Shown here one piece after another: positions 1-64,000 of a DNA stretch of 64,000 bases. The position numbers and the translations under genes are program-made. The DNA lies in IMG/VR virus record IMGVR_UViG_3300030099_004448, positions 62,001 to 126,000 of that record. One strand, 5' to 3'. The notes beneath the pieces were generated by a model. It had not been told where the DNA came from. It made no database searches and saw nothing but the letters and a program-made list of their open reading frames with translations. Numbering within the stretch: position 1 is the stretch's first letter; the number at the start of each line of letters is the position of its first letter.

Positions 1-1
1 C

Positions 2-862
2 GCTGAAGAAGAGACTGCTGAAGAAGCAGTTGTTTCTGAAGAGGAGGCAACCGAAACCACCGACGAGACTGAAGTCGTAGCTGAGTCCGAGGAGACCACC
101 GAAGAAGAAATTCTTACTGGTGAAGAACTCGATTCTGCAATTGAAGAAGATGTTAACGCACTTCTTTCTGGCGACGAGTCACTTTCCGAGGAGTTCAGAG
201 AAAAGGCAAAACTAGTTTTTGAAGCTGCTCTGGGCGCCAAAGCCAAGGAAATCTCTGCAGAACTCGAAGAGCAGTATGCTACTGCACTTTCTGAGGAAGT
301 TGCTGAAATCAAAGTAGAACTAACCGAGCGTGTAGATTCATACCTTGAGTATGTTTCTGCTGAGTGGTTAGAAGAAAATGCTCTATCTATCGAAAATGGT
401 CTCAAGTCTGAGATCACGGAATCCTTCATTACTGGTATGAAGGGTCTCTTTGAAGAACATTATGTATCGATGCCTGAAGAAAAATATGATGTACTAGAGA
501 GCATGGTACAGAAATTAGATGAAATGGAGACAAAACTCAACGAACAGATTGAGAAGAATATTTCTCTCAATAAGCAGCTTGGTGAATCCACAGCTGAATC
601 TGTTTTCAACAGAGTTTGCGAAGGTCTTGCTGTTTCCCAAAAGGATAAGCTTCAGTCCCTCGTAGAGAATGTTGAGTTTGAGAGTGAAAATGACTATTAC
701 CAGAAGCTGGTAACTCTTAGGGAGTCATACTTCCCAAGAAACGCTGGTACTCCAGCAAACGAAACGGAAGAAACACTAACCGAGGAAGCGGCACCAACGG
801 AAGAATTATCTTCTACTATGGACGCTTATGTTCGCGCTCTTTCCACCGTTGCTAAAAAGTGA
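2..862 (+). CDS. gp22: Prohead core scaffold protein (5'-truncated by window edge)
   Basis: Frame open from base 2 (AEEETAEE...EDVNALLSGDESLSEEFREKAKLVFEAA...VDSYLEYVSAEWLEEN) into the 437..862 ORF; acidic coiled coil directly upstream of gp23. Confidence 0.95.
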   Translation, partial: AEEETAEEAVVSEEEATETTDETEVVAESEETTEEEILTGEELDSAIEEDVNALLSGDESLSEEFREKAKLVFEAALGAKAKEISAELEEQYATALSEEVAEIKVELTERVDSYLEYVSAEWLEENALSIENGLKSEITESFITGMKGLFEEHYVSMPEEKYDVLESMVQKLDEMETKLNEQIEKNISLNKQLGESTAESVFNRVCEGLAVSQKDKLQSLVENVEFESENDYYQKLVTLRESYFPRNAGTPANETEETLTEEAAPTEELSSTMDAYVRALSTVAKK

Positions 863-920
863 GTTTTAGATAATACTCAAACCGCACCTAACAACATCTT
901 ACGAGGTATAGAAAAGTAAA

Positions 921-2288
921 ATGGACGGACAAAACCTACAACAATTACAGGAGAAGTGGGCTCCTATCCTTAATCACGAAAATTTCAGTGATATTGCCGA
1001 TTCCCACAAGAGAGGAGTTGTTGCACAGCTCCTAGAGAACCAAGAGAAAGAGTCTCAAGAGACCGCTTCCTTCCTTGGAGAAGCTGCACCAACTAACTCA
1101 GGTCATGCACCTGCAGGTTCTAACGTTGCTGGCTTCGATCCCGTTCTGATCTCCTTGATCAGACGCTCCATGCCTAACCTGATCGCATACGACATCTGCG
1201 GCGTTCAGCCAATGAGTGGTCCTACTGGACTTATCTTCGCAATGCGTTCCCGTCAGTCCGCTCAGGACGGAACCGAGACCTTCTTCGATGAAGTCGATTC
1301 CGCATTCTCTGGTCAGGACAACGACAGTTCCCTCACTGGTGGTTTCTCTGATGCCGCTGCTGGTATGGGTACTGATGCACAAGCAGGTACTAACCCAAGT
1401 GCGCTGAACCCAGTTGGTTCTGCAAACTCCCTCGGTTACACCGTTGGTCAGGGTATGTCCACCGCTGAGGCTGAAGCTCTCGGAGACGGTGCGAACAACC
1501 ACTTCAACCAGATGGCATTCTCTATCGAGAAAGTCACTGTAACCGCTAAGTCCAGAGCACTCAAAGCTGAGTACTCCTTGGAACTCGCACAAGACCTCAA
1601 GGCGATTCACGGTCTGAACGCTGAGGCTGAGTTGGCAAACATCCTGTCAACTGAGATCCTCGCTGAAATCAACCGCGAAGTCATCAGAACTATCTACAAG
1701 GTTGCTGAACAGGGTGCAACTGCAAACGTTGCAACCGCAGGTACTTTCGACCTCGACGTTGACTCCAACGGTCGTTGGTCTGTTGAGAAGTTCAAGGGTC
1801 TTCTGTTCCAAATCGAGCGCGATGCCAACGCAATCGCACAAAGAACTCGTAGAGGAAAGGGCAACACCATCATCTGCTCCGCAGACGTTGCTTCCGCTCT
1901 AACCATGGCTGGTGTACTCGATTACACCCCTGCACTCAACGCTAACCTTAACGTTGATGACACTGGTAACACCTTCGCTGGTGTTCTCCAAGGTAAGTAT
2001 CGTGTTTACATCGATCCTTATGCTGCAAACGTTGCTGCTGATCAGTACTACGTTGTTGGTTATAAGGGTTCTAGCGCATACGACGCAGGTCTCTTCTACT
2101 GCCCATATGTTCCTCTCCAGATGGTTCGTGCCGTCGGTCAGGACACCTTCCAGCCCAAGATTGGCTTCAAGACCCGTTACGGTATTGTTGCTAACCCATT
2201 TGCAGAAGGAACTACCGCAGGTCTCGGAAGACTCCGCATCAACGCAAACCGTTACTACAGAAGAGTCAAGGTTGCTAACCTCATGTGA
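921..2288 (+). CDS. gp23: Major capsid protein
   Basis: EKWAPIL, FDPVLISLIRR, GVQPMSGPTGLIFAMR, KSRALKAEYSLELAQDLKAIHG, YCPYVPL, FQPKIGFKTRYG motifs. Confidence 0.99.
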   Translation: MDGQNLQQLQEKWAPILNHENFSDIADSHKRGVVAQLLENQEKESQETASFLGEAAPTNSGHAPAGSNVAGFDPVLISLIRRSMPNLIAYDICGVQPMSGPTGLIFAMRSRQSAQDGTETFFDEVDSAFSGQDNDSSLTGGFSDAAAGMGTDAQAGTNPSALNPVGSANSLGYTVGQGMSTAEAEALGDGANNHFNQMAFSIEKVTVTAKSRALKAEYSLELAQDLKAIHGLNAEAELANILSTEILAEINREVIRTIYKVAEQGATANVATAGTFDLDVDSNGRWSVEKFKGLLFQIERDANAIAQRTRRGKGNTIICSADVASALTMAGVLDYTPALNANLNVDDTGNTFAGVLQGKYRVYIDPYAANVAADQYYVVGYKGSSAYDAGLFYCPYVPLQMVRAVGQDTFQPKIGFKTRYGIVANPFAEGTTAGLGRLRINANRYYRRVKVANLM

Positions 2289-2307
2289 TCTCTTCTCACA
2301 TATTTCC

Positions 2308-2333
2308 AGAGGTCCTTCGGGACCTCTTTTTTT
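2308..2333 (+). terminator. Rho-independent terminator after gp23
   Basis: AGAGGTCC-TTCG-GGACCTCT stem (cUUCGg tetraloop) followed by a T-run. Confidence 0.92.
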
Positions 2334-2359
2334 ATGCAAATAAATAAAGATAAAACGCT

Positions 2360-2893
2360 ATGTCATTCTCTGCGTTCGCAAGACAAATTTCTAACAGAAA
2401 CTTTCTTGCCCCAACTGGATTTAAATTTACTTTAGCAAGAACGCCGAAGGTTGATTTCCTTGCACAGGCTGCAAACATTCCCGAGATTGGAATGGGTGTT
2501 GCAATTCAATCCTCATACCTCAAGGATCGCGCTGTCCCAGGTGATAAAATACAATACGGAGATTTTATTCTTCGATTTATTGTAGATGAAGACCTTGAAA
2601 ACTATATGGAAATCCATAACTGGATAAGAGGTCTTGGATATCCAGAATCTATTGCAGAATATCAAAGTTGGATCAATGGAGACGAACTCGCTGCAGACCC
2701 CAACGTCTCCGATGGAACTTTGTTAATATATAATAGTAGTTTCAGGGTTAATGCTAAAGTAGACTTTAGGGGACTTTTTCCCACTTCATTAACAACTGTT
2801 AGTTTTGATTCCGCTACAACTGATGTGGAATATGTAGTCGCTGAGGCTACATTTAAATATGATCTTTATGACATTGAAAAGTATGAATCTTGA
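2360..2893 (+). CDS. gp3: Tail completion / tail-tube terminator protein
   Basis: NRNFLAPTGFKF, ANIP, PGDKIQYG, RFIVDEDLENYMEIHNW; gp23-gp3-uvsY-uvsW synteny; AATAAATA late-promoter-like site at 2339. Confidence 0.85.
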   Translation: MSFSAFARQISNRNFLAPTGFKFTLARTPKVDFLAQAANIPEIGMGVAIQSSYLKDRAVPGDKIQYGDFILRFIVDEDLENYMEIHNWIRGLGYPESIAEYQSWINGDELAADPNVSDGTLLIYNSSFRVNAKVDFRGLFPTSLTTVSFDSATTDVEYVVAEATFKYDLYDIEKYES

Positions 2894-3311
2894 CATGATA
2901 CAAGATCTTTGGGAAAAAGACTCAAAGATCGATGATGATAATTTACATTCAGAATCTACAAAGATTCCGAGTCTTCATTCAAAATACTATAAACTTTATA
3001 ATAACATCCTTGTTCTTAAGAAATCACAAGAGAACAAATATAAAATTTTAAAAAAAGAAAAATGGCAATACTACACTGGTAGAGCAGAACCAGAAGTATA
3101 TGCAGAATATCCTTTTGACCATAAAGTTCTAAAAGGAGACTTAGACAAATATCTCGATGCAGACGAAGATATTATTAAGTGTCTCACAAAAATTGATTAC
3201 TATCAAATGATGTTGGACTATCTAGATAGCATTATTAAAACTATCTTAAATAGAACGTATCAGCTGAAAAACGCGATTGAGTGGCAAAAGTTTATTAGAG
3301 GATATGACTGA
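2883..3311 (+). CDS. uvsY: Recombination mediator UvsY
   Basis: WEKDSKID...ESTKIPSLHSKY...YYTG...RTYQLKNAIEWQKF; ATG at 2883 preferred. Confidence 0.92.
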   Translation: MNLDMIQDLWEKDSKIDDDNLHSESTKIPSLHSKYYKLYNNILVLKKSQENKYKILKKEKWQYYTGRAEPEVYAEYPFDHKVLKGDLDKYLDADEDIIKCLTKIDYYQMMLDYLDSIIKTILNRTYQLKNAIEWQKFIRGYD

Positions 3312-4767
3312 CATTGTAATTGGAAAAAAGAACGAAGTATTTCTAAAGTTAAAGGCAGAACCACACGTATTCCAAGAACTTTCTGAACACTTTACTTTTG
3401 ATGTACCAGGTGCAAAATTTATGCCTCAATACCGTAGTAAGTATTGGGATGGAAAGATTCGACTATTCTCCCCACATACTGGAGAGATCTACGTTGGACT
3501 TTTAGATAAAGTAGTTTCATGGGCAAATAAGTGGGATTACCAAGTAGAGTTTGAAGATAATAAATTCTACGGAACACCTTTTGAAGAAAATGAGATGATC
3601 TCATATGAAGGTGTAAAAGATTACATGACAAGGATCTCTAAGTATAAACCAAGAGATTATCAAGTTGAAGCCGTATATGATGCACTAAAATATAATCGTA
3701 AACTACTCATTTCACCGACCGCATCAGGCAAATCTTTGATGATTTATTCTGTTGTTAGGTATTTTGCAGAGAGAAATAAAAAGATCCTCCTAGTGGTCCC
3801 TACAACGTCCCTGGTCGAACAAATGTACAAAGACTTTGAGGACTATGGTTGGAACGCTGAGGACTGGTGCCACCGCATTTACAGTGGACGTGAGAAGACG
3901 AATGAGTTTCCTGTGGTCATTACTACTTGGCAGTCCATCTACAAACTACCTAGAAAGTTCTTTGATAGTTTTGATGTAGTAATTGGTGATGAGGCCCACC
4001 AGTTTAAATCAAAATCTCTAGTGGGTATCATGACTAAACTTGCAGATGCAAAGTATAGATATGGTTTTACTGGAACTCTAGACGGAACACAAACACATAA
4101 GTGGGTATTGGAAGGACTGTTCGGTCCATCTTATAAAGTTACTCAAACAAAGGAACTTATTGATAAAGGACATTTATCTAAGTTACAAATTAAAATCCTT
4201 ATCATGAGACACAATCCTCAAGTGTTTGAAACATTTGAAGACGAGGTTCAATTTATTATTGGACATGAAAAAAGAAATAACTTTGTAAAAAATCTTGCAT
4301 TAGATCTAAAAGGAAATACCTTAGTATTATTTGCTAGGGTTGAATCACATGGACTCCCTCTTTATGAATCAATAAATAGTTCTGCAGATAAAGGAAGAAA
4401 AGTATTCTATGTTCACGGAGGAGTGAACGCAGAAGAAAGAGAACTTGTAAGAGAGATTACTGAAAAAGAAAATAATGCAATTATTGTTGCCTCTTATGGA
4501 ACTTTCTCAACTGGAATCAACATTAAAAACTTACATAATGTGATCTTTGCATCACCATCCAAATCTAGAATCAGGAATCTACAGTCTATTGGTAGGGTTC
4601 TAAGAAAAGGAAATGGTAAGAATCAAGCAGTTTTATATGATATTGCTGACGATTGCACAAAACAGAATAGAAAAAACTACACTCTCAATCATTTAATTGA
4701 AAGAGTAAAAATATACAACGAAGAACAATTCAATTATGAATTCATCCAAGTAAATCTAAAAGAGTAA
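3304..4767 (+). CDS. uvsW: SF2 RNA-DNA/DNA helicase UvsW
   Basis: WDGKIRLF, SPTASGKS, DEAH, GFTGT, STGINI, QSIGRVLR motifs. Confidence 0.97.
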   Translation: MTDIVIGKKNEVFLKLKAEPHVFQELSEHFTFDVPGAKFMPQYRSKYWDGKIRLFSPHTGEIYVGLLDKVVSWANKWDYQVEFEDNKFYGTPFEENEMISYEGVKDYMTRISKYKPRDYQVEAVYDALKYNRKLLISPTASGKSLMIYSVVRYFAERNKKILLVVPTTSLVEQMYKDFEDYGWNAEDWCHRIYSGREKTNEFPVVITTWQSIYKLPRKFFDSFDVVIGDEAHQFKSKSLVGIMTKLADAKYRYGFTGTLDGTQTHKWVLEGLFGPSYKVTQTKELIDKGHLSKLQIKILIMRHNPQVFETFEDEVQFIIGHEKRNNFVKNLALDLKGNTLVLFARVESHGLPLYESINSSADKGRKVFYVHGGVNAEERELVREITEKENNAIIVASYGTFSTGINIKNLHNVIFASPSKSRIRNLQSIGRVLRKGNGKNQAVLYDIADDCTKQNRKNYTLNHLIERVKIYNEEQFNYEFIQVNLKE

Positions 4768-4768
4768 T

Positions 4769-5176
4769 ATGGAAGAAGATTTCTATGCAGTCATAAAATT
4801 AATATCTGGAGAAGAGATATTTGCAATCGTTTCTCCAGAAGAACATGAAGATAGAACCATGTTGGTTCTTCATAATCCAGTGACGATAGAAATTATAACT
4901 ATTGCTTCAAGGGGTGTACAAGGATATAAAATTGATCCTTGGTTGAAGTTTGCTGATGACGACTGTTTCCTTTTAAATATGGACAGAGTAATGACTATCA
5001 GTGAAGTAAAAAGTGAAGAGTCCATTCAGATCTATCACAAGTTCATCAGACAAAAAGATAAGAAGAGTCCATCTGAAGGAGCTCAAGATACTACTGAAGT
5101 TGTTGGATATGTTTCAAAAGTATCCGAAGCAAGAATAATGTTTGAAAAGCTTTATAAAAAGAAAGCTGATCTTTGA
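4769..5176 (+). CDS. Conserved cyanophage protein, Sm/LSm-like fold candidate
   Basis: IKLISGEEIFA...NP...PW...beta-rich pattern shared with 21297 and 27206. Confidence 0.6.
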   Translation: MEEDFYAVIKLISGEEIFAIVSPEEHEDRTMLVLHNPVTIEIITIASRGVQGYKIDPWLKFADDDCFLLNMDRVMTISEVKSEESIQIYHKFIRQKDKKSPSEGAQDTTEVVGYVSKVSEARIMFEKLYKKKADL

Positions 5177-5190
5177 AACTCCACAGAGTC

Positions 5191-5220
5191 ATTGTACACA
5201 ATATCTTAGGGTGTTGTCAA
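5191..5220 (-). promoter_or_regulatory. Antisense sigma70-type promoter overlapping the gp55 promoter
   Basis: Minus strand reads TTGACA-N18-TACAAT. Confidence 0.5.
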
Positions 5221-5242
5221 CAGCTCGACTTTATGTTACAAT
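5214..5242 (+). promoter_or_regulatory. Sigma70-type promoter for gp55
   Basis: TTGTCA-N17-TACAAT with extended -10 TG. Confidence 0.7.
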
Positions 5243-5268
5243 CTAAACATTAACAAAGGACCCATGAG

Positions 5269-5742
5269 ATGCAAAAACGCAAGAGATCAGAACATTACGT
5301 TAATAACAAAGAGTTTCTAGAAGCAATCGTTAAGTATAAGAACGATGTTGCAGATGCTGCAGAGAAAGGTGAACCGAAACCACGTATTACTAATTACCTT
5401 GGTGAGTGTTTTTTGAAGATTGCTACCCACCTGTCTTACAAACCAAACTTTGTCAATTATATGTTCCGTGAGGACATGATCTGTGATGGAATCGAAAATT
5501 GCGTTCAATACATTCATAATTTTAATCCTGAGAAATCCTCGAATCCTTTTGCTTACTTTACGCAGATCATTCATTATGCGTTTCTCCGCAGAATCCAGAA
5601 GGAGAAGAAACAAATGGAGATCCGTACCAAAATCATTGAGAGGTCTGGTTATGACGAAGTGTTCACAGTAGATGGTGACAATTATAATTCTGCAGAGTAT
5701 AATTCCATTAAGGATGCTATTCAAACAAAGATGTATCAATGA
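5269..5742 (+). CDS. gp55: Late-transcription sigma factor
   Basis: HYVNNKEFL, YLGECFLKIA, NFVNYMFREDMICDG, NPFAYFTQI..YAFLRRI.KEKK. Confidence 0.97.
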   Translation: MQKRKRSEHYVNNKEFLEAIVKYKNDVADAAEKGEPKPRITNYLGECFLKIATHLSYKPNFVNYMFREDMICDGIENCVQYIHNFNPEKSSNPFAYFTQIIHYAFLRRIQKEKKQMEIRTKIIERSGYDEVFTVDGDNYNSAEYNSIKDAIQTKMYQ

Positions 5743-6785
5743 GTTCTATTGCACTAATTACTGATACTCATTTCGGTGGACGTAAAGGAAGTAAAAACTT
5801 CCATGAGTATTTCAGAAAGTTTTATGAAGACATCTTTTTCCCAGAACTAGAGAAACGTAATATCAAAAACTGCATTCATCTTGGTGATGCATTTGATAGT
5901 AGAAAGTCTGTTGACTTTTGGTGTCTCAACTGGGCAAAAGAAAATGTATATGACAGATTCAAAGATCTAGGTGTCACTGTTTATCAGTTAGTTGGTAATC
6001 ATGATGCATATTATAAGAACACGAATGAGGTCAATTCGATTGATTCTCTTCTTTCCGAATACGATAATGTCATTCCCATCTCTGGTCCTGGTGAGTATAA
6101 CATTGACGGATTCAAAGCATTCATGATTCCTTGGATCTCTCAAGAAAATTTTGAAGAGACTCAAGAAAAAATCGCGAAAACCAAAGCAAAGGCTGCATTT
6201 GGTCACCTAGAACTCAATGGATTCTCTACATATCCTGGACATGTTCAACAACATGGTATGAATGTAGATATGTTCCAAAAGTTCAGAATCACTTGTTCTG
6301 GTCATTATCATACCAGATCGAATGATGGAAAGATCTTTTATATCGGCAATCCTTATCAGTTGTTTTGGAATGATGTAGACGACAAGAGAGGATTCAATTT
6401 CTTTGATACTGAAGACTTTAGTTTGGAGTTTGTTCAGAATCCATACAACATCTTTGAAAGAATCTATTACGAAGATCAGAATGCAAAACTTTTTGATACT
6501 AGAAATCTTAAAGATAAGATTGTAAAGGTAGTAGTAAGAAAGAAGTCCGATCCTCTAATGTTCGATAAGTTTATCGACAAGGTTTACAAGTCGGGTATTC
6601 ATGATCTTAAGATAGTAGAAAACTTTGAAGTCAACGATGACGATGTTGATTTTGATGGTGATAAGATTGAAGATACGATAACAATTCTCAATAAATATGT
6701 TGAAGACTCGGATTTTGATTTAAACAAAGAACGGGTAAAACAACTTCTGAGGGAAGTCTACCAACAAGCTTGCGAGGTCGAATGA
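5739..6785 (+). CDS. gp47: Recombination endonuclease subunit (Mre11/SbcD-like)
   Basis: DTHFG, LGDAFD, GNHD, GHLE, SGHYH metallophosphoesterase motifs. Confidence 0.97.
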   Translation: MSSIALITDTHFGGRKGSKNFHEYFRKFYEDIFFPELEKRNIKNCIHLGDAFDSRKSVDFWCLNWAKENVYDRFKDLGVTVYQLVGNHDAYYKNTNEVNSIDSLLSEYDNVIPISGPGEYNIDGFKAFMIPWISQENFEETQEKIAKTKAKAAFGHLELNGFSTYPGHVQQHGMNVDMFQKFRITCSGHYHTRSNDGKIFYIGNPYQLFWNDVDDKRGFNFFDTEDFSLEFVQNPYNIFERIYYEDQNAKLFDTRNLKDKIVKVVVRKKSDPLMFDKFIDKVYKSGIHDLKIVENFEVNDDDVDFDGDKIEDTITILNKYVEDSDFDLNKERVKQLLREVYQQACEVE

Positions 6786-7087
6786 TGTATATCCTCACAA
6801 TTTCTGGTCAAGAAGATGAAGGTGCATACGCTGTAGAAGATGATTACGGCGATAAGACCCTCTTTTTCTTCCAGGAAGAGGATGATGCAGAACGTTATGC
6901 CATGCAGTTAGAAGCAGACGACTTTCCTGAGATGGATGTTGTGGAAGTGGACTCTGAACTTGCAATATCCATGTGTAACAAGTATAATTATAGGTATTCG
7001 ATTATAAGTCCAAACGAGTTAGTTATACCTAATTATGATTCTTTTCAAGACAATTCGTTGGAAGAACTTCCTGAGCACGGGGAATAA
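6782..7087 (+). CDS. DUF3110-like acidic protein
   Basis: EGAYAV...FFQEEDDAERYAMQLEADDFP pattern resembles the cyanobacterial DUF3110 family; lies between gp47 and gp46. Confidence 0.65.
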   Translation: MMYILTISGQEDEGAYAVEDDYGDKTLFFFQEEDDAERYAMQLEADDFPEMDVVEVDSELAISMCNKYNYRYSIISPNELVIPNYDSFQDNSLEELPEHGE

Positions 7088-8750
7088 TTTTACCGAGGTT
7101 GATTTTCAAAAGTCAAATACTAATTTGATCATGGGGTCAAATGGTTCAGGTAAGAGTACCATTTTGGATGCTCTTACCTTTGTTTTGTATAATAAACCAT
7201 TCCGTAAGATCAATAAACCTCAACTTGTAAATTCTGTCAATGAAAAAGATTGTCTAGTTGAAATTGAGTTCTCTATTGGGTCTAGAGAGTATAAAGTAAT
7301 TCGTGGAATCAAACCAAACGTTTTTGAGATCTGGATAGATGGTAAAGTTCAGAATCAAGATGCAGCCCAGGCTGATCAACAGAAAAAACTTGAAGAAGGT
7401 ATTCTCAAACTAAATTACAAGTCTTTTACTCAGACTGTCATTCTTGGATCTGCCACGTTTGTTCCTTTTATGCAGTTGACTTCTTCAAATCGTAGAGACA
7501 TTGTAGAAGATCTTCTGGATATTAAAATCTTTTCTACAATGAATGGAATCCTTAAGGATAGGGTTCGTTCTTGTAATGAAGTTATTCGAGAAGCTTCAAT
7601 CCGAAAGGATATGATTGAAGATAAGATCGAGATGCAAGAAAGTTTTATAAAAGATATTGAGAAATCTGGAAAAGAAAGAATTGATAAAAAAGAGAAACAA
7701 GTAGAAAATCTTCATAAAGAAGTTGATGTCATCATGGATGAAAATGATGAGAAGACTTTGAAGATTATGGATAAATTGCAACCAAAGTTAGAGAATCTTA
7801 ATAATACTAAAAAAACTCTTAAGAAACTCAACACAATTAAAGTAAAACTGGAGCAAAAGATACAAAACATTGTAGAAGAGCATAAGTTTTTTGAAGACAA
7901 TACGGTTTGCCCTACCTGCACTCAACCTTTAGAAGAACAATTTCGCCTAGATAAAATTGTAGATATTCAGGAGAAATCTAAAGAACTAAATGAAGGGTAC
8001 AAAGAGCTGGAGGCTGCAATCAATGTAGAACAAGAAAAGGATATCGAATTCACAAATTGTTCTTCGGAGATTAACAGACTCAACAATGACATTTCAACAA
8101 ACAATGTTAGAATTTCTGGGATTAACAGACAAATCAAGAATCTTAGAAAGGAAATTCAAGACGTTGCCGATCAAGTATCAAACAGAAATACTGAACGAGA
8201 GACCCTTAAAAACCTCAAGGAGGATTTAGACAAAACTGAAAAAGAAAGATCCTCTCAGAGAGAAGAAGTATCCTACCTAGACTTTGCTCATTCCTTGATG
8301 AAGGATGGTGGAGTTAAGTCCAAGATCATTAAAAAGTATCTGCCTTTAATGAATCAGCAGATAAACAAATATCTACAGATGATGGACTTCTACATTAACT
8401 TCTCACTGGATGAAGAATTCAAAGAATCAATCAGGTCTCCAATTCATGAAGACTTCAGTTATGATTCTTTCTCTGAGGGAGAAAAAATGAGAATAGACTT
8501 GTCTCTTCTTTTTACCTGGAGAGACATTGCAAAAATGCGTAACTCTTCCAGCACCAACCTTCTTATATTGGATGAGATTTTTGACAGTTCCTTGGATGGT
8601 GCTGGTACTGATTTCTTTACCACTATTATTAGATTTGTAATACAAGATGCACATGTCTTTGTAATTTCACATAAGACAGATGAATTAATGGACAAGTTTG
8701 ATCGTGTAATTAAGTTTGATAAGGTGAAGGGATTTAGTAAAGTAGTATGA
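7035..8750 (+). CDS. gp46: Recombination ATPase subunit (Rad50/SbcC-like)
   Basis: WKNFLSTGN, GSNGSGKST, CPTC zinc hook, FSEGEK, LILDE. Confidence 0.98.
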   Translation: MILFKTIRWKNFLSTGNNFTEVDFQKSNTNLIMGSNGSGKSTILDALTFVLYNKPFRKINKPQLVNSVNEKDCLVEIEFSIGSREYKVIRGIKPNVFEIWIDGKVQNQDAAQADQQKKLEEGILKLNYKSFTQTVILGSATFVPFMQLTSSNRRDIVEDLLDIKIFSTMNGILKDRVRSCNEVIREASIRKDMIEDKIEMQESFIKDIEKSGKERIDKKEKQVENLHKEVDVIMDENDEKTLKIMDKLQPKLENLNNTKKTLKKLNTIKVKLEQKIQNIVEEHKFFEDNTVCPTCTQPLEEQFRLDKIVDIQEKSKELNEGYKELEAAINVEQEKDIEFTNCSSEINRLNNDISTNNVRISGINRQIKNLRKEIQDVADQVSNRNTERETLKNLKEDLDKTEKERSSQREEVSYLDFAHSLMKDGGVKSKIIKKYLPLMNQQINKYLQMMDFYINFSLDEEFKESIRSPIHEDFSYDSFSEGEKMRIDLSLLFTWRDIAKMRNSSSTNLLILDEIFDSSLDGAGTDFFTTIIRFVIQDAHVFVISHKTDELMDKFDRVIKFDKVKGFSKVV

Positions 8751-9313
8751 TTCTTGACATTTATGAGAACACTCTTAGTTCTCAGTTTTGCAACCATTGT
8801 ATATGGAAATTTGAAAGAGATAGTAGGAAAGACCAAGGACTAATTGGTGGTGGAGAAGTTAGAACCGACATCAAAGATTCCTTTGATTTATCTCTATCAA
8901 ATTGGCCTGATTGGCAAAACGAAGATAAAATTTTTTATAATACACTAAAACAATATACAGAACAACACACTGAGAAATATCCACTTCCATCTCAAGACTT
9001 TGAAAGTTATTTTGATACTGGATATCAAATTCAAAGAACAAAACCAGAGTCGGTTGGATATACTTGGCACCATGACTTTGTTGTAACTAGAGAAGATACT
9101 GGTTCAATCGCAGTAAGAGTTCTGACTTATATTTGGTATCTCAATACCATTGATCATGGTGGATATACTGAATTTGCTAATGGTGAATCTGTAAAACCTG
9201 AAACTGGTAAATTACTCTTGTTTCCTGCAGACTGGTCTCATGTCCATCGTGGAATTCCACCTAAAGATAAAGACAAATACATTTGTACGGGTTGGATCTA
9301 TTCTAGGTTCTAA
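8747..9313 (+). CDS. 2OG-Fe(II) oxygenase (prolyl-4-hydroxylase-like)
   Basis: WHHD...YIWYLN...GGYTEF...FPADWSHVHRG...KY. Confidence 0.9.
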   Translation: MILDIYENTLSSQFCNHCIWKFERDSRKDQGLIGGGEVRTDIKDSFDLSLSNWPDWQNEDKIFYNTLKQYTEQHTEKYPLPSQDFESYFDTGYQIQRTKPESVGYTWHHDFVVTREDTGSIAVRVLTYIWYLNTIDHGGYTEFANGESVKPETGKLLLFPADWSHVHRGIPPKDKDKYICTGWIYSRF

Positions 9314-9314
9314 C

Positions 9315-9343
9315 TTGCCATACATCGTGCAATGATATATAAT
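9315..9343 (+). promoter_or_regulatory. Sigma70-type promoter
   Basis: TTGCCA-N17-TATAAT upstream of 9366. Confidence 0.7.
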
Positions 9344-9365
9344 ACGACCATAGTATCTTTTTATC

Positions 9366-9560
9366 ATGTATAAACCCTACTCCCCCGAGTGGAATAGATA
9401 TCGATATCTCAAAGAGGCTTTGGACACTTACCTCGATGATTATGTCGATAATGAAGTAATTCTTACTGACATTCTGACTATCTTAAACCAACGGTCAGAG
9501 AAAGCATACAATGAATTCACTCGCTTGAATGAATTGGGATCTATGTTAGAATCTAAATAA
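9366..9560 (+). CDS. Hypothetical protein
   Basis: ORF with its own promoter; MYKPYSPEW start. Confidence 0.75.
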   Translation: MYKPYSPEWNRYRYLKEALDTYLDDYVDNEVILTDILTILNQRSEKAYNEFTRLNELGSMLESK

Positions 9561-9581
9561 CACAGTTAGGAACACAACTTT

Positions 9582-9896
9582 ATGCTATCTACCGCATATC
9601 GTCTCCGACTGGAATCTATCTGTCAGTGTATTGCTAATAAAGAGCAAGTACCACTAGAGGATATGATCTGGGCGGAAAAACTTGCTAAGGCCCACACAAC
9701 TGCCAGAGACTGGCTGAACAAAGCTCGTCGTCACGCAGCACAGGACATTCAGGAAGGTAGCATGGATGATTTTATGAATAAGATGGGACTAGGCGACCCC
9801 GACCCATCTAATTACAAAACGGGGTTTGATGGTGCAGATGATATTAAAGATTGGTTCATGAGAGACAAACCCGATGATTGGAGACAAAGAGACTAA
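9582..9896 (+). CDS. Conserved cyanophage hypothetical protein
   Basis: MLSTAYRLRLESIC...EDMIWAEKLAK...DDWRQRD. Confidence 0.8.
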   Translation: MLSTAYRLRLESICQCIANKEQVPLEDMIWAEKLAKAHTTARDWLNKARRHAAQDIQEGSMDDFMNKMGLGDPDPSNYKTGFDGADDIKDWFMRDKPDDWRQRD

Positions 9897-10030
9897 TGAA
9901 TGATTTTTTAGATAATCTTGCTGCTCATCAGTATCAAAAAATGCATAGAAGAGAAGAAGTTGAAAATTTAAAAAAACAAATTCTTGAACTTCAAGCAGAA
10001 ATTTCAACTTTAAAAGCATCAAAACGATGA
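9896..10030 (+). CDS. Small hypothetical protein (44 aa, coiled coil)
   Basis: Not in ORF track; TAATG-coupled to the upstream ORF; MNDFLDNLAAHQYQKMHRREEVENLKKQILELQAEISTLKASKR. Confidence 0.6.
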   Translation: MNDFLDNLAAHQYQKMHRREEVENLKKQILELQAEISTLKASKR

Positions 10031-10033
10031 GTA

Positions 10034-10228
10034 ATGATAATTGATTATGAATATAAACAGGTAGAAGTTCCTCACGAAATACTTGTGTTTTGTGATTACT
10101 TTACCTATAATGCAAAACGTGAAGATCTTAGATACATTGATTGTGTTTACATGCACATGGGTTTTTATGGCAATGATAAAGAACGTTTGAAGAAAATGCG
10201 TAATGAAATTTTACCTGTCTTTAAATGA
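10034..10228 (+). CDS. Hypothetical protein
   Basis: Tightly packed + strand ORF. Confidence 0.7.
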   Translation: MIIDYEYKQVEVPHEILVFCDYFTYNAKREDLRYIDCVYMHMGFYGNDKERLKKMRNEILPVFK

Positions 10229-10256
10229 ATAAATATTCCTACCCAAGAACAAATTA

Positions 10257-10415
10257 ATGAGTGGAGGAAACGTGGAGAAAAAAGTTCCCTGGAGTAAGCT
10301 ACACGAAATTTCCGACCAATTAAATGGTAAAATGACCCATATCACCTGTGTAGATCACACTGGCAGAGAATATAAAAGGATTGTAATCGAATACGAAGAG
10401 GAGAAACAAAAATGA
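10257..10415 (+). CDS. Small hypothetical protein (52 aa)
   Basis: Not in ORF track; MSGGNVEKKVPWSKLHEISDQLNGK...KRIVIEYEEEKQK; ATGA overlap with the next gene. Confidence 0.6.
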   Translation: MSGGNVEKKVPWSKLHEISDQLNGKMTHITCVDHTGREYKRIVIEYEEEKQK

Positions 10416-10657
10416 TCGACAACGCTTGCGTAGTTTACACTAACGGTAGTCAAGAGTGTGAAAGAGTTTGTGCGTTATTGAAACATCTTGGTGGTGAATA
10501 TCATGAGTATCGTTTAAATCAACACTTCACTCAAAGAGGATTTGAAGCCGAATTTGGATCAGAGGCTGAATATCCTCAAGTTGCCATCGGAGCAAAACAT
10601 ATTGGTAGTCTCAAAGAGGCACTGCAGTACATGAAAGAACAGGGAGTGTTCGCTTGA
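10412..10657 (+). CDS. Glutaredoxin-like protein
   Basis: VVYT...EC, FEAEFG..AEYPQV.IG.KHIG thioredoxin-fold pattern; atypical SQEC site. Confidence 0.75.
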   Translation: MIDNACVVYTNGSQECERVCALLKHLGGEYHEYRLNQHFTQRGFEAEFGSEAEYPQVAIGAKHIGSLKEALQYMKEQGVFA

Positions 10658-10659
10658 CG

Positions 10660-10703
10660 AACTGTCCACTCGGAGGGTTTCTACCCTCCTTTTTTTGTAT
10701 AAT
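10660..10703 (+). promoter_or_regulatory. AACTGTCCAC-N28-TATAAT early-type promoter with embedded terminator hairpin
   Basis: AACTGTCCAC 10660-10669, GGAGGGT-TTCT-ACCCTCC-T7 at 10672-10696, TATAAT 10698-10703. Confidence 0.7.
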
Positions 10704-10724
10704 TGATTCATACGAGACAAACCT

Positions 10725-12866
10725 ATGAATCGCCACCAGATCAAATCTCAACTCGCCAAACTCCTCGCGACTGAGGATCTGGTGGTTGAACACAAACATG
10801 TCGAAACTGCATCCTTCAACGTCCACAGTCGTGTCCTGACCCTCCCTATGTGGGAGAAGGCATCCAACAGTGTCTATGACATGTTGGTGGGTCATGAGGT
10901 CGGACACGCTCTCTACACCCTTGACGAGAACTGGTTGGATCGGTACTACATGAATCCATCATTCTTCAATATCACAGAAGATGCACGGATTGAAAAGTTG
11001 ATGAAACGTAAGTATCCTGGTCTGCGTAAGTCCTTCTACAATGGATACCAGGAACTGTCTGAGAAAGACTTCTTTGATCTTGAGGGTCAGAACGTTTCTA
11101 AGATGGGACTTGCGGATCGAGTGAATCTGTATTTCAAGATTGGAAACTTCATTGAAGTTCCTTTCCATAATGATGAAGAAAAAGATATTGTCAAACAGAT
11201 TGGAGATGCAGAGACTTTTGAAGAAGCTCTGATCGCTGCACAAAGAATGTACGATTATTGCAATCAGAAGAAAGAGGAGAAGGAGACTGCGGTTCAACCT
11301 CCCGCACAGGTTCCTTCTGCAAGTAATAATGAGGAAAACAAGAATGAACCGATGGTTCCAAATCCTACTGATTCAGAACAGAAGTCTGAGTCTGACGAAA
11401 AGGAACAGAGTCAAGAATGGGAAGAGGAAGAGGTTGAAGAAGAACAGATTGAACTGGAGGAAAATACTTCTGATGATCTGGATGTGAAGACTGTTGATGG
11501 TCTTGAAGAAAAAATTCGTGATTTGGTAGATTCCAATGCTATCGAAACTTTCTATGTGGAAATTCCCAAAGTAGATCTCAAGAAAGTTATTGTTTCCAAC
11601 TCTGACGTTCATCAAGAGATCAATGAGTGGTGGAGAAAAACCGAAGAACACTATGGGGAACCTGATTCTTATGAAAAATTGTTTAGTGGTGTAGACGCAG
11701 AGTTCAAAAAATTCAAGAAGTCTGCACAGAAAGAAGTTGGTTATCTTGTTAAAGAGTTTGAGATGAAGAAATCTGCAGATGCATATTCACGAGCATCTAC
11801 GGCTCGCACTGGTGTTCTAGATTGTTCTAAACTTCATACTTACAAGTACAATGAAGATCTTTTCAGAAAAGTGACTCTCCTTCCTGATGGTAAAAATCAT
11901 GGATTGATCTTTGTTCTTGATTGGTCTGGATCTATGGGTAGTGTAATGCTCGACACCATCAAACAACTTTATAACCTGATTTGGTTCTGTAAGAAAGTTT
12001 CTATTCCCTTTGAGGTTTATGCTTTCACTAACGAGTGGTCTTATCGCGATTATGACAAAGACTATTATGTGGAAAAAATTCCTGGTTTCTTCAAAGTGGA
12101 TGAAACCTTCAATCTCATGAATCTGTTCACCCATAAAACTAATGGTCGAGATCTTGAACAACAGATGATCAACATGTTCAGGATTGCTGCACACTTCAGC
12201 TGCCGCAACTGGTCGGGTTATTTCTATCAGTATCCTAATCGTCTGAGTCTTTCTGGAACACCTCTCAATGAAGCTCTGATCTCACTGCACCAGATTATCC
12301 CTCAGTTCAAAACTCAAAATGAAGTTCAAAAAGTTCAGTGTGTTGTTCTCACGGATGGTGAAGCAAATGCTCTGAAGTATTACAAAGAGTTTCCGTCACG
12401 AAAGTCTGAGTCTGGTGAGCCTTACATTGGCGTGAATAATCCTTACTACAACGAAATTACTCTTCGAGATCGTAAACTTGGTAAGACTTATGGTTTCACT
12501 GGAGAATTTACCCAGTTCACTAATGTGATGCTTGAAAATCTTCGAGACAACTTCCCCAACACTAATCTTATTGGTATTCGTGTTTTGGATGGTCGGGATG
12601 CATGTAGCTTCATTCGTCGATACTATGGTGCAAACGGTTATTATGATAAGGTTGCAGAGTGGAAGAAAAATAAATCTTTTTCTATCGATGGTTCTGGATA
12701 TCAAAAGTACTTCGGATTGTCTTCAACTGCACTCTCCTCTGATTCTGAGTTTGAAGTGAAAGAAGATGCAACTAAAGCACAGATCAAAAGTGCTTTCAAA
12801 AAGTCTCTGAATTCTAAGAAAATGAATAAGAGAGTTCTTGGTGAATTCATTGATCTGGTTGCATAA
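10725..12866 (+). CDS. HExxH metallopeptidase-like + vWA domain protein (CobT-like partner of the CobS-like AAA)
   Basis: HEVGH, EDARIE, acidic linker, LDWSGSM MIDAS motif, GTPL, LTDGE. Confidence 0.88.
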   Translation: MNRHQIKSQLAKLLATEDLVVEHKHVETASFNVHSRVLTLPMWEKASNSVYDMLVGHEVGHALYTLDENWLDRYYMNPSFFNITEDARIEKLMKRKYPGLRKSFYNGYQELSEKDFFDLEGQNVSKMGLADRVNLYFKIGNFIEVPFHNDEEKDIVKQIGDAETFEEALIAAQRMYDYCNQKKEEKETAVQPPAQVPSASNNEENKNEPMVPNPTDSEQKSESDEKEQSQEWEEEEVEEEQIELEENTSDDLDVKTVDGLEEKIRDLVDSNAIETFYVEIPKVDLKKVIVSNSDVHQEINEWWRKTEEHYGEPDSYEKLFSGVDAEFKKFKKSAQKEVGYLVKEFEMKKSADAYSRASTARTGVLDCSKLHTYKYNEDLFRKVTLLPDGKNHGLIFVLDWSGSMGSVMLDTIKQLYNLIWFCKKVSIPFEVYAFTNEWSYRDYDKDYYVEKIPGFFKVDETFNLMNLFTHKTNGRDLEQQMINMFRIAAHFSCRNWSGYFYQYPNRLSLSGTPLNEALISLHQIIPQFKTQNEVQKVQCVVLTDGEANALKYYKEFPSRKSESGEPYIGVNNPYYNEITLRDRKLGKTYGFTGEFTQFTNVMLENLRDNFPNTNLIGIRVLDGRDACSFIRRYYGANGYYDKVAEWKKNKSFSIDGSGYQKYFGLSSTALSSDSEFEVKEDATKAQIKSAFKKSLNSKKMNKRVLGEFIDLVA

Positions 12867-12891
12867 ATATTATGAAATTAATAGGTAAACC

Positions 12892-13060
12892 CATGGGAAG
12901 ACTCTCTAGAGAACTATTGGGTGGTGGTGAACCAGCACCAGCACCAAAACCAGTAGCAAAGGCTGCACCGAAACCAGTTGCAAAACCAGAACCCAAAGAA
13001 CTAAAGGGTGAAGGTATGAAGACTGCTGCTTCTGAAGCACTCGGATCTGAAGACGAATAA
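12892..13060 (+). CDS. Small Pro/Ala/Lys-repeat protein
   Basis: PAPAPKPVAKAAPKPVAKPEPK; late-promoter-like CATAAATA at 12862; start could also be 12872 (internal ATG is at about 12893). Confidence 0.6.
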
Positions 13061-13073
13061 ATAAAAGAAAACA

Positions 13074-13430
13074 GTGAAAACCATGGACGCCCTCCAAACT
13101 TACGAAGTTATTAAAAACTATCTTCTAGAGAAAAAGTTTGCAACCACAGAAGAGGAAGCAAACGCTATTATTCTCAATATGGAGGAGTCCTGGTTTCAAC
13201 AAATTAATGAAGAAGAATCTGATCGTATGAAGGACCGCCGCATGGAGCGTGGTGGTGTTGGTGGTAATATTGATTACAGAAGACCACCTGCTGCACCAAA
13301 TACGTTTGGTAAGAAGAAACCTAGGAAAGATGGTATGTCTGCATTAGATAAAGTAAGAGCAGATATCGAAAAGAAATACGGTAAAGGTGCAATTATGGAC
13401 ACCAAGAAGAAAAAGGATAAAAAAGATTAA
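13074..13430 (+). CDS. Hypothetical late protein, probably internal head protein
   Basis: AATAAATA at 13056; NYLLEKKFATTEEEANAIILNMEESW...INE followed by a basic C-terminal module. Confidence 0.65.
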   Translation: MKTMDALQTYEVIKNYLLEKKFATTEEEANAIILNMEESWFQQINEEESDRMKDRRMERGGVGGNIDYRRPPAAPNTFGKKKPRKDGMSALDKVRADIEKKYGKGAIMDTKKKKDKKD

Positions 13431-13453
13431 ACCGTAAAAACTGAACTTTTATT

Positions 13454-14410
13454 ATGAAATTCGCAGTATTCTATTTCAGGATGGAGGGTGGTAAGATCCT
13501 TCCAATTACCTTTGACTTACAATCAAATAGTCTTAGGGAAAAGTGGATTGAACAAATCCGAATTAAAGAACAAGAAGAAGATGCATATCTGAATCTTAAG
13601 ATCACCAATAAAAATGTTGAGGATCTTCCATACTTAAAAAACAAACTAAACAGTATTGTTTCTCATATCAATAAACTGTACGAAACTGATAGACTCCCTT
13701 TGTTGGAGGGAGATCCCAGTGACATCGATCAGGACAAACTGAATCATCTTCATGAAATGTTTGAAGAGTATGGGGAAGAATCTTTGGATCCAGAAAGATT
13801 CCTCAGTGAAGAAGCTCATGAGACTTGGTTGAGTTTAAATGAGTGGATTCATATTACCGAGATTGCTATGAAGACATCTCCTGATATGTTTCCGTGTTAT
13901 AGTTGCCTTTGTTCAATATATCCTGCATACCCAGGTGAACCGCTTGATGAAGGGGATAAATTATTCTTAGATAGTGAATTTGCTTGGGGATCTTTATATC
14001 TCGGATATAATACCTTAGGTAAAGATTACTCCCATGCGATGTGTGACGATGATGTTCGTGTAATCCAGAATGGTCAAGTAAAAATTCAAACTCTGTACAG
14101 TACTGAGTGTTGGTTAAATTTCTCTCAAACACCATATATGTACAAAACTATGGAAGAGGATTTTTATCAGTGGTATTTGGAACAAGATGAAGAAACTAGG
14201 GGAATGATTCCCATCCACGATAGGGATAAACTTGCTCTTGGTAGGTATTACCTTGGTAGAGTCATTATTGACGAAACCTTTACAAGATTTAATCCAGACC
14301 TGGATGCATGGAGACATGATCCAGAACTACAAAAACGTTGGAATATTGAAGTCTTTTCTAAAATAGAAGAGTTTATTGGTATTGAAATTAGAGATGAATC
14401 AGATTCTTGA
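13454..14410 (+). CDS. Hypothetical protein with paired H-x2/3-E helices
   Basis: LNHLHEMFE, LNEWIHITE, LYLGYNTLGKD, GRYYLG; overlaps the next gene. Confidence 0.8.
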   Translation: MKFAVFYFRMEGGKILPITFDLQSNSLREKWIEQIRIKEQEEDAYLNLKITNKNVEDLPYLKNKLNSIVSHINKLYETDRLPLLEGDPSDIDQDKLNHLHEMFEEYGEESLDPERFLSEEAHETWLSLNEWIHITEIAMKTSPDMFPCYSCLCSIYPAYPGEPLDEGDKLFLDSEFAWGSLYLGYNTLGKDYSHAMCDDDVRVIQNGQVKIQTLYSTECWLNFSQTPYMYKTMEEDFYQWYLEQDEETRGMIPIHDRDKLALGRYYLGRVIIDETFTRFNPDLDAWRHDPELQKRWNIEVFSKIEEFIGIEIRDESDS

Positions 14411-16505
14411 AAAATTTATTTCCACATCTAAATCTAAAGAGTGGGAACCTACATTACCGTTACCTGAAGATATTTGGGATTCGGATTGGCCTTATCTAAG
14501 TATAGACTTTAAGGACAATTTTGCGGAAATGTATCGCGAGTGTGTTCAGAATGATGACATGTTCGTTGGACATAGGGAAAAAGACAAACACCTCAGTTAT
14601 TCTCATGAAGGGTGGAAGGGGTTGACTTTGCATGGTCTACGTCCAGATGCCACTGAAAATTATGATCAGTATGGTGGAAGTCCAGACCAATATAGATGGA
14701 CGAGTGCATGTCAAAAATTTCCTGCATGTGTAAAATTTTTGAAGAAACTTGGATATCGTAGATTTGATCGAGTTCGGATCATGAAGATCGAACCTGGCGG
14801 TCACATCATGCCGCATGACGATGGAGAAGGTAGAATCTTTGGTCCTCTAAACATTGCAATCAATAATCCACAGGGTTGTGGTTTCTACTTCAAAGATCAT
14901 GGAGAAGTTCCATTCAAACAAGGCAGAGGAATGTTCCTGGACATTGGAAACACTCATGCCGTTTATAATAATAGTAGTAAACCCAGGTATCATTTCATAG
15001 TACACGGGGACATAAACCCTAAGTTGGTTGAGGGTGCATATAAACAACTTCAGATGAGGTTGGAAGACAAAGATAGAAAGATCTGTTATGGGATCTATAA
15101 TCAACTCGATAGAATTGAGAATACTGCAATGTATCTTCGATTCAAAGGTTCTTCATTGTTCTACCTCAAGAGGGCACATAAACAGTCTGATATTTTCTTT
15201 GGAGACTCTATCAAAGAACTCCTAGAGACAACCGCAGATGCTGGATATGATTATTGTGTAGTTCTCGCTGCAGGAACTATTCTCAAAAGTTTTGAATATG
15301 ATAGAGAGATCCGAAACTTTATTATGAAGGATAAGGATTTTGGTGTTGCTGGTCATTGTCTAATGAAACCAGATCATTGGGCAGAACTTCATCATCAGTT
15401 CTTTATTGTCAATCTTCATGCATGGAAGGAAGTTGGTAGACCTGACTTTGGTACATGGCAAGGAGAGTCTGAAGAACTCCTACCTGTTTTGGAAAGAAGT
15501 GAAGAGAACTTCCATCATGACTATACTCCTCTATGGGTAAGAGTTAATAAAGATAAGAAGAGAACTAAACAACCATTTGCCGGTCAGGGGTGGGAACTTC
15601 TCAAAGCAATGTTTGAAGGCGGTTGGTCCGTTGTTATGTTGAATGAAACACTAAGACATAACAAGTTTTACCATTATCCAGAGCACGAGACTTCTCGATA
15701 TGAACAGTCATTGAAAACTATGACGACTTACGATAGTCAGAACTGGAATCAAAAGAAATCTATTGAAGACGCTTTATCTGTAAAGGATCAAATTTGGTTG
15801 TTTAATAGTGAGGATATGCGTGTATCAAATGAGGGTACTTTTGATCTTGCTGTAAATACTGCAAGCGGATTTAAGATTTTTGATCTCTTCAGACAAAAGA
15901 AACTTAATCCAAAATCCAAAATTGTTGTTTACGATTTTAATCAACGAAGTCTCGCTTGGTATAGACACTTATATGAGTGGGGCAGTACACCTGGGTTTGT
16001 GCAGGATGATTTGGGTAAACGACATCTAAATCTACTTGAGTGTATGAAGACATTCCAATATAAAGAAAACTTCACTTGGATTGGCAAAACTCATATTCCT
16101 CCTGATGAACAGGGTGATCAACATGATGACATGACTATATTCAAAGATGTTTCATTCATCAAATCTCTGAAAGATACTATCAATTATTTTGGTGGGTCTC
16201 AAAATTTTATAAATTATTGGACATGGTTCAGAGCTTGCAATGTGGAGTTCAAGAAGATTGATCTCTACAAAGAAACGGATAAGTTCTGTAAGATATTCAC
16301 AGGTAAAGGTAGAAAGTTTGTAAATCTATCAAACATCTTTTCTACAGACGCAACAAATCTTCTATACGGTCATACCGAGGTCCAACTCGCTCAACAGAGA
16401 TGTCTGTTCAATCTTTATTTGATTGATCCTGAAATCGAAGTAACTCTGTATGATTACTGGAATCGATGGAAGTACGGTAAGGTGAAGGATCTCATAGACA
16501 GTTGA
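14394..16505 (+). CDS. Multidomain enzyme: Asp/Asn beta-hydroxylase-like 2OG-Fe(II) domain plus two uncharacterised domains
   Basis: RVRIMKIEPGGHIMPHDD...LNIAINNP...HAVYNNSSKPRYHFIVHG in the first ~215 aa; ~490 further aa. Confidence 0.8.
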   Translation: MNQILEKFISTSKSKEWEPTLPLPEDIWDSDWPYLSIDFKDNFAEMYRECVQNDDMFVGHREKDKHLSYSHEGWKGLTLHGLRPDATENYDQYGGSPDQYRWTSACQKFPACVKFLKKLGYRRFDRVRIMKIEPGGHIMPHDDGEGRIFGPLNIAINNPQGCGFYFKDHGEVPFKQGRGMFLDIGNTHAVYNNSSKPRYHFIVHGDINPKLVEGAYKQLQMRLEDKDRKICYGIYNQLDRIENTAMYLRFKGSSLFYLKRAHKQSDIFFGDSIKELLETTADAGYDYCVVLAAGTILKSFEYDREIRNFIMKDKDFGVAGHCLMKPDHWAELHHQFFIVNLHAWKEVGRPDFGTWQGESEELLPVLERSEENFHHDYTPLWVRVNKDKKRTKQPFAGQGWELLKAMFEGGWSVVMLNETLRHNKFYHYPEHETSRYEQSLKTMTTYDSQNWNQKKSIEDALSVKDQIWLFNSEDMRVSNEGTFDLAVNTASGFKIFDLFRQKKLNPKSKIVVYDFNQRSLAWYRHLYEWGSTPGFVQDDLGKRHLNLLECMKTFQYKENFTWIGKTHIPPDEQGDQHDDMTIFKDVSFIKSLKDTINYFGGSQNFINYWTWFRACNVEFKKIDLYKETDKFCKIFTGKGRKFVNLSNIFSTDATNLLYGHTEVQLAQQRCLFNLYLIDPEIEVTLYDYWNRWKYGKVKDLIDS

Positions 16506-16551
16506 GGAACTGTCCACAGACTGTCCCAGGACGGAGGAAGTGCGTTATAAT
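16497..16551 (+). promoter_or_regulatory. GACAGTT-N4-AACTGTC palindrome / AACTGTCCAC-N28-TATAAT early-type promoter
   Basis: GACAGTTgaggAACTGTCCAC, then TATAAT at 16546-16551. Confidence 0.75.
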
Positions 16552-16575
16552 TTATTTGTTGAAACGACACAACTC

Positions 16576-17685
16576 ATGACTCGCCTCAAGATGACCGACG
16601 ATCAACTGATTGACTCCCTCAAAGATCTCTACGGAGAATCCGTCACCAGTGCTGACATCAAAGCCTGGTGTGCAATGAACAGTATGAGTTACCAGACTGT
16701 CTCCCGTCGTCTTGCCAACTACAAGGCAGGTCACGGGAAGTGGAACCTGGAAGTTACAAAAGAGACAGTTCAGGATCTGGAAGTAACTTATAATTCACCT
16801 GCAGCTATGCCTGCAATTGAACAAAACCTTATCCCACAGAAAGATGATTCCTTCATCAAGTTTGGCAACTTCACTGATGTTAAAAAAATTATTCAGTCCC
16901 GTCTATTCTATCCAACGTTCATTACGGGTCTTTCTGGTAACGGCAAAACGTTCTCGGTTGAGCAAGCGTGTGCTCAACTGGGTCGGGAACTCATCCGTGT
17001 AAACATTACTATTGAAACCGATGAAGATGATCTTATTGGCGGTTTCCGCCTTATTGATGGTAACACCGTCTGGCACAATGGCCCAGTCATTGAAGCCCTC
17101 GAACGAGGAGCTGTTTTGCTCCTTGATGAGATCGACCTCGCTAGTAACAAAATTCTCTGTCTCCAAAGTATCCTTGAAGGGAAAGGAGTTTTCCTTAAGA
17201 AAATCGGACGATGGGTTTCTCCTGCAAGTGGATTCAACGTCATTGCCACAGCCAACACTAAGGGTAAGGGTTCAGACGACGGACGATTCATTGGAACTAA
17301 CGTGCTCAACGAAGCGTTTCTAGAACGATTCCCTGTCACTTTTGAACAGGAATATCCCACTGCTTCCACTGAATACAAAATTCTCTACAAGGTTGGTGCC
17401 GAACTCGGTCTTGCTGAGACTGATTTCTACAAACGTCTTGCCGACTGGGCAGACATCATCCGCAAGACTTTCTATGACGGTGGTATCGAAGAAGTTATCA
17501 GTACCCGTCGTTTGGTTCACATTGTCAGGGCATATTCAATCTTTAAGGACAAAGCCAAAGCAATGCAAGTTTGTCTGAATCGTTTTGATGATGAAACCAA
17601 ACAGTCCTTCATGGAACTGTATGACAAAGTTGATGTTGACTTCCAGATGCCGTCTGAGAATGTTGACGACGTTCCCTTTTCTTGA
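16576..17685 (+). CDS. cobS: CobS-like / MoxR-type AAA+ ATPase
   Basis: GLSGNGKT, ETDEDDLIGG, LLLDEID, ATANTKGKG, NEAFLERF. Confidence 0.92.
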   Translation: MTRLKMTDDQLIDSLKDLYGESVTSADIKAWCAMNSMSYQTVSRRLANYKAGHGKWNLEVTKETVQDLEVTYNSPAAMPAIEQNLIPQKDDSFIKFGNFTDVKKIIQSRLFYPTFITGLSGNGKTFSVEQACAQLGRELIRVNITIETDEDDLIGGFRLIDGNTVWHNGPVIEALERGAVLLLDEIDLASNKILCLQSILEGKGVFLKKIGRWVSPASGFNVIATANTKGKGSDDGRFIGTNVLNEAFLERFPVTFEQEYPTASTEYKILYKVGAELGLAETDFYKRLADWADIIRKTFYDGGIEEVISTRRLVHIVRAYSIFKDKAKAMQVCLNRFDDETKQSFMELYDKVDVDFQMPSENVDDVPFS

Positions 17686-17691
17686 TACAAT
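17663..17691 (+). promoter_or_regulatory. Sigma70-type promoter for the clamp/clamp-loader operon
   Basis: TTGACG-N17-TACAAT with extended TG. Confidence 0.7.
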
Positions 17692-17706
17692 TACTGAGGT
17701 TACATT

Positions 17707-18195
17707 ATGAACACTGCAATGACTATGCTAGGTGGCATGTCCGAAGATACCATTACCATTACTGGTGGTGTTTTCTCCGAAGACGCTATGATTGGTGCTG
17801 CACAACCTGTTGATATGAATGGTATCTTTGGTGGTGCAGGAGCTGATTACATTACTTTTGATCAAGAAAGTGATTATTCCATTGATTTGACTATGAACAA
17901 CGACCCCAATCGATACAAATACAGTGAGGATCGAATCCTCGAAGAGTTGAAAGAATATATTTCTGGCACATATAACGCTCACTATTCTGCTGGTGACGAC
18001 AAGATTCAAACTCTGGATCTGATTGAAGCTTGTGGTGATGGTGAATCTTTCTGTCGTAGTAACATCCTCAAGTATGCATCTCGATACGATAAGAAAGGCA
18101 CTGCACGTCGAGATATCATGAAGATTCTCCACTATGCAGTCCTCCTGATGCATTTCAACGACAAGAACTCTATTACCGAAACGTACAATCAATGA
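17707..18195 (+). CDS. DUF3310-like conserved phage protein
   Basis: HYS...IQTLDLIE...FCRSNILKYASRYDKKG...DIMKILHY. Confidence 0.7.
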   Translation: MNTAMTMLGGMSEDTITITGGVFSEDAMIGAAQPVDMNGIFGGAGADYITFDQESDYSIDLTMNNDPNRYKYSEDRILEELKEYISGTYNAHYSAGDDKIQTLDLIEACGDGESFCRSNILKYASRYDKKGTARRDIMKILHYAVLLMHFNDKNSITETYNQ

Positions 18196-18872
18196 CAACT
18201 AATATGCAACTCTCCGACAAAACCCTCAACCTTCTGAAGAACTTTGCGGGTATTAACCAATCTATCCTTTTCAAACAAGGCAAGACTATTCGCACTATCA
18301 GTGTGATGAAAAATATTCTTGCAGAAGTCAACGTTGACGAAGAGTTTGAACGCGACTTCGGTATCTACAATCTGAATGAGTTCTTGAACGCAATGTCTTT
18401 GTATCAAGATCCTCAGTTGGATTTCAAGAATGAAAGTTATGTTTCTATCCGAGAGGGTAAGACTCGTTCTAAGTATTTCTTTGCAGATCCTGCAGTTATC
18501 GTTACTCCTCCAGACAAGTCCATCACTCTGCCTTCCGAGGATGTGAGTTTTGAACTGAATACTCAACAACTGGACAAACTGTTGAAGGCTGCTGCAGTCT
18601 ATGGTGTTCCCGATCTTTCTGTAATCGGTGAGAACGGTGTGGTTAAGATCGTTGTTCGTGATAAGAAGAACGACACTTCTAATGACTATGCTGTCGTGGT
18701 TGGTGAAACTTCTGCATCTTTCTGTCTCAACTTCAAGGTTGAGAATATCAAGATCCTTCCTGGTTCCTACAACGTGACTATCTCCAGCAAACTACTTTCT
18801 AGATTTGTTTCTGAAGATAAGAATCTTGTGTATTACATTGCACTGGAACCAGATTCTACCTATGATGAATGA
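18192..18872 (+). CDS. gp45: Sliding clamp
   Basis: LSDKTLNLLKNFAGINQSI, FGIYNLNEFL, YYIALEPDS. Confidence 0.96.
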   Translation: MTTNMQLSDKTLNLLKNFAGINQSILFKQGKTIRTISVMKNILAEVNVDEEFERDFGIYNLNEFLNAMSLYQDPQLDFKNESYVSIREGKTRSKYFFADPAVIVTPPDKSITLPSEDVSFELNTQQLDKLLKAAAVYGVPDLSVIGENGVVKIVVRDKKNDTSNDYAVVVGETSASFCLNFKVENIKILPGSYNVTISSKLLSRFVSEDKNLVYYIALEPDSTYDE

Positions 18873-19087
18873 ACGCAAACAGATTGCGTATTGTGGGAAG
18901 TGCCAGTCTTTTGATTGGTTACTTCCTTCTTCTCTATCTGGATGTTAGAATTGGTTGTACATTCAGATTGATCGGTGGGTGCTTCATGCTTCCATTTGCC
19001 ATCTCAATCAAAACTTGGGATGTCGTTGGACTTCAAACATTCTTTGCGGTGATTGATGCATCCAAGATTATTCAACTTTCATTATGA
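18869..19087 (+). CDS. Small membrane protein
   Basis: Hydrophobic segments; ATGA-coupled on both sides. Confidence 0.7.
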   Translation: MNANRLRIVGSASLLIGYFLLLYLDVRIGCTFRLIGGCFMLPFAISIKTWDVVGLQTFFAVIDASKIIQLSL

Positions 19088-19608
19088 ACATCTTTGTTAC
19101 TGACCCTGATCCCCTGAAGTCGGCCAAGGTTCTTCCTGACAAACATATTGTTAAGATGCCACTGGAGACTTGTCAAATGCTTGCTATTGTATGCTCTGAC
19201 AAATGGGGTCATGGATTTGGTACTCTTCCCAAGGCAGATGGTACTCCCTATGCCACTGAGAAGGGTGCCTTTCGTAATCACCCATGCACTATCTGGGCAA
19301 ACTCTTTTGTAAGTAACTGGAGATGGTTACTTGCTCATGGGTTTGCTCTGTGCAATGAATACTCACTACGGTATGGTAAACCACATACCTGTTTTAATAC
19401 CCTTCAGGCTGCAAATGAGATTCTCCCCTGCATAGACCCACAAGGTCGAAGTGGAGAACCTACGCCTTTTATATTTGCAGGGCCTGATGAGTTCAAGTAT
19501 GATGAAACTGTTGATATATACACGAAGTATAAGATGTATATTTCATCCAAACCTTGGGTAAAGGATAATTACCTTCGTATGCCACAACGAAAACCTGACT
19601 GGGTTTAA
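19084..19608 (+). CDS. Pyrimidine-dimer DNA glycosylase (DenV)-superfamily protein
   Basis: MNIF...DKHIVKMPLETCQML...HPCTIW...LCNEYSLRYGK.H. Confidence 0.75.
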   Translation: MNIFVTDPDPLKSAKVLPDKHIVKMPLETCQMLAIVCSDKWGHGFGTLPKADGTPYATEKGAFRNHPCTIWANSFVSNWRWLLAHGFALCNEYSLRYGKPHTCFNTLQAANEILPCIDPQGRSGEPTPFIFAGPDEFKYDETVDIYTKYKMYISSKPWVKDNYLRMPQRKPDWV

Positions 19609-19614
19609 TTTATT

Positions 19615-20565
19615 ATGAACAAAACTGACTTTCTTTGGGTTGAGAAATATCGCCCTCAGACTATTGAAGATTGTATCCTCCCCGACTCTGCCAAACAAAT
19701 GTTTCAGGAGTTTCTAAATAAGAAAGAGATCCCTAACCTTCTTCTTTCTGGTCCTCCTGGTATTGGTAAGACCACGGTTGCAAAGGCTCTTTGTCATGAA
19801 CTTGGAGTAGACTATTATGTCATCAACGGATCCGATGAGGGACGATTCCTGGACACGGTACGGAATCAGGCCAAGAATTTCGCTTCGACCGTCTCACTAT
19901 CTGCATCTGACGCAAAGCACAAAGTCATCATTATTGACGAGGCTGACAACACAACCCACGATGTACAACTCCTCCTACGGGCAAATATTGAGGCGTTTTA
20001 TAACAACTGTCGATTCATTTTCACCTGCAACTACAAAAACAAGATTATCGAACCCCTCCATAGTCGATGCGCCTGTGTTGACTTTTCGATCACTGGTAAA
20101 CAAAAACCAGCCATCGCTGCAAAGTTCTTCGGACGCATCCAACAAATCCTGGATACAGAAGGTGTTGAATATGATAACAAGGTCCTGGTAGAACTTATTA
20201 ACAAACACTTCCCAGACTGGCGTCGGGTGTTGAATGAGTGTCAAAGATACTCCGCAAGTGGGAAGATTGATTCTGCAATTTTGACGGAGTTTTCTGATGT
20301 CAACATTAACACGCTTGTCAAAAATCTTAAGGAAAAAAGTTTCCCCGAAGTACGTAAATGGTGTGTCAATAACCTGGACAACGATCCTACTGTACTTCTG
20401 CGTCGTATTTACGATGCTTGTTATGATTCCTTGGTTCCGAATAGTATTCCTGCTGCTGTGCTTATTATCGCTAAGTATCAGTATCAAGTGGCATTTGTGG
20501 CGGATCAGGAAATAAACCTTCTCGCAGCATTGACTGAAATTATGGTGGAGTGTGATTTCAAATGA
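19615..20565 (+). CDS. gp44: Clamp loader large subunit
   Basis: LWVEKYRP, GPPGIGKT, DEAD, TCN, SRC. Confidence 0.97.
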   Translation: MNKTDFLWVEKYRPQTIEDCILPDSAKQMFQEFLNKKEIPNLLLSGPPGIGKTTVAKALCHELGVDYYVINGSDEGRFLDTVRNQAKNFASTVSLSASDAKHKVIIIDEADNTTHDVQLLLRANIEAFYNNCRFIFTCNYKNKIIEPLHSRCACVDFSITGKQKPAIAAKFFGRIQQILDTEGVEYDNKVLVELINKHFPDWRRVLNECQRYSASGKIDSAILTEFSDVNINTLVKNLKEKSFPEVRKWCVNNLDNDPTVLLRRIYDACYDSLVPNSIPAAVLIIAKYQYQVAFVADQEINLLAALTEIMVECDFK

Positions 20566-21137
20566 TACCAATTATTCACTGGACCCGATTTAGTGATTAC
20601 CACAAAATTGCAGACAAGATTGGTATGCGTGGTGCAGTATATGGATTTGTTTTTAATGACAAGATGCCATCTTCATGTGATTGCCCTTCAGATTTTGAGG
20701 AATGTGTCTACATTGGGGAGTCTGGTGGACCACGGGGATTCTATTATGACAAACAAAATGGACATAAAGGAAAGTTGAGAACTCACCTACATAAGAGGAT
20801 GACTGCACATCACAGACCACTGACTACTGGAGAGTGTTCTGAAAAGAAATATGAACTCTTCAAAGAGAAGTATGGTTTTGGTGATGATGTTCTCAATGGA
20901 ACTTTGACTGGCATGCCACTTTGGGTTGGATTTATTACTCCACCGAAAGAAGATCCAGATCATTGTCTAAAATCCTGGTTGATCTTTAGGGAACACTATG
21001 AGATCTATCAGTATCAACGGAAGTTTGGTCGTTCTCCCCTGATGAATATGCAGGTTGATGGAAAGGGCAAAGATCCCAATTCATATTCAAGTGAAATTAT
21101 GCAAAATTATGGTGCATTAGATGCATTTATGTCATGA
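20562..21137 (+). CDS. GIY-YIG-like nuclease-fold protein
   Basis: GAVYGF...VYIGES...KRM..H...E...P..N. Confidence 0.55.
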   Translation: MIPIIHWTRFSDYHKIADKIGMRGAVYGFVFNDKMPSSCDCPSDFEECVYIGESGGPRGFYYDKQNGHKGKLRTHLHKRMTAHHRPLTTGECSEKKYELFKEKYGFGDDVLNGTLTGMPLWVGFITPPKEDPDHCLKSWLIFREHYEIYQYQRKFGRSPLMNMQVDGKGKDPNSYSSEIMQNYGALDAFMS

Positions 21138-21304
21138 AGAAAAAGAAAAGGACACAGACTAAAGAGAACTATTATTATTGGTTCTGGATTGTCGCGATGG
21201 TTGCATTCATTGTCCCTCAAGTCTTTACTGCTTGGGCATATGTAAACATTGTAGATATTATTAAGAATGATTCCGTTCGAGTTGAGGTAAGAAAAGATGA
21301 TTGA
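21134..21304 (+). CDS. Small membrane protein (56 aa)
   Basis: Not in ORF track; MKKKKRTQTKENYYYWFWIVAMVAFIVPQVFTAWAY; overlaps both neighbours. Confidence 0.65.
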   Translation: MKKKKRTQTKENYYYWFWIVAMVAFIVPQVFTAWAYVNIVDIIKNDSVRVEVRKDD

Positions 21305-21590
21305 TGTAAAACTGATTCGTATTGTTACTGGTGAAGAAATTATTGCAGAACTAATTTCGCAGAATGAAAATACCATTACTGTGAAGAATGGTCTTGTAGT
21401 TCTTCCTAGTGCTCAGAATGTAGGATTCGCTCCTTGGGCAACTGTCATCAGTAAAGAGAACCCCGAGATTACAATGGACATGCGACATGTAGTTTACGTT
21501 GCAGAAGTTGAAGAAAATGTCGGAAAGAAGTATAATGAAATGTTTGGGAGTAAGTTGATTACTCCTGAGAGTAAGAAATTGATTGTTTGA
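21297..21590 (+). CDS. Sm/LSm-like protein
   Basis: VKLIRIVTGEEIIAE...TITVKN...FAPW...YNEMFGSKLITP. Confidence 0.7.
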   Translation: MIDVKLIRIVTGEEIIAELISQNENTITVKNGLVVLPSAQNVGFAPWATVISKENPEITMDMRHVVYVAEVEENVGKKYNEMFGSKLITPESKKLIV

Positions 21591-21591
21591 T

Positions 21592-22713
21592 ATGCAATTA
21601 GAACTTGATGATGCAATTTACGCAGCTGACAAATTCATCGATTACTTCTCCAATATGGGACGTATCGATGAATATCTGCGTAATGTGAAACTTGACCGAA
21701 TGAGTCAAATGCAAACATCCATTCTGGGTATGGGTCCAGAGGATGATATGTTTGACGCATTTGATATGCACCCCGAAGACATGGATATCCGAGTGTATCC
21801 TGCAGGTGTCAAGGGTGGTTTTAGTAACGAATACTTTAGCGAGAGATTGCAAGTCACTACATCTCACGCTATCGAAGACTCCATTCCTGGTAAGTCCTTG
21901 AAGTGGATTGTCAAAGAGATGAACACAAATAAGATCTTAGGATTCTGTAGGTTTGGTTCTCCGACAATTAATAGTAAACCTCGCAATGAATGGTTGGGTA
22001 GTGTTCCTGAACTGACACGATTCAATCGTCATGCGATCATGGGATTTATTATTGTCCCGACTCAACCATTCGGTTTTAATTACCTGGGTGGTAAACTCCT
22101 GGCGCTCCTGTGTTGTTCTCACACCGCCCGTGAGACGTTAAATAGTAAATATGACTCAGACATCTGTCTGTTTGAAACAACGTCGCTCTACGGGTCTACA
22201 AAGTCCTCTTCGCAGTACGATGGTCTCAAACCATACATGAGGTATAAGGGACTCACACAGAGTGATTTCACACCTCTTCTGCACGATGAGATTTTTCAGG
22301 AGTTAAACAAATGGTTCATAGCACGCAACGGGGACAAGAGTCTGGTGAAGGAGGACGCATCCAGTCGCAAACTCAAAACCCAACAGAAAATGATCTCAGT
22401 GATCAAAAAAAGCTTACCTTCTCACAAGGTTGCGGAGTTCCAAACTGCGATTGTAAGTGCAAAAAATCTGACTGAACAAAAACGTTTCTACATGTCTGAC
22501 TATGGATTCAGCAACGCTCGTGAAGTTATTATGGGTGAACAAGAAACTCTTACTCCTGGCCAAAATTATGAAAAGTTCCATACCGAGAACTTGATTAAAT
22601 GGTGGAAGAAGAAAGCATCCAACCGATATGAGAAACTGAAATCTGAAGGTAGACTTCGCACAAAGGTTGAAACCTGGAATTCAAATCCTGATGAGATAGA
22701 TATTATTAGATAA
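21592..22713 (+). CDS. DUF4338 / DruA-like protein
   Basis: VPTQPFGFNYLGGKLLALL, TTSLYG...SSQYD, YKGLT resemble the DruA/DUF4338 motifs. Confidence 0.65.
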   Translation: MQLELDDAIYAADKFIDYFSNMGRIDEYLRNVKLDRMSQMQTSILGMGPEDDMFDAFDMHPEDMDIRVYPAGVKGGFSNEYFSERLQVTTSHAIEDSIPGKSLKWIVKEMNTNKILGFCRFGSPTINSKPRNEWLGSVPELTRFNRHAIMGFIIVPTQPFGFNYLGGKLLALLCCSHTARETLNSKYDSDICLFETTSLYGSTKSSSQYDGLKPYMRYKGLTQSDFTPLLHDEIFQELNKWFIARNGDKSLVKEDASSRKLKTQQKMISVIKKSLPSHKVAEFQTAIVSAKNLTEQKRFYMSDYGFSNAREVIMGEQETLTPGQNYEKFHTENLIKWWKKKASNRYEKLKSEGRLRTKVETWNSNPDEIDIIR

Positions 22714-22724
22714 TTAAAAAATTT

Positions 22725-23387
22725 ATGACTCTAATATGCAATCTACCCACAGAGAAAGTTTGGGTTCGTAAAGAGTATCTAACAGATCACCAAAGTGGTC
22801 ATGGTGAGTTTGTGGAGGGACTCTGGGTTACTGCAAAGAGTATTCCTGGTCGTGCATTTTATTTTGAAACATATCTCCCAGAATATGGAGCTATGTACGA
22901 TAAACTACCGATCAGTGCTTTTGTTTCTCGCCCAGTAACACCAGACCCTGATTTAGATCTACCTAATCTTCAGTTTTGGAACTGCATGGATTACGATGTA
23001 ACTGCTATTGAAAAAAGTATTGTTGCATCGATGGAGTGGGAAGTAAGAACAAGACACTTTGGAAATATCAAAGGCACATATATTTGTACTCTTGATAACT
23101 ACCACGGGAATATCGACACTATTGATGCATCTACTAGTGAACTCCCCGACGAACATAAGTCATTCAATTTGATTGAACTTAAAAATGGTCAGTATGCATT
23201 GTATCCAAATAACAGGTGTCGCATTTATGATATCTCTATGACTCCCCAAGAACCTAAGGTGCCAGACTTCAAAGTGTCTACCCAGTTCTATCAGGTAGAG
23301 AATGGTGTTGAGTGGGGAAGACTTGGTGATTGTGATGATTACTTCTGGACTACACCAGACGAAAGGGCGGAGAAATATGAAATGTGA
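22725..23387 (+). CDS. Conserved cyanophage hypothetical protein
   Basis: NLP...VRKEYL.DH..GHGEF, YDKLPISAF, LQFWNC, EHKSFN, YPNNR. Confidence 0.8.
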   Translation: MTLICNLPTEKVWVRKEYLTDHQSGHGEFVEGLWVTAKSIPGRAFYFETYLPEYGAMYDKLPISAFVSRPVTPDPDLDLPNLQFWNCMDYDVTAIEKSIVASMEWEVRTRHFGNIKGTYICTLDNYHGNIDTIDASTSELPDEHKSFNLIELKNGQYALYPNNRCRIYDISMTPQEPKVPDFKVSTQFYQVENGVEWGRLGDCDDYFWTTPDERAEKYEM

Positions 23388-23523
23388 AGTAACGATGTAT
23401 CGTGGTGGAACAATATTTAAAGAATCTTACTTTGTCCGAGATTATCAAGAGGCAAGAAAAGTCGCTTTGGCTAGAAACCCAGGTGTAACTATTGTTGGTG
23501 TAAACGCAGTATTTGAATCATGA
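23377..23523 (+). CDS. Small hypothetical protein
   Basis: MKCEVTMYRGG...ARKVALARNP; ATG at 23377 preferred. Confidence 0.7.
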   Translation: MKCEVTMYRGGTIFKESYFVRDYQEARKVALARNPGVTIVGVNAVFES

Positions 23524-23909
23524 GCTACGAACTGAAAGACTATTTAAATTCGATTAATTTCACAAAAGAATATCTTATGAGTGAGGAGGATCCCACCTGG
23601 GAAAAGAAATATCCTCCCTTTATTATCAATAAGTGTCTGTCTGGATTTATCGACACTGTTATGTTTGCAAACGAGATGAATGTCAATCACCAACTACCAT
23701 CTCGTCTCCAATATGATTTCTTTATAAATACCGTTAGGAAACGGAAAAGATTTTCTCCGTGGCTAAAAAAGGATAAGATTAATGACCTTGATGCAGTAAA
23801 ATCATACTATGGTTATAGTAATGAAAAGGCTCAACAAGCTCTGAAGATTCTTACCAAAGAACAAATCTCATTTATTAAAGATAAGCTTGATGTTGGAGGT
23901 AAAAGATGA
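23520..23909 (+). CDS. gp62: Clamp loader small subunit
   Basis: LKDYLNSIN, YPPFIINKCLS, RKRKRFSPW, YYGYSNEKA. Confidence 0.93.
   Translation: MSYELKDYLNSINFTKEYLMSEEDPTWEKKYPPFIINKCLSGFIDTVMFANEMNVNHQLPSRLQYDFFINTVRKRKRFSPWLKKDKINDLDAVKSYYGYSNEKAQQALKILTKEQISFIKDKLDVGGKR
23723..23730 (+). promoter_or_regulatory. T4-type late promoter inside gp62, upstream of regA
   Basis: Exact TATAAATA. Confidence 0.45.
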
Positions 23910-24337
23910 GTGCCTTTGTTGAACCTGAGGTTTCATGGTCGCAAGATCAAATGATCGAAGTGGTTCTAAACGAACCAGACGATTTTCTAAAAGTAAGAGA
24001 GACCTTGACTCGTATCGGAGTCGCCTCCCGTAAAGAAAAAAAGATTTACCAATCATGCCATATCCTGCATAAACAGGGTAAGTATTACATTGTTCACTTT
24101 AAAGAACTCTTTGCATTGGATGGTAAACATGCTAATCTTACTGTTAATGATGTGCAGCGTAGGAATCGCATCATTAATCTTCTATCTGATTGGGGACTGA
24201 TCACTATTTTAAGTCCAGATTCTGTATTGGATGTTGCACCACTAAATCAAATTAAGGTGTTATCTTATAAAGATAAAAATGATTGGATTCTAGAATCCAA
24301 ATATAATATTGGTAAGAAAAAGAAACCAGTATCATGA
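23906..24337 (+). CDS. regA: Translational repressor RegA
   Basis: DDFLKVRETLTRIGVAS, QSCHILHKQGKYYIVHFKELF. Confidence 0.97.
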   Translation: MSAFVEPEVSWSQDQMIEVVLNEPDDFLKVRETLTRIGVASRKEKKIYQSCHILHKQGKYYIVHFKELFALDGKHANLTVNDVQRRNRIINLLSDWGLITILSPDSVLDVAPLNQIKVLSYKDKNDWILESKYNIGKKKKPVS

Positions 24338-24570
24338 ACGACGAAGACGAACTGTATTTCCCAGAACCCGAAGAAGACGGGTGGATGATGTCATTAGATC
24401 TTGATATTAATGCAGTTCGTAGTCTTCATGATTCCTTAAATCATTATCTTGAAATCTGGCCAGGAGCTCCTAGGAGACCTGCTGATGAACAAGAGTTTAT
24501 TAGGTATATGAGAAATAAACTTTTTATGGGAATGACTGATTACAACTTCTATTACAACGAGCATAAATAA
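24334..24570 (+). CDS. Hypothetical protein
   Basis: ATGA-coupled to regA; WPGAPRRPADEQE. Confidence 0.7.
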   Translation: MNDEDELYFPEPEEDGWMMSLDLDINAVRSLHDSLNHYLEIWPGAPRRPADEQEFIRYMRNKLFMGMTDYNFYYNEHK

Positions 24571-24574
24571 TATT

Positions 24575-24650
24575 GCGATCTTTCGTGCGGTCGCTTCAAA
24601 AGTCGGAACACCCTATAAAGAGGTACGGTTGTTACCATACCTCTTTTTTT
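24575..24650 (+). ncRNA. Candidate late small RNA between the regA operon and hsp20
   Basis: CATAAATA (24562), hairpin GCGATC/GGTCGC, then a terminator; no ORF. Confidence 0.4.
24617..24650 (+). terminator. Rho-independent terminator
   Basis: AAAGAGGTA-c-GGT-TGTT-ACC-a-TACCTCTTT plus T-run. Confidence 0.8.
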
Positions 24651-24723
24651 CGTTCTCTGGTTAAATAGTAATGGATGCCTTCGGGGTCCACACAACGTTA
24701 CTCGCTTAATCAAGGAGAACCAC

Positions 24724-25158
24724 ATGACAGACCTAATGCGTTTCAATGCGTCAGACCTTCCTGCGCTCTTAGAACGATTGAATAAAAACAGCATCGGAAT
24801 GGATGAATACTTTGACCGACTCTTTAAAGTTCACGAAAGTACGCAAAATTATCCGCCGTACAATGTGATACAGTTAAATAATGTCGAGACGGTGTTAGAA
24901 TTAGCGCTCGCAGGATTTAAACAAGATGAAGTCAATGTTTACACAGAATATGGTAAACTTTTTGTTGAAGGGACAAAAGACGACAAGAAGAGTGACCATC
25001 AGTACATCCACCGTGGAGTTGCTCAAAGATCTTTTAAGAGAGCATGGACAATCTCAGACGATCAGGAGATTGCATCAGTCAGCTTTGAAGATGGGTTACT
25101 GAGTATCAAACTAGGTAAGGTTATACCTGATCACTATAAGAGAAAAGATTGGTTATGA
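24724..25158 (+). CDS. hsp20: Small heat-shock protein Hsp20/IbpA
   Basis: NYPPYNV, LELALAGF, YIHRGVAQRSFKRAW, FEDGLL; AAGGAG SD. Confidence 0.95.
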   Translation: MTDLMRFNASDLPALLERLNKNSIGMDEYFDRLFKVHESTQNYPPYNVIQLNNVETVLELALAGFKQDEVNVYTEYGKLFVEGTKDDKKSDHQYIHRGVAQRSFKRAWTISDDQEIASVSFEDGLLSIKLGKVIPDHYKRKDWL

Positions 25159-25192
25159 TTTTCTCATAAATATTAACGAATATCGTCGCCGC

Positions 25193-25235
25193 AGGGGCGC
25201 AACTGGCAAAATCCAGTTGCAACCCCTCTTTTTTT
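25193..25235 (+). terminator. Long hairpin terminator after hsp20 (possible small late RNA from CATAAATA at 25165)
   Basis: AGGGG..GCAACTGG-CAAAAT-CCAGTTGC..CCCCT plus T-run. Confidence 0.75.
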
Positions 25236-25307
25236 ATGTCTATATAATTTGTTAGGACGTACTTACCCATTTATGGATGGGTAACTATATCCTCTACATT
25301 AAATGAA

Positions 25308-25529
25308 ATGACTAAACTATTCGTTCTTCCCCTAATGGTTGCTACTCTTGCATCCATCACGGGAGGTACTGTTGCAGAAGCAAAAGGTTGGAATTCTGGA
25401 AGTCCTGGTGGTAAACCTGGATTTATCAATCGTCCAAAGAAACGCTGTACATTCAAACGTCCATGTTCACGAATGCCTGAACTTCCTGATTTTGGTACTC
25501 CAATGCCTAGGGGTGGATTTCGCCGTTGA
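25308..25529 (+). CDS. Small secreted cationic peptide
   Basis: Signal peptide ending AEA; mature part K/R/G/P-rich with C-x5-C; followed by a terminator. Confidence 0.65.
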   Translation: MTKLFVLPLMVATLASITGGTVAEAKGWNSGSPGGKPGFINRPKKRCTFKRPCSRMPELPDFGTPMPRGGFRR

Positions 25530-25534
25530 TATAC

Positions 25535-25558
25535 AGAGACCTTCGGGTCTCTTTTTTT
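25535..25558 (+). terminator. Rho-independent terminator
   Basis: AGAGACC-TTCG-GGTCTCT plus T-run. Confidence 0.9.
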
Positions 25559-25559
25559 A

Positions 25560-25568
25560 TGTTATAAT
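25560..25568 (+). promoter_or_regulatory. Extended -10 promoter for ndhD
   Basis: TGTTATAAT 24 nt upstream of the ATG. Confidence 0.55.
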
Positions 25569-25592
25569 ATAGGTGACTTTTTTGCCTAAAAC

Positions 25593-27140
25593 ATGCCTTG
25601 GTTGAGTTTATCAATATTGTTTCCAATTACTGCCGCACTTGGCATTCCTCTTCTACCAGATAAGGGAGATGGAAAAGTTGTTCGGTGGTATGGATTATCA
25701 ATCACATTAATCACGTTTTTAATTACTGTTGCTGGGTATATCAATGGGTATGATCCCTCAGTAAGCGATCTACAAATGTCCGAGAGGATTAGTTGGTTGC
25801 CTGAACTGGGTCTAACCTGGTCTGTGGGTGCAGACGGTCTATCGATGCCTCTCATTCTTCTGACAAGTTTTATCACCAGTCTTGCAGCACTCGCTGCATG
25901 GCCTCTTAGATTCAAACCAAAATTATTTTTCTTCCTGCTATTACTTATGGATGGTGGGCAGATTATGGTTTTTGCAGTACAGGATCTCATTCTATTTTTC
26001 CTATCCTGGGAACTGGAACTATTACCTGTTTATCTAATGCTTGCGATCTGGGGTGGTAAAAGACGCCAGTACGCTGCAACTAAATTCATCATTTACACTG
26101 CAGGTAGTTCTCTATTCATTCTTATTGCAGGACTTGCAATGGGATTCTGGGCATCAAACGGTTCTCCGAACTTTGAATACACTTATTTGATGAATCAGGG
26201 ATTCCCAAAAAATTTCCAACTTTGGTGTTATGCAGGATTCTTGATTGCCTTTGGTGTCAAACTCCCAATCGTGCCCTTGCACACTTGGTTGCCTGATGCA
26301 CACGGTGAAGCAACTGCACCAGTTCATATGTTGCTTGCAGGTATTCTTTTGAAGATGGGTGGATATGCACTTCTGCGATTCAACTGTCAACTCTTGCCTG
26401 ATGCACATTCCGTATTTGCTCCAGTCCTTATTGTTCTTGGAGTTGTTAATATCATCTATGCGGCATTGACATCATTTGCACAGAGAAATCTCAAACGCAA
26501 GATCGCATATAGTTCGATCAGTCACATGGGATTTGTACTCATTGGTATCGGAAGTTATAGTGTTCTCGGAACCAGTGGTGCGATGCTCCAAATGGTTAGT
26601 CATGGTCTGATTGGTGCATCTCTATTCTTCCTAGTGGGTGCAACATATGACCGAACTCATACTCTCGAACTCGCTGAGATGGGTGGAGTTGGTAAGAGTA
26701 TGAAGATTATGTTTGCGATGTGGGTTGTGTGCTCTATGGCATCCTTGGCACTGCCAGGTATGAGTGGATTTGCGAGTGAACTTATGGTCTTTGCTGGATT
26801 TGCAACTGACACGATGTATTCTATTACTTTCCGTGCATTCATTTGTGTCCTTGCTGCAATCGGTGTGATCTTGACTCCGATTTATCTTCTTTCCATGTTG
26901 CGGGAGATCTTCTTTGGTAAAGAGAACTTGGAACTTGTCAATCATACAAACCTTGTCGATGCAGAACCCAGAGAGATCTACATCATTAGTTGTCTTTTGG
27001 TTCCCATCATTGGAATTGGATTGTTCCCCAGGATTATGACGGATACTTACAAAACCTCCATTGATGCCTTGGTTAACAGGGATAAGATTGCGTTAGTCCG
27101 ACCGCAACTGGTCAGAACATTCACTCCACCAACTGTATAA
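25593..27140 (+). CDS. ndhD: NAD(P)H-quinone oxidoreductase (NDH-1) subunit 4, NdhD1/D2 type
   Basis: [80 protein letters not shown]; full length. Confidence 0.97.
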
Positions 27141-27146
27141 ATTATC

Positions 27147-27184
27147 AAGGAAGGTTTGACGCCTTCCTTTTTTTGTGGTATCCT
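27147..27184 (+). terminator. Terminator after ndhD overlapping a sigma70 promoter for the gp43 operon
   Basis: AAGGAAGG-TTTGACG-CCTTCCTT plus T-run; TTGACG(27156)-N17-TATCCT(27179). Confidence 0.75.
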
Positions 27185-27205
27185 AGTGGGAGGTAAACTG
27201 TAGTT

Positions 27206-27571
27206 ATGTCAATTAAATTAGCTCTTCTGAAGTCAGGAGAAACGGTGATTGCTGATGTTCAAGCGAAGGTAGATCAAAATGATAGAGTAGTTTCTATTGC
27301 TTTCAAAGATCCTTTCTGTGTGGAATTGGTAACTCCATCTGTTGATTTTGATGCAGAGGAAGGTGAAGTAGAAAAAGAATATGCGGTAAGGTTTTGGTCC
27401 TGGATGCCTCTGACAGATGATGAGGAAATTAAAGTAAATCCAGATTGGATTGTGTCTTTTACTACTCCTAAAGAAGACATTCTCAATTCCTATCAGGAAA
27501 GGATGGGTGATGAACCTGAATCTTTAGAGGGAGAAACACTTGTAGATAATTTTGAGGTACTAAATGGATGA
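27206..27571 (+). CDS. Sm-like conserved cyanophage protein
   Basis: MSIKLALLKSGETVIADV...P...SWMPLT...DWIV...P...Y. Confidence 0.7.
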   Translation: MSIKLALLKSGETVIADVQAKVDQNDRVVSIAFKDPFCVELVTPSVDFDAEEGEVEKEYAVRFWSWMPLTDDEEIKVNPDWIVSFTTPKEDILNSYQERMGDEPESLEGETLVDNFEVLNG

Positions 27572-27815
27572 TTTAATTCAGATAATTGTTCTGGTTGATG
27601 GAACAATTCTAATTTCAAAAATTGGTCAAGTTATTTCAGAACTTGGTGAACCAGATTGCCGTTTGATCCAACCACATGTTGTGGAAGGTCTTCGGCCTTG
27701 GTTAGAAAACTTGACTGACCAGACCGATGACATTATGATTTCATCGGATAAGATCTTGACTTTGGTTGACCCCAAAGATGACCTACTTAATGATTATTTG
27801 ACCCTCACTAAATGA
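27564..27815 (+). CDS. Sm-like conserved cyanophage protein
   Basis: IVLVDGTILISKI...GEPDCRLIQP...PW...ISSDKILTLVDP. Confidence 0.65.
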   Translation: MDDLIQIIVLVDGTILISKIGQVISELGEPDCRLIQPHVVEGLRPWLENLTDQTDDIMISSDKILTLVDPKDDLLNDYLTLTK

Positions 27816-30310
27816 AGTTCTACACGAGCGTTGTTCTCCTTGGTAATGATATCCTTGTCCGTGGATATGAAAACGGCAAACACTTCACGAAACGCGAACC
27901 CTTCCAACCCAGGTTCTTTGTTCCGTCAAAACGAGAGAGTAAATATAAAACCCTTGATGGTCAAGATGTAGAACCCATTCGCCCTGGTACTATCCGAGAG
28001 TGTCGTGAATTCTTGGACAAGTATAATGATGTGAATGGATTTAAGGTCTATGGGAATGACCGATTTGTGTATCAATACATTGCTCAGAATTATCCTGAGG
28101 AAGAAATCAAATTTGATATCTCAAAGATCAAAGTTATTACAATCGATATTGAGGTTGCAGCGGAGAGTGGATTCCCCGATGTATTCAATTGCGCTGAAGA
28201 ACTTCTACTGATTACAGTTCAAGATTATAATACCAAACAGATTACTACCTTTGGATCTCGTCCTGCAAAGGTTGATCAGAAGAATGTCAGATTTGTGTAC
28301 TGTGATGGTGAGTATGAACTCATTACCAAGTTCATGGACTGGTGGCAGAATAACACGCCAGAGGTCGTTACAGGGTGGAATAACGAACTGTATGACATGC
28401 CTTACCTGGTTGGTAGGATCACCCGTCTGATGGGAGAGAAGTACGCCAAACGTCTCTCTCCGTGGAATGTGGTGCGTGTCAAAGAGGTCACGATCATGGG
28501 TCGGAAACAACTCAGCACAGAGATCGCGGGTGTGTCTATTCTGGATTACCTAGACCTCTATAAGAAGTCTCCTGCAACTCCAAACCAAGAGAGTTATCGA
28601 TTGGATCATATCGCCTTCATGGAGTTGGGTCAGAATAAACTGGATCACTCCGAATATGATACCTTCCGAGAGTTCTACACAAATGATTGGCAGAAGTTCG
28701 TTGAATACAACATCGTTGACGTGGAACTGGTTGACCGTCTTGAGGACAAACTGCGTCTGATTGACTTGTGTTTCACCCGTGCGTTTGACGCTAAGGTGAA
28801 CTTCAATGACATTGCATACCAGGTACGAACCTGGGACGCTATCATCTACAACTATCTTCTTAAGAAGAATATTGTGATTCCTCAGAAGGAACGCAATAGT
28901 AAGAGTGAAAAGTATGCGGGTGCGTTCGTAAAAGAACCCATCCCAGGTGCATACGAGTGGGTAGTCAACTTTGACCTTAACTCACTGTACCCTCACCTGA
29001 TTATGCAGTACAATATCTCACCAGAGACTTTGATTGAACAACGTCACCCCAGTGTGACTGTCGATAAAGTTCTGAAGAAAGAACTTACCTTTGAGATGTA
29101 TAAAGACAGTGCGGTTTGTGCTAATGGTGCAATGTATCGCAAGGATGTCCGTGGGTTCCTACCAGAACTTATGGAGAAGATGTATAGTGAACGTGTTATC
29201 TTCAAGAAGAAGATGATCGAGGCGAAGAAAGCCTATGAGAAGACTCCTACCAAAGCATTGGAGAAAGAGATTTCACGTTGTGACAATATTCAGATGGCTA
29301 AAAAGATTGCACTGAACTCTGCTTATGGTGCGATTGGTAATGAGTATTTCCGATACTACAAACTTGCAAATGCAGAGGCGATCACTTTATCGGGACAGGT
29401 ATCGATTCAGTGGATCGAAGAGAAGATGAATAGTTACCTGAACAAAGTTTTGAAATCTGATGGAGTAGATTATGTCATTGCTATTGATACCGATTCCATT
29501 TATCTTAATATGGGTCCTTTTGTTGACGCTGTATTCAAGGGTAGAGAGGCTTCTACTGAAGAGATTGTTAATTTCCTTGATAAGGTCAGTCACATGGAAC
29601 TTGAAAAGTATATTGAGAGTTCTTACGAAGAATTGGCCAACTACCTCAACGCCTACGAAAACAAAATGGTGATGAAACGCGAGAACATCGCGGAACGTGG
29701 TATTTGGACTGGTAAGAAACGTTATATCCTTCGTGTGTGGGACAGTGAAGGTGTTCGTTATGAGAAACCCAAACTGAAGATGATGGGTATTGAGGCAATC
29801 AAAACCTCAACCCCTGCACCTTGTCGTCAATACATTAAAGATGCACTTGAGATCATCATGACAAAAGAAGAGGATGATGTCATTGACTTCATCGAGAGTG
29901 CTCGCAAAGAGTTCAGGAATCTTCGTCCTGATGAAATCGCATTTCCCCGTAGTGTATCTGAAATTAAGAAATGGGAATCTCGCACTGACATGTATAATAA
30001 AGGTTGTCCTATTCATGTTCGTGGTGCAATCCTCTACAATCACTATACTAAGAAAGCTGGACTTGATAAGAAGTATGCAGCAATTCAGAGTGGTGAAAAG
30101 ATCAAGTTCTGTTATTTGAAAACACCTAATACTATTCAAGAGAATGTTTTCTCCTTCATTCAAGAGTTTCCGAAAGAACTAGATCTTGAAAAGTATATTG
30201 ATTACGATGCACAGTTCAACAAATCTTTTGTAGAACCGATGAAGATTATTCTCAATGCGATTGGTTGGTCTGTAGAAAAGAAAGTAAGTTTGGAATCATT
30301 CTTCGCATGA
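27812..30310 (+). CDS. gp43: Family B DNA polymerase
   Basis: DIEV, GWN..YD, YNIVD, DLNSLYPH, KIALNSAYG, DTDS, KKRY. Confidence 0.99.
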   Translation: MKFYTSVVLLGNDILVRGYENGKHFTKREPFQPRFFVPSKRESKYKTLDGQDVEPIRPGTIRECREFLDKYNDVNGFKVYGNDRFVYQYIAQNYPEEEIKFDISKIKVITIDIEVAAESGFPDVFNCAEELLLITVQDYNTKQITTFGSRPAKVDQKNVRFVYCDGEYELITKFMDWWQNNTPEVVTGWNNELYDMPYLVGRITRLMGEKYAKRLSPWNVVRVKEVTIMGRKQLSTEIAGVSILDYLDLYKKSPATPNQESYRLDHIAFMELGQNKLDHSEYDTFREFYTNDWQKFVEYNIVDVELVDRLEDKLRLIDLCFTRAFDAKVNFNDIAYQVRTWDAIIYNYLLKKNIVIPQKERNSKSEKYAGAFVKEPIPGAYEWVVNFDLNSLYPHLIMQYNISPETLIEQRHPSVTVDKVLKKELTFEMYKDSAVCANGAMYRKDVRGFLPELMEKMYSERVIFKKKMIEAKKAYEKTPTKALEKEISRCDNIQMAKKIALNSAYGAIGNEYFRYYKLANAEAITLSGQVSIQWIEEKMNSYLNKVLKSDGVDYVIAIDTDSIYLNMGPFVDAVFKGREASTEEIVNFLDKVSHMELEKYIESSYEELANYLNAYENKMVMKRENIAERGIWTGKKRYILRVWDSEGVRYEKPKLKMMGIEAIKTSTPAPCRQYIKDALEIIMTKEEDDVIDFIESARKEFRNLRPDEIAFPRSVSEIKKWESRTDMYNKGCPIHVRGAILYNHYTKKAGLDKKYAAIQSGEKIKFCYLKTPNTIQENVFSFIQEFPKELDLEKYIDYDAQFNKSFVEPMKIILNAIGWSVEKKVSLESFFA

Positions 30311-30918
30311 ATTTTTTATTCCCAACTCCATTTTTTGGTTTAGACAATTTTTTGTCTGAAGATGTAACTAAAAATCTCTATGATCAAATACTGGAAGATA
30401 TTTCAAAAAATATAGGATATGTAAATCCAAATTGGGATTGTTTAGTAAACACTTCTGCTCAAAGAGATGATGCGGTAGTTTATCCAATGGATTCTTTCAA
30501 ACAAGCATATGAAGAATTTTCTTCGCAACTACATCTATCTGAACACCTCTATGAGTTGATAAATCCTTGGTATAATTTTTACACTAAAGGTCAAAATCAA
30601 GAACCACATACACACCTGTATGCGCCAAATGCTATGTTTAGTGCAGTGTATTTTCTGAAAGGAACCGATAATACAAAAATAGTTTTTTCCAATCCATCTC
30701 AAAATTGGTTAAACTATCATAGTTATGATGCACATCATCCTGTCGCTAAAATTCATAAAAATATTCCAGAACATTCTTACGTCATGAATAAGTATGTTCA
30801 TGAACCAAGAGATAATCAAATCATATTTTTTCCAGCATATCTGTCACACTATGTTCCAGCACATAGATTTGATACACCTAGAATCACTGTTAGTTTCAAC
30901 ATCGAACTTGGAGAATGA
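30307..30918 (+). CDS. 2OG-Fe(II) oxygenase (TIGR02466-like)
   Basis: LFPTP, WYNFY, QEPHTH, SAVYFL, FPAYLSHYV, RITVSFN. Confidence 0.88.
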   Translation: MNFLFPTPFFGLDNFLSEDVTKNLYDQILEDISKNIGYVNPNWDCLVNTSAQRDDAVVYPMDSFKQAYEEFSSQLHLSEHLYELINPWYNFYTKGQNQEPHTHLYAPNAMFSAVYFLKGTDNTKIVFSNPSQNWLNYHSYDAHHPVAKIHKNIPEHSYVMNKYVHEPRDNQIIFFPAYLSHYVPAHRFDTPRITVSFNIELGE

Positions 30919-31508
30919 AAAATTTATTTGGAGTTCCTTTCTGGGTATGTGATAATTTTCTATCAGATAGAACTTACCAAAAATTAGTTGGGGACATACA
31001 TTTAGATGTTCTAAATGATTATCAAAATCCTGGGGTTAATTGTTCTTGTAAGACTTCCATTCATCAAAAAAATAATGTTAATTACCCACTTGATGAAATT
31101 GGAGAAGAGTATAAAAAATTTACCATAGAACTGGGATTAACAGAACATTCATATGAAATTCATGCCTTTTGGTGGAATTTTTATGAACAAAATACTAGTC
31201 AAGAACTACATACACACTTAGGTTCTACCGAAAAAAGAAATGAATTTGCTGGTGTCATTTTCTTGGATGGATGCGAAGAAACGGATTTGATTTTTATGAA
31301 TCCATCCAGTCACAATCTTTACTTCATAGATAAACAACTTTATAGAAGAACTGAAGAACAATCTTTTTACTATGAACAGTGGGTTTATCAACCTAAGAAC
31401 AATCAATTGATAATCTTTCCTTGTACTCTACAACATTATGTGTCTACTCATAAATGTCTTGAACCCAGAATGACAATCTCATTCAATATTCGTATCGAGA
31501 CTAAATAA
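30915..31508 (+). CDS. 2OG-Fe(II) oxygenase (TIGR02466-like), tandem paralog
   Basis: LFGVP, WWNFY, QELHTH, FPCTLQHYV, RMTISFN. Confidence 0.88.
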   Translation: MKNLFGVPFWVCDNFLSDRTYQKLVGDIHLDVLNDYQNPGVNCSCKTSIHQKNNVNYPLDEIGEEYKKFTIELGLTEHSYEIHAFWWNFYEQNTSQELHTHLGSTEKRNEFAGVIFLDGCEETDLIFMNPSSHNLYFIDKQLYRRTEEQSFYYEQWVYQPKNNQLIIFPCTLQHYVSTHKCLEPRMTISFNIRIETK

Positions 31509-31513
31509 TCTGT

Positions 31514-31542
31514 TTGCAAAAGCGAACGAACTCCTGTATAAT
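31514..31542 (+). promoter_or_regulatory. Sigma70-type promoter
   Basis: TTGCAA-N17-TATAAT. Confidence 0.7.
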
Positions 31543-31563
31543 TACCCCATTAACATAAAAAAT

Positions 31564-31734
31564 ATGGATCTTCCCATCAACGATAAAGAATTGAATACTA
31601 TTGTTAGTGCCCTGCGTCTGGGTGGAGATGCAGCTCTTTATCAAAAACTAAATACTATCAAGCAAATCCGCGAGGAGAATCCTGGCGGTCCATATAAAAA
31701 AATTGCTAGAGAGAAGTTTGGTTTTGTTATCTAA
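31564..31734 (+). CDS. Small hypothetical protein (56 aa)
   Basis: Not in ORF track; MDLPINDKELNTIVSALRLGGDAALYQKL; TAATG-coupled. Confidence 0.7.
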   Translation: MDLPINDKELNTIVSALRLGGDAALYQKLNTIKQIREENPGGPYKKIAREKFGFVI

Positions 31735-32195
31735 TGTTTTTTGAAAAAGTGAGCCTGGTTACAGGAGGGTTTGACCCTATTCATAGTGGACATATATCTT
31801 ATTTTAAGAGAGCAAAAGATTTTTCTGACTACCTTGTAGTAGGATTGAATACTAATGAATGGTTAACTGCTAAAAAAGGTCAATACTTTTTATCTTGGGT
31901 TGAACGTGCGGAGATTGTACGTCATCTCAATATGGTCGATGCAGTGGTTACTGTTCCAGACGATGAGGTTGGATCTGCATGTGGCGCAATTGCTAAGTGT
32001 CTAGAGATTGCAGAGACTGTTGTATTTTGCAACGGTGGTGATCGTGGATCTGGAAATACACCAGAACTAGATATGTATGGAGACAATCCCCGAGTCCAGT
32101 TTGAATTTGGAGTCGGTGGAGATGATAAAATGAATAGTAGTTCTTGGATTCTCCGAGGATATTTTGAACGCCAACGTAAATTATTGGGCATCTGA
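31734..32195 (+). CDS. Cytidylyltransferase-family nucleotidyltransferase (TagD/RfaE-like)
   Basis: TGGFDPIHSGH, VVGLN, ER, NGGDR, SSSWI. Confidence 0.9.
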   Translation: MFFEKVSLVTGGFDPIHSGHISYFKRAKDFSDYLVVGLNTNEWLTAKKGQYFLSWVERAEIVRHLNMVDAVVTVPDDEVGSACGAIAKCLEIAETVVFCNGGDRGSGNTPELDMYGDNPRVQFEFGVGGDDKMNSSSWILRGYFERQRKLLGI

Positions 32196-32710
32196 TGAAT
32201 TTAAAAGTTTATGATGATGCAGTCACTCGTCATGAGAGAGGTGAAATTTTACATCGTGCTTTGCAATCACAACTAAGATTGGGTTGGAGAGATCAACACG
32301 TTAATGAACTTAATTATCAGAATCTTTATAGTGATTGGACTTTAGATGATTTAGAATCTTGTGGATTATGGAAATACTTTCAAGCTGTTATTGATGATAC
32401 CCCATGGTTCACTAAGTCTCAATTTTCTAGGTCAGTACTAAACGTAGTTCGACCAACTGATGTTCACTTGATTCATACACATTCGTCGCAAGCGGATAAA
32501 GTTATTTTGTACTATGTAAATCTTGAGTGGAAAGACGGATGGTATGGTGAAACTTTATTCTACAGTGATGATATTAAAGATGTAGCATTTACATCACCGT
32601 TTGTTCCTGGTAGAATAATTCTATTCGATGGACAAATTCCACATGCAATCCGACCGCAGTCAGTCGCAGGTCCAAAATATAGACTGAGTATTTCTACATT
32701 TTTTTCTTAA
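32195..32710 (+). CDS. 2OG-Fe(II) oxygenase
   Basis: HTH, LYYVNLEW..GWYGETLF, FDGQIPHA, R. Confidence 0.85.
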   Translation: MNLKVYDDAVTRHERGEILHRALQSQLRLGWRDQHVNELNYQNLYSDWTLDDLESCGLWKYFQAVIDDTPWFTKSQFSRSVLNVVRPTDVHLIHTHSSQADKVILYYVNLEWKDGWYGETLFYSDDIKDVAFTSPFVPGRIILFDGQIPHAIRPQSVAGPKYRLSISTFFS

Positions 32711-32713
32711 ACT

Positions 32714-33715
32714 ATGGACTTTCTAAAAGATATTGTAAAGGAGATTGGCGGTGAATACACACAACTCGCCTCAGACATTGACGACCATGAAACTTATGTG
32801 GACACGGGTTCGTACATTTTTAACGGACTTGTTTCAGGGTCTATATTTGGTGGTGTATCTGGGAATAAGATTACTGCCATTGCTGGCGAGTCTAGTACTG
32901 GAAAAACTTTTTTCAGTCTCGCCGTTGTCAAGAACTTCTTGGATTCTAATCCTGACGGGTATTGCCTATATTTTGACACTGAAGCCGCTGTTAACAAGTC
33001 TCTTCTCGCAGATCGCGGTATTGACCTGAATCGACTTGTGGTTGTCAACGTTGTGACCATTGAAGACTTCCGTGGCAAAGCCCTGAAAGCGGTGGATCTA
33101 TACTTAAAAAAACCTGAAGAAGAGCGTGCCCCTTGCATGTTTGTGTTAGACTCTCTAGGTATGCTTTCCACGGAGAAGGAGATCACTGACGCCCTCAACG
33201 ACAAACAAGTCCGCGACATGACCAAATCACAACTGGTCAAAGGTGCATTTCGCATGATCACCCTCAAACTGGGTCAAGCCAACATTCCTATGATCGTTAC
33301 CAACCACACTTATGATGTCATCGGCGCTTATGTCCCTACAAAGGAAATGGGAGGAGGCAGCGGACTCAAGTATGCTGCTTCTACAATCATCCATCTCAGC
33401 AAAAAGAAAGAAAAGGATGGAACGGAAATCGTCGGAAACCTTATCAAAGCTAAGACTGCTAAGTCTCGTCTGAGTAAGGAGAACAAAGATGTTACGGTGC
33501 GCCTGTATTACGATGAGCGTGGTCTTGATCGATATTATGGTCTTCTTGAGTTGGGAGAACTCGGTGGTCTCTGGAAAAATGTGGCAGGTCGTTATGAAAT
33601 AGGCGGCAAAAAAGTTTATGCAAAGGCGATCCTCAAGGATCCTGAACAATACTTTACTCCCGAAGTCATGGAGAAACTTGATGAAATTGCAAAACAAGAG
33701 TTTCGTTACGGGTGA
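32714..33715 (+). CDS. uvsX: RecA-like recombinase UvsX
   Basis: DTGS, AGESSTGKT, FDTE, LDSLG, NHTY, MGGGSGLKY. Confidence 0.97.
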   Translation: MDFLKDIVKEIGGEYTQLASDIDDHETYVDTGSYIFNGLVSGSIFGGVSGNKITAIAGESSTGKTFFSLAVVKNFLDSNPDGYCLYFDTEAAVNKSLLADRGIDLNRLVVVNVVTIEDFRGKALKAVDLYLKKPEEERAPCMFVLDSLGMLSTEKEITDALNDKQVRDMTKSQLVKGAFRMITLKLGQANIPMIVTNHTYDVIGAYVPTKEMGGGSGLKYAASTIIHLSKKKEKDGTEIVGNLIKAKTAKSRLSKENKDVTVRLYYDERGLDRYYGLLELGELGGLWKNVAGRYEIGGKKVYAKAILKDPEQYFTPEVMEKLDEIAKQEFRYG

Positions 33716-34247
33716 TTTTATCAAACTGTATGAAGACGCCTTGGGTGAAAAAGAGTGTGACATTCTGATTCAGTTTTTTGAACAGAGTCATGCGAAAGAA
33801 ATAGTAAAGAATGGAGGAACTCCAAACTTTACTCAACTGAATATCAACAAGAGTAATCCACAACTAATTGCACAGTTGTCACGGGTTACTCAAACCATCT
33901 TGTCTCTTTACAAGAGAGAACTATCAGAGTACACTAGATGGTATCCTCCGAGGCTTTTCTTGGAGGAGTTTCGCGTAAAGAAATATCATTCCAGAACTAA
34001 AGACAGGTTCGATCCACACGTCGATGTGCAGGACCATGCTTCTGCAAGAAGATATCTTGCATTTCTCTTCTATTTAAATGAAGATTTTAGTGGTGGGGAA
34101 ACTGAGTTCCCGCATCACAGTAGAAAAATTATACCGAAAACTGGCTCGGTGATTGTCTTTCCCCCAACTTGGCAATATCCCCATGCAGGATTGAAAGTCA
34201 AGAAAGGAGTTAAGTATATTATGTCAACCTATTGTCACTACTATTGA
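33681..34247 (+). CDS. 2OG-Fe(II) oxygenase (prolyl-4-hydroxylase-like)
   Basis: FDPHVD, RYLAFLFYLN, GGETEF, FPPTWQYPHAG, KYIMSTY. Confidence 0.9.
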   Translation: MKLQNKSFVTGDFIKLYEDALGEKECDILIQFFEQSHAKEIVKNGGTPNFTQLNINKSNPQLIAQLSRVTQTILSLYKRELSEYTRWYPPRLFLEEFRVKKYHSRTKDRFDPHVDVQDHASARRYLAFLFYLNEDFSGGETEFPHHSRKIIPKTGSVIVFPPTWQYPHAGLKVKKGVKYIMSTYCHYY

Positions 34248-35632
34248 TGGACGAACGTATCGAAACTACAATCCTGAGGAGTCTCGCTCATAATGAGGAG
34301 TACTCTAGAAAGGTATTACCTTTTATCAGGTCTGAATATTTTACAGATTATACTGAAAAAGTAGTATTTGAGGAGATCTGTAAATTTATCTTTAAGTACA
34401 ATAAACTTCCCACGCAAGAAGTACTCCGTGTTGAAGTTGATGGTCGTTCGGATCTCAATGAAAACTCCTACAAAGATGTCACTAACTATGTGAATAATCT
34501 GGAGAAGACTGTTCTGGACTTCACTTGGTTGAGTGATATTACTGAAAAGTGGTGTAGGGATAAAGCAATCTATCTTGCTCTGATGGAGTCTATCTCCATC
34601 GTTGATGGTAATGACGAAAAGAAAACTAAGGATGCAATTCCTTCAATTCTATCGGATGCACTTGCAGTTAGTTTTGATACTAACGTAGGTCATGATTATC
34701 TTCAGGATTATCAAGAACGATATGATTTCTATCATCAGACTGAAGAGAAGATTCCTTTCGATCTGGAGTTCTTTAATAAGATTACGAAAGGTGGTCTTCC
34801 TAACAAGACATTGAACATTGCACTTGCTGGCACTGGTGTTGGTAAGTCTTTGTTCATGTGTCACATGGCTGCATCTTGTCTCTTACAAGGTAAGAATGTT
34901 CTCTACATTACTTGTGAGATGGCAGAAGAAAAGATCGCAGAACGCATTGACGCTAATCTTTTGAATGTCAATATCCAAGAGATTCAAAACATGCCTAAGT
35001 CAATGTTTGAAAACAAAGTAACCAACTTGAGTAAAAAAACTCAAGGTACTCTTATAATTAAAGAGTACCCCACAGCTACTGCACATAGTGGACACTTTAA
35101 GTCACTTCTTAACGAGCTTGCACTTAAGAAGTCATTTAGACCTGATATTATTTTCATTGATTACCTTAATATATGTGCTTCCTCACGATATCGCGGTAAT
35201 CTTTCTGTCAATTCATATTCGTATATTAAGGCTATTGCAGAAGAGCTTCGAGGGTTGGCTGTTGAAACAAACGTCCCTATCGTATCTGCCACGCAGACCA
35301 CTCGCTCTGGTTATGGCAGCTCTGATGTTGAGCTTACTGATACTAGTGAATCCTTTGGTCTCCCTGCTACTGCTGATCTTATGTTTGCCCTTATTAGCAC
35401 TGAGGAACTTGAATCACTTGGGCAGATAATGGTTAAACAGTTGAAGAATCGATACAATGATCCTACGATGAATAAACGATTCGTAGTTGGTATTGATCGT
35501 GCTAAGATGCGTCTGTATGATTGTGAGCAATCTGCACAGGCTGATATTCTGGACAGTGGTCAGGATGAAGAGTACACTCCTCAAGAAAAGAGTTCTGGTC
35601 CTAGGAAATCATTTGAAGGATTCAAATTCTGA
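34247..35632 (+). CDS. gp41: Replicative DnaB-like helicase
   Basis: LAGTGVGKS, EMAEE, KEYPT, DYLNI, AEELRGLA, ATQTTR, SESFGLP, QLKNRY. Confidence 0.98.
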   Translation: MDERIETTILRSLAHNEEYSRKVLPFIRSEYFTDYTEKVVFEEICKFIFKYNKLPTQEVLRVEVDGRSDLNENSYKDVTNYVNNLEKTVLDFTWLSDITEKWCRDKAIYLALMESISIVDGNDEKKTKDAIPSILSDALAVSFDTNVGHDYLQDYQERYDFYHQTEEKIPFDLEFFNKITKGGLPNKTLNIALAGTGVGKSLFMCHMAASCLLQGKNVLYITCEMAEEKIAERIDANLLNVNIQEIQNMPKSMFENKVTNLSKKTQGTLIIKEYPTATAHSGHFKSLLNELALKKSFRPDIIFIDYLNICASSRYRGNLSVNSYSYIKAIAEELRGLAVETNVPIVSATQTTRSGYGSSDVELTDTSESFGLPATADLMFALISTEELESLGQIMVKQLKNRYNDPTMNKRFVVGIDRAKMRLYDCEQSAQADILDSGQDEEYTPQEKSSGPRKSFEGFKF

Positions 35633-36273
35633 TGAAATTAAAAAAGGATGTCATCATTAATGATGAACGTCAATCTATTGATTGGCATAAAACCTTTTTC
35701 TTAGAAAGATATCTTGAAAAAGTAAATCCTCTTGACTTTAAAAACATTATTGAACTTGGTGCATATGATTGCAAAGAGTCTTTAACTTTTACAAGACTTT
35801 TTCCGAATGCACATATTACATCATTTGAGTGTAATCCAAATACTCTACCGATTTGTAGAGAGAATAGTGCGAAGTCAGATCGCATTACACTGGTGGAAAA
35901 AATGGTTACCGACAACCCAGGAGATAATAGATTTTATATTTGTGAACAGGGACAATCTTCAATGCTTATCCCATATCAAGAACATAAAATAACTTGGGTT
36001 CCTTCCATATCAATGAATGAATATTTGAATGACGATCCTATTGATCTAGTTTGGATAGATGTTCAAGGAGCAGAGACAAATGTTCTCCGTAGTTTTGGTA
36101 ACAAAATTAATAACGTTGGATTAATCTATTGTGAAGTGAACATCAGATCAAATAGATATGCTGGCAACTCCACACTAAAAACAGTAACAGAACTACTTTC
36201 TAATTTCACTGTCTCAGATTATATGCATCTTAACGAAAATGAAGTGCATGTGATCTTTGAATCAAAAACTTGA
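35632..36273 (+). CDS. FkbM-family SAM-dependent methyltransferase
   Basis: IELGA, SFECNP, IDLVWIDVQGAE, IYCEV. Confidence 0.85.
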   Translation: MKLKKDVIINDERQSIDWHKTFFLERYLEKVNPLDFKNIIELGAYDCKESLTFTRLFPNAHITSFECNPNTLPICRENSAKSDRITLVEKMVTDNPGDNRFYICEQGQSSMLIPYQEHKITWVPSISMNEYLNDDPIDLVWIDVQGAETNVLRSFGNKINNVGLIYCEVNIRSNRYAGNSTLKTVTELLSNFTVSDYMHLNENEVHVIFESKT

Positions 36274-36298
36274 CTATTTGACCAATCACGACTATACT
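36270..36298 (+). promoter_or_regulatory. Sigma70-type promoter for mazG
   Basis: TTGACT-N17-TATACT. Confidence 0.7.
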
Positions 36299-36306
36299 AA
36301 ACAAAA

Positions 36307-36729
36307 ATGAATCAAACTATGACCAAATCTGTTGATTTTCAAAAGTACTCCGAATTTGTAAACGCAGTTACTTCTGATGCTTCTACTGATTTTCTTGCTC
36401 TATCCGATCGTCTAGTTGAACTGGATGAGAAGGGTGCAAACATTGAACGTCTCCTTACTGCTGGTGTTGGTATCAATGCTGAGGGTGGAGAGTTCCTTGA
36501 GATTGTCAAGAAGATGATTTTTCAGGGCAAACCTTTCAATGCAGACAACAAAGAACACATGATCATTGAACTTGGTGATCTGATGTGGTATGTTACTCAG
36601 GCGTGTATGGCACTTGAAGTGTCTCTCGATGAAGTAGTTGCACGTAATGTAACCAAACTTGAGAAACGTTATCCTGGTGGTTCCTTTGATGTTTACTATT
36701 CCGAAAATCGCGCTGAGGGTGACCTGTGA
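36307..36729 (+). CDS. mazG: MazG-like NTP pyrophosphohydrolase
   Basis: AEGGEFLEIVKK..FQGK, ELGDLMWY, NVTKLEKRYP. Confidence 0.93.
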   Translation: MNQTMTKSVDFQKYSEFVNAVTSDASTDFLALSDRLVELDEKGANIERLLTAGVGINAEGGEFLEIVKKMIFQGKPFNADNKEHMIIELGDLMWYVTQACMALEVSLDEVVARNVTKLEKRYPGGSFDVYYSENRAEGDL

Positions 36730-36899
36730 TAAATCTTGAGATGAGTATGCATGATGCAGTTGTTTTACGACATGCTCTTTTCATGTATACAAAAAATCAT
36801 CCAGGTTTCTTCTCCGATGAACATATTCTGAAAATTAGAGAATTATCCCAACAGTTAGATAAAGAAATTGGAAGAGAATTTGAAGAGGTAAACTCATGA
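36726..36899 (+). CDS. Small hypothetical protein (57 aa, GTG start)
   Basis: Not in ORF track; overlaps both neighbours by 4 nt; INLEMSMHDAVVLRHALF resembles 37132. Confidence 0.6.
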   Translation: MINLEMSMHDAVVLRHALFMYTKNHPGFFSDEHILKIRELSQQLDKEIGREFEEVNS

Positions 36900-37135
36900 A
36901 AGACTTTAAAGTTCCGTTTGCTATCGTATCATTTTTATTAGTTCAGGGAGCGGGTGCAGTATGGTGGGCATCTCAAGTTGACGGAAGAGTCAGAACTCTT
37001 GAATCGCAAAGTTTGAATATCGCCAGAGAAAATCGTAGGTACATTGAACAAGTAATTCAACCATCCTACGGAATCAGTAAAAACTGGAAAAATCAATACC
37101 ATGATGAGTGGGTACTAAAAGGAGGATGGAAATGA
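36896..37135 (+). CDS. Small membrane-anchored protein
   Basis: N-terminal TM followed by a short coiled coil. Confidence 0.7.
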   Translation: MKDFKVPFAIVSFLLVQGAGAVWWASQVDGRVRTLESQSLNIARENRRYIEQVIQPSYGISKNWKNQYHDEWVLKGGWK

Positions 37136-37308
37136 TTACTATTAATATGGATCTAAGAAGTGCTGCCGTAGTCAGGCAAGCATTGTTTGATGAACAGAAG
37201 CGGTATACTTACGATCCCAAATGTGTTCCAGCACGAATCGTGGAAATCCGTAATGTAATCAATGACCTTGATGAACAGATTGAAAGTGAATTAGAAACAG
37301 AAGAATAA
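37132..37308 (+). CDS. Small hypothetical protein
   Basis: MITINMDLRSAAVVRQALF; GGAGG SD upstream. Confidence 0.7.
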   Translation: MITINMDLRSAAVVRQALFDEQKRYTYDPKCVPARIVEIRNVINDLDEQIESELETEE

Positions 37309-37336
37309 AATAAATAGAGGCATTTGCCTCTTTTTT
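37309..37336 (+). terminator. Late-promoter-like site followed by a short terminator hairpin
   Basis: AATAAATA, then AGAGGC-ATTT-GCCTCT plus T-run. Confidence 0.55.
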
Positions 37337-37337
37337 A

Positions 37338-38465
37338 ATGCCTTCTTTATCTGGCAATTCTACTAATGGAACTCCCAATTGGGATAAGTATGTAGTAAAT
37401 AATAATTATGCAACAGTAACATATACTATTGAAACAGAAACATTATTTTTTAAAAAACAGACAAACAATAAAGTAGATCATGTATGGGATCAACTGCCTC
37501 CTGGAACCAAATTGTCTATAACCAATTCAACAAAGGTTAATATTAGTGCATCAAGAGACACTGGAGTTACCCGTCAAATTACTTCTCAACCAGCTGCTAA
37601 CGTTCAAATTGGTAACAAAAAGGGATATGTTCTAATCAATAAAATTAAAAAACCAACCAAAGCGCCAGATAGTGTTGAAAAAAGAACTATTTCCATGGCA
37701 CAAACGGATCTTGATAAATTGAAAGAAAAAGCCGGTGTTGGTAAAAAACGAATCAGTGGTATTGATATTGAGGTTGATGGATTTGGTTTGATAACTGATG
37801 TTGCCACTGTAGAAAAAGTTCCAGAAAGAGTTAATGGTAGAGAAGCAAAGGCCGATATTGTTCTCAAAAATTCCAAGGGCACTAGACTGATTTATATTTC
37901 TCATAAAGCTGCTGGCGGTGCAAAAGCATTCCAACAATATGGTGGTATATCTGAGACTGCAGGAACTAAAGAAATGCCAGGATTAGTTTACAATAATCCT
38001 GAAGTTCAGAAGTTTTTGAATGACCTTTATTCACTTTATAAATCTTCTTTGGATGGCACTGGAAACAATTTAAATCCATTTGAAAAAGGTAAATTAAACG
38101 AGTCAAGATTATATCGACCAATAACAGACACAAAACTCATAAATCAGTCGGTGTTTGGTCCTGGTTTTGGTGGACCGTCTGGAATTGATAATGTAGATGT
38201 TATTGCACAGGGACCTTTTAAATTTAAACCCGTTATGAATCCTTATGGTGATATAATAATTACACTCAGTTGGGATCACTTTGATTATCGTGGTGGGGAC
38301 ATTAATGACTTCAATAGTGGTCAATATCAAGCTCTTTTAGTTTCAAGAAATGCTAGTGATAGAAGAACAAAAACCCCTCAGGGAGATATACCAGGAGTGA
38401 GAACGGGTATTTTTAACAAATCTTATCTATCGGGGAAGTCCATGCCTATCGATTCCATTCTGTGA
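37338..38465 (+). CDS. Late protein with PD-(D/E)xK-like nuclease motif
   Basis: AKADIVL...YISHK...FQQYGG. Confidence 0.55.
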   Translation: MPSLSGNSTNGTPNWDKYVVNNNYATVTYTIETETLFFKKQTNNKVDHVWDQLPPGTKLSITNSTKVNISASRDTGVTRQITSQPAANVQIGNKKGYVLINKIKKPTKAPDSVEKRTISMAQTDLDKLKEKAGVGKKRISGIDIEVDGFGLITDVATVEKVPERVNGREAKADIVLKNSKGTRLIYISHKAAGGAKAFQQYGGISETAGTKEMPGLVYNNPEVQKFLNDLYSLYKSSLDGTGNNLNPFEKGKLNESRLYRPITDTKLINQSVFGPGFGGPSGIDNVDVIAQGPFKFKPVMNPYGDIIITLSWDHFDYRGGDINDFNSGQYQALLVSRNASDRRTKTPQGDIPGVRTGIFNKSYLSGKSMPIDSIL

Positions 38466-38468
38466 TCT

Positions 38469-38476
38469 GATAAATA
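38469..38476 (+). promoter_or_regulatory. Late promoter
   Basis: GATAAATA intergenic, upstream of 38511. Confidence 0.6.
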
Positions 38477-38510
38477 ACTACAGGTCACGATCCCCTGACT
38501 TAAATTAATA

Positions 38511-39926
38511 ATGAAATCATTTTCCCAATTTCTTAAAGAAGCCGTAGAAACTTCTGCGTCTGCTCAAGCGAAGAGACTTGGGTTAGAAGGCGATGGTCAT
38601 GGAGACTGGTATGACAAAGATGGAACTCTTGTCGCTAAAACTGTTAGTGGTAAGTTAAAGTTCTTTGGACAAGGTAAGAAGTCAAAAGAAGAGAACAGCA
38701 ATGTAGAGAAACCTACGACATCTAAACCAGATGCTAAGAAATCAGTATCCACCCAGACTCAACCGAAAAAAGTATCTCCAGAAAAACCTGGAGATGCAGA
38801 GGAATCGCAAGAAAAATCAGAGTCTAATGGTGTCGTTATTGTTTTTGGTAGGTTCAATCCTCCGACCATCGGACACGAAAAGTTACTCAATAAAGCTGCA
38901 CAAGAAGCAGAAAAAAACGGATATGAACTAAGAATCTATCCTTCGAGAAGTCAGGATAAGAAAAAGAATCCTCTAGACGCAACTGCTAAGATTGATTATA
39001 TGCGTCAGATGTTCCCCAAGTATGCGGGTAATATTATTGATGATGCAAACTCTAAGACCATCTTCAATGTAATGATTGGTGCAAATGAAGAAGGTCATAA
39101 GAATATGAAGATCATGGTTGGTGCTGACCGTCTTGGCGAGTTCCAAGGTCTAAGTCATAAGTATAATGGTGAACTTTATAACTATGATAATCTAGAAGTA
39201 GTTTCTGCAGGAGATAGAGATCCTGATGCAGAAGGTGCAGAAGGTATGTCTGCATCAAAACTTAGACTTGCAGCGAGTGAAGGTGATTTCAAATCTTTTG
39301 CTAAGGGTGTTCCAAACACACTGAATAATCAGAAGAAAATGGAACTCTACAATACTCTTCGCAAGAGTATGGGTATTAGTGAAACTTGGGAAATTGCTCC
39401 AAAGTTTGACGAAGAGACTTTAAGGAATCGTTATATCAAAGAAGACATTTATTCCATTGGTACTGTTGTAGAAAATATCAATACTGGATTGAAGGGGAAG
39501 GTTTTCAGAAGAGGAACCAATTATGTTATTGCGGTTACTGAAGGTGATGTAATGTTCAAGTCTTGGTTGAGAGATTTGATCGAACATAATGATAAACCTC
39601 ATGAAATTGGAACAGATGAATATAGAAAGTATGTTCAGAAATTAACTCCTGGTCAAAAAATTGCGAGATATAACAAAACTAAAGTTCCTCCCACTATGTC
39701 TGAAGAACCCATAAACCTTAGGGGTAGACGTTTTTTCGGTTTAGGTAGAAAGAATAAGGTTTCAGATTTCAATCATTTGAGATATGGTGGAGATGGATCA
39801 GAAGGTAATGCCGCAAGGAACACTAATAAAAAAGCTCCAGCATATAATTCTCAACAGATGCAATACCCTACGAGGGGACCAAGAAATATTCGCCTAAGAG
39901 GTCCTAACGCTCCCATAGATATCTGA
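38511..39926 (+). CDS. Cytidyltransferase-like (HIGH-motif) protein with N-terminal capsid-targeting-like leader
   Basis: MKSFSQFLKE leader; FGRFNPPTIGHEKL, VGADR, SAGDRDPD, MSASKLR. Confidence 0.85.
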   Translation: MKSFSQFLKEAVETSASAQAKRLGLEGDGHGDWYDKDGTLVAKTVSGKLKFFGQGKKSKEENSNVEKPTTSKPDAKKSVSTQTQPKKVSPEKPGDAEESQEKSESNGVVIVFGRFNPPTIGHEKLLNKAAQEAEKNGYELRIYPSRSQDKKKNPLDATAKIDYMRQMFPKYAGNIIDDANSKTIFNVMIGANEEGHKNMKIMVGADRLGEFQGLSHKYNGELYNYDNLEVVSAGDRDPDAEGAEGMSASKLRLAASEGDFKSFAKGVPNTLNNQKKMELYNTLRKSMGISETWEIAPKFDEETLRNRYIKEDIYSIGTVVENINTGLKGKVFRRGTNYVIAVTEGDVMFKSWLRDLIEHNDKPHEIGTDEYRKYVQKLTPGQKIARYNKTKVPPTMSEEPINLRGRRFFGLGRKNKVSDFNHLRYGGDGSEGNAARNTNKKAPAYNSQQMQYPTRGPRNIRLRGPNAPIDI

Positions 39927-39937
39927 GTAACAAATCC

Positions 39938-39945
39938 TATAAATA
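39938..39945 (+). promoter_or_regulatory. T4-type late promoter
   Basis: Exact TATAAATA 28 nt upstream of 39974. Confidence 0.8.
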
Positions 39946-39973
39946 AAACATAGGCAGTCTCAGATTCGGATAC

Positions 39974-42001
39974 ATGAAAAGTTGGAATAGTTTTTCTAAA
40001 GAGCTTACCGAGAAAAAAGCTAAGAGAGATTACGACGGTGACGGCACCATCGAAACTGGTTCTAAAGAACATGCGGGGGTAGTTCATAACGCTATCCAAC
40101 GCGCTAAGGGTAAAAAGGCCGACGGTCAAGATACTCGTAAAGAAGAAGTAGAAGGGTTAGAAGAAACCAAACTGGCAGATAAAGCATACTCTAGAGCAAG
40201 AGATGAAGGTGCTCAGAGACGCCGCACCAAAGAATATAAGGATGGTGGTAACAGAAGCACTACTCGTAAAGAGAAGGGACTGTATAGACTTGCCACTGCA
40301 CAACGCAGACAAGATGCTGACCTAGGAAGACAGAAAGAAGTTGATAGGTCTTCTGGAATGGAAGGTCACATGAAGAAATCAGTTGCTAAAAAGGGTAAGT
40401 ATGATTATGGTGCAGTCTTAGATAAGAAAGATCCTAAGAAAAATCCTAAGCACACTGCTAATAAAAGTACTAAAAAGGAAGAAGTAGAACAGTATGTTGA
40501 CTTCCTTATCAACGAAGGATATGATTGTTCTCAACTTACATGGGAAGATGTAACTGCAGAGTATGAGTGTTTAGATGAAGGTCTACGTGATGCAGTAAAG
40601 AACCTTTTGGGTAAGGGGAAGAAAAAAGAAGAGAAAAAACCTGAAAGCAGAGGTGAACAACTTCGTAAGAAATATAATGTTGGACCAGATAAGTCTGATA
40701 CTTCTGCTAAGATGCAAATTCTTAAGAAGACTCGTGCTAAGAAAGAAAGAGACCAAAAAGAGTTTGGTGGTTCAAGATACTCCAAGTCTGTTGCTAAGAA
40801 GTCTGCTGATGCACATGATCGTTATCTGAAAGGTGGTTATAGTAAGTATGGCGCTGATGATGCAAGAGGTAAGGGAAATAAAGCTCGTAAGCGCGCTGAA
40901 GCACTTAAGAAAGAAGAACTGGAACTCCAAGAACTTGACATCAAGGGTGCAGTGACTGGTGCTCTCGATAGAGGTTCCAAGTTCATGAAGAAAAATCCAG
41001 TTGGTAGAGCAATAGGTAATGTACTGAAACCAGTCGGATCTGGTCGTGGAACAACGCGCCCCGCTCCTGGTGCAAGACCTGGAACTCCAGGCGGTGGTGC
41101 AACAACTCGCCCAATGATGAATTCCCATGAACCAGAAGGTGATAACCTTCAGGAGAAACCAGGTGATGGATATCTTGGTCCAACACCAATTCCAAATCCT
41201 ATTAGGATGGCAAAAGATGCGGTTGATGCAACTAATCGCAACAGCCAGAAAAAGGTTGATATGGTAAACAAAACTTTGGGACGTGGTTCTGCTTCAATGC
41301 CAAAAGTTAATTACTTCAACAAAGGTCCTAGTGCTGCGTCAAAACGGTATCTTGGTTTATCTTATGAACCAGAAGGTGGACTAGTAGAAGGTATTCGTGA
41401 CGAAGATGCAGAAAAGGGAACCGAAGAAAGAAAGAAACGCCTTGAGAAAAAGCGTGGACACAAAGTAGATGATCATCCTGAGTATGCAAAAGAGTCCGCA
41501 ACTCCTGGACAACCTGCAGAAAAACTGAAGACTGGACGTAAGATGTTCACCATCCCTGATGAGGAAAGATCTGCAGCTGCTGCACGTCTTAAAGAGAAGG
41601 CTAGAAAGAAGCGTGAAGAAAAAATGAAGGAAGAAGTGAAAGTTGAAACTCCAGTAGTTGAAGAAGCCGAATCTAAGGCACAACAAAGACTGATGGGTCT
41701 TGCACTCTCCGTTAAGAGAGGTGACACTCCAATGTCTTCCGTAACTCCACAAGTTGCGAAAATGGCTAGAGAGATGAAGGAAAAGGATCTCAAGGATTTT
41801 GCAGGAACCAAACATGATGGTCTTCCTGAAAAAGTCAAGAAGGAAGAACCAGAAGTTTCCTCACCTTTGGTTGAGTCTCTAGTTGAAAGTGCTGTACAAA
41901 GAATGACAGCAAAAGCAAGAAGAGAAACTGCCGCAGATAAAAGACTTAATCGTCAAGCTTCATCTGCACAGCAGAGAGCGGAGTTAAACGCAAAAAAGTA
42001 A
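39974..42001 (+). CDS. Modular Lys/Glu-rich virion (internal head) polyprotein, short form; contains a DUF3008-like module
   Basis: MKSWNSFSKELTE leader; many (L/I/V)-x-E junctions; SKAQQRLMGLALSVKRG...DFAGTKHDGLPEKV module. Confidence 0.8.
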   Translation: MKSWNSFSKELTEKKAKRDYDGDGTIETGSKEHAGVVHNAIQRAKGKKADGQDTRKEEVEGLEETKLADKAYSRARDEGAQRRRTKEYKDGGNRSTTRKEKGLYRLATAQRRQDADLGRQKEVDRSSGMEGHMKKSVAKKGKYDYGAVLDKKDPKKNPKHTANKSTKKEEVEQYVDFLINEGYDCSQLTWEDVTAEYECLDEGLRDAVKNLLGKGKKKEEKKPESRGEQLRKKYNVGPDKSDTSAKMQILKKTRAKKERDQKEFGGSRYSKSVAKKSADAHDRYLKGGYSKYGADDARGKGNKARKRAEALKKEELELQELDIKGAVTGALDRGSKFMKKNPVGRAIGNVLKPVGSGRGTTRPAPGARPGTPGGGATTRPMMNSHEPEGDNLQEKPGDGYLGPTPIPNPIRMAKDAVDATNRNSQKKVDMVNKTLGRGSASMPKVNYFNKGPSAASKRYLGLSYEPEGGLVEGIRDEDAEKGTEERKKRLEKKRGHKVDDHPEYAKESATPGQPAEKLKTGRKMFTIPDEERSAAAARLKEKARKKREEKMKEEVKVETPVVEEAESKAQQRLMGLALSVKRGDTPMSSVTPQVAKMAREMKEKDLKDFAGTKHDGLPEKVKKEEPEVSSPLVESLVESAVQRMTAKARRETAADKRLNRQASSAQQRAELNAKK

Positions 42002-42036
42002 AACCCTCTGAGAAACCTACTTCAGGTTCTCAGAGG
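41980..42036 (+). other. Predicted -1 programmed ribosomal frameshift signal
   Basis: GGAG (41980-83), in-frame A AAA AAG (41992-98), TAA, 6-nt spacer, 13-bp bulged hairpin 42005-42036; the -1 frame is open to 43002. Confidence 0.8.
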
Positions 42037-43002
42037 AAATCTAGAGCTAGACCTCTTTCTGATGATGAAATAGAACAGAAGAAAAAACAGTCGGTTGGAT
42101 TCCAAGCGACCAAGTACCGTTCTGATGCTTTGGTGAAGAAGGCTAAAATTGAAACAAAAGGGAAAATCAAAGGTGAAAAAATAAAGTCCGAAAGACAAAA
42201 AGCTAGATTAGATGATGCTAGGGCTAACAGAGAACGTAAAAAAGAAGAATCAAGAGAAAAAGAAAAAAAGGCCAGAGAACAGTTTAAAGATCAGAAAAAA
42301 GTAAAGAAGGCTGCAGATAAAGCAGAAAAAGCTCAGTCTGCTGCAGATAAACAGAAAGAAAAATCCAAAGCCTACGCAAGTGGCATGTCAAGTGGAAGTC
42401 TCAAAACCGCCTCTTCTACTGGTTCGGGAACAGGTCTAAGTGATACCGCTAGTGCAATGGCGTCTAACTTGGGTACTGTTGCTGTCAGAGCTGCAAACGC
42501 AGGTGCTGCGGTTGGTTCTGCAATTAGAGCAAAACAAAAACAAAACAAAGCAGACAAACTTGCTAAGAAGGCTAAGAAGAGAGAAAAAAAGTTTGACAAG
42601 AAATATAATGAAGAAGTCTTCTATGATTGGAGAGAAGAGTTTCTGCATGAAGTAGAAAAGAGAGGTGACAAAAAAGAAAAAAAGGTCATCGATGTAATGA
42701 GAGGAAAGAACCAAATTGAGTTCAATCCTGTTACTGAAGCAAATGTTTCAGAAGACATGAGTGGTATGTCCCAGAAGTCTGGCGACAAACGTCCTACAGA
42801 TAAAGGTGCGGGTATGACCGCAAAGGGAGTCGCTAAATACAATCGCCGCACTGGTGGTAATTTAAAGACTGCTGTTACCACTCCACCTTCTAAGTTAGAC
42901 CCAGACTCAAAGGCTGCAAAACGTAGAAAGAGTTTCTGTGCTCGTTCTAAAGGTTGGACTGGTGAAAGAGGAAAGGCTGCACGTCGTCGTTGGAATTGCT
43001 GA
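41998..43002 (+). CDS. -1 frame extension of the polyprotein (334 codons); C-terminal DUF6321-like module
   Basis: Open from the slippery site; only a weak TTG/GTG start near 42130; ends GMTAKGVAKY...KRRKSFCARS...ARRRWNC. Confidence 0.75.
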   Translation, partial: VKPSEKPTSGSQRKSRARPLSDDEIEQKKKQSVGFQATKYRSDALVKKAKIETKGKIKGEKIKSERQKARLDDARANRERKKEESREKEKKAREQFKDQKKVKKAADKAEKAQSAADKQKEKSKAYASGMSSGSLKTASSTGSGTGLSDTASAMASNLGTVAVRAANAGAAVGSAIRAKQKQNKADKLAKKAKKREKKFDKKYNEEVFYDWREEFLHEVEKRGDKKEKKVIDVMRGKNQIEFNPVTEANVSEDMSGMSQKSGDKRPTDKGAGMTAKGVAKYNRRTGGNLKTAVTTPPSKLDPDSKAAKRRKSFCARSKGWTGERGKAARRRWNC

Positions 43003-43008
43003 TCGTTT

Positions 43009-44439
43009 ATGAAACAACTGAATGAATACGATGAGGTTCTAAAAAAACCTCATCCTCTCTTTGTCTATAAAAATTATATTAACGATATAAAATTTCCAAC
43101 CCGAGAAATCATTAAGGAAAACTCGGAACATAAAATATTTGCTAAACAGGCAACTATGGATCTTCCCGAAGGAGATGAGTTGTTTGTTTCTTTTTGTAGT
43201 CAAAAATATTTTGAGTCTGTTCTAAAAGAGTTTAAGTTATTTTCAAAAGTCAGACCAAAATTATTCAAAAAGGTAATTGATGGTGACTATGAATTTGGTA
43301 AGGATGTAAAAGTCAAAGCCGAATATTGTATTAATAATGCAAGAACTTACTTTGACAAAGAACCTAATATAAGAGAACCCGAAAATATATTTGATCTAAT
43401 TATTTTTGGTGACGACGCTGTTGACTTTGAAATCCATGAGTTGGATATGAAAGGTAATGATGTCAACTTACAAAAGATAGAGTGTGAAAAAAATACTGCT
43501 ATTTTATTTCCATTTGTTCCTTCATCTTGGCATCGACAGAGAATAAAAGAATTTGATGGAAAGAGTGTCAGGATAAGTTTTATTGTGGATGATTCGTTGC
43601 AAGAAATAAATCCAAAAATTTGTAGTCAAAGAGTTCAACAAAAAGCAAGCATCCTACCTAAAGATGAACAGGTCGGTGAAGATCTTGGTATAAAAAGAGA
43701 GGGAATATTCGATCCATGGGGAACTTACTTGTTTGATGATTATGTGAATTGGGATAATTATGTTGAACTAGAAAAAGACTTTCCTTCTTTTGAAAAAGTG
43801 ATGCAGATACATGCATCTGGTAAAGATGTTGATGGAAAGTATGATTCAGTATTCGCTTCTGCTTTTGATGAACGAGTTGTGTTGAGTCCTATCTGGCAAA
43901 AATTTGTGAAATATCATACGAGTAAATTTTATTTCCAAGATATATTTGAAAAATTTGATGGTATTTGGAAAACTTGGAGACCCGAACTGAGAGAAAAAAT
44001 TTATTCTAGAGATTATACTATAGGATATATGCACAGCAAGAAGGACACTGCAGAATCGGAAACTCCAGATATAATGTATGAACTTCTATTTACCCATGAC
44101 CTTGAATGTATGAATCAACATGGTCTTCATGTTCATGTTGATAGGGATGATAAGGTGTTTCAGTCAATGATTTATTTCCGACATCCCGAAGACAGATGTA
44201 ATGATGCAAATCTTCAATTACATCATTGTCATGAGTGGGGTAATTATTTTCCAGGAATTGTAGATAAAAAAGTTGATTATATTTCAAATAGATCTGTAAC
44301 ACTTCCATTTACACCAAAGTCATATCACTCCGTTTCTCCTGGTGATAGAACAGGAAATCCGTATACAAGAAAGATGGTTAACATTATGTTTAGAATTAGT
44401 CCAGATTTGCGTCAGTTAGATGGGGACTTTAGAAGATAA
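43009..44439 (+). CDS. Tandem double 2OG-Fe(II) oxygenase-like protein
   Basis: C-half: HVD...MIYF...SYHSV...R; N-half similar (PHPLFVYKNYI, F..FC.Q.YF, NTAILFPFVPSSWH...R) but lacks a clear HxD. Confidence 0.7.
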   Translation: MKQLNEYDEVLKKPHPLFVYKNYINDIKFPTREIIKENSEHKIFAKQATMDLPEGDELFVSFCSQKYFESVLKEFKLFSKVRPKLFKKVIDGDYEFGKDVKVKAEYCINNARTYFDKEPNIREPENIFDLIIFGDDAVDFEIHELDMKGNDVNLQKIECEKNTAILFPFVPSSWHRQRIKEFDGKSVRISFIVDDSLQEINPKICSQRVQQKASILPKDEQVGEDLGIKREGIFDPWGTYLFDDYVNWDNYVELEKDFPSFEKVMQIHASGKDVDGKYDSVFASAFDERVVLSPIWQKFVKYHTSKFYFQDIFEKFDGIWKTWRPELREKIYSRDYTIGYMHSKKDTAESETPDIMYELLFTHDLECMNQHGLHVHVDRDDKVFQSMIYFRHPEDRCNDANLQLHHCHEWGNYFPGIVDKKVDYISNRSVTLPFTPKSYHSVSPGDRTGNPYTRKMVNIMFRISPDLRQLDGDFRR

Positions 44440-44467
44440 ATAGATCGCTGACTATGAGGCACATAAG

Positions 44468-44662
44468 ATGCTTGCATTTCTACTTCCTATCGCAACAAAA
44501 ATCATCACTGATGCGGTATCGAAAATTCCTGATAACGAGGAACTAGGAGAACAGCTAATTAAAGTTTGTATTTTGATTCTTGAAAAAGCTGTCAAGTTAA
44601 CCAAGACCGATATGGATGACAAACTACTGGCAAAGGTTGCAAAGGCAATCGAAGCCCGTTGA
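44468..44662 (+). CDS. Small conserved hypothetical protein
   Basis: GATAAATA at 44435; AVKLTKTDMDDKLL. Confidence 0.75.
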   Translation: MLAFLLPIATKIITDAVSKIPDNEELGEQLIKVCILILEKAVKLTKTDMDDKLLAKVAKAIEAR

Positions 44663-44664
44663 GT

Positions 44665-44672
44665 TATAAATA
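44665..44672 (+). promoter_or_regulatory. T4-type late promoter
   Basis: Exact TATAAATA upstream of 44708. Confidence 0.8.
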
Positions 44673-44707
44673 TTCTTATACATAACGAGAAACTAGAGGG
44701 AATCAAC

Positions 44708-45199
44708 ATGTCTCTATGGGGTAACAAAGATACTGTCTACTCGACAGGTAATGTCACTACAATTACAGCTGGTGGTGTAATCACTGGTTCTGGTACAACC
44801 TTCTCCGCTTCTGGATTGGTTGAGGCTGGAATGATGATTACTCTCGGATCTAAGGGTGGCGGCGTCATTAAGTCAGTTGATTCCGATACTCAACTGACCC
44901 TTCACAGTGCTGCTGGTTTAACCGCAGGTTCTGGACTTACTCAGGCTTTCAACATTAGTGAAGCTCCTAAGTCTACTGCACTGGACAGCAACCATAATGT
45001 TAACGAAGTTTATGGTTCAAACGCTGCTGAGGTTGGTGCAGCCGCAGGTACAATTTACGAACACTCTCACGCGGGTTGGGTTGGTATTACCACCTATACC
45101 GATACACACGGAAACACCAGAACTAAGACTGAAGTCCTAGTTGCGATGAGTTCTATTGCTGGTGATGCAGCAGACGATTCTATCCTAGCAGATAGCTGA
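44708..45199 (+). CDS. Probable virion structural protein
   Basis: MSLWGNKD...HAGWVGITTYTDTHGNTRTKTEVLVAM; Gly/Thr/Ser-rich; late promoter. Confidence 0.7.
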   Translation: MSLWGNKDTVYSTGNVTTITAGGVITGSGTTFSASGLVEAGMMITLGSKGGGVIKSVDSDTQLTLHSAAGLTAGSGLTQAFNISEAPKSTALDSNHNVNEVYGSNAAEVGAAAGTIYEHSHAGWVGITTYTDTHGNTRTKTEVLVAMSSIAGDAADDSILADS

Positions 45200-45217
45200 T
45201 AAATGATTTGATTTAAT

Positions 45218-45589
45218 ATGCGATTTGATGAGTTGAACGAAGACAATTATGTAATGTTTGCCATTAAACATTATGAAAACCCTCATGCTGTCACACAAGA
45301 TGACTTCTATGAGGACTTGAAACGGTTTAAGTGGATAAAGAGATTACTCAAGAGGTATCAGACAACTGGTATCTTGAAGTCTCACCTTCTCATCAACCAT
45401 TTTATTATTTTGTATAATGTATTCGGGGAGGCTGCAACTCCACTTTTGTTCTTTAAAATTGATAGGGAGTTGTGGCCAGTTGTTAAGACGTTTGTTGTAT
45501 ATCTTGGTAGATTACCAGAATATCCAAAATCTGCATTACATGATATTCCTTTAGATGATAACTGTTTACAAGACTTAGATAAAATATGA
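45218..45589 (+). CDS. Conserved T4-like hypothetical protein
   Basis: LNEDNY.MFAIKHY.NP, EDLKRFKWIKRL, LINH.IILYNVFG. Confidence 0.8.
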   Translation: MRFDELNEDNYVMFAIKHYENPHAVTQDDFYEDLKRFKWIKRLLKRYQTTGILKSHLLINHFIILYNVFGEAATPLLFFKIDRELWPVVKTFVVYLGRLPEYPKSALHDIPLDDNCLQDLDKI

Positions 45590-45777
45590 ACGATCGTATT
45601 CTTGATAAGTATATCGATATAGTCAGGAACCTCCAAGAGGAGGCTCCTGTAAATAGTGTTGGTGGTGGAAATATTGCGGGAACTAGGGAAGCGGGAGACG
45701 ATCCCCCAGTAAAAAGAAAGAAAAAGTATATCTATCAGAAAGGTTTGCGTAAATGGTGGACATCTCTAACTAAGTAA
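45586..45777 (+). CDS. Small hypothetical protein
   Basis: LQEEAPVNSVGGGNIAG; ATGA-coupled. Confidence 0.7.
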   Translation: MNDRILDKYIDIVRNLQEEAPVNSVGGGNIAGTREAGDDPPVKRKKKYIYQKGLRKWWTSLTK

Positions 45778-45779
45778 AA

Positions 45780-46208
45780 ATGGCATTCGGTCTTGGTAAA
45801 TTAGCAGTTTTAGAATCAAAACTTGATATTTATGAAGATCTCTCTAAAGAGATGCTTGACAAATTAGAACGTGCAGTAGGAACTATTTCTGAGAATAGCA
45901 ATAAGATTGCTATTATCTTAGAACGTCATGAAACACGTCTAGACGAGGGAGACAAATCTAATCAACTCATCATCAGAATGATTGAGGAGATGAAAGAAAA
46001 ACAGACTAAAGACAATGAAGTCTTGCACGAAAGAATTTCTACTGTACAAAAGAAGGTAGACTCTAACGCCAAGTTTGTAGTGGGTGCTGGTGCTGTTCTA
46101 GCGACTGTTGTGACAGTCCTACAAGTTCTACCACCTGTCCTAAAAGTATTGACACCACAACTGTCCACCAGTATGATAGGAGGAACGCACGTAGAACGCC
46201 TCGGATGA
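45780..46208 (+). CDS. Coiled-coil protein with C-terminal TM (possible holin-like)
   Basis: Heptad-rich body followed by FVVGAGAVLATVVTVL. Confidence 0.6.
   Translation: MAFGLGKLAVLESKLDIYEDLSKEMLDKLERAVGTISENSNKIAIILERHETRLDEGDKSNQLIIRMIEEMKEKQTKDNEVLHERISTVQKKVDSNAKFVVGAGAVLATVVTVLQVLPPVLKVLTPQLSTSMIGGTHVERLG
46149..46177 (+). promoter_or_regulatory. Sigma70-type promoter for primase
   Basis: TTGACA-N17-TATGAT; the spacer contains AACTGTCCAC. Confidence 0.75.
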
Positions 46209-47200
46209 GTTTCATCGACAGCCGATACATCGGTCTGATTTCTGTAAAACTTCAAAAGTTCAGTCGGAAGAAAGAAGGTCTCTATACCTTCCGATGCCCT
46301 TATTGTGGTGATTCCCAGAAACATAAGAACAAGACTCGCGGGTATATTTACAAGTATAAGAACGATCATAATTTCAAGTGTCACAACTGTGGCGTCTCTA
46401 GATCCCTTACAAACTTCCTAAAGGACCACGACCCTGCTCTGCATGATCAGTACGTCTTTGAGAGGTATAAGGAGGGTGCCACGGGTAAAGGATCGAATAC
46501 TCCCACCCCTAAAAAACTGAGTATTCCTAAACCAGTTTTTAAGAAAAGGGACTTTGATCTTAAAAAAATCTCAGAACTAAATAAATCACATCCCGCAAGA
46601 GAATTTCTAGAAAATCGGAAGATTCCGCAACAATACCTCAGTGAACTTTACTTCACTGATAGGTTCAAAGAATGGACCAATACGCAGAAGAAAACTTTTG
46701 ATTCTCTAGAAAGAGACGAACCAAGAATTATTATTCCTTTAAAAAACAAGAATGGTATCTTCGGGTTTCAGGGTAGGTCCATTAGTCCTAAATCGAAACT
46801 TAGATATATCACTGTAATGTTGGATGATGATCATCCGAAACTTTTTGGACTTGATAGAATTGATGAAAAACAAACAATCTACATCACAGAAGGACCATTC
46901 GACAGTTATTTCCTTACCAACGCTATTGCTATGTGTGGTAGCGATGTTGACGACCGCATTATATCTAATCGAGATCGGGTCTACGTTTTCGACAACGAAC
47001 CAAGAAACCGAGAGATCGTTGCTAAGATTGCGTCAACAATTGAAAGAGGACACAAGGTAGTCATTTGGCCAGATAAAGTTGATCAGAAGGACATCAATGA
47101 CATGTTCTTGACTGGACTTAATGTTCAGGACATGGTACAATCTAATGTCTATAGTGGTTTACACGCAAAAACAAAACTTATTAGTTGGAAGAAAACATGA
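46205..47200 (+). CDS. gp61: DNA primase
   Basis: FRCPYCGDS, CHNC, RIIIP, FQGR, EGPFDS, FDNEPRN, KDIND. Confidence 0.97.
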   Translation: MSFIDSRYIGLISVKLQKFSRKKEGLYTFRCPYCGDSQKHKNKTRGYIYKYKNDHNFKCHNCGVSRSLTNFLKDHDPALHDQYVFERYKEGATGKGSNTPTPKKLSIPKPVFKKRDFDLKKISELNKSHPAREFLENRKIPQQYLSELYFTDRFKEWTNTQKKTFDSLERDEPRIIIPLKNKNGIFGFQGRSISPKSKLRYITVMLDDDHPKLFGLDRIDEKQTIYITEGPFDSYFLTNAIAMCGSDVDDRIISNRDRVYVFDNEPRNREIVAKIASTIERGHKVVIWPDKVDQKDINDMFLTGLNVQDMVQSNVYSGLHAKTKLISWKKT

Positions 47201-49506
47201 GTAACGGAACGAAAGTTGTAAAGAGAAACGGTGTAACCGAGAGTCTTGATCTTGATAAAATTCATAAGATGGTGGAGAGCGCTTGTGAGAATCTCGCAGG
47301 TGTTTCTGCATCTCAAGTGGAGATTCAATCAGGTATTCAGTTCTACGATGGAATCACTACAGGTGAAATTCAAGAAATCCTTGTACGTTCTGCCTCCGAT
47401 CTGATTGATTTGGAATCCCCAAACTATCAGTTTGTTGCAGCGCGTCTACTTTTGTTTGGTCTTTACAAACAAGTCTTTGGTCCCGAGTGGAACCAAGGAT
47501 TCCCCCACATCCTTGATCATGTCAATGGTGGTATTAAGAAGAAGATTTACGATAGGACATTAGCCAATGCGTACACTGCAGAAGAATGGGACAAGATTAA
47601 TTCTTGGATTGATCATGGGCGCGATTTTCTATTCACTTATGCAGGTCTACGTCAAGTCTGTGATAAGTACCTTGTGCAAGACAGAAGTTGCGGCGAACTT
47701 TACGAAACGCCACAATATATGTACATGTTAATTTCTGCAACTATTTTTCAGAAATATCCCCTAGATATTAGACTGGACTATGTTCGTAGATACTACAATG
47801 CCATCTCCAAACACAAAATCAACATTCCCACACCTATCATGGCGGGAGTGCGAACTGCACTTCGACAATTTGCTAGCTGTGTTCTTGTTGATGTTGATGA
47901 CTCCCTCGATAGCATCTTTAGTTCTGATATGGCTATCGGCAGATATGTTGCACAAAGGGCGGGTATCGGTATCAACGCGGGCAGAATCCGTGGCATCAAC
48001 GCTAAAATCCGAGACGGAGAAGTACAACACACTGGCGTTGTTCCTTTTCTTAAAAAATTTGAATCAACTGTACGATGTTGCACACAAAATGGGATTCGTG
48101 GTGGATCAGCGACAGTCCACTTCCCCATCTGGCACCAAGAAATCGAAGACATCATCGTTCTAAAGAATAACAAAGGAACGGAAGATAATCGTGTCAGAAA
48201 ACTGGACTACTCAATCCAAATCTCAAAGATCTTCTACGAAAGATTCATCCAAGATGGAGACATCACCCTATTCAGTCCTCACGATGTCCCAGGTCTGTAT
48301 GATGCTTTTGGCACTGACGAGTTTGATGATCTCTATACACGTTATGAATCTGATGGACGTATCCCGAAGAAGACTATCAAAGCTCAAGCACTCATTCTGG
48401 ACATCCTGAAAGAACGTGCAGAGACTGGTCGTTTGTATATCATGAACATCGATCACTGCAATTCTCACTCTTCATTCATCGATAAGGTGAATATGTCCAA
48501 CCTGTGTCAGGAGATCACTCTTCCCACAGATCCTATCGGACATATTGATGATGCATCTGGTGAGATTGCTCTTTGTGTTCTCTCCGCAGTGAACGTTGGC
48601 AAACTTAAGAATCTCGATGAACTTGAAGAACTTTGTGATCTGTCTGTCCGTGGTCTAGAAGAACTGATTGATTATCAAGACTATCCTGTAGTTGCTGCAG
48701 AAATTGCAACAAAGGCACGTAGGTCTCTTGGTATTGGATTCATTGGACTTGCACACTTCCTTGCAAAGAACGGTCTTAAGTACGATTCTCAAGAAGCTTG
48801 GGATCGAGTTCATGAACTTACCGAAGCATTCCAATACTACCTCCTTAAGTCTTCCTGTAAAATTGCAGAACAAAAAGGTCCTTGCACCGACTTCAATCGA
48901 ACGAAGTATTTTGATGGAAAACTTCCAATTGATACATACAAGAGTGATGTTGATGAGATCACTTCTAAGGAGCTGAACTATGATTGGGAGGGTCTTAGAG
49001 CATCTATCGCCACCCACGGACTACGGCACTCAACATTGTCCGCACAAATGCCATCGGAAAGTAGTTCCGTTGTGTCAAACGCAACAAATGGAATCGAACC
49101 TCCTCGCGGATACCTGTCCATTAAGAAGAGTAAAAAGGGACCTCTTAAACAGATCGTTCCTCAGTATAATACCTACAAAGGCAATTATACTCTCCTCTGG
49201 GACATGCCTGATAATACTGGGTATATCAATGTTGTTGCTGTCATGCAAAAGTTCTTTGACCAAGCGATCAGTGGAAACTGGTCCTATAATCCAGGGAACT
49301 ATCCCGACAATGAAGTACCCGTCTCAGTAATGGCACAAGACTTCCTAAAAACATATAAGTATGGGTGGAAGACTTCTTACTATCAGAACACTTACGATAA
49401 CAAAACAGATGAGATAAAAGAGGATACAAAAGAAGATCAACTTAAGGCTTTGGAACAGTTGATCATGGAAACTAGTGATGACGACTGCGAATCTTGCAAG
49501 ATCTAA
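47197..49506 (+). CDS. nrdA: Ribonucleotide reductase class Ia alpha subunit
   Basis: ATP cone VVKRNG, PTPIMAG, ASCVL, QNGIRGG, SNLCQEI, C-terminal CESCKI. Confidence 0.98.
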   Translation: MSNGTKVVKRNGVTESLDLDKIHKMVESACENLAGVSASQVEIQSGIQFYDGITTGEIQEILVRSASDLIDLESPNYQFVAARLLLFGLYKQVFGPEWNQGFPHILDHVNGGIKKKIYDRTLANAYTAEEWDKINSWIDHGRDFLFTYAGLRQVCDKYLVQDRSCGELYETPQYMYMLISATIFQKYPLDIRLDYVRRYYNAISKHKINIPTPIMAGVRTALRQFASCVLVDVDDSLDSIFSSDMAIGRYVAQRAGIGINAGRIRGINAKIRDGEVQHTGVVPFLKKFESTVRCCTQNGIRGGSATVHFPIWHQEIEDIIVLKNNKGTEDNRVRKLDYSIQISKIFYERFIQDGDITLFSPHDVPGLYDAFGTDEFDDLYTRYESDGRIPKKTIKAQALILDILKERAETGRLYIMNIDHCNSHSSFIDKVNMSNLCQEITLPTDPIGHIDDASGEIALCVLSAVNVGKLKNLDELEELCDLSVRGLEELIDYQDYPVVAAEIATKARRSLGIGFIGLAHFLAKNGLKYDSQEAWDRVHELTEAFQYYLLKSSCKIAEQKGPCTDFNRTKYFDGKLPIDTYKSDVDEITSKELNYDWEGLRASIATHGLRHSTLSAQMPSESSSVVSNATNGIEPPRGYLSIKKSKKGPLKQIVPQYNTYKGNYTLLWDMPDNTGYINVVAVMQKFFDQAISGNWSYNPGNYPDNEVPVSVMAQDFLKTYKYGWKTSYYQNTYDNKTDEIKEDTKEDQLKALEQLIMETSDDDCESCKI

Positions 49507-49527
49507 ACACAACCCCCGAGGAATTAA

Positions 49528-50676
49528 ATGTCAGTTGAAGGTATGACCGTATTAAACACATCTACAGACGTAAACGCTAGAAAACAACCTATGTTTTTTG
49601 GAGCTCCTTTGGGGATCCAAAGATATGACCAATTCAAGTATCCAGTTTTTGACAAACTCACTCAACAACAACTCGGTTATTTCTGGAGACCCGAAGAAAT
49701 TTCTCTCCAAAAAGATCGCGGTGACTATCAGACTCTTGCACCAGAACAGAAGCACATCTTCACTAGTAACCTTAAGTACCAGATCATGTTGGATTCTGTA
49801 CAAGGGCGCGGTCCTGGGATGGCTTTTATCCCTTACTGTTCACTCCCTGAACTAGAGGCGTGCATGACCGTGTGGGAGTTCATGGAGATGATCCACTCTC
49901 GTTCATATACATACATCATCAAGAATGTATATGCCGATCCTGGCGAGGTCTTCGATCACATTCTGGATGATGACAAGATTGTTGCTCGTGCAGAGTCAGT
50001 AACTTCTGCATATAATGAGTTTGTTGAGGCAGCACACCTGTATGACACAGGTAATATGTGGAAAGGAGAGTTCAAAGACTCCCCTACTGCTGCGTGGGAA
50101 TCAAAAGAATTGAAGAGGAAACTTTATCGTGCAGTCGCCAATGTCAATATTCTCGAAGGCATCAGGTTCTATGTTTCGTTCGCTTGCTCGTTTGCGTTTG
50201 GTGAACTCAAACTTATGGAAGGATCCGCTAAAATCATCTCTCTCATCGCCAGAGACGAAAATCAACATCTTGTCATTACTCAAAACATCCTCAACAAATG
50301 GCGTGACGGGGATGACCCAGAAATGGAAGAGATTGCTAGGGAAGAAAAACCCGTAGTAGAAGAGATGTTCAGGAAAACTGTGGATGAAGAGAAACGTTGG
50401 GCAGAATACCTGTTCAAAGATGGATCCATGATCGGACTGAATGATAAACTTCTAGCACAGTATGTTGAGTGGATTGCAAATCGTCGTATGAAGGCGATTG
50501 GTTTGAAACCCATTTATGATATTCCTGCTAAAAATAATCCTCTTCCTTGGACAGAACATTGGATCTCTTCAAAGGGTCTCCAAGTCGCTCCTCAAGAGAC
50601 AGAAGTTGAGTCATACGTTGTCGGTGGCATCAAACAGGACGTTAAAAAAGATACCTTTGCTGGATTCCAACTCTGA
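49528..50676 (+). CDS. nrdB: Ribonucleotide reductase class Ia beta subunit
   Basis: FWRPEE, DSVQGR, EMIHSRSY, LEGIRFY, RDENQH, QVAPQETE. Confidence 0.98.
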   Translation: MSVEGMTVLNTSTDVNARKQPMFFGAPLGIQRYDQFKYPVFDKLTQQQLGYFWRPEEISLQKDRGDYQTLAPEQKHIFTSNLKYQIMLDSVQGRGPGMAFIPYCSLPELEACMTVWEFMEMIHSRSYTYIIKNVYADPGEVFDHILDDDKIVARAESVTSAYNEFVEAAHLYDTGNMWKGEFKDSPTAAWESKELKRKLYRAVANVNILEGIRFYVSFACSFAFGELKLMEGSAKIISLIARDENQHLVITQNILNKWRDGDDPEMEEIAREEKPVVEEMFRKTVDEEKRWAEYLFKDGSMIGLNDKLLAQYVEWIANRRMKAIGLKPIYDIPAKNNPLPWTEHWISSKGLQVAPQETEVESYVVGGIKQDVKKDTFAGFQL

Positions 50677-50680
50677 TTCT

Positions 50681-50719
50681 ACGGGGACTAAATACATTAT
50701 AGTGTTGTATAGTCCCTGT
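50681..50719 (+). promoter_or_regulatory. Late-promoter-like site embedded in a hairpin over the initiation region of 50728
   Basis: ACTAAATA 50687-94; ACGGGGACTA (50681-90) pairs with TAGTCCCTGT (50710-19). Confidence 0.55.
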
Positions 50720-50727
50720 AACCCAGA

Positions 50728-53700
50728 ATGGCGAAGCAGACAATTGATATCGGATCTCAGCCAAATGATGGAACAGGTGATTCCCTAAGAGATGGCGCTC
50801 AGAAGATCAATAGTAACTTTAATGAGATATATCAAAGTTTTGGTGATGGTTTTAATTTATCCCAATTAACCATTGGTACTGCTACTACCGCAGGGTTTGC
50901 ACAAACTGCGGGAATTGCAACGAATGCACAAAATTTAAATGGGCAACCTGCTTCATTTTACTTAAATTATAATAATCTAAACAACCTACCAACAATCCCA
51001 ACCAATACTAATCAGTTAACCAACGGTGCTGGTTATATTACTAACACTGCTCTTGTAGGATATGCAACGGATGGAGATCTAGTAGGATTCCAAACTGCTG
51101 GAAATTTAGTAGGGTTTATAACAAATATTCAAGCCGGTGCGGGAATTTCTGTATTTGAATCCCCTGCCGGCAATTTTATTGTCACATCAACTGGTGGTCT
51201 TGTAGAAATTGTTGGAGATACTACTCCACAACTTGGTGGTGATTTAGATCTCAATGCCAGAACTATTAACGGAACTGGTAATATTGATATCTCTGGTCAG
51301 ATTGATATTACTGGTAACTTGGTAGTCGGTGGTGTTATCACGGGAGATCTAACAGGAACTGCCTCTACAGCTTCATTTGCAACAACTGCTTTTAATATTT
51401 CTGGAGCTCCAGATCTTGTACTTGGAGTGGTAACGGCAACATCTTTCCATGGTTCTGCTTCTGGATTAACTAATATACCCTCTGCACAATTAACTGGTGC
51501 TCTCCCTGCAATTTCTGGTGCTAACTTAACTGGTATTGCTACGGATGTTGGACTTGCAGGAGTTCAAGCAGAAGTTAATGCACTTGGAACTAATCTGAAC
51601 ATTGTAGGATTCTACGATGCTGTTGCTGGTGTTGTAACTGGACTGACTCTTGTCGGACAAGCAAGAGGTATTTCCATTGGATCTACACTTGCAGTATCTG
51701 GTATTAGCACTGGTGATTATTATATCGTTTCAGTAGGTGGAACGGAAGTTGGTATTGCAACTTATTCTAGACCTGGTATTTCCAGTGTATATTCTGGTGA
51801 TTGGATCGTTGGTATTGATACCAATGCATACTCAATCCTATCTTATTCTCAACAGGTTGTTGCACCAAGAGCAACTAGATCAGATTTCTCCGATACTTTA
51901 GAATCAAACTCTAGTGTAAACACCAGTGGTATTATTACTGCAGGATCTTTTGATGGATCTCTTGCTGCATCAAATCTTACTGGAGCTTTACCTGCAATTA
52001 GTGGTGCAAGTCTAACGAATCTTACTGGAGCATCTGCAGGAACTTTCGGTGATCCATATACAGTACCTACAGTAACAGTTGATTCTAATGGAAGAATCAC
52101 TGGAATATCTACTGTAAGTATTTCTGGTGGAGCTCTTGGGGGAAACAGGTGGTCTAATCATCCATCAGGTATCAGTACATCTTCTTCTGTTGGTATTGGA
52201 ACTACGACCATTACATCAACTCTTACAGTAAAGGGTGATGGTATTGTTGATGGAGCATTCCAAATTGGACTAAATGCAGCTACAACTGCCACTCTCAATT
52301 TAACGAGTAATTCATCCTTAAGTTATGGTGGAAATAATCTAACTCTAAGAAATGATAGAACTAGTGGAAGAGTAGTTCTAATGGGTGATAATGGTGTAGA
52401 GATTCTAAATCATGATACTGATGCAAGAGCTGCATGGTTTAGAAGTGGAATTGCATATTTGTATAATGAAGGTAATCTTAAGTTACAAACAACCACTGGT
52501 GGTATAGATGTTACTGGTGTAGTCACTGCAACCAAATTTGTTGGTGATGGATCTGGACTAATCGGGGTTACCGCTTCTGGTACAGGAATTGAAGTCAAAG
52601 ATTCTGGAAGTGTTGTTGGAACTGCAGGAACTATTGACTTTGGTACAGGTGTTGATGTATCTCCAGCCTCTGCAGGAATTGTTACCATAACTGTTAATGC
52701 TGGTGCTGCGGATACTGCATCTATAGTTTCCACATCATCTACAATAACTGATACATTAACATTAAGAGATGACAACGACGACACCAGAAAAACTACATTT
52801 ACTCATGATAGAAACGTTTACTTTGATGATACTGGATTACTTACCAGTGATGGTTTGGTCATCAATAATCGTAAAGGTGAAATAGTATTTGTTAATAGTG
52901 AGGGTGAAACTTTTTATGGAAATAATGGACCATCCCTTGCACTTAAAGAACAGAGTGTAGGCATCGGAACCACAAATCCACTGCAAGCTCTCGACGTAAG
53001 AGGTAATGCACTAGTCAGTGGCATCCTTACCGCAACTGGTGGATTCTCTGGATCTATTGATTCTGCAAATAACTTGACTGGTGGTATTGCAACCGCAACT
53101 CAACTTAGTGTAAGTGGGGTAACCACAATCAGTCTGGGAAGAATCCAAGCAAATGCTGATGCAAATATCAGATTTGGTAATGGCGCACTATCTGGATCTG
53201 TAGTTAGAAATATTGCAATCGGTGACCAAGTTCTTCAGTCCATGACTGGTGGTTCTGGTAGAAACATTGGTGTGGGTGAGTTTGCACTTAAAAATGTTTC
53301 TAGTGGTGCATACAACGTTGGACTTGGTATCAGAGCGGGTGAGAAAATAAACACTGGATCTTATAACGTAGTTCTCGGTGGATTCAATGGTGATACCACT
53401 GATTTGGGTATTATCAATTCATCAAATAATGTTGTAATTTCTGATGGACAGGGAGACATCAGATTCTACTCAAACGGAAGTAAGAACACTGGTATTAATA
53501 CTACCGTTCTCTCAAATGAAGATGTAACAGTTGGTGGTAGTTTGACTGCAACATCTTTCCATGGATCCGCTACTGGACTTACAAATATTCCTGCAGGACA
53601 ACTAACTGGAGTATTACCTACCATCGACGGTAGTAACTTAATTAACGTTACTGCAAGTGGTACTGGTGTTAACGTTCTGAACAATCAGAACACTTTAGGT

Positions 53701-54834
53701 GTTGCTGGAACATTTGATTTTAGTTCTGGTATTAATGCAAACTTTGGTGTTGGAATCTCAACTATATCTGTTGATCCTCATTTAGGATTAACTCAGGTAA
53801 ATGTATCTGGAGTTGGAACAATTGCAACTCTATCTTCCTCAAATTTAAGTGCAACTTCTCTTTCTGTTGGAGTCCTTGGTCTAACAATTAATAATAGTAG
53901 TATTGGTAATAATGGTTCTGGAAATATAAACTGGGGAACTGGTAATTTCTATTTCAATGGAAGTAGTGGAGTTAGAGAAATTGGTTGGACTAATGGAGAT
54001 GGTAGACTTAGAGTTACTGATGAGTTTAACAGAATAAAAATCGTAGGTGGTAATGGTGGTACTGGTCAAGAACTTGCAGAATTCCAAGCCGGGGGTGTTG
54101 TAGAATTATTCTATGCAGGAACAAATCCTGGAGTAAGATTGAGAACGACCGAAAAAGGAATTTATTTCCCTGAAGAATTGGTATATGCTCCTGTTGGTAT
54201 TGTAAGTGCATATGAGTTCGTCGGTTCTGCTGTGGGACTAACCAGTATTCCTGCAGCACAACTTACAGGATCACTACCTGCGATTGATGGTTCTAATCTG
54301 ATTGGAGTTATTGCTTCTGGTACTGGTATTGAAATTAAGGATAGTGACTCTGTTGTTGGTTCTGCTGGAACCGTCAACTTTGGAGATGGATTGACAGTAT
54401 CACCAGTATCTGCTGGTGTTGTTACTGTCACTGCATCAGGTGGTTCGCTTCAAAGTAGAACCATCGTTTCAGCATCAACTACTTCAATCGCAGATGATGC
54501 GGTTGGGTTTACTACTGCTGCAGGATTTAAAGCATATACCTTAATGAAGGTAGGTGTATCGACTGCAGCTTGGATTAGAATATATACTGATAGTACATCT
54601 AGAGCTAATGACAGTTCTAGATCTGTTGGAGAAGATCCATCACCAGGAAGTGGAGTAATTGCAGAGGTGGTAACCACTGGAATTTCTACGCAACAAATGA
54701 TTACTCCTTTTGCTATGGGTGGAAATATGGACGATCCCGTTAGTAATGTTATTTACTTGGCAATCAAAAACCTTTCTGGTTCAACGCAAACAATTACCGC
54801 AAACCTCACTATTCTTCAACTGGAGGCTCAATAA
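50728..54834 (+). CDS. Tail fibre / baseplate-attached fibre protein with internal repeats
   Basis: gp9/gp10-like N-terminus (IDIGSQPNDGTGDSLRDGAQKINSNFNEIY); DTTPQLGGDLD, VGIGTT and repeated TATSFxG..GLT.IP..QLTG.LPAI.G.NL units. Confidence 0.85.
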   Translation: MAKQTIDIGSQPNDGTGDSLRDGAQKINSNFNEIYQSFGDGFNLSQLTIGTATTAGFAQTAGIATNAQNLNGQPASFYLNYNNLNNLPTIPTNTNQLTNGAGYITNTALVGYATDGDLVGFQTAGNLVGFITNIQAGAGISVFESPAGNFIVTSTGGLVEIVGDTTPQLGGDLDLNARTINGTGNIDISGQIDITGNLVVGGVITGDLTGTASTASFATTAFNISGAPDLVLGVVTATSFHGSASGLTNIPSAQLTGALPAISGANLTGIATDVGLAGVQAEVNALGTNLNIVGFYDAVAGVVTGLTLVGQARGISIGSTLAVSGISTGDYYIVSVGGTEVGIATYSRPGISSVYSGDWIVGIDTNAYSILSYSQQVVAPRATRSDFSDTLESNSSVNTSGIITAGSFDGSLAASNLTGALPAISGASLTNLTGASAGTFGDPYTVPTVTVDSNGRITGISTVSISGGALGGNRWSNHPSGISTSSSVGIGTTTITSTLTVKGDGIVDGAFQIGLNAATTATLNLTSNSSLSYGGNNLTLRNDRTSGRVVLMGDNGVEILNHDTDARAAWFRSGIAYLYNEGNLKLQTTTGGIDVTGVVTATKFVGDGSGLIGVTASGTGIEVKDSGSVVGTAGTIDFGTGVDVSPASAGIVTITVNAGAADTASIVSTSSTITDTLTLRDDNDDTRKTTFTHDRNVYFDDTGLLTSDGLVINNRKGEIVFVNSEGETFYGNNGPSLALKEQSVGIGTTNPLQALDVRGNALVSGILTATGGFSGSIDSANNLTGGIATATQLSVSGVTTISLGRIQANADANIRFGNGALSGSVVRNIAIGDQVLQSMTGGSGRNIGVGEFALKNVSSGAYNVGLGIRAGEKINTGSYNVVLGGFNGDTTDLGIINSSNNVVISDGQGDIRFYSNGSKNTGINTTVLSNEDVTVGGSLTATSFHGSATGLTNIPAGQLTGVLPTIDGSNLINVTASGTGVNVLNNQNTLGVAGTFDFSSGINANFGVGISTISVDPHLGLTQVNVSGVGTIATLSSSNLSATSLSVGVLGLTINNSSIGNNGSGNINWGTGNFYFNGSSGVREIGWTNGDGRLRVTDEFNRIKIVGGNGGTGQELAEFQAGGVVELFYAGTNPGVRLRTTEKGIYFPEELVYAPVGIVSAYEFVGSAVGLTSIPAAQLTGSLPAIDGSNLIGVIASGTGIEIKDSDSVVGSAGTVNFGDGLTVSPVSAGVVTVTASGGSLQSRTIVSASTTSIADDAVGFTTAAGFKAYTLMKVGVSTAAWIRIYTDSTSRANDSSRSVGEDPSPGSGVIAEVVTTGISTQQMITPFAMGGNMDDPVSNVIYLAIKNLSGSTQTITANLTILQLEAQ
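51430..54450 (+). repeat. Dispersed degenerate protein-level repeats in the fibre gene
   Basis: Units near 51430, 51930, 52520, 53540 and 54200; 52560-52700 and 54300-54440 share ASGTGIE.KDS.SVVG.AGT..FG.G..VSP.SAG.VT.T. Confidence 0.8.
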
Positions 54835-54837
54835 AAA

Positions 54838-56799
54838 ATGGCTGTATCAATTAGCACAGTAGGCATCAATACTGCAGACGCAGGAACTTGGACTCGGGAT
54901 GAAGCTATAGACCTGTTGGGAATTGGATTAAGTATTGCTCAACTTCATGGAGAACCATTAAGCGGCCTCGTAGTTGGAGTTTCCACATTTAATGGCGGAG
55001 GTCAAGTCTCTCAAGCAAGTGACATATATTATCAGGATGTAAGACCTATTTCTACAAGTGGAATAGGAACAGGTGCGTCATTTTATATTACTAGAGGTGA
55101 TAGTGATTATATTGAGGGAATTGCTGTTAATCGACCTGGTTATGGATATACTGGAGGAGAGGTAGTAACTTTAAGTGCAGAAGATATTGGTGGATCGATA
55201 AATGGTGCCAGTAATATGGAACTGACACTAGTTATTGATGCAACTATTAGTGGCGGATCTGGTTATGCTCTAACCTTTACGGGCGCAGCTGGTACTTCTA
55301 TTCAATCTAGAGGTTATGATAAAAATGGGTATCAGTCTATTGGAACTGATAGAACATATACCTTTACTGAAGGTGATACTATATCTTTCCATAACGATAC
55401 TTCTGATGAGTATAGTTCTTATGATTATATGGGTCTAGTCAGATATATCGACGATAGGCCTACACTCGCGCTTGTTAGTATTGGAAATACTGAAGTCGTC
55501 TGGTCTTATGGACAAACCAATCCCTCTGGTGTTACTAGTTCATGGACTCCAAGCGCTGGGGAAGCCGGAACTTATTTCTTTGCTAGACGATATTGTGAGA
55601 ATGAAGATTATACTACAATTATTGTAGAACCTGCTGCTCCTGAAGCTATTACTTCTGTAAGTTATGGATCTACTACTGGTTGGTTCGATCAAAATCCAGA
55701 AGCAGATACTAATTCTGCTGGTAGGGTACTTAAACTAGATGTAGACACTAGTAAAGAATTTGGAACAACTTATCATATGATCTACCATGTTAATGGTAGT
55801 GCGTTATATACCAATGGATATACTGGTTGGATGCCTATCGATACTAAAACAAGATATCCTGCATATTATCAAGATGGAATGGCTTCTAAAGAATATTTGG
55901 GTGGCCATGGGTATGGGAAAAGATGGGCTGGATCATACTTATTAGACGGTAGTGATTATAGTGATATCATGAACAACCATGAAAGTATGCTGAATAATGC
56001 TTATATGGATAGTAGTTCTTATGGAATGAGACATGTCAATTATCAAAAATTGTGTGACATTCCAACAAATTATACCGCTTATGAATTGAATTTAAAGATA
56101 TACAAATCTGCAATCGATCCAAACTTTGTTGTTTTTATATGGAAGTCTCCAACGTTATCTTCCTCAGACATTAATGATAACCTTGGAGGTTGTTTCTTCT
56201 TCCACAACTTTACATCAAGTGTGATTGATTTGGATCATTATAATTTGGGAACTATTACTAGAGTAGATGCATATAGTTCAGGAAACTTCAGTAGTGATAG
56301 TGACGCTCCTTATTTACAGTTTTATACTCATCTTATAAATCTTGATCCTAATGCTGCTAAGAGAAGTGCTATGAGAGGTTATGCTGGAAATCAGGATTGG
56401 TGGACTTATGACCAGTATGAGGCAAGTACTCATGTTGAGGGTGCAGACATTTATTCTACAAGATTATATTACAGACCAGATTCAAGTGATGAAAGATATG
56501 CCGATCGCATGACTTCCAACAATGCCACTTATATTGCGAATGATATACCCTCTAGTGCATCTTCTAATAACGTAATTAAAGGACTACCTTTATGCAGTAG
56601 AATGTTACCTTGTCCTTATTATATACCAGATGATTTTGTATTAATCCAATTTGATTATAATGCAATATCTACTAATATTCAGAACGGTGACACAGTTACT
56701 ATCAGTGGATCTGAGGTCTATGAAGTGATTACTGGTTCATATGATACTAATGACCAAAGTAGAACCAAGGGTATTCTATTCTGTGCGAGGGTAGTTTGA
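54838..56799 (+). CDS. Probable virion structural / fibre-associated protein
   Basis: VNRPGYGYTGGEVVTL motif, Tyr/Asp/Ser-rich, C-terminal PCPYYIPDDFVLI...GDTVTISGSEVY...FCARVV; 3 nt after the fibre gene. Confidence 0.7.
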   Translation: MAVSISTVGINTADAGTWTRDEAIDLLGIGLSIAQLHGEPLSGLVVGVSTFNGGGQVSQASDIYYQDVRPISTSGIGTGASFYITRGDSDYIEGIAVNRPGYGYTGGEVVTLSAEDIGGSINGASNMELTLVIDATISGGSGYALTFTGAAGTSIQSRGYDKNGYQSIGTDRTYTFTEGDTISFHNDTSDEYSSYDYMGLVRYIDDRPTLALVSIGNTEVVWSYGQTNPSGVTSSWTPSAGEAGTYFFARRYCENEDYTTIIVEPAAPEAITSVSYGSTTGWFDQNPEADTNSAGRVLKLDVDTSKEFGTTYHMIYHVNGSALYTNGYTGWMPIDTKTRYPAYYQDGMASKEYLGGHGYGKRWAGSYLLDGSDYSDIMNNHESMLNNAYMDSSSYGMRHVNYQKLCDIPTNYTAYELNLKIYKSAIDPNFVVFIWKSPTLSSSDINDNLGGCFFFHNFTSSVIDLDHYNLGTITRVDAYSSGNFSSDSDAPYLQFYTHLINLDPNAAKRSAMRGYAGNQDWWTYDQYEASTHVEGADIYSTRLYYRPDSSDERYADRMTSNNATYIANDIPSSASSNNVIKGLPLCSRMLPCPYYIPDDFVLIQFDYNAISTNIQNGDTVTISGSEVYEVITGSYDTNDQSRTKGILFCARVV

Positions 56800-57023
56800 T
56801 GGCTGATTATTCACTCAACAACTTAACAACCGCAGTGGATGGCACTCCAGATGCTGCGGAGTTTGGTTCATCAGTCGAATCTGCAACTTTTGAAACAACC
56901 AATGGAACTATTTCCCCTGGTGAAATTATAAATTTAAAAATGGGTTCGATTGGATCTGCAGTTCCTGCTTATGAACCAGATAGACCACACAGAGGACAAT
57001 TATACCCACGATTTGACCACTAA
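56799..57023 (+). CDS. Small fibre-associated hypothetical protein
   Basis: TGATG-coupled; ends RPHRGQLYPRFDH. Confidence 0.65.
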   Translation: MADYSLNNLTTAVDGTPDAAEFGSSVESATFETTNGTISPGEIINLKMGSIGSAVPAYEPDRPHRGQLYPRFDH

Positions 57024-57045
57024 ATAAAAGAAACTGATTTAAATT

Positions 57046-57609
57046 ATGGCTACTTCGATTAAAGTTTCCGAGACTATCGAGAAACTGCCAGCGAATCCAT
57101 TCGCTTTTGAAGTTCTAAATCTTGCATCAAAACAAAAAAGTAATGCAAAGAAGGCTCAAGTATTGAGAACATATGGTGATCCTTCTTTGCAGACTGTACT
57201 GATTTGGAACTTTGATGAGAGTGTAATCTCTCTTCTTCCTGAAGGTGTTGCGCCTTACGCTAGTACTAAAGAACAAACTTCTTACTCTGGAACATTGGGT
57301 GAGAAGATTGAAACTGCAGTAAACATGATGAATGAACTGGGTTCTCAATCATTGGGTTCCCAGGATCAAGGACAGACTTCTATTAGAAAAGAATACAAAT
57401 ATTTTTACAATTTTATCAAAGGTGGTAATGATGGACTTTCCTCTATGAAGAGGGAGACTATGTTTATCAACATCCTGGAAGGTCTTCATCCTCTAGAGGC
57501 AGAACTTCTTTTGCTTACAAAAGATCATAATCTACAGACCAAGTATAAAATCAGTAAGAAAAACGTATCGGATGCTTTCCCTGAGATCCAATGGGGTAAC
57601 AGATCTTAG
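57046..57609 (+). CDS. Conserved T4-like hypothetical protein
   Basis: LPANPFAFEVL, LIWNFD, LPEG, KRETMFINILEGLHPLEAELL. Confidence 0.8.
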   Translation: MATSIKVSETIEKLPANPFAFEVLNLASKQKSNAKKAQVLRTYGDPSLQTVLIWNFDESVISLLPEGVAPYASTKEQTSYSGTLGEKIETAVNMMNELGSQSLGSQDQGQTSIRKEYKYFYNFIKGGNDGLSSMKRETMFINILEGLHPLEAELLLLTKDHNLQTKYKISKKNVSDAFPEIQWGNRS

Positions 57610-57629
57610 ATTCGGATTCCACTACACGC

Positions 57630-57663
57630 TTGACAAAGTGGACTTCCTAGTATATTATAAATA
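57630..57663 (+). promoter_or_regulatory. Overlapping sigma70 and late promoters
   Basis: TTGACA-N17-TATTAT and TATAAATA (57656-63). Confidence 0.75.
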
Positions 57664-57666
57664 AGT

Positions 57667-57740
57667 GATCGAGACAAAGTGTTTCGATTTATTACAGACT
57701 CATGTCGAGAGTCTTCTCATCTGCGGGTAAACACTCCGCA
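57667..57740 (+). promoter_or_regulatory. Structured three-hairpin 5' leader
   Basis: Stems 57667-57689, 57696-57714 and 57722-57740, then GAGGT SD at 57751. Confidence 0.5.
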
Positions 57741-57761
57741 AGTAAACTACGAGGTATTAAA

Positions 57762-58136
57762 ATGTTGAAAACGACTATCGCTGCAGCAGCTGCTGCAATC
57801 GCCTTTGCACCCGCTGCAGCCCTAGCCGGTCCATACGTTAACGTCGAGACCAATGCTGGCTGGACTGGATCTGATTACAACGGAGCCGCGACTGATTTCC
57901 ACGTTGGCTACGAAGGCGCTATCGGAGATGGTGCATCTTACTACGTCCAAGGTGGCGCTACTCTTCTGAGCCCTGACGGTGGCGACAGTGACACTGTTCC
58001 TTCTGGTAAGGCTGGTCTTGGTCTCGCCGTAACCGATTCCCTTGGAGCGTATGGTGAAGTTTCATTTGTCGGTTCAGGTGATGACGACATCGACCGTGGA
58101 TACGGCGGTAAGCTGGGTGTTAAGTACTCCTTCTGA
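57762..58136 (+). CDS. Small outer-membrane beta-barrel / porin-like protein
   Basis: Signal peptide ending ALA; alternating beta strands; C-terminal GVKYSF Bam-type signal. Confidence 0.75.
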   Translation: MLKTTIAAAAAAIAFAPAAALAGPYVNVETNAGWTGSDYNGAATDFHVGYEGAIGDGASYYVQGGATLLSPDGGDSDTVPSGKAGLGLAVTDSLGAYGEVSFVGSGDDDIDRGYGGKLGVKYSF

Positions 58137-58159
58137 TATTAAATCAGGATATCCTAACG

Positions 58160-58183
58160 ACCTCCCTACGGGGAGGTTTTTTT
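58160..58183 (+). terminator. Rho-independent terminator
   Basis: ACCTCCC-TACG-GGGAGGT plus T-run. Confidence 0.9.
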
Positions 58184-58237
58184 ATGGTTAAATTTGGATT
58201 AACCATGTTAAAATAGTAAGGTCATTCGACAAAAACG

Positions 58238-58432
58238 ATGAAAAAGTATTTAAGAGCATTCTTAAATCCAGTAACGCAGATCAATATAATGATTCTGGGT
58301 TTTCTAATACTTGTTCAGGTTATACACACCAGAGCACATCATACTCTAGAGACTGATGTCCATGGGCATGTTCACAGAGCACTAAAAGCAAACCCAGAAA
58401 TGGCACGATCTACCTGCTACGAACTTGACTAA
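58238..58432 (+). CDS. Small membrane protein, His-rich
   Basis: TM followed by HTRAHHTLETDVHGHVH. Confidence 0.7.
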   Translation: MKKYLRAFLNPVTQINIMILGFLILVQVIHTRAHHTLETDVHGHVHRALKANPEMARSTCYELD

Positions 58433-58647
58433 TGAAGAAGAAAGTAAAAAAAATGATGGAATGGTTCTATGATGAATCATATAGAGGAGGACAAAACATT
58501 GCAGAATGCAAAAATCTTTATGATCTTGTAGAAAAACTGCAGTATCGTCTAGAAGATATGGAGAGTGAACACATGCAACTCATAGTTCGGATTGCCCATC
58601 TTGAAGGAAAGTTAGACAATCATGAACATGAGTTGCGATCTGAGTAG
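58432..58647 (+). CDS. Small coiled-coil hypothetical protein
   Basis: TAATG-coupled ORF. Confidence 0.7.
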   Translation: MKKKVKKMMEWFYDESYRGGQNIAECKNLYDLVEKLQYRLEDMESEHMQLIVRIAHLEGKLDNHEHELRSE

Positions 58648-58683
58648 GATGATATATAATAGTATCAGACCCACCTCTTTATA

Positions 58684-58962
58684 ATGTCCGAGTTTCCAAA
58701 AGACTGGCGTTATGCCGATGACCGTATGCAGATGCGTGCTGCGGTCTTTCGTGCTTTAAGTCATCATCTAGAAGAACATTGCCGTTCTGTCTATGAATTT
58801 TGCCATGACTGGGTAAGTCAAGGTAATAATCATACCAACAACATTGAACAACATTTTCAGAATTATTTGAAGGAGACCAAACGTGAAACTGTCTACACCC
58901 TTGAAAAATGCCTTGACATCGATTTCGATTATTCTAAGTACTACGCTCCTGAGCGGGACTAG
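58684..58962 (+). CDS. Hypothetical protein
   Basis: DWRYADDRMQMR...VYEFCHDWVSQGN; TTGCGA-N16-TATAAT promoter at 58633-58660. Confidence 0.75.
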   Translation: MSEFPKDWRYADDRMQMRAAVFRALSHHLEEHCRSVYEFCHDWVSQGNNHTNNIEQHFQNYLKETKRETVYTLEKCLDIDFDYSKYYAPERD

Positions 58963-59575
58963 TGTCTTAGCTAATGAAAAGATAAAAGGGTTCAAGACCT
59001 ACGACTCGATGGGCTGTATGTTACTTCGCGAATGTACAGACGGTGTTTACGAAATCAAATCTAGCAGCGATTTGCGGCCTTACTATCCTGATACTGATTT
59101 TAGTCGCATTAGTGTGGAGTTCGATAGAATCGTCAAGTCACTTAATAAGGTCGGAGTTGGTGTCTTTCTAGCCGACGAAAAGTGGTTCCCTGTCGGACAC
59201 CGAGGTGTTTATCATACGGTTTCCAACAACTTCTTTCTTAATCGTGCTTTCATGCATCGACCTCATGTTCTTATGAGTGTAACTCGTCATGAAGGTTGGC
59301 ATGCCGCACAAGATTGTATGGCGGGTTCTATCGAGAACTCTATGATTGCCATTATCAAACCAGAGGAAGAAGTTCCTATGATCTGGCAAGAGATGGTCAA
59401 GCGTACATACCCTCCTCACGCACAACCCTGGGAGAAAGAAGCAACCTGGGCAGGTAAGACCGAAGGTATGACACAAGATGCACTGGAAGCATGTGCGACT
59501 GGTTCCATGTGGGAGGTTTACAAACCCACCCCCATGACGTTAGAATGGTTACGTGAAAACAACTTCGTCAACTGA
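58883..59575 (+). CDS. Secreted zincin-like (HExxH) protein
   Basis: AAGGAG SD plus GTG start; signal-peptide-like N-terminus; RHEGWHAAQDC...EKEA. Confidence 0.75.
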   Translation: MKLSTPLKNALTSISIILSTTLLSGTSVLANEKIKGFKTYDSMGCMLLRECTDGVYEIKSSSDLRPYYPDTDFSRISVEFDRIVKSLNKVGVGVFLADEKWFPVGHRGVYHTVSNNFFLNRAFMHRPHVLMSVTRHEGWHAAQDCMAGSIENSMIAIIKPEEEVPMIWQEMVKRTYPPHAQPWEKEATWAGKTEGMTQDALEACATGSMWEVYKPTPMTLEWLRENNFVN

Positions 59576-59871
59576 TGGTACGGACTCAAAAGGCTCTCGA
59601 AAAAAACGTCAAGACTCTGAACAAGAAGACTACGACTACTAAGAAACCTCGCAAGACCAAGAAAGAAGACTTCAAGTTTGTCTTTACTAAGTCTAAGGAT
59701 GATGGACTCTTCCCTCATGCACCTACCTTTCCCTGGCGACTTGATGATCGTAAGGAAGGAAAAACCTGTTGGTTCCAATGCCAAGAACACGTAGAGAAAT
59801 ATTTGACTCGATATAAAATGACATCTAAAGAATATAAGTGTCAGTTGGCCAGTAAGTATGCAGATAATTGA
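59575..59871 (+). CDS. Basic hypothetical protein
   Basis: FPH..FPWRL...KTCWFQCQEHVEKYL.RY. Confidence 0.7.
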   Translation: MVRTQKALEKNVKTLNKKTTTTKKPRKTKKEDFKFVFTKSKDDGLFPHAPTFPWRLDDRKEGKTCWFQCQEHVEKYLTRYKMTSKEYKCQLASKYADN

Positions 59872-60421
59872 TGACGTTTTACCTGAAGAAGATTATGAAA
59901 GATTATGGACTTCCATGATCGGTGATGACTTTGCGTGGTACTTTGCTATCACCAAAGTCAGACATTATGTGGGTGAAGATACTACAAATGAATTATCTAA
60001 CGATCACCCACATAATTGTCAACTTTGTCATAGTTTTCATGCAGATGATACTATAACTAGTAAACACTGGCATTTAATTGAAGGTATTAGAGATAAACTA
60101 CAAGCGAGCGCATATTTGAGAGTAAAAGCAAATATGACTATGGCCACTCATGTGCCTTTAGAAACAAAAATGCATGTTGATTTTGGAGATGTAACTGGAT
60201 TTAAAACTGCAATCTATTACGTTAATTCAAATGATGGATATACTAAATTTGAAACAGGCGAAATAGTAGAATCTATAGGAAATAGATTAGTTATATTTGA
60301 TGGGACAACTAAACACTGCGGAAGCACACATACCAATCAAAAATATAGAATCGTTATAAACTTTAATTATTTTTCTAATATCATACCAAACTTTCAATAT
60401 CCAGAAATAGCTCCGTATTAG
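59858..60421 (+). CDS. 2OG-Fe(II) oxygenase
   Basis: RVKANM, MHVD, TAIYYVNSNDGYTKF, NRLVIFDG..KH, RIVINFNY. Confidence 0.88.
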   Translation: MQIIDDVLPEEDYERLWTSMIGDDFAWYFAITKVRHYVGEDTTNELSNDHPHNCQLCHSFHADDTITSKHWHLIEGIRDKLQASAYLRVKANMTMATHVPLETKMHVDFGDVTGFKTAIYYVNSNDGYTKFETGEIVESIGNRLVIFDGTTKHCGSTHTNQKYRIVINFNYFSNIIPNFQYPEIAPY

Positions 60422-60489
60422 TAATCCCAGATATAATAGGGATATATAACTACACACTTCTCTAAATACAGCTGCCTTGTTTCTATCAT

Positions 60490-60819
60490 ATGGGTGGTTC
60501 AAAACCAGCTAAGGTAGAAGATAAGGACCATGATGAAGATAAGAGTGAAGTTCTTGGTAATCTGGTGAAAGTTGTCGTACTTATATGGTCCGCATCTCTT
60601 CTCACGTTTAGCTACGTCAGACTTCCAAACGGTCAGAAAATTCTTGATTTTGACCCTACCTTCATTGCATCAGTGTTTTCTGGCTCTCTGGCCGCTTTCG
60701 GACTTTCTCCTGCTAAGGCGGGTGGAAATGGAAACGGAAAGACTTCATCCAAGAAAAATGAAGACACTGCCCCTCCAGTTCAATCTGCTATCGAACCAAA
60801 GGATAGACCAAAACAATAA
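60490..60819 (+). CDS. Membrane protein (two TMs)
   Basis: LVKVVVLIWSASLLTFSY, DFDPTFIASVFSGSLAAFG. Confidence 0.75.
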   Translation: MGGSKPAKVEDKDHDEDKSEVLGNLVKVVVLIWSASLLTFSYVRLPNGQKILDFDPTFIASVFSGSLAAFGLSPAKAGGNGNGKTSSKKNEDTAPPVQSAIEPKDRPKQ

Positions 60820-60833
60820 CCCAGGGGGTTATC

Positions 60834-61427
60834 ATGAAAAAAATCAACACTGCTGTTTTAAACGTCACTGTTGCGATCATAGACTATCTCTATAGAGGTA
60901 GACACTTTCAACGTTTTTGGGTGCTTGAGGAAATTGCTCGAGCACCCTATTTTGCGTTTTTGAGTGTCTTACATCTAAGAGAATCTCTAGGTTTGCGTGG
61001 TCAGTGGCATGTATATTTGATGAAAGAACATTTTGAACAATCAGTCAATGAAACCGAACATCTGGAATATATGGAAGGTAGGGGCGGTAATCGTTATTGG
61101 ATCGATCGCTTTGTCGCCAGACACCTCGTTCTCCTCTACTATTGGATTAATGTGGCTTATTATTGGTTGGCTCCTCGCTGTGCATACCATCTGTCATACG
61201 AAATAGAAATTCATGCAGCCGAAACATACGCACATTATCTTGCATATGAAGATTATTATGACCAAGACATTTGGAGAATCATGAATGATGAGGTTCAACA
61301 CTTCCAAGAACTTGCAGAAGCGATGAGAATTCTTGATCCTGATCGTTTAACTGTAAGGGAAAAAGATCATGAATCATTTCCGCCAGATGTAAGTGATTTA
61401 GTAGTAAAAGAGGAGGTTATGACATGA
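60834..61427 (+). CDS. PTOX: Plastoquinol terminal oxidase
   Basis: RFWVLEEIARAPYFAF, NETEHL, EIEIHAAETY, DEVQH di-iron motifs. Confidence 0.96.
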   Translation: MKKINTAVLNVTVAIIDYLYRGRHFQRFWVLEEIARAPYFAFLSVLHLRESLGLRGQWHVYLMKEHFEQSVNETEHLEYMEGRGGNRYWIDRFVARHLVLLYYWINVAYYWLAPRCAYHLSYEIEIHAAETYAHYLAYEDYYDQDIWRIMNDEVQHFQELAEAMRILDPDRLTVREKDHESFPPDVSDLVVKEEVMT

Positions 61428-61464
61428 CAACTAACGAAATTAAGAACTTTAAAGGGTATAGAAT

Positions 61465-61641
61465 ATGAGTCAATTCTGTTTCACTGATCTCAGTGATCAG
61501 CAACGTCGTCTCCTAATTGATGCAGTATGGATGCGTCAAAGACAATACATAGCGGGAGATAGAATGTTCCGAGAGTATGGAAAGATGCTCGATGATCTCC
61601 GTGAGGGGTTTGAAGATTATGTTCCTGGGAAGTATAGATGA
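61465..61641 (+). CDS. Small hypothetical protein (58 aa)
   Basis: Not in ORF track; LSDQQRRLLIDAVWMRQRQYIAGD; ATGA overlap with zwf. Confidence 0.65.
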   Translation: MSQFCFTDLSDQQRRLLIDAVWMRQRQYIAGDRMFREYGKMLDDLREGFEDYVPGKYR

Positions 61642-62987
61642 GTAGACTTGTTATATTCGGTGCGACAGGAGATCTTTGTCGCCGTAAATTGATTCCATCA
61701 TTACATAAACTTTGGGAGAAAAAATTACTTCCAACTGATTTTGTAGTTACTGGGTGTGCAAGGAGAGAGCCAACTAGAGATCAATGGATTGCATCTCTTG
61801 GTGGAGATTATCCCGAAGAATTTTTACATCTTCTAGACTATCAATCTGCAGATTTGTCTAGAGTAGATACTTTGAAGAATCTAAAACCAGCACCAGAAAC
61901 AGTATCTAGTGTTATTGAAGATACTACTTATTTTCTGTCAGTGCCACCAGAGAGATATGCAGATGCAATACAAAATCTCAAAGAAGCGGGACTTGTAGAT
62001 GATCAAGAAAGATCCAGAGTTATTATTGAAAAACCTTTTGGGACCGATTATAAATCTGCTGATAGTTTACAGTCTGTGGTGGGGAGATGTTTACGCGAGA
62101 AACAAGTATATCGCATTGACCATTATCTTGGTAAAGATACTGTTAATAATATCCTTGCCACTAGGTTTAGCAATATACTTCTTGAACCACTTTGGAACAG
62201 GAATTACGTAGAGGAAGTTCAAATCTATGCAACCGAAACTATTGGTTGTGAAGGTAGATCTCAATACTACGAAACTGCAGGTGCAGTCAGAGATATGTTA
62301 CAGAACCATATGCTTCAGGTTCTTGCATTGATTGCAATGGAAGCGCCATGTAAAATGGACGCTAAAGAGATTCGTAGAGAGAAGACAAAGGTTCTTGCTG
62401 CATCCAGATTGGGCACTAAACTAATCTGTGGTCAGTACAATGGATATAGAGATGAAGAGGGTGTAGATCCTGAATCAAGCACTCCAACCTTTGTTGCGGG
62501 TGATATTTACATTGATAACTGGAGATGGGAGGGTGTTCCATTTCACTTCATGACTGGTAAGAAAATGCCTTATCAGTGTGTTGAAGTAGTTGTTAAACTC
62601 AAGGCTCCACCACAACAATTATTTGAAGGTCATGAATACAATGACCGTATCGTAATGAGACTTCAACCACATCCACACTTCGATATCAGAATTGATATGA
62701 AGGCGCCAGGATTTAAAAATGATGTAGAGACTGCAACTCTTACACATCGTTATCCTGATTGGTTGGGAGTTGACGGGTATGAAAAACTACTGTATGATGC
62801 TATACAAGGAAACCAATCCAACTTCGTTCACTCCGAAGAAGTATTAGAATCCTGGAGAATCGTTGATGATCTTCTCTGCACTGGAGATAAGTGCCCTATC
62901 ACGACTATTCCTTATTTGTATAATTATGGTTCTTGGGGCCCTCAACAAAAAACAGATTCAATTACTAATTGGGATTATCCCGCATGA
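61638..62987 (+). CDS. zwf: Glucose-6-phosphate dehydrogenase
   Basis: FGATGDL, IEKPFG, YRIDHYLGK, RDMLQNH, NWRWEGVPF. Confidence 0.98.
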   Translation: MSRLVIFGATGDLCRRKLIPSLHKLWEKKLLPTDFVVTGCARREPTRDQWIASLGGDYPEEFLHLLDYQSADLSRVDTLKNLKPAPETVSSVIEDTTYFLSVPPERYADAIQNLKEAGLVDDQERSRVIIEKPFGTDYKSADSLQSVVGRCLREKQVYRIDHYLGKDTVNNILATRFSNILLEPLWNRNYVEEVQIYATETIGCEGRSQYYETAGAVRDMLQNHMLQVLALIAMEAPCKMDAKEIRREKTKVLAASRLGTKLICGQYNGYRDEEGVDPESSTPTFVAGDIYIDNWRWEGVPFHFMTGKKMPYQCVEVVVKLKAPPQQLFEGHEYNDRIVMRLQPHPHFDIRIDMKAPGFKNDVETATLTHRYPDWLGVDGYEKLLYDAIQGNQSNFVHSEEVLESWRIVDDLLCTGDKCPITTIPYLYNYGSWGPQQKTDSITNWDYPA

Positions 62988-63223
62988 CACCCACTATTGA
63001 CCCGACAGATCCAAGGTACTTTCTACAAACCTCGGATAAACCATACGATAGACACCAATACGTTCTATCGTACAATGGAGAAAAAGAATTACTATTTGAG
63101 GATTACGATCACTTGAGAGCTTACTGGTTTGAAACAGTTCGCAATTTCAGTGGGTGTACCGTACAAGTTTTAGATATCAAAAAGGACAAGAAAAAGTCGA
63201 AGTCGAAAGGAGGATTCAAATGA
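62984..63223 (+). CDS. Hypothetical protein between zwf and gnd
   Basis: QTSDKPYDRH...SKGGF; ATGA-coupled on both sides. Confidence 0.75.
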   Translation: MTPTIDPTDPRYFLQTSDKPYDRHQYVLSYNGEKELLFEDYDHLRAYWFETVRNFSGCTVQVLDIKKDKKKSKSKGGFK

Positions 63224-64000
63224 AAGTTGGAATGATTGGACTAGGACGGATGGGTGAAGGCATGTCTCGCCGTCTTATTGCAGCAGGACACGAAGTACAT
63301 GGGTATCGTAACAATGTTAAAAAAGCTGAAGAACAATATGAGAAGGGTTATATCAGTGGATTTACCACTTCTCTGGAAAGCCTTGTTCAAGTAATAAAAA
63401 CAGGTGTTGGAACACTTACCCAGGAAGAATCAAAATCTCCTGGAGTCTATATGATGGTAGTACCAGCAGAGACCGTAGAGGATACACTTAATGAGCTATT
63501 ACAGTTTTGTAACGAGGGAGATATTATTATTGATCATGGCAATAGTAATTTTAAGGACAGTCGGAGACGGGCAGAACGTCTTGCAAAACTGGGCATCCAA
63601 TATCTTGACTGTGGTACTAGTGGTGGTGTGTATGGTCTGGAGCGTGGATTCTGTCTCATGGTTGGTGGCGGAAAGTCTGCAGTCGATGTCTGCCGTCCAC
63701 TCTTTGACGCACTCTCACCAGGCATCGGTGCCGCTCCTAGGACCAATGATTCAGACAACTTCACATGGTATCCTGAGGAGTATGGATGGATCTACGCTGG
63801 TCCAGCTGGTGCAGGTCATTTTGTAAAGATGGTTCACAATGGAATCGAATACGGAATCATGCAAGCCTACGCCGAAGGCTTTAATATCCTGCATGAGGCT
63901 AATGCTGGGTCAGTTTATGTTAAAGAGGGCGATGCTGAGGTTGCTCCGATGGAGAATCCGAAAGACTATTGCTACGACATTGACGTTGCTAAAGTGGCTG
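63220..64000 (+). CDS. gnd: 6-phosphogluconate dehydrogenase (3'-truncated by window edge)
   Basis: Not in ORF track; MKVGMIGLGRMG, MVVPA, IDHGNS, DCGTSGG, GAGHFVKMVHNGIEYGIMQAYAEG. Confidence 0.97.
   Translation, partial: MKVGMIGLGRMGEGMSRRLIAAGHEVHGYRNNVKKAEEQYEKGYISGFTTSLESLVQVIKTGVGTLTQEESKSPGVYMMVVPAETVEDTLNELLQFCNEGDIIIDHGNSNFKDSRRRAERLAKLGIQYLDCGTSGGVYGLERGFCLMVGGGKSAVDVCRPLFDALSPGIGAAPRTNDSDNFTWYPEEYGWIYAGPAGAGHFVKMVHNGIEYGIMQAYAEGFNILHEANAGSVYVKEGDAEVAPMENPKDYCYDIDVAKVA

What the first reader, a model, noticed from the sequence alone, without database searches (positions are those of the whole stretch)
13454..16505. Two-gene modification cassette: hydroxylase + GT-like + Rossmann-like fusion with an H-x-E partner, inserted between the vWA and CobS-like genes
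Seen: 14394..16505 (703 aa) has an AspH-type 2OG-Fe(II) domain (HxD...H...R, ~aa 1-215). A middle domain (GYDYCVVLAAGT...VAGHCL...HHQFFIVNLHAWKEVG...HHDYTP) looks GT-A-like but lacks a clean DxD. The C-terminal region (AVNTASG...IVVYDFNQRSL...VNLSNIF) looks like a SAM-binding Rossmann fold. The overlapping upstream gene has two helical metal-ligand-like motifs (LNHLHEMFE, LNEWIHITE). Known: hydroxylate-then-glycosylate chemistry exists for proteins (mimivirus lysyl hydroxylase/glucosyltransferase, Skp1 PhyA/Gnt1) and DNA (TET/JBP plus GT). Inference: a three-step enzyme that modifies virion proteins, DNA or a small molecule. The last two domain calls are tentative.
Basis: partly seen in the sequence, partly recalled or inferred. 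Interest (0 to 1): 0.68.

Follow-up and report, generated by a model that had tools for sequence, protein, structure and literature searches.

The report
Phage hydroxylase–methyltransferase tailoring cassette with adaptor
Two overlapping genes of an uncultured marine cyanophage encode an iron/2-oxoglutarate hydroxylase fused to a degenerate sugar-transferase-like domain and a methyltransferase-like domain, plus a partner protein of a new family. Together they form the conserved core of a widespread, uncharacterised phage modification system whose target is unknown.

Summary
Window 13454-14410 (318 aa, "X") and 14394-16505 (703 aa) are real, overlapping, conserved genes between the vWA and CobS genes of a 239-kb T4-like cyanophage.

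**Domains of the 703-aa protein**
- An AspH-type 2OG/Fe(II) oxygenase. Pfam PF05118 matches, and H141, D143, H188 and R198 are invariant.
- A GT-A fold domain with no DxD and no conserved donor-binding half.
- A class-I methyltransferase-like domain whose SAM-site positions are invariant.

**The partner X**
- X is a cyclophilin-like barrel with an inserted three-helix bundle.
- The bundle carries invariant H100, E104, H133 and E136.

**New findings**
- X, AspH and the GT-A/MTase module ("M") occur together in all 31 viral lineages examined. 251 IMG/VR contigs encode M.
- The parts are joined by fusions in many combinations: X-AspH, AspH-M, M-AspH, M-X, X-radical SAM, M-B12 radical SAM and AspH-halogenase-M.
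- Outside cyanophages the trio usually sits next to N-twitch radical SAM genes. This phage carries those partner genes about 70 and 100 kb away.
- No cultured phage in GenBank carries X or M.

**Verdict**
- The best reading is a multi-enzyme hydroxylating and methylating pathway with X as a shared adaptor.
- The substrate is unresolved: a polypeptide is slightly favoured over a glycan or small molecule.

The parts
13454..14410 (+). Gene X (P0001, 318 aa). Cyclophilin-like beta-barrel with an inserted three-helix bundle (aa 54-141). The bundle carries invariant H100, E104, H133 and E136. A further invariant stretch is LGYNTLGKD (aa 183-191). Proposed shared adaptor or metal-binding subunit.
   Evidence: invariant columns; pLDDT 93; cyclophilins Z 8-10 over about 140 aa; Atlas PPIase cluster, TM 0.36; BFVD relatives; 744 cluster representatives. 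No Pfam, PHROG or NCBIfam match.
14394..15053 (+). AspH-type 2OG/Fe(II) oxygenase domain of P0002 (aa 1 to about 220). Fe ligands H141, D143 and H188; 2OG-binding R198.
   Evidence: PF05118; invariant residues; the profile reaches Cpz10 7v4f at E 3e-4, proline cis-4-hydroxylase, and human AspH weakly.
15069..15773 (+). GT-A-fold domain of P0002 (aa 226 to about 460). No DxD (A292-A293-G294 at that position). The conserved residues lie in its C-terminal half: H321, Q335, N340, and R368 to W381 (the 'ERSEENFHHDYTPLW' stretch).
15777..16505 (+). Class-I methyltransferase-like domain of P0002 (aa about 462-703, plus the stop codon). Invariant G492-F493-K494 in the loop after strand 1, and Y513-D514 at the end of strand 2. 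D623 is nearly invariant after strand 3. N647, I648, T651 and D652 are invariant after strand 4.
   Evidence: ESM features point to DUF7790/LIC_10091; 6ulo, INMT, PNMT
10725..12866 (+). Flank: vWA-domain protein (phrog_459). Left border of the insertion site; not part of the system.
13074..13430 (+). Flank: conserved basic cyanophage protein (P0248). Present in 150 GenBank cyanophage records that lack the cassette.
16540..17685 (+). Flank: CobS/MoxR-like AAA+ ATPase. Right border of the insertion site.

Best explanation
The two genes are the core of a conserved multi-enzyme tailoring system of marine phages. X (cyclophilin-like barrel plus a helical His/Glu cluster) is a shared adaptor. It holds the substrate, or a metal, for several oxidative enzymes. 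The N-terminal AspH-type domain of the 703-aa protein hydroxylates the substrate using Fe(II), 2-oxoglutarate and O2. The C-terminal module M is a SAM-dependent methyltransferase. Its GT-A-derived domain has lost sugar-donor binding and serves as a substrate-binding or cap domain. The fused enzyme therefore installs hydroxyl and methyl (possibly methoxy) groups rather than a sugar. Radical SAM partners carry out further steps. They are two N-twitch radical SAM enzymes and one 321-aa radical SAM enzyme. In most lineages their genes are adjacent to the trio; in this cyanophage they sit at genome positions 147.6-150.3 kb and 180.2-181.2 kb. The target is most likely a polypeptide (phage or host protein or peptide). 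Shown: the folds, the invariant catalytic-type residues, the co-occurrence and the fusions. Inferred: the adaptor role of X, methyl transfer by M, the order of steps and the nature of the substrate.
For: Folds and residues. Co-occurrence: 251 IMG/VR contigs encode M. In my HMM census, X, AspH and M are adjacent in every locus with enough flank. All 31 viral lineages (80% identity groups) have all three. Rosetta-stone fusions: X-AspH (P0101, 33% identity to X, E 1e-51); AspH-M (this gene); M-AspH in reversed order (L019); M-X (P0346); X-radical SAM of the 323-aa family (P0300, P0312, P0319, P0327); M-B12 radical SAM (P0105); AspH-Trp-halogenase-M (P0035). Partners: N-twitch radical SAM (NF033640, E 1e-100 to 1e-111) is adjacent in 26 of 35 lineages and the 323-aa radical SAM in 17. 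The own genome has both families at other loci, at 31-34% and 52% identity. X, M and the 321-aa radical SAM have no match in 50,697 GenBank phage records, so their presence and absence go together. Hints towards a polypeptide target: AspH is a protein-hydroxylase family; X has a peptide-binding (cyclophilin) fold and is fused to different enzymes in the way RiPP recognition domains are; L019 adds an S8 peptidase and four radical SAM genes; the fused B12 radical SAM is closest to RiPP C-methyltransferases (TIGR03975, E 6e-38, below its cut-off).
Against: No activity or ligand binding was tested. No MTase or GT profile matches M by sequence, so the SAM site is inferred from fold and motif positions only. 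The structural Z-scores (8-11) are only moderately above the tool's stated background of 7-8. No conserved precursor peptide was found in the clusters, and no Nif11 or NHLP leader in this genome. In this genome the N-twitch radical SAM genes lie in a GDP-fucose/fucosyltransferase/carbamoyltransferase island, which points to a glycan instead. The closest solved relative of the AspH domain by sequence is Cpz10, a small-molecule hydroxylase of a nucleoside antibiotic pathway (E 3e-4). The invariant His/Glu cluster of X could make it an enzyme rather than an adaptor.
Confidence: 0.5

Rival explanations
1. One reading: one polypeptide hydroxylates, then glycosylates, then methylates its target. The analogues are LH3, mimivirus L230 or PBCV-1 A064R.
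For: GT-A fold of the middle domain. The top Foldseek hits are COLGALT1, LH3 and mimivirus R699, at E about 5e-5. PBCV-1 A064R domain 1 is also among the hits, Z 9.3-9.8. Metal-independent GT-A enzymes without DxD exist (my own knowledge).
Against: There is no DxD at the canonical position (A292-A293-G294) and no conserved residue in the donor-binding N-terminal half. There is no GT Pfam or NCBIfam match. The LH3 match is to residues 294-540, which I recall to be its non-catalytic accessory domain. TM-scores are low, 0.18-0.27.
Confidence: 0.15
2. The system tailors a carbohydrate, glycolipid or small metabolite rather than a polypeptide. Candidates are a host surface glycan or LPS, a virion glycan or a nucleotide-sugar.
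For: Carbamoyltransferase is adjacent in 8 lineages, and APS kinase in L015. In the own genome the N-twitch radical SAM genes lie among GDP-mannose dehydratase, an epimerase, GT10 and GT11 fucosyltransferases, an FkbM methyltransferase and a carbamoyltransferase. The 321-aa radical SAM gene lies next to a mannose-6-P-isomerase-type cupin and a transaldolase. The AspH family includes LpxO (my own knowledge). The nearest solved relatives by sequence act on small molecules (Cpz10, proline hydroxylase). The MTase domain resembles small-molecule N-methyltransferases.
Against: T4-like phage islands mix unrelated auxiliary genes, so adjacency there is weak evidence. X has a peptide-binding type of fold. 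One cluster carries an S8 peptidase. No nucleotide-sugar-binding motif is conserved in M.
Confidence: 0.3
3. The system hypermodifies phage DNA or a tRNA: base hydroxylation followed by further decoration.
For: The pairing of a 2OG oxygenase with a transferase recalls TET/JBP plus GT. Radical SAM, SAM-dependent and 2OG enzymes also cooperate in wybutosine synthesis (my own knowledge). PTPS/QueD-like genes lie a few genes downstream in L004 and L011.
Against: The oxygenase is AspH-type, not TET/JBP or AlkB type. No DNA- or RNA-binding or base-flipping methyltransferase appears among the structural hits. No nucleotide-metabolism gene consistently co-occurs.
Confidence: 0.07

Closest known systems
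Human AspH / Pfam PF05118 aspartyl/asparaginyl beta-hydroxylase family (including bacterial members such as Cpz10, PDB 7v4f)
   Same: The N-terminal 220 aa match PF05118 above its gathering cut-off. They carry an HxD...H iron triad and an Arg ten residues after the distal His. A profile of the domain reaches Cpz10 and human AspH.
   Different: Sequence similarity is very remote: E 3e-4 to Cpz10 and 0.04-0.3 to human AspH. There is no TPR domain. The domain is fused or adjacent to X and M, which no characterised member has.
Multifunctional collagen lysyl hydroxylase LH3 with COLGALT1, and mimivirus R699 and L230
   Same: A 2OG oxygenase is combined with tandem Rossmann-type GT-A-like domains in one system. 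These are the top Foldseek hits for M. The GT-A domain of M aligns with LH3 residues 294-540 (Z 10), which I recall to be the DxD-less accessory domain.
   Different: The oxygenase is of another family (AspH-type, not P4H/LH type) and sits at the N-terminus. No catalytic GT domain with DxD is present. The second Rossmann domain here is methyltransferase-like. TM-scores are 0.18-0.27.
PBCV-1 A064R (capsid glycan rhamnosyltransferases plus a methyltransferase in one viral protein)
   Same: A viral multidomain protein with a GT-A domain (2p72, 2p73 and 2p6w among the hits, Z 9.3-9.8). That its C-terminal domain is a methyltransferase is my own knowledge.
   Different: A064R domain 1 has a working DxD and binds a UDP-sugar (my own knowledge). 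There is no oxygenase and no X partner. No sequence similarity was detected.
NNMT/PNMT/INMT small-molecule N-methyltransferases, and DUF7790 (LIC_10091 family, PDB 6ulo)
   Same: These are the best structural matches of the C-terminal domain (Z 8.4-10.7 over 168-193 residues). ESM features point to DUF7790. 'ASGFK' after strand 1 resembles the 'GSGPT' motif I of this family (motif recalled from memory).
   Different: There is no profile-level sequence match. A roughly 90-residue insert is present, part of it at low confidence.
RiPP maturation systems, where a recognition element is stand-alone or fused to radical SAM/SPASM and other tailoring enzymes (for example the proteusin toolkit)
   Same: One small domain (X) is found free or fused to different tailoring enzymes. 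The enzyme set is a radical SAM with an auxiliary-cluster domain, a B12 radical SAM C-methyltransferase-like enzyme, an Fe/2OG hydroxylase, a SAM methyltransferase, a halogenase and a peptidase.
   Different: X is not a PqqD-like RRE. No precursor peptide was identified. The hosts are phages, not bacteria.

Membership tests
PF05118 AspH-type 2OG/Fe(II) oxygenase | Profile match above the curated cut-off | tested here: met
   42.1 bits against a cut-off of 22.6, aa 66-203
PF05118 AspH-type 2OG/Fe(II) oxygenase | Iron-binding HxD/E...H triad and 2OG-binding Arg | tested here: met
   H141, D143, H188 and R198 are invariant in 69 distinct sequences and in alignment A3
PF05118 AspH-type 2OG/Fe(II) oxygenase | 2OG-dependent hydroxylation activity | not testable with these tools
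   Needs an enzyme assay
GT-A (GT2-like) Leloir glycosyltransferase | GT-A fold | tested here: met
   Z 9.5-10.8, rmsd about 3 A, 140-165 residues aligned with many GT2 and GT-A enzymes
GT-A (GT2-like) Leloir glycosyltransferase | DxD metal/diphosphate-binding motif after the central strand | tested here: not met
   The position reads A292-A293-G294, with G294 invariant. The only DxD in the domain (D313-K-D315) is not conserved
GT-A (GT2-like) Leloir glycosyltransferase | Conserved nucleotide-binding N-terminal half, or a family profile match | tested here: not met
   No column of aa 226-285 reaches 99% conservation apart from L277. No Pfam or NCBIfam GT hit even at E 10
Class I SAM-dependent methyltransferase | Seven-stranded Rossmann-like MTase fold | tested here: met
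   INMT 2a14 Z 9.1 over 168 aa, PNMT 6ws1 Z 8.4 over 168 aa, 6ulo Z 10.7 over 193 aa, spanning model residues 237-478. The Z-scores are moderate and the domain was not folded alone
Class I SAM-dependent methyltransferase | SAM-site residues: Gly-rich loop after strand 1, acidic residue at the end of strand 2, acidic residue after strand 3 | tested here: inconclusive
   Invariant G492-F493-K494 and D514, and nearly invariant D623, sit at the expected places in the secondary-structure map. No docking was done and no profile matches
Cyclophilin-type PPIase (PF00160), for X | Eight-stranded cyclophilin barrel | tested here: met
   More than 20 cyclophilins at Z 8-9.9 with 125-145 aligned residues. 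The best Atlas row is a PPIase cluster, TM 0.36
Cyclophilin-type PPIase (PF00160), for X | Family profile match or PPIase active-site residues | tested here: not met
   No Pfam hit at E 1. Identity to cyclophilins is 8-12%. Active-site residues were not compared
RiPP biosynthetic cluster | An identifiable precursor peptide gene and an RRE | tested here: inconclusive
   No small ORF family is shared across lineages. No Nif11 or NHLP leader occurs in the genome, but the NHLP search also found nothing in any control genome. ORFs under 50 aa were not examined

The most novel reading that the evidence does not exclude
X, AspH, M and the N-twitch and 323-aa radical SAM enzymes form a previously undescribed phage-borne post-translational modification machine. 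In it, a new cyclophilin-derived adaptor domain (X) plays the role that RRE domains play in RiPP pathways. It would deliver a phage or host protein to hydroxylating, methylating, halogenating and radical enzymes. That would make it a new class of virus-encoded protein or peptide maturation system, abundant in the ocean.
Probability: 0.3. Interest if true: 0.85.

Novelty: new variant of a known kind. Interest (0 to 1): 0.64.

Why it matters
X and M have no Pfam, PHROG or NCBIfam family, yet both are abundant in marine viromes. X has 744 cluster representatives at 50% identity, and 251 IMG/VR contigs encode M. Both are absent from every cultured phage record searched. The dense network of gene fusions defines a multi-enzyme system. 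It combines a 2OG oxygenase, a SAM-dependent module, radical SAM and B12 radical SAM enzymes and a halogenase, and its product is unknown. Finding the substrate would show what T4-like marine phages, cyanophages included, chemically modify during infection: virion proteins, host proteins or surface glycans. It would also explain why some environmental T4-like genomes carry up to a dozen radical SAM genes (PMC5332604, PMC7029224). It could yield new enzyme chemistry as well.

Tried and rejected
- **Family and sequence searches of solved structures.** Pfam, PHROG and NCBIfam on X and on the middle and C-terminal parts gave nothing. Sequence and profile searches of the PDB with P0002, A1 and A2 gave nothing meaningful.
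- **GenBank phages.** blastn and tblastn of the cassette, and tblastn of X, found no match.
- **Foldseek of X against the PDB.** Only low-probability topoisomerase rows appeared, which I rejected.
- **Complex prediction of X with the AspH domain.** The verdict was 'no answer' (score 0.00). This is not evidence either way.
- **ESM Atlas, named clusters, for X.** No usable hit.
- **Other unannotated cluster families as X paralogues.** hhalign found none. Only a 185-aa family is AspH-like.
- **Precursor peptides.** The Nif11 and NHLP leader searches of the genome were negative, and the NHLP model matched none of the control genomes, so that search is uninformative. No conserved small ORF runs across lineages.
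- **Genome-level co-occurrence of N-twitch radical SAM in five other triad-bearing viral contigs.** No hits, but those contigs are only 15-62% complete, so this is uninformative. The 233-kb JGI contig could not be searched.
- **P0248 (13074-13430) as a substrate or cassette member.** Rejected, because it occurs in 150 cyanophage records that lack the cassette.
- **LIC_10091 literature.** It concerns Leptospira surface and plasminogen-binding proteins and gives no enzymology.
- **Not done.** No reads or expression check was made.
Full report
**Setting**

The window is bases 62001-126000 of a 238,937-bp IMG/VR virus record. Its CobS-like AAA+ protein is 72-80% identical to those of Synechococcus myoviruses of the Kyanoviridae, so this is an uncultured T4-like cyanophage.

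On the + strand the gene order is as follows:
- vWA protein, 10725-12866 (phrog_459)
- a 62-aa ORF, 12872-13060
- a 118-aa ORF, 13074-13430
- X, 13454-14410 (P0001, 318 aa)
- the 703-aa protein, 14394-16505 (P0002)
- CobS, 16540-17685

X and P0002 overlap by 17 nt. A terminator-like hairpin precedes the vWA gene at 10672-10689. Only weak 5-pair terminator-like matches lie between the vWA and CobS genes, so co-transcription is plausible but inferred.

In S-SCSM1 and Bellamy the vWA and CobS genes are separated only by small variable genes, including a SAM methyltransferase in S-SCSM1. The site is therefore a variable insertion point. The 118-aa ORF occurs in 150 GenBank cyanophage records and is not part of the cassette.

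**The observation**

The AspH call is confirmed:
- PF05118 matches at E 1e-10, above its cut-off.
- H141, D143, H188 and R198 are invariant across 69 distinct domain sequences.
- R198 lies ten residues after the distal His. Human AspH has the same spacing, which I recall from memory.
- A profile of the domain reaches solved relatives only weakly: Cpz10 (7v4f, E 3e-4; a small-molecule beta-hydroxylase of caprazamycin biosynthesis, PMC9814697), proline cis-4-hydroxylase and human AspH.

**The rest of P0002 (module M, aa 226-703)**

With a 53-sequence alignment AlphaFold gives pLDDT 92 and pTM 0.86.

*Middle domain, aa 226 to about 460.* This is a GT-A fold. VIA gives Z 9.5-10.8 over 140-165 residues with many GT2 and GT-A enzymes, with LH3 residues 294-540, with mimivirus R699 and with PBCV-1 A064R domain 1. 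The top Foldseek hits are COLGALT1, LH3 and R699, at E about 5e-5 but TM only 0.2-0.27.

The conservation pattern argues against a Leloir glycosyltransferase:
- The DxD position is A292-A293-G294.
- The N-terminal, donor-binding half has almost no conserved residue.
- The invariant residues all lie in the C-terminal half and the linker: H321, Q335, N340, R368-W381, N450, N452-Q453, and Q466, W468, N471-S472-E473.
- No GT profile matches.

*C-terminal domain, aa about 462-703.* Its best matches are 6ulo (a Leptospira protein of unknown function, Z 10.7) and the small-molecule N-methyltransferases INMT and PNMT (Z 9.1 and 8.4). ESM features point to the DUF7790/LIC_10091 family.

Invariant or nearly invariant residues sit where a class-I methyltransferase binds SAM:
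- G492-F493-K494 after strand 1
- D514 at the end of strand 2
- D623 after strand 3 (nearly invariant)
- N647, I648, T651 and D652 after strand 4

I therefore read M as a SAM-dependent enzyme whose GT-A-derived domain is a substrate-binding or cap domain. This is inference; no ligand was modelled.

**Protein X**

X has no family in Pfam, PHROGs or NCBIfam. Its model has pLDDT 93. It is an eight-stranded barrel that aligns with more than twenty cyclophilins at Z 8-9.9 over about 140 residues. The best Atlas row is a PPIase cluster.

A three-helix bundle (aa 54-141) is inserted into the barrel. So are N97, N129, LGYNTLGKD (aa 183-191), D200 and R202. A metal site is plausible but untested.

BFVD holds ten uncharacterised phage proteins with this fold, including one from Agrobacterium phage Atu_ph07. 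A profile search of 1.84 billion representatives finds 744 clusters at E up to 0.001.

**A conserved, fusion-linked system**

Word-based searches found several kinds of relative:
- full-length AspH-M proteins of 669-717 aa
- stand-alone M of about 450 aa
- AspH-Trp-halogenase-M proteins of 1178 aa
- M-B12 radical SAM proteins of about 1170 aa
- roughly 540-aa proteins whose N-terminal 310 aa are X (33% identity, E 1e-51), followed by AspH

A scan of IMG/VR found 251 contigs that encode M, and I fetched 79 of them. With HMMs for X, AspH, the GT-A part and the MTase part, every locus with enough flank has all of them side by side. The usual order is X, sometimes a 323-aa radical SAM, AspH, then M.

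Grouped at 80% M identity there are 35 lineages. All 31 viral lineages have X, AspH and M.

Further fusions:
- M-AspH in reversed order (L019)
- M-X (P0346, 817 aa)
- X fused to a radical SAM of exactly the 323-aa family that sits between X and AspH (P0300, P0312, P0319, P0327; 35-38% identity)

X is therefore fused to three different enzymes, which is the behaviour of a shared adaptor or recognition domain.

**Partners**

Families adjacent to the trio across the 35 lineages:

| Family | Lineages |
|---|---|
| 435-aa radical SAM with an N-terminal twitch/SPASM-like domain (NF033640, E 1e-100 to 1e-111, above cut-off) | 26 |
| 323-aa radical SAM | 17 |
| carbamoyltransferase | 8 |
| Fe-S A-type carrier | 7 |
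| DUF6071 | 6 |

The five cyanophage-type lineages, all inserted between the vWA and CobS genes, lack adjacent radical SAM genes.

This phage's genome has them elsewhere:
- two tandem N-twitch radical SAM genes at 147,585-150,327 (31-34% identity to the cluster family)
- a 321-aa radical SAM at 180,187-181,152 (52% identity)
- a carbamoyltransferase at 138.7-140.2 kb

The 321-aa radical SAM, like X and M, has no match in 50,697 GenBank phage records. The N-twitch family has only 22-25% matches there, in Vibrio and Ralstonia phages. Presence and absence thus go together at genome level.

In cellular genomes only five loci were found: four Bdellovibrionota MAGs and one Flavobacteriales MAG. L016 has AspH-M-X, with X recognised by hhalign at 97.7% probability. 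L019 adds an S8 peptidase and four radical SAM genes.

**What it acts on**

This is not settled.

*For a polypeptide:*
- AspH is a protein-hydroxylase family.
- X has a peptide-binding type of fold and an RRE-like pattern of fusions.
- The enzyme set resembles RiPP toolkits. It comprises a radical SAM with an auxiliary-cluster domain, a B12 radical SAM nearest to RiPP C-methyltransferases, an Fe/2OG hydroxylase, a SAM methyltransferase, a halogenase and a peptidase.

*Against a polypeptide:* no precursor peptide family was found.

*For a glycan or small molecule:*
- Carbamoyltransferase and APS kinase are neighbours in some clusters.
- The own-genome N-twitch radical SAM genes sit in a GDP-fucose/fucosyltransferase/FkbM island.
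- Cpz10 is the nearest solved relative of the AspH domain.
- The methyltransferase domain looks like small-molecule N-methyltransferases.

*For nucleic acid:* almost nothing supports it.

My weights are roughly 0.4 for a polypeptide, 0.3 for a glycan or small molecule and under 0.1 for nucleic acid.

**Literature**

- Pelagimyophages are reported to have an aspartyl/asparaginyl beta-hydroxylase as a core gene. Radical SAM cassettes vary within their host-recognition cluster (PMC7029224).
- T4-like environmental genomes with up to 12 radical SAM genes plus Fe-S carriers were noted (PMC5332604).
- I found no paper that describes X, M or their linkage.

**Verdict**

The hydroxylase and methyltransferase-like calls stand. 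The glycosyltransferase step is unlikely. The 'two-gene cassette' is the core of a larger, partly dispersed system.
- It is a new variant of a known kind (multi-enzyme tailoring systems) built on two undescribed protein families.
- A complex prediction for X with the AspH domain gave no answer, so it counts neither way.

Noticed in passing
outside the window: own genome G000:C1:138,700-158,300 (locus L105): A glycan-type island. It holds a carbamoyltransferase, a GDSL-like protein, two N-twitch radical SAM genes, a GDP-mannose 4,6-dehydratase, an epimerase/reductase, GT10 and GT11 fucosyltransferases, an FkbM methyltransferase, an NAD-synthase-like protein and a UDP-glucose dehydrogenase.
   Followed up: partly
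outside the window: own genome G000:C1:179,260-182,412 (locus L106): The 321-aa radical SAM partner gene lies beside a 2OG-FeII_Oxy_3 protein, a mannose-6-P-isomerase-type cupin and a transaldolase.
   Followed up: partly
window 13074-13430: A basic, probably disordered 118-aa protein that is conserved in 150 GenBank cyanophage records. Another cyanophage lineage has a longer 224-aa version (L013:5312-5986).
   Followed up: partly
window 12872-13060: A 62-aa ORF rich in Pro, Ala and Lys repeats (PAPAPKPVAKAAPKPVAKPEPK). It has no family match, and whether it is a real gene was not tested.
   Followed up: no
L073:9158-11317 (IMGVR_UViG_3300049043_000117, 121 kb): Here X, AspH and M are split into six short ORFs. 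This is either a decaying copy or a frameshift-prone assembly.
   Followed up: no
L016:12191-14891 (Halobacteriovoraceae MAG): A GT2, a YdjC-type deacetylase and a B12 radical SAM lie in a row next to AspH-M-X. The trio resembles hpnI, hpnK and hpnJ of hopanoid side-chain synthesis, a resemblance I recall from memory.
   Followed up: no
protein P0095 (1.6-kb metagenomic contig): The first 60 aa are a genuine GT2 N-terminus (PF00535 positions 1-68, E 2e-15), joined to M from 'FGVAGH' onward. This is either a recombinant or an assembly chimera. There is only a single observation.
   Followed up: partly
L011:3844-4077, L057, L059, L061, L063: A conserved protein of about 75 aa ending in ...KYHARTAYH.FEFK..KDLEWFLLRWS lies directly upstream of the first N-twitch radical SAM gene in four lineages. 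Its function is unknown.
   Followed up: no
L015:4137-4622: Two tandem paralogous genes of 78 and 79 aa lie between the radical SAM genes of one cluster. They are possible small substrate or accessory proteins and are lineage-specific.
   Followed up: no
L086:4734-6041 and own-genome N-twitch radical SAM genes: In this radical SAM family the SPASM/twitch-like Cys-rich domain is N-terminal (aa 8-81) to the radical SAM core (aa 133-320). That is the reverse of the usual order.
   Followed up: no

What the first reader, a model, noticed from the sequence alone, without database searches (positions are those of the whole stretch)
25535..27184. Full-length ndhD as a self-contained expression cassette in the replication module
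Seen: an intact 515-aa NdhD1/D2-type subunit with an upstream terminator, its own extended -10 and a downstream terminator, placed between hsp20 and the two genes preceding gp43. No other ndh gene is in the window. Known: swapping NdhD/NdhF paralogs defines NDH-1 function (respiration/cyclic flow versus CO2 uptake). To my knowledge ndhD is a rare cyanophage gene reported mainly from metagenomes. Inference: the phage supplies one exchangeable proton-pumping subunit to bias host NDH-1 towards cyclic electron flow and ATP.
Basis: partly seen in the sequence, partly recalled or inferred. Interest (0 to 1): 0.68.

Follow-up and report, generated by a model that had tools for sequence, protein, structure and literature searches.

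The report
Phage-borne NdhD1 gene on a mobile cassette
A large marine cyanophage carries an intact, strongly conserved copy of its host's NdhD1 subunit of the NDH-1L complex, with its own promoter. The gene is real and probably helps keep cyclic electron flow and ATP supply going during infection, but phage ndhD has already been reported.

Summary
Window 25593-27140 (+) encodes an intact 515-aa NdhD. It is preceded by a hairpin terminator and TGTTATAAT, and followed by a second terminator. It lies between hsp20 and the two DUF6561 genes before gp43.

The protein is NdhD1-type. It scores 948 bits on NCBIfam NF002713 (cut-off 827) and 750 bits against T. elongatus NdhD1, but only 285 against NdhD3. 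All proton-channel residues are kept.

It is not an assembly artefact. The window belongs to a 238.9-kb complete cyanomyovirus related to the isolate S-SCSM2R, which has ndhD at the same locus. In all, 63 IMG/VR contigs carry it, mostly in the same slot.

Phage NdhDs form one clade (UFBoot 97) inside picocyanobacterial NdhD1. Pairwise dN/dS is 0.04-0.11 and base composition matches the phage.

The terminator plus extended -10 unit is conserved upstream of 33-35 of 37 distinct loci. It resembles the PeSL shuffling cassettes of T4-like phages, and recombination breakpoints fall at these units.

The genome also encodes NdhP, the NdhD1-binding peptide, but ndhP is common in cyanophages that lack ndhD.

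Function is inferred, not shown: supplying NDH-1L for cyclic flow, respiration and ATP. Phage ndhD was published in 2011 (metagenomes) and 2025 (S-SCSM2R), so this is a new member of a known kind.

The parts
24724..25158 (+). hsp20 (small heat-shock protein), the conserved left neighbour of the variable slot
   Evidence: Pfam HSP20, E 3.2e-13. It lies upstream of ndhD in most phage loci.
25193..25248 (+). Composite terminator/promoter after hsp20: a long GGGG...CCCC hairpin, a T-run at 25229-25235, and TATAAT at 25243-25248
   Evidence: Sequence read; picked up by the PeSL-like scan (dG -21). In most other lineages this same hairpin stands directly before ndhD. In some lineages it stands after ndhD.
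25308..25529 (+). orf73, a small ORF of unknown function inserted between hsp20 and ndhD
   Evidence: ORF. No Pfam or NCBIfam match. It is 86-98% nt identical to S-SCSM2R but absent from the otherwise nearest relatives L004 and L005. It is also present in S-IOM18, S-P4 and S-E7.
25535..25568 (+). Composite terminator/promoter before ndhD: hairpin 25535-25552, T-run 25553-25558, extended -10 TGTTATAAT 25560-25568
   Evidence: The equivalent unit is conserved in 33-35 of 37 distinct phage ndhD upstream regions.
25593..27140 (+). [quoted passage not shown]
   Evidence: Identity. Phage clade. Conserved residues. Purifying selection and composition.
27147..27184 (+). Terminator after ndhD (hairpin 27147-27169 plus T-run), overlapping a weak promoter-like site (TTGACG-17-TATCCT, TG-extended) for the next gene
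   Evidence: Present in the window's clade and some others, in 21 of 41 distinct downstream regions.
27206..27815 (+). Two DUF6561 genes (27206-27571 and 27564-27815), the conserved right neighbours that precede gp43
   Evidence: Pfam DUF6561, E 4.9e-6 and 4.1e-24. Syntenic in nearly all loci and in phages without ndhD.
27812..30310 (+). gp43 DNA polymerase, the anchor of the replication module
   Evidence: tblastn: 92% to S-SCSM2R DNA polymerase and 66-74% to other cyanomyoviruses.

Best explanation
This is a virus-owned auxiliary metabolic gene: an orthologue of the host's NdhD1, the antiporter-like proton-pumping subunit that defines the NDH-1L form of cyanobacterial NDH-1.

Shown here:
- The gene was captured once from a picocyanobacterium, long ago.
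- It has since been inherited and exchanged among T4-like cyanophages as a small cassette bounded by composite terminator/promoter units.
- It is kept under strong purifying selection with every proton-channel residue intact.

Inferred:
- The host RNA polymerase with its primary sigma factor reads the extended -10 promoter, so expression is early or middle rather than late.
- The protein inserts into the thylakoid membrane and joins host NDH-1M and NdhF1, together with NdhP, which the phage also encodes, to build or replenish NDH-1L.
For: Identity:
- Pfam Proton_antipo_M, E 1.8e-64.
- NCBIfam NF002713, 948 bits against a cut-off of 827.
- Best solved relative is T. elongatus NdhD1, 6hum_D, at 750 bits. 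NdhD3 (6tjv_D) scores 285.
- 77-81% identical to one paralogue in each picocyanobacterial genome, against about 55% and about 40% for the other two.

Intactness:
- The equivalents of E. coli NuoM E144, K234, K265 and E407 are E140, K223, K254 and E396.
- These, and His230, His311 and His337, are invariant in 51 phage and 80 cellular sequences.
- Only 7 alignment columns separate phage from cell, and all the changes are conservative.

Residence in the phage:
- Same locus in the isolate S-SCSM2R.
- 63 IMG/VR contigs carry it, about 50 of them in the regA-hsp20-ndhD-DUF6561-gp43 order, even where gp43 is only 64-70% identical.
- The phage sequences form one clade: SH-aLRT 100 in a 140-row tree, and UFBoot 97 / SH-aLRT 94 in a careful 59-row tree, with a stem of about 0.45.
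- dN/dS is 0.04-0.11 between phage copies.
- GC3 is 0.38 and the genome GC 0.39, against GC3 0.69-0.77 in Synechococcus ndhD1.
- 14 DNA runs from at least 5 studies hold 87% or more of the sampled words of 24700-28000, and a contig bridges the upstream junction in two of them.

Expression unit: the upstream terminator plus -10 unit is conserved. Contigs from two metatranscriptome libraries cover parts of ndhD at 90-97% identity.

Partner:
- The genome encodes a 44-aa NdhP (PDB 6khi_P, E 1e-8).
- In the literature NdhP and NdhQ contact only NdhD1, stabilise the NdhD1-NdhB link, and are specific to NDH-1L.
- The fold of phage NdhD with phage NdhP gave ipSAE 0.70 against a best control of 0.00. 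That mark was reached by 51 of 78 solved complexes and 2 of 108 mismatched pairs. The runs agreed in at least 96% of contacts and the partner's pLDDT was at least 73.

Context: the same genome carries psbA, psbD, hli, petF, talC, zwf and gnd.
Against: - There is no direct evidence of transcription during infection, of the protein, or of its presence in NDH-1L.
- RNA-library contigs can derive from DNA and come from relatives, not from this genome.
- The complex prediction may simply recall the solved NDH-1L structures.
- ndhP is not specific to phages with ndhD. It is present in 3 of 5 isolates that lack ndhD and in more than 532 IMG/VR stretches, so its presence adds little.
- No -35 element is evident, and promoter class and timing are guessed from sequence.
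- Published physiology for S-SCSM2R covers PSII parameters only and does not address NDH-1.
- The gene is absent from about 99% of sequenced cyanomyovirus isolates, so any benefit is conditional.
Confidence: 0.6

Rival explanations
1. Competitive re-programming. The main effect of the phage NdhD1 is to out-compete NdhD3/NdhD4 for the shared NDH-1M core. That would shut down NDH-1MS/MS' CO2 uptake and divert reducing power, in line with the phage's pentose-phosphate genes. Topping up NDH-1L would be secondary. This is the sharper form of the first reader's idea.
For: - The phage copy is D1-type, not D3/D4-type.
- Synechococcus genomes carry a third, roughly 40%-identical paralogue of the CO2-uptake kind that shares the core.
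- The same genome carries zwf, gnd and talC.
- NDH-1 variants differ by their NdhD/NdhF isoforms on a common NDH-1M module.
Against: - Prochlorococcus MIT 0916 has no D3/D4-type paralogue, yet the related phage S-SCSM2R is described as cross-infecting Prochlorococcus and Synechococcus, so competition cannot be the general benefit.
- The phage does not carry ndhF1, which NDH-1L also needs.
- No measurement of CO2 uptake in infected cells was found.
Confidence: 0.2
2. Altered-function or poison subunit. The phage protein enters NDH-1 but changes or blocks its activity, or it works outside NDH-1 as a stand-alone cation/proton transporter.
For: - The protein is slightly shorter than host NdhD1, by about 4 aa at the N-terminus and about 15 aa at the C-terminus.
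- It has a few phage-specific substitutions at positions 29, 133, 138, 149, 265 and 382.
- The family (PF00361) includes Mrp antiporter subunits.
Against: - All channel residues are invariant, and 319 of 514 columns are invariant among phages, a constraint like that in cells (309 of 514).
- The phage-specific changes are conservative (I/L/M, S/A, C/A/V).
- Mrp-type NCBIfam models score far below their cut-offs.
Confidence: 0.07
3. Neutral passenger. The gene is a hitch-hiking piece of host DNA in a hyperplastic slot with no selected function.
For: - It lies in a variable slot that holds other cargo in other phages.
- It is absent from most isolates.
Against: - dN/dS is 0.04-0.11 across deep phage divergences.
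- No disrupted copy was seen among 51 full-length sequences.
- Its amino-acid divergence between distant phages is less than half that of gp43 (dN about 0.10 against about 0.25).
Confidence: 0.03
4. Artefact: a chimeric assembly or host contamination.
For: - The window comes from a metagenome-derived IMG/VR record.
- In the two DNA runs that were laid, no contig was listed beyond position 26809.
Against: - The cultured isolate S-SCSM2R has the same arrangement, aligned in one piece across both junctions.
- Contigs L014 and L051, from other samples, are 100% identical across the right and left junctions.
- A contig spanning 25488-26258 bridges the left junction in two independent runs.
- Composition, the tree and saturated synonymous divergence from host genes all argue against it.
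- The tool itself states that a hole in contig coverage proves nothing.
Confidence: 0.01

Closest known systems
ndhD (ORF157) of Synechococcus phage S-SCSM2R (PQ898602; BMC Biol 2025, PMC12801897)
   Same: The same gene in the same slot (sHsp - small ORF - NdhD - two DUF6561 genes - DNA polymerase). It is 89% identical in protein and 84% in DNA across both junctions. The genomes are of the same size class (244 kb against 239 kb), and both also carry ndhP.
   Different: This is a different strain or species: gp43 is 92% and hsp20 only 58% identical. The window's ndhD allele is closer to uncultured contigs (97-100%). The region is a mosaic of an L005-like backbone, an S-SCSM2R-like orf73 and an L004-like ndhD.
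Cellular NdhD1 of the NDH-1L complex (picocyanobacteria; T. elongatus NdhD1, PDB 6HUM/6KHI chain D)
   Same: 77-81% identity to picocyanobacterial NdhD1. It aligns end to end with T. elongatus NdhD1 at 750 bits. All proton-channel residues are kept, and it matches the same NCBIfam subfamily above the cut-off.
   Different: It is encoded by a virus, forms its own clade on a stem of about 0.45 substitutions per site, has phage base composition, is slightly shorter at both ends, and has its own terminator/promoter unit.
Cyanophage psbA/psbD and other photosynthetic electron-transport AMGs, including ndhP and ndhI, and the PSI-gene phage P-TIM68
   Same: The logic is the same: a phage copy of a membrane subunit of a host bioenergetic complex, thought to keep energy supply running after host shut-off. 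psbA, psbD, hli and petF are in this same genome. ndhP is reported in P-TIM68. That P-TIM68 infection enhances cyclic flow is from my own knowledge and was not checked here.
   Different: psbA is nearly universal in cyanomyoviruses and its expression is documented. ndhD is in about 1% of isolates and has no expression or assembly data. NdhD is a 14-helix, 515-aa subunit, among the largest host-complex subunits carried by these phages.
PeSL (promoter-early stem-loop) cassettes of T4-like phages (Arbiol 2010, PMC2839356; Comeau 2014, PMC4122927)
   Same: Composite stem-loop terminator plus sigma-70-type promoter units that flank accessory genes in hyperplastic regions. The stems are often GGGG...CCCC, and recombination breakpoints coincide with them.
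   Different: PeSLs were described in coliphages and vibriophages as near-identical repeats with full -35/-10 promoters and an AT-rich upstream region. Here the promoter is an extended -10 directly after the T-run with no clear -35. The three units in the window differ in stem sequence. No promoter, terminator or mini-circle assay exists.

Membership tests
[quoted passage not shown] | Scores above the curated whole-protein cut-off of the subfamily model and carries the Proton_antipo_M domain | tested here: met
   NF002713 at 948.2 bits against a cut-off of 827. PF00361 at 218 bits against a cut-off of 21.5.
[quoted passage not shown] | Groups with NdhD1 orthologues rather than with the second (NF009212-type) or the CO2-uptake (D3/D4-type) paralogues | tested here: met
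   In both trees the phage clade joins the roughly 80%-identity cellular group with 100% support, against paralogues of about 55% and 40% identity. In the PDB search NdhD1 scores 750 bits and NdhD3 285 bits.
[quoted passage not shown] | Conserved charged and histidine residues of the antiporter-like proton channel (E. coli NuoM E144, K234, K265, E407 and central His residues) | tested here: met
   E140, K223, K254, E396, H230, H311 and H337 are invariant in 51 phage and 80 cellular sequences. The residue roles come from established complex I literature, recalled from memory.
[quoted passage not shown] | The lysine that forms a salt bridge with NdhF1 Asp635 (Synechocystis NdhD1 Lys166) | tested here: inconclusive
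   K164 is invariant in phage and cell sequences, and K156 is conserved in the three-sequence alignment. No Synechocystis sequence was on hand, so Lys166 could not be mapped.
[quoted passage not shown] | Assembles into NDH-1L next to NdhB and NdhF1 and binds NdhP and NdhQ | tested here: inconclusive
   Fold of phage NdhD with phage NdhP: ipSAE 0.70 against a best control of 0.00. That mark was reached by 51 of 78 solved complexes and 2 of 108 mismatched pairs. Contact agreement was at least 96% and partner pLDDT at least 73. The score may come from memory of the solved NDH-1L structures. Assembly in cells cannot be tested here.
NdhD3/NdhD4 (CO2-uptake NDH-1MS/MS' subunit) | Closest similarity to NdhD3/D4 and linkage with ndhF3/F4 and cupA/cupB | tested here: not met
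   285 bits to 6tjv_D against 750 bits to NdhD1. 38-41% identity to the third host paralogue. There is no second PF00361 gene in the genome.
Cyanophage auxiliary metabolic gene | A host-derived metabolic gene inside a bona fide phage genome and flanked by phage genes | tested here: met
   The virus record is 238.9 kb and CheckV-complete. The flanks are regA, hsp20, DUF6561 and gp43. An isolate has the same locus.
Cyanophage auxiliary metabolic gene | Maintained by selection in the phage lineage | tested here: met
   dN/dS 0.04-0.11. No broken copy among 51 full-length sequences. The phage sequences form one clade.
Cyanophage auxiliary metabolic gene | Expressed during infection | tested here: inconclusive
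   Contigs from two metatranscriptome libraries cover parts of ndhD at 90-97% identity, but contigs cannot show transcription, strand or level. No infection RNA-seq was found.
PeSL-type mobile regulatory cassette of T4-like phages | A composite of a stable stem-loop terminator and a sigma-70-type early promoter in an intergenic region | tested here: met
   Units at 25193-25248, 25535-25568 and 27147-27184. Conserved upstream of ndhD in 33-35 of 37 distinct loci. The promoter is an extended -10 without a clear -35.
PeSL-type mobile regulatory cassette of T4-like phages | Repeated, similar copies concentrated in hyperplastic regions and flanking accessory ORFs | tested here: inconclusive
   There are 10 such composites on the coding strand of the genome, against 4 on the other strand and 0-4 in shuffles. 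Three lie within 2 kb here. Their stems differ in sequence within this genome, although the hsp20-type hairpin recurs on either side of ndhD in other lineages.
PeSL-type mobile regulatory cassette of T4-like phages | Insertion, deletion or replacement breakpoints between related phages fall at the elements | tested here: met
   Identity to L005, L004 and S-SCSM2R switches at about 25160-25250, 25535-25590 and 27000-27200. ndhD occupies other positions in S-8S53/L048, L040-42 and L037/38/45.
PeSL-type mobile regulatory cassette of T4-like phages | Demonstrated promoter and terminator activity, and mini-circle formation | not testable with these tools
   This needs reporter assays and PCR across circle junctions, as in PMC2839356.

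The most novel reading that the evidence does not exclude
NdhD1 and NdhP together form a virus-encoded kit for the NDH-1L-specific distal module. By supplying the subunit at the weak NdhB-NdhD1 joint together with its stabilising peptide, the phage re-partitions the host's shared NDH-1M cores into NDH-1L. That would raise cyclic flow and respiration, and in Synechococcus hosts it would withdraw cores from CO2 uptake. The cassette spreads between cyanomyovirus lineages through PeSL-like terminator/promoter units. That spread would explain two observations: ndhD's synonymous divergence is lower than that of gp43 between distant phages, but higher between near-identical backbones.
Probability: 0.25. 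Interest if true: 0.6.

Novelty: new member of a known kind. Interest (0 to 1): 0.4.

Why it matters
NDH-1L drives cyclic electron flow and respiration, the routes that make ATP without NADPH. Infected picocyanobacteria are thought to shift to this regime while carbon fixation is blocked.

A phage-owned copy of the subunit that defines NDH-1L, conserved more tightly than the phage's own DNA polymerase, suggests that NDH-1L supply limits some infections. A cultured relative (S-SCSM2R on Synechococcus WH7803) makes the idea testable. Phage and host NdhD1 differ at 11-20% of residues, enough to tell them apart by mass spectrometry.

The conserved terminator/promoter units also give a concrete case of how a large host gene travels between cyanophage genomes.

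The limits are clear: the gene has been reported before and its role is still only inferred.

Tried and rejected
- **ndhP specificity.** I supposed that ndhP marks phages with ndhD. All five sufficiently complete ndhD genomes or records have it. So do 3 of 5 isolates without ndhD and more than 532 IMG/VR stretches. The association is not specific, and I dropped it as evidence.
- **tblastn blank.** tblastn of the 44-aa NdhP against the phage collection found nothing, although S-SCSM2R clearly has the gene. This is a limit of the tool for a short hydrophobic query, not absence.
- **Genome-wide promoter motif.** A regex for T-run plus TGnTAnnnT across the genome gave 28 sites on the plus strand and 19 on the minus strand, against about 17 in shuffles. 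This is not a general promoter signature. Only the stricter composite of hairpin, T-run and -10 is enriched.
- **Consensus scans.** The promoter and terminator scans of the region are at chance level. I relied on conservation across loci instead.
- **Gap in DNA contigs.** The DNA-run contigs gave no listed piece beyond 26809. The tool warns that a hole proves nothing. The right junction is supported instead by S-SCSM2R, by L014/L005-type contigs, and by an RNA-library contig spanning 26780-28000.
- **Papers.** Sharon et al. 2011, the first metagenomic report of phage ndhD, is not held. A paper search for cyanophage promoter classes returned nothing useful, so promoter timing stays an inference.
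- **Donor lineage.** The sister group of the phage clade among picocyanobacteria is unresolved (support 32/0), so no donor lineage is named.
- **Searches not run.** The large protein searches (search for homologous proteins, the search of protein representatives) were not needed.
Full report
**1. The observation**

Window 25593-27140 (+) is an uninterrupted 515-codon ORF starting with ATG. Reading the flanks gives three units.
- Upstream: a 7-bp GC-rich hairpin at 25535-25552, a T-run at 25553-25558, then TGTTATAAT at 25560-25568, which ends 24 nt before the start codon.
- Downstream: a 9-bp hairpin at 27147-27169 followed by seven T. A weak promoter-like site at 27156-27184 overlaps it and faces the next gene.

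The right-hand neighbours are two DUF6561 genes and gp43. The simple consensus scans are at chance level here, so by themselves they prove nothing. The evidence for these signals comes from comparison (section 5).

**2. What the protein is**

- Pfam finds one Proton_antipo_M domain.
- The best solved relative is NdhD1 of the Thermosynechococcus NDH-1L complex (6hum_D, 750 bits, aligned end to end). NdhD3 of the CO2-uptake complex (6tjv_D) scores 285.
- Five picocyanobacterial genomes each hold paralogues at about 80%, 55% and 40% identity to the phage protein. Prochlorococcus MIT 0916 lacks the third. The 55% paralogue belongs to NF009212.
- Aligned with E. coli NuoM, the four charged channel residues E144, K234, K265 and E407 correspond to E140, K223, K254 and E396. 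These, and three central histidines, are invariant in 51 phage and 80 cellular sequences.
- Only seven alignment columns have non-overlapping residues between phage and cell, and all the changes are conservative. The phage protein is about 4 aa shorter at the N-terminus and about 15 aa shorter at the C-terminus.

So this is an intact NdhD1 orthologue.

**3. It belongs to the phage**

- The window is bases 62001-126000 of a 238,937-bp virus record rated complete, and ndhD is its only PF00361 gene.
- The cultured cyanomyovirus S-SCSM2R (244 kb) aligns at 84% over 97% of 25200-27300 in one piece. It has the same order: sHsp, small ORF, NdhD, two DUF6561 genes, DNA polymerase.
- Two further isolates, S-8S53 and S-8S56, carry an 83%-identical NdhD. 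In S-8S53 it sits elsewhere, between psbD and thymidylate synthase; the S-8S56 context was not examined.
- IMG/VR holds 63 contigs with the gene at 73-100% identity. About 50 of them show regA-hsp20-ndhD-DUF6561-gp43, even where gp43 is only 64-70% identical to the window's.
- Contigs L051 and L014, from other samples, are 100% identical across the left and right junctions.
- Fourteen DNA runs from at least five studies hold 87% or more of the sampled words of 24700-28000. A contig spanning 25488-26258 bridges the left junction in two of them.
- No contig was listed beyond 26809 in those two runs. The tool says such a hole proves nothing.
- The gene has GC3 0.38 in a genome of GC 0.39. Synechococcus ndhD1 has GC3 0.69-0.77. 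Synonymous sites are saturated against host genes (pS 0.80-0.89).

Chimeric assembly is excluded.

**4. Evolution**

- In a 140-row tree all 51 full-length phage sequences form one clade (SH-aLRT 100). It lies inside the group of roughly 80%-identical cellular NdhD1 sequences, with the two other paralogue groups outside.
- A careful 59-row tree gives the phage clade UFBoot 97 / SH-aLRT 94 on a stem of 0.47. Its sister among picocyanobacteria is unresolved. The simplest reading is one old capture.
- Between phage copies dN/dS is 0.04-0.11, like a Synechococcus-Synechococcus pair at 0.043.
- Between distant phages ndhD has dN of about 0.10, against about 0.25 for gp43. Its synonymous divergence is also lower (pS about 0.60 against about 0.72).
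- Against the near-identical backbone L005, ndhD is more diverged (dS 0.41) than gp43, regA or hsp20 (0.07-0.15).

Both patterns fit exchange of the cassette between lineages on top of strong constraint. I cannot separate the two contributions.

**5. The cassette**

- Among 37 distinct upstream sequences, 35 have a -10 hexamer 26-38 nt before the ATG. The TGn extension is present in 33, and a hairpin plus T-run immediately before it in 35. This holds although the hairpin sequences and the upstream genes differ.
- The downstream terminator is present in only 21 of 41 distinct regions. In the rest a new -10 follows the stop codon directly, so read-through into the DUF6561 genes is likely.
- Phages without ndhD have hsp20 followed directly by the two small genes and gp43 (S-SCSM1, S-CAM9). 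Others hold different cargo in the same slot (S-SSM7, Sf-FS3).
- A sliding comparison shows a mosaic:
  - hsp20 is 98% identical to L004 and L005 but 56-66% to S-SCSM2R.
  - The orf73 segment is 86-98% identical to S-SCSM2R and absent from L004 and L005.
  - ndhD is 97-100% identical to L004.
  - From about 26900 the sequence is 98-100% L005-like, while L004 diverges.
  - The switches fall at the terminator/promoter units.
- This architecture and behaviour match the PeSL elements that mediate modular shuffling in T4-like phages. The differences are that the promoter here is an extended -10 without a clear -35, and that the stems differ within this genome.
- The genome has 10 such composites on its coding strand, against 4 on the other strand and 0-4 in shuffles.

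**6. A second NDH-1L gene**

- Outside the window, at G000:C1:146259-146390, lies a 44-aa ORF. It is 82% identical to the annotated NdhP of S-SCSM2R and matches NdhP of the solved complexes (6khi_P, E 1e-8). It has a single 57-69% identical homologue in each of five host genomes.
- In the literature NdhP is specific to NDH-1L and needed for its stable assembly. NdhP and NdhQ contact only NdhD1 and act as glue for the fragile NdhD1-NdhB joint.
- A fold of phage NdhD with phage NdhP scored ipSAE 0.70 against a best control of 0.00. That mark was reached by 51 of 78 solved complexes and 2 of 108 mismatched pairs. Contact agreement was at least 96% and partner pLDDT at least 73. Because like complexes are solved, this shows likeness, not binding.
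- ndhP is present in all five sufficiently complete ndhD genomes or records. It is also in 3 of 5 isolates without ndhD, where it is not annotated, and in more than 532 IMG/VR stretches.
- So ndhP is a common cyanophage gene and ndhD a rarer addition. The pairing is suggestive but not specific.

**7. Mechanism**

Shown:
- The gene is an intact, selected, phage-resident NdhD1.
- It has a conserved private promoter unit.
- The genome also encodes the NdhD1-binding peptide, together with psbA, psbD, hli, petF, talC, zwf and gnd.

Inferred:
- The host RNA polymerase reads the extended -10. No T4-type late motif (TATAAATA) precedes the gene.
- The protein joins host NDH-1M and NdhF1 to keep or raise NDH-1L after host shut-off. 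This sustains cyclic flow, respiration and ATP.

The sharper variant is withdrawal of cores from CO2-uptake complexes. It is possible in Synechococcus but cannot be general, because some Prochlorococcus strains lack the D3/D4 type.

Contigs from two metatranscriptome libraries cover parts of ndhD at 90-97% identity, which is compatible with expression at sea but is not proof. Published physiology for S-SCSM2R covers PSII parameters only.

**8. Novelty**

- Phage ndhD was noted in metagenomes in 2011. That report is cited, and the paper itself is not held.
- It was described as a first for an isolate in S-SCSM2R in 2025.
- S-8S53 and S-8S56 carry annotated copies.
- It is rare among isolates: 3 of about 462 cyanophage records with gp43.

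The window adds a further genome. The analysis adds:
- the single-clade origin;
- the conserved slot and promoter unit;
- the strength of selection;
- the PeSL-like mobility;
- the finding that ndhP is widespread.

The finding is real and sound, but it is a new member of a known kind, and its function is still untested.

Noticed in passing
window 25308-25529 (+): orf73 is a 73-aa ORF with a hydrophobic, signal-peptide-like N-terminus and a basic Gly/Pro-rich tail. It has its own terminator/promoter units on both sides and no Pfam or NCBIfam match. It is 82-89% nt identical in S-IOM18, S-P4 and S-E7, which lack ndhD, and it is absent from the window's nearest relatives L004 and L005.
   Followed up: partly
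G000:C1:146259-146390 (outside the window); also W03:C1:158517-158645, W04:C1:129894-130022 and W06:C1:89783-89911: ndhP (44 aa) is present but not annotated in the isolates Sf-FS3, S-SCSM1 and S-CAM9, and in more than 532 IMG/VR stretches. It is therefore much commoner in cyanophages than the 2025 paper states ("only P-TIM68"). The S-SCSM2R-type phage NdhPs lack the host's N-terminal residues and carry a C-terminal KVL[KR] extension.
   Followed up: partly
window 25180-25235; the same element in L017, L024, L029, L044, L046, L049, L050 and L053 downstream of ndhD: A roughly 55-nt element (ATATCGTCG..CGC.., a long GGGG...CCCC hairpin, then a T-run) is conserved at the DNA level across phages whose flanking genes are only 55-70% identical. 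It stands after hsp20 in some lineages and after ndhD in others. It may be a recombination or regulatory element rather than a plain terminator.
   Followed up: partly
G000:C1:170352-171384 (outside the window): The psbA match in the window's genome comes as two adjacent tblastn pieces (170352-170594 and 170605-171384). This could be an intron, a frameshift or just an alignment break.
   Followed up: no
window 61638-62987 and 63154-64000: Homologues of zwf and gnd, the pentose-phosphate AMGs, lie at the right end of the window (71% and 80% identical to those of S-SCSM2R).
   Followed up: no
L034-L036 7534-12187; L037, L038 and L045: In one lineage about 4.6 kb of other DNA lies between ndhD and the DUF6561 genes. 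In another lineage the order is ndhD then hsp20 instead of hsp20 then ndhD. These are further signs of shuffling in this slot.
   Followed up: no
L112 (contig CAXQPR010000069.1): A contig binned as a Salipiger bermudensis (Roseobacteraceae) MAG carries a marine-Synechococcus-type ndhD1 and groups with Synechococcus in the tree. It is probably mis-binned.
   Followed up: no
window 25593-27140 compared with 27812-30310, against L012, L020, L024, L025 and L005: Between distant phages the synonymous divergence of ndhD is lower than that of gp43. Between near-identical backbones it is higher. This is compatible with lateral exchange of the cassette, but codon constraint was not excluded.
   Followed up: partly

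What the first reader, a model, noticed from the sequence alone, without database searches (positions are those of the whole stretch)
39974..43002. Beads-on-a-string polyprotein probably cut by the prohead protease into many small packaged peptides
Seen: the gene follows an exact late promoter and begins MKSWNSFSKELTE. Unrelated short basic modules are separated by acidic (L/I/V)-x-E junctions (GLEE, CLDE, ELQE, NLQE, GLVE, VVEE, PLVE, PVTE, NVSE), with a repeated S(H/Y)EPEG..L.E linker at ~41120 and ~41360. One module resembles DUF3008 (~41670-41840) and the last resembles DUF6321. Known: T4 internal proteins carry an MKT(Y/F)xEFxxE capsid-targeting sequence, and gp21 cleaves after (I/L)-x-E; gp23 here shows FLGE|A. 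Inference: a single gene delivers a cocktail of small effectors (DNA condensation, anti-defence, host takeover), and the frameshift controls the dose of the distal ones.
Basis: partly seen in the sequence, partly recalled or inferred. Interest (0 to 1): 0.72.

Follow-up and report, generated by a model that had tools for sequence, protein, structure and literature searches.

The report
Frameshifted modular capsid-cargo polyprotein gene
A late gene of an abundant marine T4-like cyanophage strings many small basic protein modules together with conserved linkers that end in the head-protease cutting motif, and a conserved ribosomal frameshift extends it, so one gene probably loads the phage head with a mixed set of small proteins.

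Summary
ORF1 (39974-42001, 675 aa) follows a conserved late-promoter box, starts with a T4-like capsid-targeting leader, and consists of short, mostly basic modules joined at (L/I/V)-x-E sites.

Comparative data strengthen it:
- About 2,700 database proteins share single modules in shuffled orders.
- Each module keeps a hydrophobic-x-Glu triplet just before its first residue, whatever lies upstream (59/59, 15/16 and 12/12 for three modules).
- A universal about 11-residue connector, (S)(Y/F)EPEGxx(L/I/V)xE, occurs 57 times in 150 hits against 0.5 expected.

ORF1 ends in a dnaX-type -1 frameshift cassette: a GGAG-like box, A_AAA_AAG, a stop, then a -20 kcal/mol hairpin 6 nt downstream. Seven independent relatives keep it, with compensatory stem changes. 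It opens a 334-codon frame that has no start codon and ends in DUF6321.

The phage has a gp21 protease homologue. Its gp23 carries FLGE|A where T4 is cut at FLTE|A. Syntenic proteins of phage S-SCSM1 were found in virions by mass spectrometry.

Packaging and cleavage of this protein are inferred, not shown. The "effector cocktail" idea has no support. Verdict: a new variant of the T4 internal-protein system, plus a previously unreported programmed frameshift.

The parts
39938..39945 (+). T4-type late promoter box TATAAATA, 28 nt upstream of the ATG
   Evidence: Sequence. (T/G)ATAAATA lies at the same distance in 7 relatives, and 8 of 12 exact boxes in the genome lie 25-43 nt before an ORF, including the gp22 and gp67-like genes.
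39974..42001 (+). ORF1, 675 aa, pI 9.7, modular polyprotein (zero-frame product)
   Evidence: 59 orthologue clusters of 417-675 aa share its N- and C-termini but differ in the middle modules.
39974..40012 (+). Leader MKSWNSFSKELTE, resembling a capsid-targeting sequence and ending in L-T-E
   Evidence: T4 IPII/IPIII start MKTYQEFIAE|A. L11-T12-E13 are nearly invariant in 43 orthologues. The first module follows other leader types at the same boundary in other proteins.
40013..40165 (+). Module 1 (aa 14-64, KKAKRDYDGDG...), ends GLEE
   Evidence: Found at N-terminal and internal positions of many other proteins.
40166..40579 (+). Module 2 (aa 65-202), a basic part plus the acidic EGYD helix unit, ends CLDE
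   Evidence: 82% identical to part of the modular gene of S-IOM18 that lies next to its cytidylyltransferase and is itself annotated 'cytidyltransferase'. phmmer stretches.
40580..40933 (+). Module 3 (aa 203-320, GLRDAVKN..., net +17), ends ELQE
   Evidence: The most widely shared module. 59 of 59 occurrences are preceded by [LIVMF]xE, in about 20 different upstream contexts.
40934..41155 (+). Module 4 (aa 321-394, LDIKGAV...) with connector SHEPEGDNLQE at 41123-41155
41156..41389 (+). Module 5 (aa 395-472, KPGDGYLGPTPIPN...) with connector SYEPEGGLVE at 41360-41389
   Evidence: 15 of 16 occurrences are preceded by [LI]xE. P0106 is an 82-aa stand-alone protein made of the leader MKTFNEFKQQLQE plus this module.
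41390..41665 (+). Module 6 (aa 473-564, GIRDEDAEKG...), ends VVEE
   Evidence: 12 of 12 occurrences are preceded by [LIVMF]xE.
41666..41875 (+). Module 7, DUF3008 (aa 565-634), ends PLVE
   Evidence: Pfam PF11450, E 1.6e-13. Best-predicted part of the model, pLDDT about 80. The stand-alone homologue S-SCSM1 ORF93 is annotated as a virion protein from mass spectrometry.
41876..41998 (+). Module 8 (aa 635-675), the basic helical tail that ends in the slippery Lys-Lys
   Evidence: Invariant in orthologues. 58 of 59 clusters end ..N/K-A/V-K-K.
41980..41983 (+). Shine-Dalgarno-like GGAG, 8 nt upstream of the slip site (possible stimulator)
   Evidence: GGAG, GGGG or AGGA at the same place in 7 relatives, although the encoded residue changes. 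Function not tested.
41992..41998 (+). Slippery heptamer A_AAA_AAG in the ORF1 frame
   Evidence: Identical in 7 independent relatives. No indel in contigs of independent runs.
41999..42001 (+). Zero-frame stop TAA immediately after the heptamer
   Evidence: TAA or TAG in all 7 relatives.
42005..42036 (+). Stimulatory hairpin: 10-bp stem (42005-42014 / 42027-42036) beginning 6 nt after the heptamer
   Evidence: dG -19.7 kcal/mol, z -4.5. Relatives give -19 to -22 with compensatory stem changes and different loops. Most stable structure downstream of any of the 104 AAAAAAG in the genome.
41998..43002 (+). -1 frame extension (334 codons from GTA at 41998, stop 43000-43002). The trans-frame product would be 1009 aa, 112 kDa
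   Evidence: Open frame with no start codon before 42130. Amino-acid conservation with synonymous changes and in-frame indels begins right after the slip site.
42724..42753 (+). Junction NPVTE|ANVSE| before the last module
   Evidence: Relatives carry a Cys-rich module inserted exactly between these two sites. DUF6321 is preceded by hydrophobic-x-E in six other architectures.
42754..42999 (+). Terminal DUF6321 module (82 aa, net +16)
   Evidence: Pfam PF19846. It is the C-terminal unit, or a stand-alone 79-130 aa protein, in 80 viral loci. Model pLDDT 72, three helices, no informative fold match.
38511..39926 (+). Neighbouring cytidylyltransferase/NMNAT-like gene whose leader MKSFSQFLKE matches the T4 targeting sequence at positions 4, 7, 8 and 10
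   Evidence: Homologues were detected in virions of S-SM1, S-SCSM1, S-CBWM1, S-SZBM1 and S-CREM2 (PMC3037559, PMC9602691, PMC10665884).
1071..1082 (+). FLGE in gp23, the site homologous to the T4 gp23 maturation cleavage
   Evidence: Alignment with T4 gp23 FLTE65|A66. The gp21 homologue lies just upstream of the window.

Best explanation
The locus is one late gene of a T4-like cyanomyovirus that yields two nested products. Normal termination gives a 75-kDa chain of eight short modules. A programmed -1 ribosomal frameshift at A_AAA_AAG yields a 112-kDa chain that carries a further very basic body and a terminal DUF6321 module. The shift is stimulated by the adjacent stop, by a conserved hairpin 6 nt downstream, and perhaps by an upstream Shine-Dalgarno-like box.

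Both products start with a short leader like the T4 capsid-targeting sequence. The proposal is that this leader takes them into the prohead core. There the gp21-family prohead protease would cut after the Glu of the hydrophobic-x-Glu triplet that ends the leader and every inter-module connector. That would release a set of small, mostly basic proteins that stay with the DNA and could enter the host with it.

Only the frameshifted chain links the distal modules to the leader, so frameshift efficiency would set their copy number.

Shown here: the gene, its modular mosaic, the conserved junction motif and connector, the frameshift cassette and its conservation, and the presence of the protease and of an L-x-E site at the gp23 maturation position.

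Inferred: packaging, cleavage, retention in the head, delivery to the host, and any function of the modules.
For: Frameshift:
- Heptamer, stop and hairpin are identical in layout in 7 independent assemblies. Stem changes are compensatory: U-A to C-G in one relative, A-U to C-G in two, and a 3-bp insertion in both arms in another. Loops diverge.
- The hairpin has z -4.5 and ranks 1 of 104 among structures after AAAAAAG in the genome.
- 58 of 59 orthologue clusters end at the slippery Lys-Lys.
- The -1 frame is conserved as protein from the first codon, with excess third-position change and in-frame indels, and has no start codon for 44 codons.
- The sequence is identical, with no indel, in contigs of independent runs.

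Modularity and junctions:
- 2,711 proteins match at E<1e-3, all partially.
- The triplet [LIVMF]xE precedes the GLRSAVK module in 59/59 cases, KPGDGY in 15/16 and GIRDxDPEKG in 12/12, in many different upstream contexts.
- The connector motif occurs 57 times against 0.46 +/- 0.66 in shuffles and is followed by more than 40 different sequences.
- DUF6321 is preceded by the triplet in six other architectures. Where it is internal, a connector follows it at once.
- Single modules exist as stand-alone genes made of a T4-like leader plus the module: P0106, L020, L023.

Protease and targeting:
- The gp21 homologue matches PF03420 at E 3e-34.
- gp23 FLGE|A aligns with T4 FLTE65|A.
- T4 IPII/IPIII begin MKTYQEFIAE|A. 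In that sequence residues 4 and 7 drive targeting and 8 and 10 drive processing (PMC9026906).
- The neighbouring NMNAT here begins MKSFSQFLKE.

Virion association of relatives:
- S-SCSM1 ORF91-93 were found by mass spectrometry.
- Cytidylyltransferases were found in S-SM1 and S-CREM2 virions.

The structure model shows helical islands separated by low-confidence linkers that contain most of the junctions.
Against: - No direct datum shows this protein, or a close orthologue, in a virion or cleaved. The S-SCSM1 modular protein ORF92 shares only weak module-level similarity (E 4e-4).
- ORF1's own leader has Ser, not Leu/Ile, at position 8, so its processing site would be L11-T12-E13 rather than the T4 position.
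- The junction P3 residues include V, M and F, which are not documented for T4 gp21.
- ORF2 shows no enrichment of the motif. Its 247-residue body would stay uncut.
- Some family members, such as stand-alone DUF3008 and many DUF6321 proteins in small podovirus-like contigs, have no leader. Their phages may have no prohead protease.
- The connector could instead serve folding, core binding or recombination. Its core codons are the same in the few DNA copies examined.
- The structure model has low confidence (pLDDT 53).
- The protease-peptide complex prediction gave no answer.
Confidence: 0.55

Rival explanations
1. The protein is packaged but not cut between modules. It would act as one long, largely disordered basic internal or ejection protein, with at most the leader trimmed. 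The conserved hydrophobic-x-Glu triplets and the EPEG connector would serve another purpose, such as helix capping, binding to the scaffold core, or spacing.
For: The model is mostly helices joined by flexible stretches with no global fold. Motif enrichment by simple counting is modest. ORF2 has almost no candidate sites. The same codons recur in the connector core.
Against: The triplet is kept at the exact module start in 86 of 87 occurrences across many upstream contexts. The same modules exist as separate genes with their own T4-like leaders, which implies that they work as separate small proteins. The triplet is the specificity motif of the protease family that this phage encodes.
Confidence: 0.18
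2. It is a sacrificial prohead-core or scaffold component like T4 gp22, gp67 and gp68. It would be built into the core and cut at the junctions, but most fragments would leave the head before DNA packaging, so nothing is delivered to the host.
For: T4 core proteins are cut at several L/I-x-E sites and their fragments are mostly expelled (PMC9026906). The connectors are acidic, like gp67. The gene has a late promoter, as the gp22 and gp67-like genes do.
Against: The phage already has gp22 and a gp67-like ORF next to gp21. The modules are basic (pI 9-11), like the DNA-bound internal proteins that T4 retains. Module content is hypervariable between close relatives, which is unusual for a size-determining scaffold. 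Syntenic S-SCSM1 proteins are found in mature virions.
Confidence: 0.12
3. The products are late cytoplasmic proteins, for example DNA-binding or host-directed factors, that are not packaged. The N-terminal likeness to the T4 targeting sequence would be coincidental.
For: The gene lies in the replication and nucleotide-metabolism region (MazG upstream; DNA primase and nrdA downstream in the syntenic regions of relatives), not in the head gene cluster. Authors of the proteome papers note that abundant late proteins can co-purify with virions.
Against: The T4 ip genes are also scattered away from the head cluster. The same leader type heads the neighbouring NMNAT, whose homologues are found in virions of at least five cyanophages. 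The junction motif matches the head protease.
Confidence: 0.1
4. There is no recoding. ORF1 and ORF2 would be two genes, or one gene broken by a homopolymer assembly error or a recent mutation. Alternatively the extension arises by transcriptional slippage on the A run.
For: The junction is a run of six A, a classic site of sequencing error. Gene callers annotate a separate downstream gene.
Against: Seven independent assemblies and contigs of separate runs share the same A6 plus stop. The orthologues are diverged, so the break is old and maintained. The conserved coding region has no start codon. A hairpin with compensatory changes sits at the spacing typical of ribosomal frameshifting. Six A is shorter than the runs of about nine known to give efficient polymerase slippage (own knowledge), and an RNA-library contig spans the site without an indel (weak evidence).
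Confidence: 0.04

Closest known systems
T4 internal proteins IPI, IPII, IPIII and Alt (capsid-targeting sequence plus gp21 processing)
   Same: Both have a short N-terminal leader of the MK(T/S)(Y/F/W)xxF..E type ending in a hydrophobic-x-Glu site, basic cargo, a late gene outside the head cluster, and a phage that encodes a gp21-family protease. Cargo is hypervariable between relatives.
   Different: T4 proteins are single-cargo genes cut once (Alt at both ends). Here up to ten modules are concatenated with a dedicated conserved connector and reshuffled across thousands of proteins. Part of the cargo is reached only by frameshifting. No sequence homology to the T4 cargo proteins was found.
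T4 prohead core proteins gp22, gp67 and gp68
   Same: One polypeptide is cut at several L/I-x-E sites inside the prohead. Both contain acidic stretches.
   Different: Those are conserved scaffold components whose fragments mostly leave the head. This gene is hypervariable and basic, and it lies elsewhere in a genome that already has gp22 and a gp67-like ORF.
Inner-body and ejection proteins of giant phages phiKZ, 201phi2-1 and SPN3US
   Same: Many head-internal proteins are processed after Glu by a diverged gp21 homologue. Paralogous, fast-evolving cargo is delivered with the DNA (PMC9026906).
   Different: The motif differs (S/A/G-x-E). Those are separate genes rather than a connector-linked chain, and no frameshift is known there.
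Escherichia coli dnaX tau/gamma programmed -1 frameshift (and IS-element A_AAA_AAG sites)
   Same: The heptamer A_AAA_AAG is identical. A stem-loop lies about 6 nt downstream and a Shine-Dalgarno-like box upstream. The result is two nested products in a fixed ratio.
   Different: In dnaX the shifted frame ends at once and gives the shorter product. Here the zero frame ends at once and the shift adds 334 residues. The upstream box is 8 rather than 10 nt away and is untested. The host is a cyanobacterium.
Frameshifted structural genes of other phages (lambda G/GT tail chaperone, T7 capsid 10A/10B)
   Same: -1 frameshifting near the 3' end of a late gene makes a minor extended form of a virion-related protein (own knowledge).
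   Different: The genes, slip sites and roles differ. The library searches made here found no report of a frameshifted internal-protein gene in a T4-like phage.

Membership tests
T4-type capsid-targeted internal proteins | N-terminal leader of about 10 residues with aromatic residues at positions 4 and 7, Leu/Ile at 8 and Glu at 10 | tested here: inconclusive
   ORF1 has W4, F7, S8 and E10, then L11-T12-E13, so the targeting positions fit but the processing site is displaced by 3 residues. The neighbouring NMNAT (F4, F7, L8, E10) fits fully.
T4-type capsid-targeted internal proteins | The phage encodes a gp21-family prohead protease with L/I-x-E specificity | tested here: met
   PF03420 match, E 3e-34, at genome 60945-61595. 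gp23 has FLGE|A where T4 has FLTE65|A. Specificity itself is inferred from this alignment.
T4-type capsid-targeted internal proteins | The protein is present inside mature heads with the leader removed | not testable with these tools
   Only indirect evidence exists: syntenic S-SCSM1 ORF91-93 and several cyanophage cytidylyltransferases were detected in virions. No peptide-level data are held.
T4-type capsid-targeted internal proteins | Sequence homology of the cargo to IPI, IPII, IPIII or Alt | tested here: not met
   No match in Pfam, PHROGs, NCBIfam or PDB searches beyond DUF3008 and DUF6321. Cargo homology is not expected in this system, which is defined by its leader.
Viral polyprotein cut by a virus-encoded protease | Independent functional units separated by protease sites | tested here: met
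   Units recur alone or in other orders, and the hydrophobic-x-Glu triplet is kept at their boundaries.
Viral polyprotein cut by a virus-encoded protease | Demonstrated cleavage products | not testable with these tools
   This needs virion N-terminomics or in vitro cleavage. The complex prediction gave no answer.
Programmed -1 ribosomal frameshift, dnaX type | X_XXY_YYZ heptamer in the zero frame | tested here: met
   A_AAA_AAG at 41992-41998, in phase with ORF1 and invariant in 7 relatives.
Programmed -1 ribosomal frameshift, dnaX type | Stable downstream structure 5-9 nt from the heptamer, kept by compensatory change | tested here: met
   Spacer 5-6 nt, dG -19 to -22, z -3.2 to -5.4. Arms co-vary and loops differ. 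Formal pair counts were not made because the alignments were out of register.
Programmed -1 ribosomal frameshift, dnaX type | Upstream Shine-Dalgarno-like stimulator | tested here: inconclusive
   GGAG, GGGG or AGGA lies 8 nt upstream in all 7 relatives.
Programmed -1 ribosomal frameshift, dnaX type | Long -1 frame under protein-coding constraint that cannot be started on its own | tested here: met
   322-606 codons in relatives. Conservation begins at the first codon, third-position changes are in excess (32 against 16 and 15), indels are in frame, and there is no start codon for 44 codons.
Programmed -1 ribosomal frameshift, dnaX type | Trans-frame protein observed | not testable with these tools
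   No proteome is available. RNA-library contigs cover both ORFs but cannot show translation.
Pfam DUF3008 (PF11450) and DUF6321 (PF19846) | HMM score above the curated gathering threshold | tested here: met
   51.1 bits against a cut-off of 24, and 46.2 bits against 28.5.

The most novel reading that the evidence does not exclude
Marine T4-like phages would possess a general cargo-cassette system. A universal protease-cleavable connector, (S)(Y/F)EPEGxx(L/I/V)xE, together with interchangeable targeting leaders, would let any small protein module be plugged into a capsid-loaded chain and be reshuffled by recombination at the connector. A conserved frameshift would tune the stoichiometry of distal modules. 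This would make it a phage counterpart of polymorphic effector systems. It would also explain how enzymes such as NMNAT get into cyanophage heads.
Probability: 0.35. Interest if true: 0.85.

Novelty: new variant of a known kind. Interest (0 to 1): 0.74.

Why it matters
Cyanomyoviruses are among the most abundant viruses in the sea. This exact 3-kb sequence is held by at least nine marine metagenome runs from five studies.

Virion proteomes of these phages repeatedly contain non-structural proteins such as NMNAT. The papers read here offer no packaging mechanism. A T4-like targeting leader and protease-site grammar would supply one.

The proposal would also define a very large, unannotated family of head-delivered proteins: about 2,700 cluster representatives, all named hypothetical.

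It would add a clean, phylogenetically supported case of dnaX-type frameshifting in a cyanobacterial translation system and in a T4-like internal-protein gene.

It makes concrete predictions, namely neo-N-termini at named residues and one trans-frame peptide. These can be tested in cultured relatives. The leader could also serve as a tool to load foreign proteins into cyanophage heads.

Tried and rejected
- **Near-identity DNA search of the phage collection:** only 65-175-bp patches matched. tblastn gave only single-module hits. No cultured phage therefore has a full-length homologue.
- **Family and structure-sequence searches:** PADLOC, NCBIfam and PDB sequence searches found nothing for ORF1 or ORF2.
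- **Structure of ORF1:** with 43 orthologues the model reached pLDDT 53 and pTM 0.20. That is too poor for fold searching and was used only as a rough order/disorder profile.
- **DUF6321 module:** the model (pLDDT 72) matched only other DUF6321 proteins in AlphaFold DB clusters and nothing in the PDB. The Atlas search returned only DUF6321 clusters. Function remains unknown.
- **Complex prediction:** gp21 homologue plus the junction peptide aa 452-482 gave no answer. It is not evidence either way.
- **Covariance model of the cassette:** it found exactly one site per locus, but its alignment left the arms of three relatives out of register. Formal pair counts were not made, and the covariation statement rests on per-sequence folds.
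- **BLAST breakpoint test among 61 orthologues:** enrichment near hydrophobic-x-Glu sites was only 2- to 3.6-fold, because alignments run into the shared connectors. The anchor-based test is the informative one.
- **Late-promoter count:** the genome-wide count of TATAAATA is not above chance.
- **S-SCSM1 supplement:** it holds no peptide-level data.
- **Upstream 375-aa gene:** it is not a detectable homologue of the S-SCSM1 virion protein ORF90.
- **Assembly error at the A6 run:** considered and rejected.
- **Literature searches:** no description was found of a cyanophage targeting sequence, of this family, or of a cyanophage frameshift.

Full report
**What is in the sequence**

The window belongs to a 238,937-bp virus record. 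The record has T4-type head genes:
- a gp21-family prohead protease just upstream of the window (PF03420, E 3e-34);
- a gp22-like ORF and a gp67-like acidic ORF;
- gp23 at window 921-2288 (PF07068, E 2e-154).

ORF1 runs from 39974 to 42001 (675 aa) and begins MKSWNSFSKELTE. An exact TATAAATA lies 28 nt before the ATG. The box (T/G)ATAAATA is kept at that distance in seven relatives. Eight of the twelve exact boxes on this strand of the genome precede ORFs, among them the gp22 and gp67-like genes. The raw number of boxes is not above chance.

Pfam confirms DUF3008 at aa 565-621 and DUF6321 at the end of the second frame. By simple counting, [LI]xE is enriched about twofold in ORF1 (11 against 5.1 +/- 2.0, p about 0.008). 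It is not enriched in ORF2.

**The frameshift is real and conserved**

ORF1 ends ...GCA AAA AAG TAA. The heptamer A_AAA_AAG (41992-41998) is followed by the stop. After three more bases comes a hairpin with a 10-bp stem (42005-42036; -19.7 kcal/mol, z -4.5). GGAG lies 8 nt upstream.

The -1 frame is open from 41950 to 43002 and has no ATG, GTG or TTG before 42130.

Seven independent assemblies keep the heptamer, a TAA or TAG stop, and a hairpin of -19 to -22 kcal/mol starting 5-6 nt after the heptamer. They are the window, four IMG/VR contigs and two Tara contigs. Their stems differ by compensatory changes:
- U-A to C-G in L007;
- A-U to C-G in L091 and L128;
- a 3-bp insertion in both arms in L092.

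Their loops are unrelated.

Further support:
- Of 104 AAAAAAG sites in the genome, this one has the most stable downstream structure.
- 58 of 59 orthologue clusters (90% identity level) end at the slippery Lys-Lys.
- The -1 frame continues for 322-606 codons in relatives.
- It is conserved as protein from its first codon, with many synonymous differences (third positions 32 against 16 and 15 in the most diverged pair) and in-frame indels.
- Contigs from independent sequencing runs are identical across the site. A contig of a related strain from an RNA library spans it without an indel. Metatranscriptome contigs cover parts of both frames.

An assembly error or a recent pseudogene is therefore excluded. 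Ribosomal -1 frameshifting of the dnaX type is the best reading. Its efficiency is unknown.

The phage encodes no tRNA-Lys. It does encode tRNA-Val(UAC), which reads the first -1 codon, GUA. The significance of this is unknown.

**The protein is a mosaic of portable modules**

An exhaustive phmmer search found 2,711 proteins at E<1e-3. All are partial matches. The matched stretches fall into discrete blocks of the query: about aa 8-60, 57-166, 160-200, 198-320, 321-380, 385-472, 472-555, 560-630 and 630-675.

Close orthologues keep the first module and the last about 160 residues but swap, add or drop middle modules. Lengths range from 417 to 675 aa, and to 739 aa in L004, where an extra unit sits between two EPEG linkers. 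The second frame behaves the same way. Relatives carry a Cys-rich unit inserted exactly between NPV(S/T)E and N(I/V)(K/S)E, and one relative has a 270-residue insertion.

**Boundaries carry a conserved cleavage-type motif**

I anchored on the first residues of modules and read the three residues before them in all database hits:

| Module start | Preceded by [LIVMF]xE (or [LI]xE) | Note |
|---|---|---|
| GLRSAVK | 59 of 59 | about 20 different upstream contexts |
| KPGDGY | 15 of 16 | [LI]xE |
| GIRDxDPEKG | 12 of 12 | |
| LDIKGAV | 5 of 5 | LQE |

The first module follows four different N-terminal leaders at the same point, each ending (L/I/Y)-x-E.

A longer connector, [YFLH]-E-x-[EDRSQK]-G-x-x-[LIVM]-x-E, is typically NS(Y/F)EPEG(E/D)x(L/I/V)xE. 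It occurs 57 times in the 150 best hits, against 0.46 +/- 0.66 in shuffles. More than 40 different sequences follow it.

DUF6321 is preceded by hydrophobic-x-Glu in six unrelated architectures. Where it is not C-terminal, a connector follows directly after its last Cys.

Single modules also exist as separate small genes with a T4-like leader. Examples are P0106 (82 aa: MKTFNEFKQQLQE plus module 5) and L020, L023 and L024 (MISFKEYLEE, MKSFKDFLGE and MQNFKQWLEE plus other units and DUF6321).

A less direct test, using BLAST breakpoints among orthologues, gave only 2- to 3.6-fold enrichment.

**Link to the T4 head system**

T4 IPII and IPIII begin MKTYQEFIAE|A. In that leader, residues 4 and 7 drive capsid targeting and residues 8 and 10 drive processing. 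gp21 cuts after Glu in L/I-x-E (review PMC9026906).

The gene just upstream of ORF1 is a cytidylyltransferase/NMNAT-like enzyme. It begins MKSFSQFLKE|AVE, which matches all four positions. Its homologues in S-SCSM1, S-IOM18, S-SSM4 and a metagenomic relative begin MKSFLQFLKE, MKKFSAFLIE, MKKFSDFLTE and MKSFFRFLTE.

ORF1 has W4 and F7 but Ser at position 8. Its nearly invariant L-T-E is at 11-13.

gp23 of this phage has FLGE|A aligned with the T4 maturation site FLTE65|A66.

Cytidylyltransferase/NMNAT proteins were detected by mass spectrometry in virions of S-SM1, S-SCSM1, S-CBWM1, S-SZBM1 and S-CREM2. In S-SCSM1 the syntenic 520-aa modular protein and a stand-alone 69-aa DUF3008 protein were detected as well. 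None of these papers proposes a packaging signal.

In S-IOM18 and S-SSM4 the modular gene is annotated 'cytidyltransferase', apparently by proximity. It is followed by further small genes with MLSFKDLQE- and MLDFNTYLEE-type leaders.

**Most likely mechanism**

1. Late transcription (inferred).
2. Translation gives the 75-kDa chain and, by -1 slippage at A_AAA_AAG, a 112-kDa chain (strongly supported).
3. The leader takes both chains into the prohead core (inferred from likeness to T4 and from virion proteomes of relatives).
4. The gp21-family protease cuts after the Glu that ends the leader and each connector (inferred from motif conservation).
5. This would release fragments of about 5-16 kDa with pI 8-11, a basic body of about 32 kDa from the frameshifted part, and the 9-kDa DUF6321 unit.

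Because only the long chain joins the distal units to the leader, the frameshift rate would fix their dose.

What the units do is unknown. No family of known function, defence-related model, solved structure or informative fold match was found. The ORF1 model shows helical islands separated by low-confidence linkers that hold most junctions, but its confidence is low.

**Rivals**

- An uncut disordered internal protein. This is disfavoured by the positional conservation of the motif and by the existence of stand-alone leader-plus-module genes.
- A sacrificial scaffold whose fragments leave the head. This is possible and differs from the main proposal only in the fate of the fragments.
- A cytoplasmic late protein. 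This is disfavoured by the shared leader with a repeatedly virion-detected enzyme.
- No recoding. This is excluded for error or pseudogene. Transcriptional slippage is unlikely on six A with a spaced hairpin.

**Caveats**

- The P3 residues include V, M and F.
- ORF2 has few candidate sites.
- Some family members lack a leader and occur in small podovirus-like contigs that may have no prohead protease.
- The connector's conserved codons could also serve as recombination microhomology.

**Comparison and novelty**

In how it would work, this is closest to the T4 internal-protein and Alt system and to the multiply cut core proteins. The giant-phage inner-body proteins are a further parallel.

It differs from all of these in three respects:
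- many cargo units are concatenated in one gene;
- a dedicated universal connector joins them;
- recoding is used to reach part of the cargo.

The frameshift cassette is a textbook dnaX layout in a new gene and host group.

The literature searches of the held library found no description of this family, of a cyanophage targeting sequence, or of a frameshifted internal-protein gene. I rate it a new variant of a known kind, of high interest to phage biologists. The key biochemical steps are still untested.

Noticed in passing
window 38511-39926: The cytidylyltransferase/NMNAT-like gene begins MKSFSQFLKE, matching the T4 IPII/IPIII targeting sequence at positions 4, 7, 8 and 10. It has GATAAATA upstream. 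Homologues are repeatedly found in cyanophage virions without an explanation, and this leader would provide one.
   Followed up: partly
genome G000:C1:143884-143955 (outside the window): The phage carries 11 tRNA genes. None is for Lys, but one is tRNA-Val(UAC), which reads GUA, the first codon of the -1 frame after the slip.
   Followed up: no
genome G000:C1:60392-60637 (just upstream of the window): An 81-aa very acidic ORF with a late promoter lies between the portal region and gp21. It resembles T4 gp67 in size, position and composition.
   Followed up: no
L004:6217-7296, L007:5614-6666, L092:4419-5384: Relatives carry a Cys-rich unit (CDCG..CGKKICE.CGKP, like a zinc ribbon) inserted exactly between the two hydrophobic-x-Glu sites that are adjacent in the window (42724-42753).
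   Followed up: partly
L091:4710-6527: One Tara relative has an insertion of about 270 residues, rich in Pro/Thr/Lys, in the frameshifted part. It is bounded by a duplicated EEVFYDWRE motif.
   Followed up: no
window 42610-42660 and database hits: A second recurrent pre-junction motif, (F/Y)x(D/N)WRxx(L/M/F)xE, precedes several modules. It resembles the ORF1 leader (SWNSFSKELTE), hinting that internal connectors and leaders are related.
   Followed up: no
window 43030-43054: A 9-11-bp inverted repeat with T-runs on both strands (terminator-like) lies just inside the next gene (43009-44439), 28 nt after the ORF2 stop.
   Followed up: no
L141 (S-IOM18) 2159-4045 and L142 (S-SSM4) 2462-4105: In two cultured cyanophages the modular gene next to the true cytidylyltransferase is itself annotated 'cytidyltransferase' although it has no such domain. 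Small genes after it start MLSFKDLQE and MLDFNTYLEE.
   Followed up: partly
window 39974-43002: The exact 3-kb sequence is held by at least nine marine metagenome runs from five studies. Parts of it appear in metatranscriptome contigs, so the phage is widespread and probably active in situ.
   Followed up: partly
genome G000:C1:53638 (+), outside the window: A second AAAAAAG is followed by a 12-bp hairpin (-17.3 kcal/mol). I did not examine whether it is another recoding site or a terminator.
   Followed up: no
window 42370-42520: The frameshifted part contains a Gly/Ala/Ser-rich, weakly hydrophobic stretch (SSTGSGTG...NLGTVAVRAANAGAAVGSAI). Similar stretches (GIPMAIGAGAIAAG) follow connectors in other family members. 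They might interact with membranes.
   Followed up: no
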